A DNA stretch of 32,285 bases from Thelocarpon superellum (Eukaryota): contig JAPEUG010000017.1 in assembly GCA_026025795.1 (NCBI GenBank), forward strand, positions 62,001-94,285, given 5' to 3'. Under the pieces are notes generated by a model. It saw only the letters and a list, made by a program, of their open reading frames with translations. It was not told the origin of the DNA and made no database searches. The translations under genes and the position numbers were made by a program. Of this stretch, positions 1 to 32,285 are shown piece by piece (position 1 is the first letter of the stretch; each line of letters starts with the position of its first letter).

Positions 1-262
1 GCGGGGTCTTCTATCGTTGATGTGGGACGGGGTGGCGTAAGCTCAACGGTCGGAGGAAAGAGGAAGAAGAAGACGAAGAGCTGAAGGAAGAGATGTGACT
101 GAGAGGTGGCGTGTTATGTCCACCTGCCGCAGCTAGCGCGTAAACAACTCTCGCGTCGACGCCAGCTCCCATAGCAACATCGGTGAATTGAAGCAATTGC
201 TAGAAGCATCGCGAAAAATTGACACGCGTTCTATCGTAGCCATAACAATCGTATTGACAACA

Positions 263-280
263 CGTCTCCCCCCCTTCCAT
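263..280 (-). other. Polypurine-tract-like sequence just after the pol stop
   Basis: Minus strand reads ATGGAAGGGGGGGAGACG then TGTTG, about 20 nt after the pol stop. The sequence that follows does not match the 5' LTR. Confidence 0.5.
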
Positions 281-299
281 AGCCACCGACCCCGGTGGC

Positions 300-3200
300 T
301 CAGTGTTCCACCTCGCGTAGGTCTAGTGCCCGTTGCTCCGGAATACCCGCCCGTGCCATGCTCCCCCGCTCGTAGATCGTTGAGACGCCGATGAAACCGA
401 GATCGTTCTGCCGTGGGTAATACACCTTCATGTCATCGATGTGGTACCGCTTCTCATTTCCACCGTAGAGATCTCTCACGTAGCCCGAGACTCCTGACGA
501 GGTCAGTCTGGTGAGCAGCCTCGGTCCGAACCATTTCGCATCGAGCTTTCTGCCGTAGTCCTTGTCCAAGCTCATGTCCCGGATGAGCACTAAGTCTCCG
601 ACCTTAGGCGTCGTCCACATGGGGTTCTTCGCCTTTTCCATACGCGTATGTGATCTAGCGACCGCGAGCACCGCGTGCTCCCGTTGCTCATCGCGTCGTG
701 CGATATGGAAACCCCAAGCTTCCATAGGGAAGTTATCCGCTTCCTCGAGCGTCACATGGTACGGTGGATCGTCGTCGCGATGCGTCCAGGCCGGTCTGAA
801 TCCGAGCATCACCTCCGCGGGGGTGAACCCGTGCACCCGTACCAATCTCGTGTTGATATCGAGAGCCGCTTTCGGTAACGCTCTCCCCCATAGCGATCTC
901 GACGGTAAGCCTCGCTCGAGCACCCACTTCCGTAGCTGGCTTATCACCAACTGAACGCTTCGCTCTGCCAGTCCCACTGACGCTGGATGAGATACCGGCG
1001 CAAGGTAGTACCGTGTCCCGTGTGACTCGAACAGGGCTTGCACCTCTGACCCCGTAAAGTGGGTCCCGTTGTCCGAGTAAACCGTCTTTGGCCACCCGTA
1101 GCAAGGACTTAGTCGATTGACCCACATGTCGTGGACCGCTTCCTGGTTGGCATGAGCGTACGGCTGTAGCCACAGCATCCGGCTGAAATAGTCGATGACG
1201 ATGAGCACATATCTGGCTCCCGTAGCCTCACACATCGGAGAGATCGGTCCGAGGAAGTCCATTCCTACCATATCGTATGGTTGGAAGTGTTGTATGGGCT
1301 TGAGGATCGCGGACTTTTTCCGTGGCCCCGTGTACTGGCATGCTTCACACGTACGGCAGTGCTTCTCGACGTCGTTCACTCGGGTCGGCCAGTAGTAGTT
1401 GCCCACCAGCTTCTCTAAGGTAACGGCCTTTGCGAAATGGCCGTGTTCCTCGTGAGCCCACTGTAGCGCTCTGGAGCACTCTTGCTCGACCAGGCACTTC
1501 GGTCGCGTGCCATTCGTCTCACGGTAAAGGAGCGCGGTGTCGGTGAGGTGGAACCGTAAGGATTGTCGTCGCAGCGCTCTGATCTCGCTCTCACCGCATC
1601 CCATCTGCCGTAGACCCTCCGTGCCTTCGGTAAGGAAGACGACGAGCTTGCTGTACCACTTGCTTCGCTCATACTTCTCGAGCTTAGCCGTCCTGATGAC
1701 CTGCGGTGGCTTCACCTCCACTTCCTCGGTCCCTTCCATAGGCTCGCTGCCTTCTCCGGTAAGTATCGCCGGCATGGCCATACGCTCCGTGTCTTCTGCG
1801 CGGGGTATGGTGGTGTAGGATCGCGGCATCCGTGACATCCCGTCGGCTATGCTCATGATATTCGCCTTGCCTGGTCGGTGGTGGATCTCGATGTCGTATT
1901 CCGTCAATCGATCGAGCCAGCGCGCCAGTCTCCCGTGGGAGTCAGTCCCGTTCCGCAGGATCGATGTGAGTGCCTCGTGGTCGGTGTAGACCTTCGTGGG
2001 GTATGGGCTCCCCATGATCAACCACCGGGTCTCCGCGAGTCCCCGTACTACCGCAAGTGCCTCCCGTTCCGTTGTCATGTAGCGAGTCTCCACATCTTCC
2101 AGTCTGAACGACAGGAACATGATGATGCGCACTGACCCTTTGAGTCGGTCAGTGGCTTCCGTACCCGCTGGTTGATCCTGCAACTGAAACAAGACGCCAC
2201 CGAGCCCGTACTTGCTAGCATCCGTGGCCAGGTGATACTGAAGTCCTGGGTCGCTGCCACTCATCGCGTTCCGATCGATCGCGTCCCGGATATGCTGGAA
2301 CGACTTCCTCTGCCGTTCACCAAACTCGTATCGACCGGTCTCCACCCACTTCTTCCGTATTGACGGCCGCGTAGTGGTGTTCACCACCACTTCTTCCATA
2401 TACGCCTCCTTGAGGATGCGTACATGGTCAGCTCTACCAGGTATGAATACTCGTAGGAATGGGGTTAGCCAGATGAACGCTTCCAGCTCCTCCCGTGAGG
2501 TGGGCTCGGGCCAGTCCCGTATGCGCTCGCGGTGCCGTATCGACGGTCGCAACCCTTCCGCGCTCCCCGTAAAGCCGATCATCTGCAGCGAGTCCACGAA
2601 GGCCCAGGTCTTGTGCCCTGAGAGGTACACGGGGCCAAACGCCGCCCGTGGGAAATATTGCTCGTGGAGGAAGGCGAATTGCGCTTCGTAGTCGGTGAAC
2701 CCGCCGAGGTGGTCATCCATAAAGGGTGAGAAAGCGGCATCACCATGGTCGCCGATGATTGAGGGCGTCCGTACACTCGTCGCTGTCTTCGGTAGGGGCC
2801 CGAAGACCATATCGGTGAACTGCGTGTAGGTGTGAGGCGCGCCCTTCAGGCCCTGTCCCATGCGACGGTAGAAATACTGCCCGTGGGGAGTCACGATTCC
2901 TGACTTGTACTCGTCCCCCTCCCGTAGAGGAATCGCCCAATAGCCGTTAGACGCATCGGCCTTGAAGAAACAGGTGAACTTTGGCTTGATTACCGTATCG
3001 AGGACCTCATCTAACTGGTGCATGGGATACTGCGGCTTGATCGTGCAGGCGTTGAGGGGCCTGAAGTCATGGACCACCCGTAGTTGGTCCGACCCCTTTC
3101 CCTTCGGCGGGAAGGTCGACCGTGAGCCCCAGTCGCTGGCTCCTCTCACCAGAATCCCCGCTTCCTCCATCTCAGGGAAGATCTGCGCTGCGAACTCCCG

Positions 3201-3743
3201 TTCCTTCCGGTTGTATCGCCCGATCTTCGCGTAGGTCGGATACGAGTCTGGCCGTAGATCTATCGTATGCTCGATCAGGTCCGTTGGCTTGACCTCCCGC
3301 ATCGTCTTCGCGAAGAGATGCCGCCAGGTGTACATCAACCGACGAGCTCTCTGCTGTTGCTCTTCCGTAGCAGCAATCGTGCCAATGGTAATCGATGATG
3401 TTGCAAACCACTCGTCTACCGTACTGATAGGAGTAGTGGTGTCGAGGTCCCGTTGGACCGGTCGTCTCGTCGTCGGGAAGCCGGTCGTCTTCCGTAACGA
3501 GATCGGAGCAACTGACTGCGTCGTCTGGCTGTCCCGTTGGACAGTCGCTAGCTCCGAAGCTGATAGCACGTTCAAGATGATCGGTGGCACTTTCCACCCA
3601 CGTCTCGATTCGAATAGGTCAAGCAAAGCCCATCCTCCTGCTGGCCTAACAGACTCGCCCTCTCCCGTGGCGTCTTCCGTCTGCTCAGGCTCTGGCTCGC
3701 GCCAGCAGTCCCCCTGTCGGACTACTGGCGCCGAGCTTTTCCC
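300..3743 (-). CDS. pol: Pol (reverse transcriptase, RNase H, integrase), translated by -1 frameshift from gag-pro
   Basis: RT motifs LRVVHDFRPLN, KADASNGYW, MGQGLKGAP and FMDD (YxDD). RNase H motifs ATDASKYGLGGVL, EREALA and YTDH. Integrase HHCC (HEEHGH...CRTCEAC) and DDE (MDFLGP, SDNGTHF, GLAER). The frame has no ATG in the overlap with gag. Confidence 0.95.
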   Translation of the reverse strand, partial: GKSSAPVVRQGDCWREPEPEQTEDATGEGESVRPAGGWALLDLFESRRGWKVPPIILNVLSASELATVQRDSQTTQSVAPISLRKTTGFPTTRRPVQRDLDTTTPISTVDEWFATSSITIGTIAATEEQQQRARRLMYTWRHLFAKTMREVKPTDLIEHTIDLRPDSYPTYAKIGRYNRKEREFAAQIFPEMEEAGILVRGASDWGSRSTFPPKGKGSDQLRVVHDFRPLNACTIKPQYPMHQLDEVLDTVIKPKFTCFFKADASNGYWAIPLREGDEYKSGIVTPHGQYFYRRMGQGLKGAPHTYTQFTDMVFGPLPKTATSVRTPSIIGDHGDAAFSPFMDDHLGGFTDYEAQFAFLHEQYFPRAAFGPVYLSGHKTWAFVDSLQMIGFTGSAEGLRPSIRHRERIRDWPEPTSREELEAFIWLTPFLRVFIPGRADHVRILKEAYMEEVVVNTTTRPSIRKKWVETGRYEFGERQRKSFQHIRDAIDRNAMSGSDPGLQYHLATDASKYGLGGVLFQLQDQPAGTEATDRLKGSVRIIMFLSFRLEDVETRYMTTEREALAVVRGLAETRWLIMGSPYPTKVYTDHEALTSILRNGTDSHGRLARWLDRLTEYDIEIHHRPGKANIMSIADGMSRMPRSYTTIPRAEDTERMAMPAILTGEGSEPMEGTEEVEVKPPQVIRTAKLEKYERSKWYSKLVVFLTEGTEGLRQMGCGESEIRALRRQSLRFHLTDTALLYRETNGTRPKCLVEQECSRALQWAHEEHGHFAKAVTLEKLVGNYYWPTRVNDVEKHCRTCEACQYTGPRKKSAILKPIQHFQPYDMVGMDFLGPISPMCEATGARYVLIVIDYFSRMLWLQPYAHANQEAVHDMWVNRLSPCYGWPKTVYSDNGTHFTGSEVQALFESHGTRYYLAPVSHPASVGLAERSVQLVISQLRKWVLERGLPSRSLWGRALPKAALDINTRLVRVHGFTPAEVMLGFRPAWTHRDDDPPYHVTLEEADNFPMEAWGFHIARRDEQREHAVLAVARSHTRMEKAKNPMWTTPKVGDLVLIRDMSLDKDYGRKLDAKWFGPRLLTRLTSSGVSGYVRDLYGGNEKRYHIDDMKVYYPRQNDLGFIGVSTIYERGSMARAGIPEQRALDLREVEH
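3686..3743 (-). other. -1 programmed ribosomal frameshift signal
   Basis: Slippery heptamer G GGA AAA (3743-3737) in the gag frame, a 5-nt spacer, then a 13-bp stem GCGCCAGUAGUCC/GGACUGCUGGCGC with a 7-nt loop. Pol is in the -1 frame. Confidence 0.85.
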
Positions 3744-6307
3744 TGCTCGTCCACCCAGTAGTCGTAACCGTCGAGCTCCTCGTTCAGGCAAGCTAACTCT
3801 TCTTCGGCCATCTCGCCGTCGAATTCCTCCAACTGATCTCCGGTAATAAGCTCCGTGATGGGCGACTCTTCACCCACCGCTGCCGTAACGGTGCGCTGAT
3901 GACCGTTCGTGCCCTGGATGCTCAGGGTCCCCGCGCCGTGGTTCTCCACCGCACGCACCCGATACATCCACTTCTTGCTCAATAGGAGCTCGAAGGTCTC
4001 GTTACCTCCTATCAGGAAGGCTTTCACCTGCGCCAGCACTCCCGCAACGTTAACAGGGAGCCAGACGTATTCCCGTATCGTAGCCGTCGAGTCGTTTGCC
4101 AGACGGACAAACCACTCCTCGTTCATCTCGTGTACCTTGATGTTTGGCAGGCGACGTACAAGATGCGGGCTGACGAGCTCAACGACAGCTCCCGTATCGA
4201 CAAGCGTCCGATGAATCGGCTCATCTCCGATCCAGGCTGTCACGTACAGACAGGTGGTAGGTTTGTCGTCCTCGAATGCTTCTGCCATAATCGTCGGAGC
4301 CTCTAGCGCAGCAGATGCTACAACGGCTTTCTTCCGACCGCGACGAGTCGGCTGCGAGGACTGAAGAGCACGAGCAACCTGTGCCCGGGCCTGCGGTGAT
4401 CGATCGAGAAACTGGTAGACCGGTATGGTGATCATGGTCTCGTGTAGGAACGCGTCGATACTGAATCGATCCTTCCCCTTCGCCAGGTTGATCGGGATGG
4501 TCTCCCGTGGTCCCTTGTTCGGCAACCGTACCACCTGCTGCTCGACCTGTTCCTCCATGGCGTCTGCCGTTCGCTGGTTGCGTGTCTGCGGCATACGCAT
4601 TGGTACAGTATCAACCACCGTCGGCACGGTTGGCTGCACCGATGCGGGGATTGGCGCAGCTGGCGCAGGAGCAGACGCCGCTTGCTGTTGTTGCTCCGTG
4701 GGTGGTGGAGCATTCGTTGGTCCTGAAGCACTGGCTCGTCCATCTTCCGTAGCCGTCTGCTGCGGTTGAGCCTGCTCTGGCGGCTCACCCGTCTCTTCCA
4801 CCTCCATGGGCTGAGGGCTGTTACTCGCTCCCCCAACCTGGCGTACAGACTGATTCGGCTCCCGTCGCTTCGCGATCCGATAGTTCGCCCCAGCTGGTGG
4901 TCTATCCACCACCGTGGGCATCTTCCGTCGGGTGTTGCGAGTGGAATTCCGCGTCGCAGGCATGACTGGCCCCAGCGGAAAGGGCTCGTACATCTGACGA
5001 TTTTGCTGCGTCAGGATAGCCGGCATAGCCGTAAACGTCCGGTCCTGGTCGCTCCTCGCGTCCTGTCTCCCATACCATCCTGGAGGGCCATACGTCCCTC
5101 TACCGTAGGGCGGTTCCCACTGCTCGTTGCCTTCACTCATCCTGTATTTCTGAGCCACGGCAGCGGCTGCCGGTTGCGGACGATGGTGTAGGTTCTTCGG
5201 ATCCGAGGCCATATTCGGATCGACGTTCTGCTGCGTCTGCTGCTGCTGCTGCTGCTGCTGCCGCTGCTGCTGCTGGGTGATACGTGCTCGATTCTCGTTC
5301 TTCTGCTGCCAGCTAACCTGAGGCGCCGGGCAGGAGTTGGAGAAGTGACCGGCTCCCATACAGTTATGGCAGATCACCTCATCGGACGCCTGCGGTCCAC
5401 GACGGGGTGGCTGGTATGGTGGCGGCGGAGGGAAGAACCCCCGTACCGGCTCGGGTGGTGGCTTCGATGGCTGTCCCTTCTCCAGAGACTGCTGGGCCAT
5501 CAACCGTACGAGACCGAGTAACTCGCGGCTGGTGTCCGTAGTCGTAGGGTCCGATGCCGTCAACACCGTCGGCTCCGCCTTCTTGTTCTTCCATTCATCG
5601 AATGGATTCTCCCGTCCGATTCGGCTATACGTCCGCATGATCGCACGTTTCGCATCATCGTACCCGAATAGCTCGAGATCCGGCAGGTAGGTCTGAACGA
5701 GGTCGAGCTTATTTTCTTCCGTAAGACCTCCGACAAGGAACCGTCCGATATGCGGCTTCATCTCTTCGGGGCACCGCTTGTAGAGGTGATCCGCATCGCT
5801 CAGGTATTCCGTAATCGTCTTCTGCCCCTGCCGTAAGGACATGATCTGGTTCGTGATCGTGAAGACGTCAATGGGATTCCGCTTGATGGTGAACTCTTTG
5901 ACGAAAGCGTCCCGGAGCATCTCCCATGAGTCCTTCGTGCTCTCGTCAATCTCATAATACCAGTTGAGGGCCTCATCCCTCAGGCTCATACGGAAGTACA
6001 CGCGGCAGGACAACTCAGCCTGCTCCGTATTGCCGTAGCCCTTCTCGTTGGTGAGGAACCTGATGATCTCGACGTGTTCTTTCGCCGACTCGCGTCCATC
6101 CTTTCTCCCGTAGAAGGGAGGGATCTCGACCGACATCTTCGTAGCTCGTAGGGAAGGAGGGATGAATTTTGGAGGAAGTAGGAAAGGGTCGCTCACGGAC
6201 TGACTCGATCCGCTCGACAAGGGAGATGACGGGAGGTCTACCGTAAGAGGTGGATCTCTGTAGGACGACGACGGGATCGTAAGAGGAAAGGGAGGGGTAA
6301 CGGACAT
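3722..6307 (-). CDS. gag: Gag-aspartic protease polyprotein
   Basis: Retrotransposon gag-like region (SLRDEALNWY...WEMLRDAFVKEF...LRQGQKTITEY), CCHC knuckle CHNCMGAGHFSNSC, a polyQ tract, and retropepsin motif LVDTGA. First ATG is 6307; ATG 6136 (MSVEIPPF) is an alternative start. Confidence 0.92.
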   Translation of the reverse strand: MSVTPPFPLTIPSSSYRDPPLTVDLPSSPLSSGSSQSVSDPFLLPPKFIPPSLRATKMSVEIPPFYGRKDGRESAKEHVEIIRFLTNEKGYGNTEQAELSCRVYFRMSLRDEALNWYYEIDESTKDSWEMLRDAFVKEFTIKRNPIDVFTITNQIMSLRQGQKTITEYLSDADHLYKRCPEEMKPHIGRFLVGGLTEENKLDLVQTYLPDLELFGYDDAKRAIMRTYSRIGRENPFDEWKNKKAEPTVLTASDPTTTDTSRELLGLVRLMAQQSLEKGQPSKPPPEPVRGFFPPPPPYQPPRRGPQASDEVICHNCMGAGHFSNSCPAPQVSWQQKNENRARITQQQQRQQQQQQQQTQQNVDPNMASDPKNLHHRPQPAAAAVAQKYRMSEGNEQWEPPYGRGTYGPPGWYGRQDARSDQDRTFTAMPAILTQQNRQMYEPFPLGPVMPATRNSTRNTRRKMPTVVDRPPAGANYRIAKRREPNQSVRQVGGASNSPQPMEVEETGEPPEQAQPQQTATEDGRASASGPTNAPPPTEQQQQAASAPAPAAPIPASVQPTVPTVVDTVPMRMPQTRNQRTADAMEEQVEQQVVRLPNKGPRETIPINLAKGKDRFSIDAFLHETMITIPVYQFLDRSPQARAQVARALQSSQPTRRGRKKAVVASAALEAPTIMAEAFEDDKPTTCLYVTAWIGDEPIHRTLVDTGAVVELVSPHLVRRLPNIKVHEMNEEWFVRLANDSTATIREYVWLPVNVAGVLAQVKAFLIGGNETFELLLSKKWMYRVRAVENHGAGTLSIQGTNGHQRTVTAAVGEESPITELITGDQLEEFDGEMAEEELACLNEELDGYDYWVDEQGKARRQ

Positions 6308-6625
6308 GAACTCTTCCGTATGGCTACTTCTTCGTACGAACTGACTCGAGTCGGCTTCAATTCTCACAACCAGCTGACAGGTCCCCTGTCTAACTGGTAG
6401 TGAGAAGAAGGATCTACCGTATCAATCACTGCCGTCTGGTGACGTCTCCGCGGAGGCAACAACGGTCTGCCGTTCAGGAAGCTGTATTCCCGTGCGGGTT
6501 CGTTACAACGATTCGATTCTTCGTCCGTTATCGACGGCTCTACCGTAACGGTCGACTGCCTATCCTCGAGGCTCTCGTATCTCTCAAAGGTGACCCAGAC
6601 TCGTATGACAATAGAGTCTTTCTGT

Positions 6626-6637
6626 GCGGGGCCGCCA
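6626..6637 (-). promoter_or_regulatory. Primer-binding site for a tRNA primer (identity uncertain)
   Basis: TGGCGGCCCCGC begins 2 nt after the putative LTR end ...GCGTCA. TGG is complementary to the tRNA CCA end. Confidence 0.7.
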
Positions 6638-6639
6638 AC

Positions 6640-7038
6640 TGACGCACCCCGGTTTATTGCACGGAAGATGGGTGGTTTCAGCTACGGAAGCTATCCGCCG
6701 TTCTAATATACAGCTTTTGTGGGTCACGTGAGCCGGCTTACTCAGAAGCCTCAAGCTCCCGTATGGAGCCTCCACACTACGTAGCATTGGACGAGCCCAC
6801 ATTCGCCTAACTATAGGGCGACGGGGGACTTGGCGGACGGAAGCGAACGATGCGACACAGAAACCAACACCCCGTAGGCCAGCGCCGGCAATCCCCTCCC
6901 TCAATGGGCCAAGCGATCTACGCAACTGGCACGCCACTCCGCTCACATCTCTCGCATCCTCGGCGGCTCGTCTTGATTCATGCTCTGATGGTGATGACGA
7001 TTGACCGCGTCGATCCACGTCCCTGACATCTCTCGTCA
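6640..7038 (-). repeat. Putative 5' LTR (~390-400 bp)
   Basis: Ends in CA next to the PBS. Contains AATAAA (6658-6653) and TATATTA (~6710-6704) on the minus strand. Candidate TG starts are 7028 (TGTCA) and 7038 (TGACG, a 5-bp inverted repeat with the end). No second copy is present to confirm the boundary. Confidence 0.55.
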
Positions 7039-7505
7039 TCCACGTATCTGCCCTACGGTCCATATCTCTCCGAGCCGATGCCTGCGTGTCCAGCAGGACG
7101 CTGGCAGTAGATGTCGATCGGCCCCTGAACGTCAGGGCCGATGCTGAAAAACTCCTGGCGAAATGGGGGATCTTCGCGACGACATGGAATCATCCCTGGC
7201 AACGTTCATCCGGGCGAGGATCGAAATCTGGTATAAATCTTGCCTTGTTCCTCTGTTTGTCCACCTCCGTCTGTTCGGAGAAGCAGAGCGCGGAGTTTCT
7301 ATTCCATCTGATACCTTTGTCTTCTTCTGGTCAATATTATCAGACTCGCCCCGGAGGCTGTCATTCTCATCGCATCATCCACGTCGCTAGAACCTTTTCT
7401 TCGGTGAATATCTATGACGACTGCATTGGTGTGCTCTCCGTATCATCCACCAGCCACTTCCATCACACGCCCTTCCTCCACGGCCATCTCTTCACGCTCG
7501 ACACG

Positions 7506-7904
7506 ATGAAGGTCTTCGCGTCGCTCTGCACGGCAGCCATCGCCCTCGCCTTCGCCCTTGAGGCTCAGGCTCTCGTGCTTCCCCCTCGTGCCGCACATGA
7601 GCCACATGGCGGCAACCTCAACCGCCGCTACAGTGGGGCTGGCGGCGGCGACGGTGGCGGTGGCGCCCACGCCACTGGGATTAACGTCGGAACAAACGGG
7701 GTCAACGCCGGTGTCGGCAACGATGAAGGGCTCGGAGACGCCGGAGGCCTAGACTCCCTGGGAGGCGGAGGCTTCGATCCTCTCGGGGAGCTCGCAAGCA
7801 TGCTTGGGCTCGGCGAAGGGGCTGGGGAAGGGGGAGCGGAGGCGGTCCCCGCGACTGAGGAGGAGACCACCACAACGGCGCCTGTGACCGAAATCGACGA
7901 CTAA
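7506..7904 (+). CDS. Small secreted Gly-rich acidic protein (132 aa)
   Basis: Signal-peptide-like MKVFASLCTAAIALAFALEAQA, a dibasic Kex2-like site (NLNRR), and a Gly/Glu-rich C-terminal part. A TATAAA lies at ~7232 and the leader is pyrimidine-rich. Confidence 0.7.
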   Translation: MKVFASLCTAAIALAFALEAQALVLPPRAAHEPHGGNLNRRYSGAGGGDGGGGAHATGINVGTNGVNAGVGNDEGLGDAGGLDSLGGGGFDPLGELASMLGLGEGAGEGGAEAVPATEEETTTTAPVTEIDD

Positions 7905-9315
7905 GACTACGCGCGAGCATCTTCCAACTTCGAGTGGAGTCGAGCGGATGGGGTGGGCAGAGTCTGGTGCAGATGGAATCATGTCTAAATTTCGAATGTC
8001 TCGGTGGGACTCGGCGTTGGTGGCTGCCAATCAGGTTTTGATTACGAATAGTTGGTATATGACAACTTCCTTCATGACTTGACGCTGGTGTCCTCTGTGC
8101 ACGGGCTTGGTGTCTGTTGAACGATGCCGTGCCAAGTCCCTGGCCGCCATTCTCCCAGAGTGTACAAGTCGACGATGACGACTTTTGGCTCAGTAGAGCG
8201 ATGACCTCACAATATTCGTAGGTCCAGTTGAGGTTGCTCATGTTACTGCTTTGCCGAGCTCCAACGTAAGTCAGGCTATCAAGGTGATACCATCTCGAGG
8301 ATCGGCGTCGTCCGACATACCAAATGACCCAAATTGATGGATGTTGTGCGATTCCAAGTGCGGATGGCTGCAGTAAAATCCTTGGGAGCGCTCGGGCGTC
8401 CTTCGATTGGCCTTTACTTTGCCGAACGCTTGACGGGCATGCAGGGCTGCCTACCCACCAAAATCTGAGATCTCAGGCAGTTCCCCAACTTTAGGTGCGC
8501 TGTAAATATTGCTGTTGGACGATCGCAGGCTTGCTGGGGAGCTGATGGAGTCTTCGGTATGCAAATTATGCTTACTGCTATGCTTGTCGAACACACCATC
8601 AGAGACGCTGTACCTGCATTAGTTGACTGGGATGAGCTACACACTTTCGGTTGCAATCCTGCCGACAGCTCGATCATCTATATATTTTATTCGATTATTT
8701 AAATAACCTCGAATATAAAATTGAATCATCACAATTAAAATACTTCCAACTCGAAATGAAGGCCAGCCAACTCGGCTCTCGCGTCGGAGGAAGGGTTGAC
8801 TGCGACCGGTATAATGGATGGCAAGACTACGATTTATTTTATTGTCTACATACACTAGCTACATATTCTCTGTGCACGAAATCGCCATCTCTGGACGGTT
8901 AGAGCTCCCCTGAGACGAAAGACCGCCACGTGCAACCTGCTGGGATGACCCTCTCAGCCCTGGTAGCTCCACACGTCATCCAGCATGTCGCGTCAATCTG
9001 TTCCTGGCCAAATCAAACGATGAGAAGTAACCACGACTCGGCCAGAGTCTTGGACCCTCCATTCAAAGGATTATCGTTTCGGCCGACTGCAGCATCGGCT
9101 GCGGGGGATTGGATGGAAATAATGCCGCATGCTGTCCACACTGCACGAGGTAGAGCTTTGATTCATAGCCCGCATCGCAAGAGCGCCATTCAGAGAAGAT
9201 CCGAGGACCACGGAGATACTCTCCTGACCGTACAAGACAAAATGATGGCTTGCCATCCTCGAGGACTTACGTCTCGCGTAGCCACCCAGATTGCTCCTGG
9301 ATGCGCGTCGAGAAC

Positions 9316-10692
9316 ATGGCTCACTCCCTTCCCTTCCTCATCTTCTCCCTGACAGTACTCGTGTTTCCCCTCTGCATACAAGCTACCGTACCCAACTCGC
9401 CCCAGGACTCCCTTGAGGCCCTCTTGTGCGATGGAGCCATCTACGGCGAGCCCATCATGCTGGAAAGGGTCGACGATGCCATGCAAGCCATGGCAGTGGG
9501 CGATGTTCCGATCTTCTGGCAGAATCGCGACCCTCATGGAGCGCACTATCTCCCGATACGAATGGCGTCATGTAAGGGGCCCCCCAGTCAAGGTTGAGCG
9601 TGGACTGAGTCGCCTTCCAGTGCGGTCATCACCACATGGGCCACGAGTCTTCATTGACATCCGACCTCGGAACGACACGGATCGGATGCCGTATGTCTTC
9701 ACCGCCAACCAATTGCGCCGAGCCGTGGGATGGGTCGCACGCGGATGTAGGGGCGAAGGAGGCTTCACAACCCTGGGTCTGGGCTCAATCGTGCCGACCG
9801 TCCTGGCGGCCGCGGACCCTGCCAATCGCTTTACCCTCAGTTAGCCAGCCCCAAGCCTGCATTCGCTGGACAGCATGGATGCTAAGTGTGCCTAGGTTTT
9901 TTGTCTCATTATCTGGTCATCACCATCACCACCAACGTCTTGACCACAGGGGTGAGCCGCTACGCCTCGACTTCAGGATTGACCGACAAGATTGGTGGAT
10001 CTGTATCGTCCAACTTCCAGCAAAGCGCAAGCCGCGCAGTACTGGCCACGAGGCTGAACGACAATGCCCTCTTTGAGTGTCTGGGGAAGCACATGGACAG
10101 GCTGATGAATGCGCAACCTGGCCTGCTCCCATCCGGTCTCCATGCGCTGTCAAGCGCCTGTGATGCGACCAAGTACGGCGTTGCCTCCTGCGATGCGTTC
10201 CTGAGCCAGGATCGCAGCGACGAGATCATCACACTGCAGCCGCACAGACCTCACGAGGAAAGAGACGGTAAGCGCTGCGTGTCTCTTCCTCGATCGAACC
10301 ATGCCACCAATTTGCGGCTGACTGGGCCTTCGCTCCATCCTAGGCCAGTGTCTCATCAAGCTCACGGCGCGCCGTGGTCCCGTCGAGACAACATTTGGTG
10401 CACTGCTCCCTTATATCAGGCAATTGATCCACCAGTGTGACGGGCCCTCGCACACGCATGCAGGCGGCACGGTCTTTCTCCCCGTCCCACTGACCTTGCC
10501 GGAGCAGTCTTGTTCCGCGCTCGGACTTGGTGAGGCATCCAATGTCTCGACTTCGACTGGTGCATCCTCCTGCTCCTTCTGTGGTCGGCATTGGCTAATC
10601 CGACCTGTCCGGATCCAGGACGGCAACGGGGACCACGACCTGGGAGATCAGGACGTCACGGCGGCATTCGAATCACCGTCTCTGGGGGCTGA
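9316..10692 (+). CDS. Putative secreted protein, 5 exons, with two Cys-containing modules resembling Ecp2/Hce2-type effector domains
   Basis: Exons 9316-9571, 9621-9839, 9896-10267, 10344-10529 (or 10559) and 10619-10692. All introns are GT..AG with branch-like sites and keep the reading frame. The N-terminus is hydrophobic (MAHSLPFLIFSLTVLVFPLCIQA). The family call is by eye only. Confidence 0.62.
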
Positions 10693-11159
10693 TTGGATCT
10701 CTTTCTTGGGCCTCATGCCTTTCCCAAGCATGGGAGGAGTATGGGCATATTGGGGGCAGATGTTCTTTGATTCTCGTCTATGTTCCATCTATGATGTTCA
10801 ATGCGAGGACAAGAGACTGTGATGGCGTATGTGAGGCGTCGATGCTAAAGACGGGCCACTTGATCAGCGCCGGCATGTACAATCCAGTCCCATGGGCCGA
10901 AGAGCCCGGTGATTTGTGACCGATAGGAAGAGGGTGCGGTGGAGTAGGCAGGTGCGGAAGTCGCGTTGGTGCGTCTCAGATGGATCGAAGAAGGCGACAT
11001 GGAGGTCGATGGATGCGGGCTCACTGTGGAGAACGTGTCGCCGAGCTTCAAGATCCTCTAGCTCCAATGTCCTTGGCGGACGACCGAGCTGACGGGCGAG
11101 GCTGTGTTGGAGTGGAGTGATGCGACCCAGCGGCGTGCACGCCCCGAGAGATGTCCGCA

Positions 11160-11690
11160 TCAAGTCTCGTTGGCCTTGGCCGCCTTGGCTTTTGCCTTGG
11201 CTTTTGCCTTGGCCCTCTCCTTGTCCTCCTTCCTCGACAAGACCGTAGCCAACCACTCCTCCATCTCCTCGTCGGCGTCACGATCGGTGCGCACGTCTCC
11301 CTCGACGCCCATGGTGCGATGCAGCCGATGCCGCATATCGGCCACGGAGGCAACGTCAAAGGCCCAGAGCGCGACGCCGGTGACCATCATGGCGAGACTC
11401 ACGACGTTGATGGTGGCGATGTTCAGCGCCTCCAGCGCCTCCATCGCGCCATTGACCTCGCCTGCCGGACGGTTGCTCGGCTGGTAAAAGGCCGGGATGG
11501 AGGCCTTGTAGCGTCGCGCGAGTGAGCGACGGGTGATGATGGTGGAGCAGAAGAGAAAGGTGGCGCCGCCGGCGACGAGACCGAGCTGTCGTCGCGCCCG
11601 GGCCGAGGTAAATCGTGCGAGGAGGCCGTTGTCGTGCGGTGGAGCACCCGACCCGGGAATCGACCCGGGGCCCGCGACAGACCCGTCCAT
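11160..11690 (-). CDS. AIM11: Altered inheritance of mitochondria protein 11 homologue
   Basis: Two hydrophobic segments and family-like motifs RRQLGLVAGGATF...ITRRS, FYQPSN and AMEALEALNIAT...ALWAFDV. The tail is an (AK)n repeat. Confidence 0.82.
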   Translation of the reverse strand: MDGSVAGPGSIPGSGAPPHDNGLLARFTSARARRQLGLVAGGATFLFCSTIITRRSLARRYKASIPAFYQPSNRPAGEVNGAMEALEALNIATINVVSLAMMVTGVALWAFDVASVADMRHRLHRTMGVEGDVRTDRDADEEMEEWLATVLSRKEDKERAKAKAKAKAKAAKANET

Positions 11691-11875
11691 GAAGATGACA
11701 AAGGGCAGGCGCGACGGGTGCGTTGGACGGTGTCGTTGGCCGCGACGACGGAGCTCGAGCTTTGGAAAAGTAGCCGTGGAGTTGGATTGTTCAAACTCAA
11801 ACCGCCAAACCGTTTAATATCTTGCATTAAGGTCCTCCAATCGAACGCCAGGGGGTTTTCGCAAAGGAACTTCAG

Positions 11876-12051
11876 GCCCCGCTAGCGTGAGTTTCTCGAG
11901 CTGGCGCACTCGTCGTATTTTCTAACATTACCCTCTATAGGCAATGGTAGCGCGCCAGACTTCTACTTCGGGTCTGGAGAGTATCCTTCTCTTCATCTAC
12001 GTGCTCAGTGTGCAGATCTGGAGGCTGCGGGTTCGAGTCCCGCGCGGGGTG
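11876..12051 (+). tRNA. trnR: tRNA-Arg(UCU) with two introns (11887-11940 in the D-stem; 11966-12015 at 37/38)
   Basis: The spliced product GCCCCGCTAGCGCAATGGTAGCGCGCCAGACTTCTAATCTGGAGGCTGCGGGTTCGAGTCCCGCGCGGGGTG is 72 nt. Stems: acceptor GCCCCGC/GCGGGGT, D GCGC/GCGC, anticodon CCAGA/TCTGG around CT-TCT-AA, T GCGGG/CCCGC with loop TTCGAGT. Discriminator is G73. Confidence 0.9.
11887..11940 (+). other. Spliceosomal-type (U2) intron inside the tRNA D-stem
   Basis: GTGAGT donor, CTAAC branch (11922-11926), TAG acceptor, 54 nt. Exact removal restores the acceptor stem, D-stem and A box. Confidence 0.8.
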
Positions 12052-12057
12052 TGGTGA

Positions 12058-12062
12058 TTTTT
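12058..12062 (+). terminator. Pol III terminator (T5)
   Basis: TTTTT lies 6 nt after the tRNA discriminator base. Confidence 0.6.
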
Positions 12063-12692
12063 GCATCGGTTGCATTATTCTTTGGTTTCCGGGTAGCTGG
12101 GAGCGCTGCTAGGTTTGAGGTTGTCATTATTAGCCAGGATGGTCGCAGTCAACGTTGGGCTGCGTAGGTTGGAATGTAGTCCTCGAATTGCAGCTGACTT
12201 GGGTGACTCGATGACTGTCTGGCGTCTGGTTCAGCGCGCCACTTGGCCGAAGCGAGTCGATTGGCGTCTGTGCACGATTCACTCTAACCATTTTTGAAGG
12301 AACGAGAAGGTGGGCTCACGTCATGGTCATGCCTAGCTAGGTATGCATCGGCGACTAGACGCCCAAGCGTTAGCTACTATCAGGAACCAGAAGAAGGGAC
12401 CCTGTAACGGGAGCACGTAACGGGAGCACCAGGTAGGCGAATACCTGGACTCTAGGTAAGAGCCTGCGATAAGACTGGCATTAGCAGGCGAACACCAATA
12501 CAGAAAATAGGGGAAGCGCCTGCTGGGGGGCATAGTTCAATCCCGACCATCCTACAGCCACGCCCTCCTGGTCGCACTGGAAGAAGACTAGACACCTAAT
12601 ATTAGATAGCTATGCAGCTCAGCCTGTCTATAAGTCTATACCTTCCTCACCGAACGGACTTTGGGAAAAGGAATTAGGTAGCAATTGGATGC

Positions 12693-14234
12693 TTAGCCCT
12701 CCATTCCAGCATCACCTCCTGTGCTCTCCTTCAGTTGCGCCACCTCCCACCCAGCCTCGATCAATGAATCGGCTGTCTCGCAGAAGCAGAGAAGTTCATT
12801 GGGAGCGATGGAGGCATTGTGCACATTCGACCAGCCCATGAATCCAGCCACTTCCCCCTCAGCCACTACCACCTTCTTAGGCATTCCTGTTTCTTGCCGG
12901 ATCAATGCAGAGCCACAGACCCCATCGCGGATCTTTGGCATGCTGCCAATCTCTGGAGCACTGGTGGCGTAAATTCCTTGTCGAACGGTCACGTACGGCT
13001 CATCGGGAGGTGGACCTGGGACCTGGGCTTGGCGGGATGGGCGAGACTGCGAAATGGGCAAGCGTACGCCAAGGCATCTCAGGCGTTGTGTCCCAGTGAC
13101 GAAGGAGTCAATGACCATGACGTCGCGGAAGTTGACATTTTGGAAGGGAAGAAGGCGCTGAGGCGTGATGGCTGCATCCAGGAAGGTCTGGCAGAATTTG
13201 ATCCCATCGTGTAGCTCTGCGAGGCCAATGTCTGTCTTTCCCATCCGACTGGTGACATTGGCGACATGGTCATGTTGCCCTTGCGACACAACAAAGTCGT
13301 TCTTCGACCCCAGAATACCTGGTTTCTCTGCCATCTCCTGGTCCCAGGCATGGATCGCCACTGTGAGGCGGATTTCCTCCCCCTTGCTAACCGCGATACC
13401 TGCTGTCGTAAGGTTGCCCTCCTGAGATCCAATCATGGCACCCGGGGAAAAGCATCCCGCATGGGTGACATAATCTGTGTCGTCGTAGACTCCATCAAGG
13501 AGACCGGGTCGTGGGTGGTCAAGACGCTTGTGGGAATTGAGCATCAGAGGACCATTGACATAGAGAATGCCAACAGAGGAATTGCTGAAGGCGCTTGGCA
13601 ACTTGTCGAGCTGCGCTCGCCATTCTTCGTCGTCGACACCTGGGAACTCGATGACCAGGTTGCAGGTCAGATATGATATGGCGTTTGCCGTGGGGAAATG
13701 CACCTTCACCATGGTAGCAAGCGTCGACGCCATCGGAAGGCGGAAGGGCTTGAGATCGGCCACAAGGTCTTCCTGGAGGCTGATCGTCCGATCGTGGTTG
13801 GGGAAATCTCCGTAAAAGCCAAGACCGACCGGGAGAGGGTCATTGAGATGGAGCCAGACAGCGATGCCATCGGCCACTAGAAAGGGCCGCGAGTCTGGTG
13901 GTGGCACGTTCTCACATTGGAGAACAAGGAATGGCCCACTCTCCATGATGGTGAGGGCTCCGTATGTGGTGCCTAGGTATTCTGACAGGACTTCCATGTC
14001 TGCCTGGCTCAAACGAGAGAACGATTTTTCTTCCTCATTCCACATGGAAAACGGAAAGTTGAGCGAGGCCGTCTGGAGATCGTGATAGACATTGACATCA
14101 GACGACTTAGGTAGGACTGAGCTTCCTGGTGGAGTAGATGATCGAGAGGGTACGACAATCCGCCGAGACTTGACAGGGCTCCAGGACGGCCGGGTACGGC
14201 GGCGAGCCTGGACTGGCGAGAGCACAAGCGACAT
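12693..14234 (-). CDS. Hypothetical protein (513 aa) with a C-terminal chymotrypsin-like protease fold and putative His-Asp-Cys triad
   Basis: Long intronless ORF. Motifs TTAGIAV..RLTVAIH (H295), TDIGLAEL (D335) and GVCGSALI (C440). TATATAAA lies upstream at 14401-14394. Confidence 0.72.
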   Translation of the reverse strand: MSLVLSPVQARRRTRPSWSPVKSRRIVVPSRSSTPPGSSVLPKSSDVNVYHDLQTASLNFPFSMWNEEEKSFSRLSQADMEVLSEYLGTTYGALTIMESGPFLVLQCENVPPPDSRPFLVADGIAVWLHLNDPLPVGLGFYGDFPNHDRTISLQEDLVADLKPFRLPMASTLATMVKVHFPTANAISYLTCNLVIEFPGVDDEEWRAQLDKLPSAFSNSSVGILYVNGPLMLNSHKRLDHPRPGLLDGVYDDTDYVTHAGCFSPGAMIGSQEGNLTTAGIAVSKGEEIRLTVAIHAWDQEMAEKPGILGSKNDFVVSQGQHDHVANVTSRMGKTDIGLAELHDGIKFCQTFLDAAITPQRLLPFQNVNFRDVMVIDSFVTGTQRLRCLGVRLPISQSRPSRQAQVPGPPPDEPYVTVRQGIYATSAPEIGSMPKIRDGVCGSALIRQETGMPKKVVVAEGEVAGFMGWSNVHNASIAPNELLCFCETADSLIEAGWEVAQLKESTGGDAGMEG

Positions 14235-14393
14235 GGTCTTGTCTTGGTAGCCCCGACAATCGAGAGAGAAGGATTCTCACAGCTTCTCTGATTTGTGCGG
14301 GGTGTCAGAAGGAGCTTTGGCAGAGCCGCCGAAGAGTTTTAGCCAAGTCGAGAGTTGCGGATAGAATGGAGGAGCTGTTGAGCTTCGTCAAAG

Positions 14394-14406
14394 TTTATAT
14401 ACGCGT
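14394..14406 (-). promoter_or_regulatory. TATA box with an abutting MCB-like ACGCGT
   Basis: Minus strand reads ACGCGTATATAAA about 160 bp upstream of ATG 14234. Confidence 0.45.
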
Positions 14407-14416
14407 AGGGCGCGAC

Positions 14417-14493
14417 TGCGGCTCTGCCGCGCGTCATACTAGCCCTACCGTATGTCATAATAGCCCTACCGTATTTTCGATGCGGCTCTGCCG
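14417..14493. repeat. Short direct repeats
   Basis: GTCATA(C/A)TAGCCCTACCGTAT occurs twice (14433-14474), flanked by TGCGGCTCTGCCG at 14417 and 14481. Confidence 0.85.
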
Positions 14494-14553
14494 TATATCC
14501 GCGGCCCAGGCGCGTATACGGTGATTCCGGTGCTTATTGCCGACGTCATGTGA

Positions 14554-14638
14554 TGTCGGCCCCACTGTCGGCCCCACTGTCGGCCCCCACTGTCGGCCCC
14601 ACTGTTGGCCCCACTGTTGGCCCCACTGTCGGCCCCAT
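14554..14638. repeat. 12-bp minisatellite, 7 copies
   Basis: (TGTYGGCCCCAC)7; one copy has an extra C and the last ends in T. Confidence 0.95.
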
Positions 14639-15187
14639 TGTATATAACCGTAGCTAGCTAGCTGATTTACTCAACAATTTTACAACCTCCCACTCAACTG
14701 ACTACGTACGTAGCAAAGACTGGCCCTGTGTGAGGGCGTGCACGTGACTTGGTCATCACGTGCGCCTTCATCTACTATTCCATCCACGCGTAGAATTTGC
14801 AATAAATTACATGTCTGATTCCTACAACTGCAAGTACAGTCCCTCCTGGCTCGCTGGGTAAATAAGGGCCAACTCATCTAGGGAAGAGATCACACTGACT
14901 CGTGATGCGCAGAGGGAATGCAGCGAAAGATAGTACTAAGGCTGACGATAAAACTCTGCTTGGGTCTCCCCATACCAAATAGACAGAAACTCCTAATGCA
15001 GCATTTCCCGTTCCGCCCTTCGCGATCAGCTGTAGTAGCCTTAGATTATGTCATCCTCCAACAACTCGTAGGCTGGCGAACCGTCATCTCGTCATCTTGT
15101 TATCCTGCCATCGCGGCATCCCGTCATCGGCAGCTCGCGTACCTTGACGTGGAGGTCGTTGGTCTGTCGTCCTATTCCTCGCTGGTC

Positions 15188-17161
15188 ATGGTGATGAGGG
15201 CACGGCTGCTGCCGCTGTGCAGTCGACATGCCCCCCTCACGCTCATTGGCCGGAGGAGCTCTGGGGCCCCGCCCAACTTCCCCCGACCGGTCCGGACGCA
15301 GCAGTTTCAACCTTTGACGCCGCCGGCGCCCAGCTCTCTGCCCAAGCCCGCGCCACCCAAGACCTACACCCGACTGCGTCGATCCACCCGGCGCGCGGTC
15401 TACCTAACGCTGGCGACGGGCCTGGTGTACCTGATCGATCGACAGTGGTACGCGTCGTCGTTGACGAGGAGCGCCCGGACGTTTGGCGTCGGCATCATCG
15501 TGGCGCTGGACTACAAGATCAACTTCCGACCACACCCGCCGCTGGCCGAATCGATCGAGGCCCTCCACCGGCGAAATGCCGAACGGCTTTCGGATCTGCT
15601 GCGCAACAACGGCGGCCTCTACCTCAAGATCGGGCAGGCCATTGCGATGCAGAGCGCCATCCTGCCGCCCGAGTTCCAGAAGATGTTTGCGCGCATGTTC
15701 GACGACGCGCCGCAGAACAGCTGGGCCGAGGTGCAGCAGGTGATTCGGGAAGACCTGGGCGGGTCGCCGGAAGAGGTCTTTGGCGTGAGCTTCGACGGCG
15801 ATCCGGCGCGCGGCGTCATGGAGCAGACGGCGCGGGCCAGTGCCAGCGTGGCGCAAGTGCACTGGGCCCGTCTGGCCGACGGGCGTGAGGTGGCCATCAA
15901 GGTGCAGAAACGAGAGATTGCGCAACAGGTGGGATGGGACCTGTGGGCGTTCAAGGTGGTGGCGTATCTGTACACGAGCATCTTCGACCTCCCCCTCTAC
16001 AGCTTCGTGCCGTACATCTCGGGCCGTCTGTTGCTGGAGACGGACTTTGTCAACGAGGCGGACAACGCGGAACGCATGGCGGAGCTGGTGGCCCACGACT
16101 CGCGCCTGCGCGGCCGGGTCTATGTGCCTGTGGTCTACCGCGACCTCAGCTCCAAGCGCATCATGACGGCGGAGTGGATCGAGGGCGTGCGACTGTGGGA
16201 TAAGGAGACCTTGACGGCGCCGTGGCGCGGCGGACGACGGGGGAGCCCGGGATGCCAGGGGGCGCCCTTGGATGGGCCGTCAGACCCCACGGCGCCGGCC
16301 CGGCCCGACGGACGCATCAAGCCCGATCGCACGGGGTGGAAGGGCAAGGACGGCAAGGCCGGGCTCGGGCTGAGTCTCAAGGAGGTTATGACGAGCATGG
16401 TGGATCTATTCTCGGCCCAGATGTTCCTCTGGGGCTGGGTACATTGCGACCCGCACCCGGGCAACATCTTCATCCGGCGGCTTCCGTCCGGCCGGCCGGA
16501 GCTGGTCCTGCTGGACCACGGGCTCTACATCCACCTGGAGCCGGCATTCCGGCACCAGTACGCGCTGTTCTGGAAATCCCTGCTCACGTTCGACAACGCC
16601 ACGCTGGCGACGATCGCCAAGAGCTGGGGGATCGGCAACGCGGACTTTTTCGCCTCGGCCACGCTCATGCGGCCGTACGCCGGGGCGGACCAGAACATGG
16701 CGCGGCAGATGCGCCACGGCTTCGGCCGCGACCGACGAGACGGAGCCGAACGGTCGTTCGAAGCGCAGCAGCGCATGCGCGCCAACATCCGCGACATCCT
16801 CGGCGACGAGACCAAGTGGCCGCTCGAGCTCATCTTCCTCGGGCGCAACCTGCGCATCGTGCAGGGCAACAACCAGTACCTGGGCTCGCCCGTCAACCGG
16901 ATCAAAATCACCGGCACGTGGGCCTCGCGCGCCCTCGTCGACTCGCCCGACCTGTCGTACGCGCAGAAATGGACGAATCTCGGTCGCCATCTCATCTTCA
17001 CCCTCGTCATGTTCTCCAGCGACCTGCTCTTCTACACCAGCAAGCTCCGGCAGTGGCTGGGATGGGGCCAGGGCATGGAAGACGACATGGAGAGGCAGTT
17101 GAAGGGCATCGCGAAGGAGACGTTGGGCGTGGAGTTGAACCACGGTGTTTTTGATGGATGA
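15188..17161 (+). CDS. ABC1/UbiB-family atypical kinase, ADCK1/Mcp2-like, probably mitochondrial
   Basis: KxGQ (LYLKIGQ), ASASVAQVH, VAIKVQ, HCDPHPGNI and LLDHGL. An Arg-rich presequence-like N-terminus starts at ATG 15188 or 15194. Confidence 0.93.
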   Translation: MVMRARLLPLCSRHAPLTLIGRRSSGAPPNFPRPVRTQQFQPLTPPAPSSLPKPAPPKTYTRLRRSTRRAVYLTLATGLVYLIDRQWYASSLTRSARTFGVGIIVALDYKINFRPHPPLAESIEALHRRNAERLSDLLRNNGGLYLKIGQAIAMQSAILPPEFQKMFARMFDDAPQNSWAEVQQVIREDLGGSPEEVFGVSFDGDPARGVMEQTARASASVAQVHWARLADGREVAIKVQKREIAQQVGWDLWAFKVVAYLYTSIFDLPLYSFVPYISGRLLLETDFVNEADNAERMAELVAHDSRLRGRVYVPVVYRDLSSKRIMTAEWIEGVRLWDKETLTAPWRGGRRGSPGCQGAPLDGPSDPTAPARPDGRIKPDRTGWKGKDGKAGLGLSLKEVMTSMVDLFSAQMFLWGWVHCDPHPGNIFIRRLPSGRPELVLLDHGLYIHLEPAFRHQYALFWKSLLTFDNATLATIAKSWGIGNADFFASATLMRPYAGADQNMARQMRHGFGRDRRDGAERSFEAQQRMRANIRDILGDETKWPLELIFLGRNLRIVQGNNQYLGSPVNRIKITGTWASRALVDSPDLSYAQKWTNLGRHLIFTLVMFSSDLLFYTSKLRQWLGWGQGMEDDMERQLKGIAKETLGVELNHGVFDG

Positions 17162-17775
17162 CGAACTGCGTGAGGACGGCAATCGGACTACATCTAGATG
17201 GATGGATGGGCGTCGTTTACAAGGAGATGTAGATGGAGATGTAGATGACGGGATATATGACACTTCCACTCCGCTTCACACTTCTCTCTCGTGTTGTGCC
17301 TCGGGTCTTCTTTTCAGCGTCTACATCTTTTCTCCCGTCTACGATACGATAGAATTGGTGCGGGATGAAGGGGGGCACTGTTGGTGTAGCAAGTGATGAT
17401 GGTGATGAGGAGAAGGAGGCGGAGGAGGTGGAGATTCCATCGCCACATGTGCCATGGATGCACACATGCTACGCTATGCCATGCAATGCTAAGTGCTCGA
17501 CAGCAACTAAGGACAAGGAGGGGGAAGAGGATAGGAAGCATATAGAGAAGAGAAGAGAAGAGAAGAGATAGACCGGAACCAAAGGGGGAAACGAGTCGCC
17601 ACGTGGTCGGCCGGTTGGTTGTCCGCTTGCGATCAATCAATCAATCAATCAGTCAATCTCGGTAGTTCGTTCAATTGGGTCCACATCCACATCCACATCC
17701 AGTCACATCCATTAGATGGAACAGATAGACAAGCAGAGATAAGTCGGAAGGAAGAAGCAGAGAGAAGCGTTCTGA

Positions 17776-20700
17776 TCAGTCCCATCCCGCCATCATACTC
17801 AAAGAACTAGGTTGCCACGTCTGACCCGGATAAGCTGTCGGCGACATGATGATCTCGTCGTCTTCGTCTTCTCCACCGTGTAGTTCATGAATCTCGCGCT
17901 TCGTGGCGCTTGCATCGACCACCTCCTTCTCTTCTCTCTCTTGTTCTTGTTCCTGCTGTCCTCGTTGCTCCGGCGCGGTGGACGTTGTGATTGTAAGAGG
18001 GGCGACGTCTGCCTTGCTCTCTGCACCTGCTAACTGCTCCGTCTCTTGGCTCGCTGCTTGCGGCTTGCTCGCTTTCATGACTGATGCCTTCTGAGGACCG
18101 CGTGCGTCGTCGTCGATGTTGGCCGCGTCACCACCGCCAACCTTGCTCATGTCAAGAGGGATGAACGGGAGAGGCGGCGGAGAAGGCGGTCGGTAGACGG
18201 AGGTGCTGTACTGGTGCTCCCTGACTGGCTCTCCTTGCCCGCCCGGCTCTCCCTGCTCTGTCCTTGGCTCGGCCGCTGGCATCGCGCCTGGACCATCTGG
18301 CGGCACATATGATGGCTCCATTCGTTCATCCACCCGATGCTCCGCCTCTCGCCCCACGTCTCCGTCACTGATTGGACGAGGTGTCAATGCCGGCGAAGGA
18401 GGCGTGACGGCGCTGGGGAGACGGGTACGCTGATACGAACCATCGTGCACATCCGCCTGCAACTGTGGCGACGGCGGCATGAAGGGATGCGTGTGTTCCG
18501 GGGACTTGCTGGGCACCGGAGGCGGAGGAAGTGGTTTGTAGATCAGCATCGACGGACGATGGACGTCGGACGCGTTGTTCCGAGATGACGGTGCTCCTTC
18601 GCCCGTTCCCCCCCCGGCCACTCCCGGCGGAAGACTGTGACTTGTGGCGGGGGTAGCGGAGATGGTCGGAGACGGGCCCCATGCATCAGGAGAGGACTGT
18701 CGTCGAGACGGCCGCTGGCGCTGCTGTTCCGTCCATTGCGCCGACTGGCTCGGTCGAGCACGGTCCGGTCGGATGGTCGAAGAATTGGCCGACGGCTGCG
18801 AGGGCGAGGGCGAGGGCGAGAGCGAGTGCGAGCGTTGGTCCGGGCCGTGTTCAGGGATACTTGGATTCCAAGGCGCTGGGGCCCCGTGTGACCGAGCGAA
18901 CGGCATCGGCGAGCTGCGTCGATCTCGACCACGGAAGTCGGATTGAACTTGAGGTGGAGCTCGTTCCGCACCATAGGATGCGCGTTGGTCGCGCTGAGCG
19001 TGTGGATCGAGAAAGGTGGCGTTGGGCGCGGGCCCAAAATGACCCGACCGGACTGGCAGGAGTGGTCCCGAACGGGAGGATTCGCTGCGAGGAGGAAGGA
19101 ATGGATGCGGACGCGGAGGTACATCATATCGCACATTCTGCGGCCAGGGCGACGGCCAGTAGGCCCGTCCGCCGGCAACGGACTGGTAAGGAGCTGGAAT
19201 GGGTGGGCGGTCGTACAATGGTTCCTGGGGAGCCGTGTTGAGTCGACCGGGTCTTTGAGGTGGTGGCTCCTCATGCTGGGGAGGGGGAACGGCAGGGGCC
19301 GGAGGTGGCTGCCGTTGACCCTGCGCCGGTAGCTGTGGCTGCCCTTGTTCTGGTCCCGGACGAAACGAATCGGGACTGAAGTACTGGGCCGGAGAGGTGG
19401 TGTATCCACTGGATGGCGGACGTGTAGCCGGATCATGTGCCGTTGGACCCCTCCCCGACGCTGGCGCCGGTGAGAGGGCTTGGTCGGCGCTCGTTTGCTC
19501 TGGAATGCCTGGGACGCTTGCAATATCTTTCGGAAGTGCTTGGGTAGAGAGTCGAGAGTCCGCTGCCTTTGACGAGCGGTTCCAGTGAAAGAGGCCACCC
19601 AGGGCAGAGAACCGTCGTTTCTTCACCGTCCCATGTTCCTGTCCTTCCACTCCCGAGTGATGCTGCTTCTGTAATTTGCGGCTTTCCAGCTTCCCCTTGA
19701 TCGGTGCGTGAGTTGCGGGTGCGTCGCCCGTAGGCGGATAGTTCGTCGCGTCAAGCGTCCGAGACCGTTCAGGCGGGACGACCGGGGCCGGTACGTCTGG
19801 CTGAGGCGGCGTGGGTTGACTCGAGCCTGGCAATGGCGGACTTGCGGGAGATCCCACGACGCCGCTCTCAAGCTGTGGAGAACGTCCCCCCAGACTTGAC
19901 CTCTTCTGCCTCTCTCTTTGATCCAACGAATCCAGCGTCGACATGGATAGTCGCCGCTCCGGTCCAGGGGAGCCTTGGGACTGTGACCTGGCCCCGAGCG
20001 GATACGACAGTCGTTTGGACGGAGAGCCATTGCGGCCGCGGTTCTTGAATAGCCCTGTACTTCGTCGTGCCGTGGATAACCCGGCCATAGGATCGCGGGG
20101 AGGTTCTGCCTCTTCTTCACGAGGTGTCTCTGGTCCATCCGCAACGCTCGTCTCGGACACGAGAACTCCGGGCTTGGCAGGAATTTGCGTGATGGGTCCA
20201 CCAGAAAAGGTCCGCAAGGCGGGATGACGGGTGAATTCAGCTGGCGGAGTGGCTGGCTCATCTCTGATCGGCTCTTGGAAGCGGCGGGACAAGGGCCATG
20301 AGAGGACGGATGAGTGGATGGACGACGGTTGAGGCGACGACCCTGCGGGGGGAGTGATGGGCGACTGGCTGCCGTAAAGGGATGAGCGTCGAGGCGTGTC
20401 CAAGTCGTCTTGATCCGCGCACGCTTCTGAAGGCGGGTCTTCGGGCAACGTGATACGCACGGGTTTGGCCGAGGGGGTCTTCTCCGTTCGCTCCGGCGAG
20501 ACGTCGGGAGAGACTGGGAGGCGATCACGCCGTTCAGGGCTCACGTCGTGAAAGGGGTCGACCCGGGTTGAGGTCACAGTCGGGGATCGTCCCGGGCGTT
20601 CCTCTCGGTCACCGCGCACCACGCTGTGCTCAGCTCGAGGCAGGGGCGAGATCTCGGGGAGCATTCCTTTCATCGCTTCCTCCGACTGAGCAGCAGGAGG

Positions 20701-23700
20701 AGGGGTGGCGACGGCCTCGTCCGACGAGATCGAAGGCGACTCCTCGATGGAAGCAAGGTTGAAGGGCGTGTATTCCACGCTTGCCCCTTGAGATGGCTCT
20801 TCAGGCACGGGCACTACGTCCTCGGACGATGACTCCTCGATTGCCGGGAGCATGTCTGTGGCAAGGGATCGCCTCGTTCCTATCTGCGGGCCCTCATCCA
20901 CGCCACCCATTCCCATCGGATCGGTCCGGTCGGTCTGGACGGCATCGTCGACGTTCGCGTCCGGCTTTGCCTCGAGATCCATTGTGGGCACGAACCTGCC
21001 AGCGTCGGGCTCGCCAGTGTCAGCCTCGCCAGCGCAACCGCCTTCGCGTTCTGGCGCGGACGGATGAGTGGGATCCAGGGCAGAGACATGATCATTGGTC
21101 GGATCCGATGCCTCCACGACCGGGGGAAGCATCCTGCTCGTCCCTGTTGCATCCGGGGATTCACCCACCGGACCAAGGTCCGGCTCGATGAGCTTAATCA
21201 AGCGGTCCAGGTCTGGAGAGGGAACGGACGGAGGGTCGAGCGAAGTTGCCTCCGTTCCATCATCCATCGCCGTCGTGCCCCCATACGCTCGGCCAAGATC
21301 GTCACGCCCTTGCTTCTTGCGCGGCAGCTTGCCGGGAAGATTCAGCGGGCGAGGAGCGGCATCTAGCGTGGCAGAGGATCCATCATCGCCACCAACACCA
21401 GCCTCGTGAGGAATCACGTCTTCCACTTCCTCATCGGCAACCTCGTCGCCCGGTGCTGGCGGGAAATAGTCGGGAAACGGACCAGAAATGGTCGCCTGAG
21501 GCTGCAAGTCGGGAGTGACGGGTCCGTGGAGGCTCTCGGGGTTGGGAGTCTCCACCGACGAGTCCTCCTGAGAGAGGAGACTGCCCATCCGGCGATGACC
21601 AGGACCTGGCGTGGCGAGGTCGTGCTCGTTCAGCGCCGACACGGGGGACAGGGGCGGGGGATCATCGGCCAGTTGACTCACGCTCAGCGAAGGGCCAAGC
21701 ATCTGTAGTACATGGCGGCCTGGGGCGGCCGTCTCGGCGGGTGCACGATCCGGCGACACATCACGTTCGTGTGACGAACTGGGGAGCTCCTCGAGAGAAT
21801 CATCTCGGCCATCACCTCTTCGGACAGTAGCCGCGGGCGCATCGTCGGCGACGGCGCGGTCTTCCCGGGTGGTAGTCTCAGGAAGGCCCTATCGACACCA
21901 CGAATCAATTACACATGCGCAAGAGGAGGTGGGAGCGGTAAGGGCACTCAAGGGTTTGACTCCAGCCATTCGCATTTCCTACTCATACAAAGCCAACTCG
22001 ATGAAGACAAACCAGTCATCCCTGGATATCATGTGGAACCAACGATTCAGAAAGCCAAAAGGTAAAGGGCAAAGGGGAGAAAGCAACAGAAAAAGGGAAG
22101 AGGGAAACGGGAAACGGGAAACGGGAAACGGGAAAAGGGAAAAGGGAAAGGGGGGCGAGGTGCCAATGGAAAAAAGAGACGGGGAAATGGCGCAGGAGAA
22201 TGTGCGGGACAAACGCGCACCAGCGCGTGTCGCCCGTCAAGCAAGGCATCATGGTCATGAGAATTAATAATCTACCTTTTCTCCACTGGCGCCGCGCAGT
22301 TTACTTTTGCCCTTGGCAAAGAGCCCCTTGGCCGCCACGTTGGCTTTGCCGCCGAAGATGCCGGCGGAATGCAGCAAGTCCTTGCCCTTGGCCTGCACCT
22401 GGTGACTGGTGAACTTGCTGCTCGTCCCCGTGGGCGAGAACGTCTGGCCGGCCTCCAGCGGCATGCCCGTCCCCGGCGTGCCCGCACCGCCCGCCGGGGC
22501 GTTGGAGTTGGGCGAGCTGGAGAAATTCAGATACTGCTGATAGTACGGCTGCGGCGCCGCTTGACCCGAGGTCGAGCTGGATTTGGCCAGACCCGAGCCG
22601 GAGAGCGAGGGCGCATGGCCAGACGCCCCCGCGGCCGCCTTCGTGGTCGCTGTCGGCCGACCCGTGGGCGCGCCCAGCAGATGGAGGTGCTCCGAGTGCA
22701 CCGGCGTCGTCAGCGTGATCCATTGGGACAGGCCCGTCTCACCCAGGGCAAATTGGTCACGCGCGCTCTTAAAGGCCTGGATGCGCTCGGTTGGCGTTTT
22801 CAAGGCGAGGATCTCGCGGAAAGTGGGGGCACGAATCTGGGACGTGCCGGGAAAGGAGGACGTGGACGGGCTGGAGGCCTGCCGCAACGCGCCTTCGGCA
22901 CCGACCGGCTCGACCACAGGCGATGCGCGCGGCTCGATGGCGGCAGCCACTTCCTTCTCGGCCAAGGAAGGAGCCTCGCCAAGAACGGACGAGTCTGGCA
23001 CCCGACCGGGCGCCGTCATCGACGCCGGTTCTACCGGCTGCGGCGCCAGCTCCAGTCCTGTGCCAGGCTCCGTGGCCGATGGAGCGGAGGCGACCGGCGG
23101 CGCGAGTCCCTCATCGATCGCAAAAGCAAGGGGCACATCTTGGCCCGATTGGCGCTCGGGGTGGGGCACCGCGGACACGGGTGTTGGCGCCGATGCATCT
23201 TCCACCTTCGACCCAGCCGCGTCGATCGTCGCCAAGGTGGACACCGATTCCGCACTCTGCTCCCAGGAGAAGCGCTTCTTCAGCATGGAGGGCCGCGGCT
23301 CGGCTGGCGATTGAGCCACCGGCGCGGGCGCCGCCGTGGGAAGAGGAGCCATCGTATCCACGGCGGCCGGCGGCAGGTAGCTGGCAGCGGCCGCGGCATT
23401 CAAGGCGGCATCGAGGCGCGATGGGGCCATGGCCTCCTGCGCGGCGTTCCACGTGAGCTCGTTGGCGTCGGCTGGCAGGCCAAGGTCTTCGTGACCGAAT
23501 TGGGACTCGATGGGACTCAAGGACTTGACAATCTCCTTGCGCAGCCGATCGCTCTCCTGGTCATGGGGTGAGGGATCCGTACTCAAGGCCGGCCGGATCG
23601 GCGGTCGCGTCGCGGGCGGGTTGGGATTGATCGTCAGACCGGGATGGTTGCGCGCCTTCAGTGGCACAGGCGGAGCGAAGAACCCCGAGCCGGGCGTTGG

Positions 23701-26080
23701 TAGCTTCTCTTCCAGCGGCGTGTCCTTGGGCGTGTCATCGGGTGTATCCTTGGGGGGAGGTGTGGGGGGTGCGCTGGAGCCGGAGGACAGCGGTCGGTGT
23801 TGCAGGTCCGGCCGCGCGTCGATCGGCGTGGGGATCGCATCACCCGTTCCCTTTTCCCCGATGGCAGGCGCATTGCCTCGGGCCGTGCGGTCGTTGGTGG
23901 ACGCGGGCGGCGTCATGCTTCCATCCGTGGCTGTGGTGGCGTACGAGACCCACCCGCCAGGTAGTGAGGGCCGGAAGTTCGTCGAATCCGGCTCCCTTGA
24001 TGCGCCAGCACCCGCCACAACCGCCGAGGGCGGACCTGCTTGCGCGGGGGGAAGCGGTGGCGATAAGCTCCCCGTGGGCGCCGCACGATCTGGCGGCGGG
24101 CCTTTCCCGGCCACGGTCGCGTTGAGTGCGACTGGCGCGCCACCCGCCGCGACGGATCTCGGAGGCTCACGTCGGCTGTCACCGCGCGGGGGAAAGGGCG
24201 AATCGCGATGGTCATAGGCAAGCGTGACGGGGATGAAGTCGCCGGTGGGCGTCGTTGTGGCCACTTCACCCACCTTAGCAGCCGAAAGCGGCTGCTTGAC
24301 CTCCAGGCGCGGCCCTCTTCGTGGGCTGTTCTGGGGGCTGGGCGCGTTCATGTCGCGGCGATACCCCGGCTTGAAGGCCTGCGCCGGCAGGGTCTCCAGC
24401 GAGGTCTCCAGTGGGGGTGGTGCGGCGGCCGTCCGCGAAGGCGTCGGCAAGGAGGGAGCACTTGGCTTGACGGGCGTCGCCGACCCCTCGACCGGACTCT
24501 CTTCCGCGATGGGCGGAGGAGGGCCACTGGGTAGACTGGGGGCGCGCTGCATAATGGGGCTGATGCCCGACGTGCTGGCCGTGTCACTGCGGCTCGAGAA
24601 GTCGGCCTGCGAGCGCTGACTGCCAAGGGTTGACGCCGGCGTCACGGGCACCGACCGGTCGTCAAAGGCCTGGTTGACGGCCGAACGGAATCCGTCCGAC
24701 GCTTGATGCTGTAGCGGAGGGCCCTGCAATACGGACGCCGGTGCAGGGCTCCGCGCCGGCGCGGACGCAAACTTTGGTGTGAGATCAGCGGCCGGGGGAG
24801 CCGAGGTGTCGATGGGAAAGAGGGGCTCCCCAAAGCCCGAGAAGGTCTCCACGCTCGGCAAGGATGGTGAGCCCTGGGAGATCTTCGCGGCCGGACCAAA
24901 GCGAGCGGAGGGCGGGGTATCCTTCAGGGGCGTGGCGGGTCGCACCTCGCCGGTGCCTGGCGTGGAGGGGCCAAAGGCTCGGGGGGAGGCTTGAACGGGA
25001 GTGCCAGGCCCGGCACGTTCATCCTTCCTCCGCGGGGCGGCATCAGCGCCGGGGCTCCGTCCCGCCGCTCGTGGAGGGGTTTCCAAACTCTGACCAGGCC
25101 GCGGAGAAGCTGCAGCCGCGGTCGCGGACGCGGCTTGATCGCTCTCTCCTGGCGCGCTGCCGGCGCTTGAGTCGACGCTCGGTCGGCCCGAATCCATGGA
25201 TTTCCGTTCTCGATCGCGTTCTTCATTGATGCGTTTATAGATGTCAGAGGGCCGGATGAAGGGAAGCGGCTTCACGCCTGGATTGCTGCCCGTCCGCTCT
25301 CGTGTCGGCACCGTCGGATCTCCGGCGCCCAGGCTGCTTTTTCGCGGGGGCGGATGGTCCAGAGTCGGTCGGTCGTATGGCGATGGCCCTGGTGACGCGC
25401 GAGGATGGGGCTGAGGGGGCGTCCCCATGGGTGGAAAGGTATCGTGACGGACTTGACGATCTTGACCTAGACTGGCCCCTCGTGGTGTGGGCTGTTGTGC
25501 GCCGGGCGCGCTGCGGTTGCTCGAGGCCGAGTCGGCGGGCGACGGCGTGCGGTTCTGCGGGCCGGGAAACGGACCAGCGGCGCTCACGGACGAGTTTGGG
25601 GAGTGTCGCGGAGGATGAGCGAGGGTGTTCACCGGCGCGAGGGTGGCGGGGTGGACGCCGGGTGGCATGGGTTGCATGGCGTGCCTCTCGGCCAATCGTG
25701 AGGGCGGCGTTCGAGATGGTTGGGCCGGCTGCTGAGGAGGATATTGAGAGGCGTGCAGCAAGGCTTGCTGGGGAGCCTGCTGTGAAAATTGAGGAGGGCC
25801 TCCGCTCTGGGTCGCCGCGAAGGCCCCGGGAGCGGCCGGCCCCTGTCCAGGTTGACGCGGTCCTATCTGCTGGTAGGGTTGTGGCGCCGCTGCGCCGTGG
25901 TCTTGAGCGCCGTATTCATCAAAGTCGTCGACCTCAGCCCAGTCATCGCCGTCGTAGGAAAAAGACTTGGCCTCGACCCATCGCTTCGTTTTCTGCCGAT
26001 TGACATTGGTCTTGAAGGATGGTGCGACGCCCGCCGACCCGGATGCCGGCGCCGTGGACGCACCGGGCGCCTGGGTATTC
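17776..26080 (-). CDS. Very large Pro/Ser-rich low-complexity protein (~2,640 aa); exons 26080-22276 and 21888-17776; first exon not identified
   Basis: The frame is open from a GCTGAC...TAG acceptor (26081) through SFKTNVNRQKTKRWVEAKSFSYDGDDW and PLPFIRPSDIYKR. A phase-0 donor AAG|GTAGAT (22275) joins in frame to TAG|GGC (21889). The C-terminus contains MSPTAYPGQTW. The two parts could instead be separate genes. Confidence 0.65.
22102..22150. repeat. 7-bp tandem repeat (GGGAAAC/GGGAAAA) inside the predicted intron
   Basis: gggaaac four times followed by gggaaaa variants. Confidence 0.85.
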
Positions 26081-27646
26081 CTAGACGTGGGGACAGGTCA
26101 GCGTCTCGGACAGCAGGTGGCATAGCATCGCCCCTCGGTGGGTCGAGTGGTGAGTGGTGCAGGGGGTCGAACATGATGTTTGCCGCCTCCCGCGGTCGCG
26201 TCGTCGGTCGTCCCAACCCGATGAGGATCTCACGTCACGCCGACACTGGTGGGGAGTTTCGCTTTCGCCCCAGCAATGAGCAACGCTCAACGTTGCGGAC
26301 CGGGCGACGAGGGTAGGGCAGCCATAGAAGGACGAATGGCAACGTGGGCGGAAGCGTGTGCACGAGACAGCATGGCTCGTCCAATGCGGCGAGTGGCCCG
26401 GGCGGATGGGAAGATGGAAGAAGAGGTTGACGGGGCAGGCAAGGCAAGGCCAGGTTGCAGGTGCAGCAAGGCACGAAGATGACGAGGTTGGTGGCCGAGG
26501 GGGCAGACGAGGCGGTGGCGGAGGCGCAGGTGCGGTTCCGCGCAGGTGCAGGCGCAGTCGAATCCAGGAGCAGTCCCACCGTTGACGCTGAAGCGTAGGC
26601 GGGACGACTACGGACGAGTCCCGGTAGGCCTACCCGACGGGTACGACGCACTACCTGTACAAGGATTCGTACTTGGTACCTCGTACCTATGGGTCCTGGA
26701 AGCCCCTGGGTGTCGCTGTGTGGTAGCCGGCGGGCCGGTGGGCCAGTGCCAGTGTCAGTCGCCAGCGGCCGGCCTGTGACCTGTAACGTGGCGAAGACCG
26801 ATCGCAGCCGACAGGCCAACACGCGGACCCCCATACACCGGTGGAGCAACTCAAAACAGGGATGGGCGCGCATGCGTCAGGCCATCTGCTCCCCGCAGCG
26901 ACATCATGATGATCACCACGTAGAAGCGTAGCACGTCCCGCCATTGGCCAAGGGCATTGGCGGACTAGATCTACAATCTCCTGTCGATAGTCTTGTCACC
27001 CAATCTGATGACTTCATGGTTGGAGCTTGGACCGGTTCCGCTCAAGAGGGTCTCTCGTTACCTTCCGGACCCTTGGAGCTAAACTCCTTCTTATCCCAAG
27101 GATTCCCGGTACTCGGTGCCTCGGACCAGCCGACGCCACAGTGCCGCCAAGTCGCCGGAAGGTGCGCGAGCTGGGCTTGTACCAAGTACTTCGTACCTTC
27201 TCGCGGAAGTGCGCGTTCGGGTCATGTTAGCGTACGAGTAGGATTCGTGCTCGTGCTCGTGTCAGTGCTCGCACTCATACTCGTACGCCGAGCCAGTGGT
27301 AAGTCTGCACTGCCGAGACTCCGACTCCTGGTATAGGAGTTTCGGTAGTAAGACGACGCTGGTGCGGACTGGTTAGAGGCGAGCTGGCAAGACAGCGAGC
27401 GCGATGACGTGAAGAATTTGAGTGCAGCTTATGACCGTCGGCTGTTGGAAAAGACACCCGGCATGTAAGCAGGTCGAAGCCAGATGCTCGTGTCGATGGC
27501 TTCGAAGCAAACGTCTTGGGAAACTTTCCGTGTCTAGGCGAGGAGATTGCTGGGGAGCGCGAAACAGCTTCCTCCTCCGTCTTCCAAATCCTTTGCTTCC
27601 CCCGTTTCTCTATATGAGCATATCTTCACCCACACCACGCTCAAAG

Positions 27647-27773
27647 GGCATGAGTTGCCGTGGGGCATGAGTTGCCGTGGATCATGAGTTGCCGTGGGGC
27701 ATGAGTTGCCTTGGGGCATGAGTTGCCGTGGGGCATAAGTTGCCGTGGGGCATGAGTTGCCTTTGAGCATGAG
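27647..27773. repeat. 17-bp minisatellite, 7 copies plus a partial copy
   Basis: (GGCATGAGTTGCCGTGG)7 with few substitutions and no spacers. Confidence 0.95.
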
Positions 27774-28109
27774 CTCAAGCCGTCTTTCGGATACAGAAAC
27801 AGCATTGAAGTTTCTAAATATAAGCATACCTCCAGGCACGTCACGCTAAATGGGTACGAAATGCCTCATGGCATGAGGGGAAGCTGTTTCTTGAGTGGAG
27901 GAGTAGCATTGAATGCCAGGGTCAATCAACTCGGTCTTACAACGAGCGCACTACGAGAACATGAAATATAAAATCCCACCCTTTGCTCCTCGAGGCTTGC
28001 TTTCGCAACGCGCTTCCGGACATCCATCTAGCTTACAGGCTGCTACCTTTGCGTCCACCCCACAGATCTCAGTCCATCTCCTCTTGAGTGAACCTTCTCC
28101 ACCGCCACG

Positions 28110-28875
28110 ATGCAGATCTCCGCCCAGGCTGCGTTACTCAGCATGTTTGCGGTTCTAGCGAGGGCTGACAGAGGTCCACCCTTTCAACTCAGAACACAGC
28201 CTGTCAACGGTGCAAGCAGATTTAACCCCCTCTACTGTAATTACAGCCTCTTCCCCTGGTCACAAGGTCCATTTATGGCCTTGGTCAAATCGTCGGTGTC
28301 TAACTCGATCAGTGACAACGGTTTTTCAGTGGAATATTCCCAACGAAGTGGACATTGTCGAAGCACCAACTTCCGCTGCTCTCGTGGACGAGGTGCCATC
28401 TGGACAGTCCTTGCTATACGACAACACTAGTGGAGTCGTCACGGTCCGAAATGATTGGGCCAATACAAACCTATCTTTTGTCCTCACTTCTCCGTCTGAG
28501 AACAATGAAACAAACCAAGTTCATCTCACAGATGAATATGCAATCGAGCAAGAGGAGACCCGCGCTGATCCTCTACATAATCCTCTGCTTCATCTGGTCT
28601 ATGGCGTTGCATATGAGCCAGGCACACGGTTTGCATTCAACAGTTCCCGCCTTGTGTCAACTACAGATCATGGATCTTGGCTTGGTGAGTCCCTCCAACT
28701 CTAGCTCCTTGTTCAGGCTCCTTCCCACATCCAGACTAATGGCGAAACAGCCTGTTCCCCCGAAATTGCGAATACCTCGGCGTCTCTCAAATTTGTCAAC
28801 GCCGCTCAAGATACGGGGGATTTCAAAGGATGCGACCATGTCTACCTCGTTCAGGTGAACGTCACACTACATTGA
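28110..28875 (+). CDS. Small secreted or cell-wall-type protein (207 aa, 3 exons)
   Basis: Exons 28110-28236, 28313-28684 and 28751-28875. Introns are GTAATT..CTAAC..CAG and GTGAGT..CTAAT..CAG. Signal peptide, FQLRT motif, C-terminal WLAC...GCDHVYL and several N-x-S/T sequons. Confidence 0.75.
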
Positions 28876-29899
28876 GCCGCCATTGGAGCGTTGGCGACCA
28901 AGGATTCTGTCAGACTGTCGCAGGTGAGAGACGAGCGTGAGGAAAGCAAAGGCGGACGACGGAGCGGAGAGCAAGGCGGAATCAGTAGACATGGCGTATT
29001 GGTGTTACGCTGGGGTTTCGCGGATGATCACGTGCGGCACACGACGAGGCGAGGCAGCGCCTGCGCCTGGTCACAGAACCCGCTCGCGTCTCGTTTCCTT
29101 TGCTCTTATCTAAGAATAAGTGTTGTCAGCCAACGGCCTCTCGTGACACAATTCCTTCACGCGCGTTACAATTGGCTAGGAAATTGGGATGCGATAGAGT
29201 TCCGTGACCTATTCCTGAATCCGTCGTGCTACTCGAGTACGCTGGAGCTCTGCTGGCTGGTTGCGAGACTCGCGATACGCGCCGCGGGAGGTCACGAGCT
29301 CTTGCAACCGACTATCACGTGACTAGGCCTATTCCTCCAGTGAGGTGCCGGCTCCCTGGCCTCGTAGTCAGCAAAGAAGGTTCCTGAATCACAAATGCAC
29401 AGGTTGCCTCCCACTGTCCTGGCCAACTCACGACGTCTCCTGATGTTGCCCAGCTGTACGCTTCGTCATCACGTAGGCAGTCAACTGAGCGGGTACAGAA
29501 GCAGTTGAGGGACGACAGCAAAGAAGATAGTACCCCATATTTAAATTCTCCATCCTTGATAAATTATCAGGTCATAGGCAACCGGGTGATTGGGGACAGA
29601 TTTGCATCTTTAGGTCTGAGTGTGTTAACCGTGACTCGGCAAGCTCCGCTCGCGTCGAGAACTTTGGCGTGATTGAGCATGACATGAACGTCAGCCACGC
29701 CCAACGACTCACGCCGGCGTAACGCGTGAACCCAGGCGCATCGCAAGAGGCCTACAACAGGTGGATCGCATCCAAAGTTTGTGCTGCTGGTGCATGTCGT
29801 GACTATTTCTCGCGCCGTCTCTTCCCCGAGAACGAAGCTGTCCTCTCTCCTTGTGGCCACCTTTCCCTCTCCCCGTTGCGCCGACGCCATCTGTCCTCG

Positions 29900-31212
29900 A
29901 TGACGGCCGCCATCTCTATTCAGGACCGCACGGGCGAGTTCCGGTCCATCCTGAACGTGGCCCAGAAGCGCCAGGTGACCTCCAAAGTGGGCGCACAGCG
30001 GCAGTCGCTGCTGACGGAGACGCAACGTCGCGAGGCCAATGGCTCGCCCAACGGACATGCCCCCACCGGGAAGCGGGCGCGATCCGAGTTTGCCCGCCGG
30101 GCGGCCGAGATCGGCCGCGGTATCACCGGTACGATGGTGAAGCTGGAGCGATTGGCGCAGCGTGGGTGGTCATGACCGGGCCGATGGAGGCCGAGCCGAC
30201 GCTGATGCTTGATAGTGGCGAAACGGAAGACGCTGTTCGATGACCGGCCCGTCGAGATTGCGGAACTGACCTACATCATCAAGCAAGACCTCTCCTCGCT
30301 CAACGCGCAAATCTCCTCCCTCCAGGGCCTCTCCCGATCTCAACACCCGTCGTTGTCGCGGACCGCTCCCGGGGCGCAGGAGGGGGAACACAACAAGAAT
30401 GTCGTGGTGCTCCTGCAGGGCAAGCTGGCCGACGTGTCGGTCAACTTCAAGGATGTGCTGGAGGTGCGGACCAAGAACATTCAGGCCTCGCGCTCACGCA
30501 CGGAGAACTTTGTGTCCTCGGTCTCGTCGCACTCCCAGCCCAACGAGCCGCAGCAATCCGCCTCGCCCCTCTACCACACCCCAACCAAGAGCCGGTCACC
30601 GGCCCCGGGATACCCACCCCAGCAGAACCCGGACCTACTCAACCTCGAACCATCCACATCGTCCGCGCTGGCCCGGAGCGGGCCTCAATCGGACCAGCAG
30701 CTGTTGATGATGGAGGAAGCCCAACCCACCAACACCTACATCCACCAGCGTGGCGAGGCCATTGAAGCCATCGAGCGCACCATTGCCGAGCTGGGCGGCA
30801 TCTTTGGCAACCTGGCCACGATGGTGCAGGAGCAATCGGAGATGATTCAACGCATCGACGCCAACACCGATGATGTTGTTGGTGGGTCATGATGTTCTGG
30901 TTGTCCAGCCGAGCGCCGTGCTGACACTCCCCCCAACAGACAATGTCGCCGGCGCACAACGGGAATTATTAAAGTATTGGTCGAGGTACGATTGCACCCC
31001 TCCCTCTTCGTCCGCCCCATCCCTTTTCTCCCCCCCCTCATCCCACGCTCGTCCCATCCCTCTCCACGTACAGATCCGCAAGACCGACGAGGAGAAAAAA
31101 GGCTGACCAGATGCGTGTCTTGTGCAGGGTAAGCGGCAACAGATGGCTAGTGCTGAAGATGTTTGGGGTCTTGTGTATTTTCTTTCTCCTTTGGGTCTTG
31201 ATTGCTGGGTAA
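29900..31212 (+). CDS. SED5: Syntaxin-5 / cis-Golgi t-SNARE (352 aa, 4 exons)
   Basis: N-peptide IQDRTGEF, LAKRKTLFDDRPVEI, SNARE motif IEAIERTIAELGGIF..QRIDAN, and a C-terminal TM helix. Exons 29900-30161, 30216-30881, 30940-30985 and 31128-31212 total 1059 nt. Confidence 0.96.
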
Positions 31213-31415
31213 GACTCAGGCCTTCTTCATCCCCTCCTCCCACTTCTCTCTTCTGTATTCTTTAGAGGTCGACTCCTCGTAGATGCTTTTCGGTTGTGGG
31301 TGAACAGATGGAATAAGCGAATCGGTGAATCAGCAAGGCAAGGAATGCGTGCATCAGTGACGCGGTAAATCGGTGTTGGACGGATGGGTGGAGGAGAGTA
31401 AGCGAACGAGCGATC

Positions 31416-31418
<3 letters not shown>

Positions 31419-31448
<30 letters not shown>
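31419..31448. repeat. (GA)15 microsatellite
   Basis: Direct reading of the sequence. Confidence 0.95.
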
Positions 31449-31457
<9 letters not shown>

Positions 31458-32285
31458 GGAGGAAAGCAAAGAAGAATAGGTGGTGGACGCCTCGTCTATT
31501 CCTCGTCGCTGTATTACCAATCGTGAGGGTGAAGACGAAGAGAATCGAGGACGATGGATGGACAGGGAGCGAGTAGCGCGGCAGGACGGAAAGAGGACGA
31601 GGGGCAGAGGAAGACAAAGGAAGGACGCTGTACTTTCTATTACATACCCCACGTATCCCACACATGCCGCCGCCCGTGTCCTCTTGGTGCCGACAAGATC
31701 GGACTGCACCACATCTATCTCATCCACATGAGCGGGGGAATCTCCCCAGCAGTCCTCAGCAGTGTTTACCTTCTCCTTTGCAAACTCCGTTCATCCCCTC
31801 TTGATTCCATTCTATCTACCGCGCTTTTCTTCAGGATAGAGACAATTGACTACTCTTTATGTGGTGGGGGATTGATGCAGCGCTGGTGGAACCTCGTCTT
31901 GCGATCCCCGGCTTCCGCTCATGCATGCATGCATCCATCCATCACATGTCCATATTTTGAAGATCCCAATCAAACCGGGTCATGTGCATTCCATGCATGA
32001 GACTGCAAGTCCGCCTGACGCTTCCCCTGTACCTACCCTAGTGCCATACCCCGCTCTGGCGCATAGATACCCAGGTGGGATGGAGGAGAGGGAAACGAGA
32101 CGCGACCGGGGTAATTAGAGGCCGAGAAAAGAGAAGCCTCCCGTCCCCGCTTTGCTCCATGATGAGCGGCTTCGACGAGAGGAAGAAAAATGTACAGGCC
32201 AGATGTAAGGAGTAAAAGAGAGGACGATGACTGGTCCTTGACGGCATCCCTTCTGCTCATTCGTCCCATCAAAGGCGGACGTCGA

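Follow-up and report, generated by a model that had tools for sequence, protein, structure and literature searches.

A fungal tRNA-Arg(UCU) gene divided in its D-stem by a 54-nt insert with the signals of a U2-type spliceosomal intron

The window, which is the whole stretch of 32,285 bp of DNA that was analysed, carries a tRNA-Arg(TCT) gene in which three exons are separated by two intervening segments, as determined by direct sequence reading in combination with ARAGORN (Table 1). The gene is located in a spacer of about 1 kb between two minus-strand ORFs, the one of 176 aa bearing a putative label and the one of 513 aa being followed by an ABC1 kinase gene, whose closest protein clusters come mostly from Ascomycota. 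A Ty3/gypsy-type LTR retroelement with domains of both retrotransposon ORFs is present in the same window, and the genome is therefore provided with a source of reverse transcriptase. Relatives of Ty3 integrate near Pol III genes.

Table 1. Positions of the tRNA gene, its parts, the neighbouring genes and the mRNA introns used for comparison, numbered within the window.
Feature	Position	Strand	Description	Basis
Ty3/gypsy-type LTR retroelement	300-6421	-	distance to the tRNA gene ~5.5 kb	
Retroelement ORF	303-3869		RT, RNase H and integrase domains	
Retroelement ORF	3725-6421		retrotransposon gag domain	
176-aa ORF	11160-11690	-	"AIM11-like" (putative label); no Pfam match	
tRNA-Arg(TCT) gene	11876-12051	+	three exons, two intervening segments	direct sequence reading, ARAGORN
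Exon 1	11876-11886	+	GCCCCGCTAGC; acceptor positions 1-7, U8, A9, D-stem positions 10-11	direct reading
Candidate U2-type intron	11887-11940	+	54 nt; splits tRNA positions 11/12	direct reading, signal search
Donor	11887-11892	+	GTGAGT	
Branch motif	11922-11926	+	CTAAC; branch A at 11925	
Acceptor	11938-11940	+	TAG	
Exon 2	11941-11965	+	remainder of D-arm, position 26, 5' anticodon stem, loop to position 37	ARAGORN
Canonical tRNA intron, 37/38	11966-12015	+	50 nt; starts CTTCGG, not GT-AG	ARAGORN -i
Exon 3	12016-12051	+	3' anticodon stem, 5-nt variable loop, T-arm, 3' acceptor strand	
B box	12030-12040	+	GGTTCGAGTCC	
T5 run, Pol III terminator-like	12058-12062	+	6 nt past the discriminator base	direct reading
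513-aa ORF	12693-14234	-	opposite side of the spacer	
ABC1 kinase gene	14918-17161		next after the 513-aa ORF	
Candidate intron	28685-28750		begins GTGAGT; strict signal set	
SED5 (syntaxin 5) gene	29915-30889	+	Syntaxin-5_N domain in first exon, E 2e-08	
SED5 intron 1	30162-30215	+	54 nt; GTGGGT, branch motif CTGAT, TAG; phase 1, interrupts a codon	

According to ARAGORN, the anticodon TCT lies within exon 2, and exon 3 contributes the 3' acceptor strand at 12044-12050 together with the discriminator G at 12051. Upon removal of the 54-nt insert, exon 1 was found to pair with this acceptor strand and with the D-stem bases 24-25, as evident from both the ARAGORN output and the predicted fold. 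Since the insert and exon 2 each start with G, the splice boundary can be drawn in two registers, 1 nt apart, of which only one gives GT-AG bounds. A transposon-like insertion with target duplication was ruled out, the bounds revealing a mere 1-nt ambiguity and no target-site duplication. The gene region further contains an 8-nt direct repeat, TTGCATTA, whose copies at 11822-11829 and 12070-12077 flank the tRNA unit at distances of 47 nt on the 5' side and 19 nt on the 3' side. By our own estimate, such a repeat does not exceed chance in a region as large as this one.

Two observations were made on the second intervening segment. The heptamer TCTGGAG at 11973-11979 in the 37/38 intron is an exact copy of 12017-12023, which comprises the 3' anticodon-stem strand and two further bases. 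In the fold predicted for the precursor lacking the 54-nt insert alone, the anticodon stem is exchanged for alternative pairings.

The insert was excised by its coordinates in a script and ARAGORN was rerun, upon which a 72-nt tRNA-Arg(tct) was called, having a 7-bp acceptor stem with one G.U at 1:72, a D stem of 4 bp, and anticodon and T stems of 5 bp each, all fully paired. The minimum-free-energy fold of this 72-mer is the cloverleaf, at -35.0 kcal/mol. Signs of decay were found nowhere in the tRNA body: 21 of 21 stem pairs are standard (one of them G.U), and the invariants U8, A14, G18, G19, U33 and GTTCGA are all present. The cloverleaf with its invariant nucleotides emerges only once both introns are out. 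A first-pass annotation of this DNA had described a tRNA-Arg(UCU) gene split in its D-stem by an mRNA-type insert, whose excision would leave a fully paired 72-nt tRNA free of visible decay; this description agrees with the restored cloverleaf and with the intact stems, B box and invariants. Excision at the GT-AG bounds alone, with no further free parameter, yields the perfect cloverleaf, which supports a live gene.

A different picture was obtained with the sequence left intact. ARAGORN with default settings reported no tRNA in the whole window, and no Rfam tRNA match was obtained at the gathering threshold or, for 11700-12250, at E <=10, where the sole match was a weak one to a tmRNA model over the T-arm region. 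The expectation of the first-pass annotation that standard tRNA scanners miss the gene was confirmed by these blank default runs. Its companion statement that direct reading gives no valid 5' acceptor strand or D-stem held for the same runs and requires amendment for ARAGORN -i, which forced a poor call. With introns allowed in this way, a single gene was called in the entire window, namely a 74-nt tRNA starting at 11929 with an acceptor of 8 positions, of which three are G.U pairs and one is a C.C mismatch, together with a D stem of 3 bp and no U8 in register.

All three U2 signals that had been claimed for the insert were read in it (Table 1), the branch A preceding the final base by 15 nt and the TAG acceptor being preceded by a pyrimidine-rich tail. 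The fungal extended 5' splice consensus is GTRAGT. The hexamer GTGAGT was counted nine times on both strands of the window, and the strict combination GTRAGT..CTRAY..YAG at an intron-like length was found in three segments on both strands of the 32,285 bp, with the insert among them. The probability that a random 54-mer has the full set of three signals, as calculated from base composition, is ~9e-7. By every sequence criterion applied, the data support the assignment of the insert as a putative U2-type intron.

The 5' piece that is missing upon direct reading of the tRNA had been placed 54 nt upstream, and it was found there as exon 1. It was sought as an 11-mer comprising the absent 5' acceptor strand, U8, R9 and two bases of the D-stem, with G.U allowed. 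Fitting 11-mers occur at 3 of ~64,500 positions, so that a 150-nt stretch upstream on the right strand would hold 0.010 of them by expectation. The example at 11876 is the sole fitting 11-mer upstream on the same strand, and GTGAGT follows it at once. Taken together, the joint chance is ~1e-8 (~9e-7 from the signals, multiplied by 0.01 from the match of the 5' piece). Given the rarity of the signal triple and the fit of the 5' 11-mer, the combination is therefore not attributable to chance.

A chance resemblance or an assembly artefact has in its favour that a single locus in a single assembly is concerned, yet it would have to account for a joint chance of this order, and no sign of a mis-join was seen. 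The 54-mer is unique in the 32-kb window, in which a search for further copies, such as an introner-like mobile intron would have, gave none and a best other match of 10 nt, and the repeats nearby, of 8-10 nt, are at chance level. We consider this explanation scarcely credible.

Within the insert, 11901-11910 is 90% complementary to 11949-11958 of exon 2, which extends from the 3' strand of the D-stem to the anticodon stem. By this pairing the D-arm could stay open until splicing. Inverted repeats of 10 nt such as this one are expected about 1-2 times by chance in the 331-nt region according to our own estimate.

For comparison, the mRNA introns of the window were considered. The insert has the same length as SED5 intron 1, which is the one verified mRNA intron available for this comparison (n = 1) and whose removal restores the reading frame. 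Both the 54-nt length of that intron and the GTGAGT start of the segment at 28685 had been pointed out before, and both were found as described, the latter segment being a candidate intron by its signals.

The location of the insert at 11/12 is outside the canonical 37/38 position, and it was examined for the geometry of a tRNA-type intron. The BHB test employed was a rough one, considering a 4-bp central helix only and using no energy model, with the 37/38 intron as positive control. No BHB central helix was found at the insert bounds in any of 16 registers (best 3/4), whereas the control 37/38 intron gave 4/4. In the minimum-free-energy fold of the 176-nt precursor, the acceptor stem and the T-arm form and the 5' cut site is inside a helix. 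TSEN measures from the mature domain in the manner of a ruler. Contacts of Sen54 with the D-arm are described in PMC4090602.

These data bear on the explanation that the insert is an ectopic tRNA-type intron which would be cut out by the tRNA splicing endonuclease and sealed by the ligase, its likeness to an mRNA intron being incidental. Multiple introns and D-arm introns are indeed documented in C. merolae and in nucleomorphs (PMC4090602, PMC3728597). Eukaryotic ectopic tRNA introns are described as confined to nucleomorphs and the red alga Cyanidioschyzon merolae and as short or BHB-dependent (PMC4090602), and the word "spliceosome" has 0 occurrences in that review on ectopic tRNA introns. 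Against such an intron stand the lack of a central helix or bulge geometry at the cut sites, the burial of the 5' cut site in a helix of the predicted precursor fold, the ruler of fungal TSEN, which runs from the mature domain, and the three optimal U2 signals, whose coincidence would have a chance of ~9e-7. An ectopic tRNA-type intron is for these reasons very improbable.

The Pol III signals of the gene were inspected next to its structure. The B-box consensus is GGTTCGANTCC, and the B box of exon 3 shows 0 mismatches to it, with a T-stem of 5/5. The A box, on the other hand, is split, positions 8-11 (TAGC) being in exon 1 and positions 12-19 (A14..G18G19) 54 bp downstream, and the full A-box motif is re-formed at neither junction. 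The longest T-run inside the insert is T4 at 11918-11921, and no T5 or longer run is present within the unit. The first-pass annotation had the T-run stopping at T4, which is correct for the insert and was complemented by the T5 that follows the gene. The intact B box, the nearby T5 and the absence of an internal T5 fit a putative Pol III unit that would extend from upstream of 11876 to 12062.

Across the window, 12 B-box-like sites with <=1 mismatch were seen compared to 9.7 expected, and a 5/5 T-stem was found only at 12030 and at 17131 on the minus strand. The latter site, 17131-17141 (-), combines an exact B box with a 5-bp T-stem in the last codons of the ABC1 kinase gene. Neither an acceptor nor an anticodon arm was recognised there on reading, and no ARAGORN call was made; the site was rejected as a second tRNA and attributed to chance.

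Since the A box is split, TFIIIC/TFIIIB might place the transcription start within the insert, leaving exon 1 out of the transcript. If so, Pol III would yield a poor 74-nt tRNA-like RNA from 11929, and the upstream 11-mer would be irrelevant. The cloverleaf that ARAGORN -i returned from the intact sequence is in line with such a product, and the end of the insert together with exon 2 retains the downstream half of the A box. The product itself speaks against it, with its C.C mismatch, three G.U pairs, 3-bp D stem and U8 out of register, and it would leave without explanation that, exactly one intron length upstream, there is a 5' piece which fits perfectly and runs into GTGAGT. We regard this short RNA as highly unlikely to be the product of the locus.

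The explanation to be taken most seriously beside a live gene is that of a dead one, in which a spliceosomal intron was recently copied into one of many tRNA-Arg(UCU) copies while intact copies supply the tRNA. The intron could owe its arrival either to reverse splicing with reverse transcription or to its use as filler DNA where the DNA had broken. The split A box would then result in no transcription from upstream of exon 1, or else the precursor would be inefficiently spliced, and decay would not yet have begun. Consistent with this, the A box is separated by 54 bp, default scanners report no tRNA, and the retroelement at a distance of 5.5 kb has intact-looking ORFs, from which a reverse transcriptase is, or was, active in the genome. 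If a redundant copy had received the insertion very recently, it would likewise show a perfect intron within a perfect tRNA body.

Three points argue to the contrary. No substitution is visible at any of the 72 tRNA positions or at the 14 positions that make up the signals of the insert, and the B box and the terminator are intact. Moreover, had the intron arrived by reverse splicing into the tRNA precursor, the RNA that received it would necessarily also be one that can be spliced in the forward direction. A recently inactivated copy nevertheless agrees with the same sequence facts, and features of the splice site itself add to the case against a live gene. For U1 binding, a 5' exon of just 11 nt plus leader, which as a Pol III transcript would have no cap, offers unfavourable conditions, and this counts against a live gene. 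The bases at the exon junction differ from the usual AG/G proto-splice context, and as read from the DNA this junction and the split A box likewise count against a functional gene. Altogether, we judge a dead copy to be a real possibility, though a less likely one than a live gene.

The interpretation that we prefer is that of a live nuclear tRNA-Arg(UCU) gene with two introns of different kinds, which would need both the spliceosome and TSEN for its maturation; we assign to it a rough probability of 0.5. In this gene, Pol III most likely transcribes the whole 176-nt unit from a start in the former 5' flank, ahead of 11876, passes the insert, whose longest T-run is T4, and ends at the T5. The spliceosome would then excise the GT-AG insert of 54 nt by way of a branch at A11925, and excision would join position 11 to position 12 and allow the D-stem to form. 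From the restored tRNA body, TSEN and tRNA ligase would take out the 50-nt 37/38 intron. Because the TSEN ruler runs from the mature domain, the spliceosomal step should precede the TSEN step. With regard to its origin, an excised mRNA intron was probably reverse-spliced into the pre-tRNA and, after reverse transcription, introduced into the gene by recombination.

Stated in full, this would be a fungal cytoplasmic tRNA whose D-stem is built by the U2-type spliceosome before TSEN acts, and the first tRNA with a functional spliceosomal intron, a claim to which we attach slightly less than even odds. In the searched full-text literature, which includes few subscription journals, eukaryotic tRNA introns are taken out by a protein endonuclease together with a ligase, and no description of a spliceosomal intron in a tRNA gene or of a spliceosome-dependent tRNA was found. 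A precedent in print for a spliceosomal intron in a tRNA may exist. Metagenomes were scanned with a degenerate pattern of exon 2 in which the preceding base was not C, a query that is confined to this D-arm type. The scan returned 3 loci, two of them identical in sequence, and a tRNA was called by ARAGORN -i in 0 of the 3, all of which look like chance matches.

If the gene is live, the two nuclear splicing systems would be linked on a single RNA, and the series of non-coding RNAs with mRNA-type introns (U6, U1, U2, U5 and rRNA) would be extended to tRNA. Annotations could then miss tRNA genes, with effects on tRNA gene counts and decoding tables, and a missed gene would matter most if it were the genome's sole reader of the AGA codon. 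Should the finding prove general, such genes would be systematically overlooked or wrongly labelled by tRNA scanners in both fungi and algae. If true, it would also be direct evidence that reverse splicing lets spliceosomal introns colonise any abundant nuclear RNA. Even a dead gene would represent a clean, datable landing of a spliceosomal intron in a gene without Pol II transcription. In either case the locus bears on the question of intron origin, that is, on reverse splicing into an abundant RNA with reverse transcription versus insertion at the DNA level.

The locus would extend the known mRNA-type introns of non-coding, Pol III-type genes; its anatomy is unambiguous, its function putative. 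The introns of C. merolae and of cryptophyte and chlorarachniophyte nucleomorphs resemble the present insert in that they are located outside 37/38, the D arm included, and occur together with a second intron (PMC4090602, PMC3728597). These introns are short (3-24 nt in nucleomorphs), BHB-dependent or of a mechanism given there as unknown, and are described as lacking the GT..branch..AG arrangement (PMC4090602, PMC3728597). In contrast, the insert of the tRNA-Arg gene fails the BHB test and has full U2 signals.

Spliceosomal introns with canonical signals are carried by fungal genes for U6, which is made by Pol III, for U1, U2 and U5 snRNA, and for rRNA (PMC5855946). Among these are the U1, U2 and U5 genes of Rhodotorula hasegawae (Takahashi 1993, 1996, cited in PMC5855946) and the rRNA genes of lichen-forming ascomycetes (Bhattacharya 2000, cited in PMC5855946). 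With both groups the tRNA-Arg gene shares a GT-AG intron in a fungal non-coding gene, some of these genes, namely those for rRNA, likewise not being transcribed by Pol II; it differs from them in RNA class and polymerase, and none of these examples is a tRNA. Reverse splicing was suggested as the origin of the U6, snRNA and rRNA introns (PMC5855946) and is discussed for intron transposition generally (PMC11146597).

By analogy, the closest precedent is the mRNA-type intron in the Pol III-made U6 snRNA of fission yeast. Introns in U6 are found in Schizosaccharomyces pombe and stem from multiple independent insertions in fungi (Tani and Ohshima 1989, 1991; Canzler 2016, cited in PMC5855946). Like fungal U6, the tRNA is a short, abundant and structured non-coding RNA with internal Pol III promoter elements, and in both cases the intron is short and has canonical 5', branch and 3' sites, the interior of the U6 intron being otherwise unconserved (PMC5855946). 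The U6 introns are thought to have originated by reverse splicing and reverse transcription (PMC5855946), the same route as is proposed for the present insert. Unlike U6, the tRNA is known here from DNA alone and is not a component of the spliceosome, so that the insertion cannot be put down to closeness to the catalytic centre. A further difference from U6 is that the tRNA-Arg insert cuts both the A box and the D-stem of a gene that also has a TSEN intron, so that a single RNA would be processed by two splicing systems.
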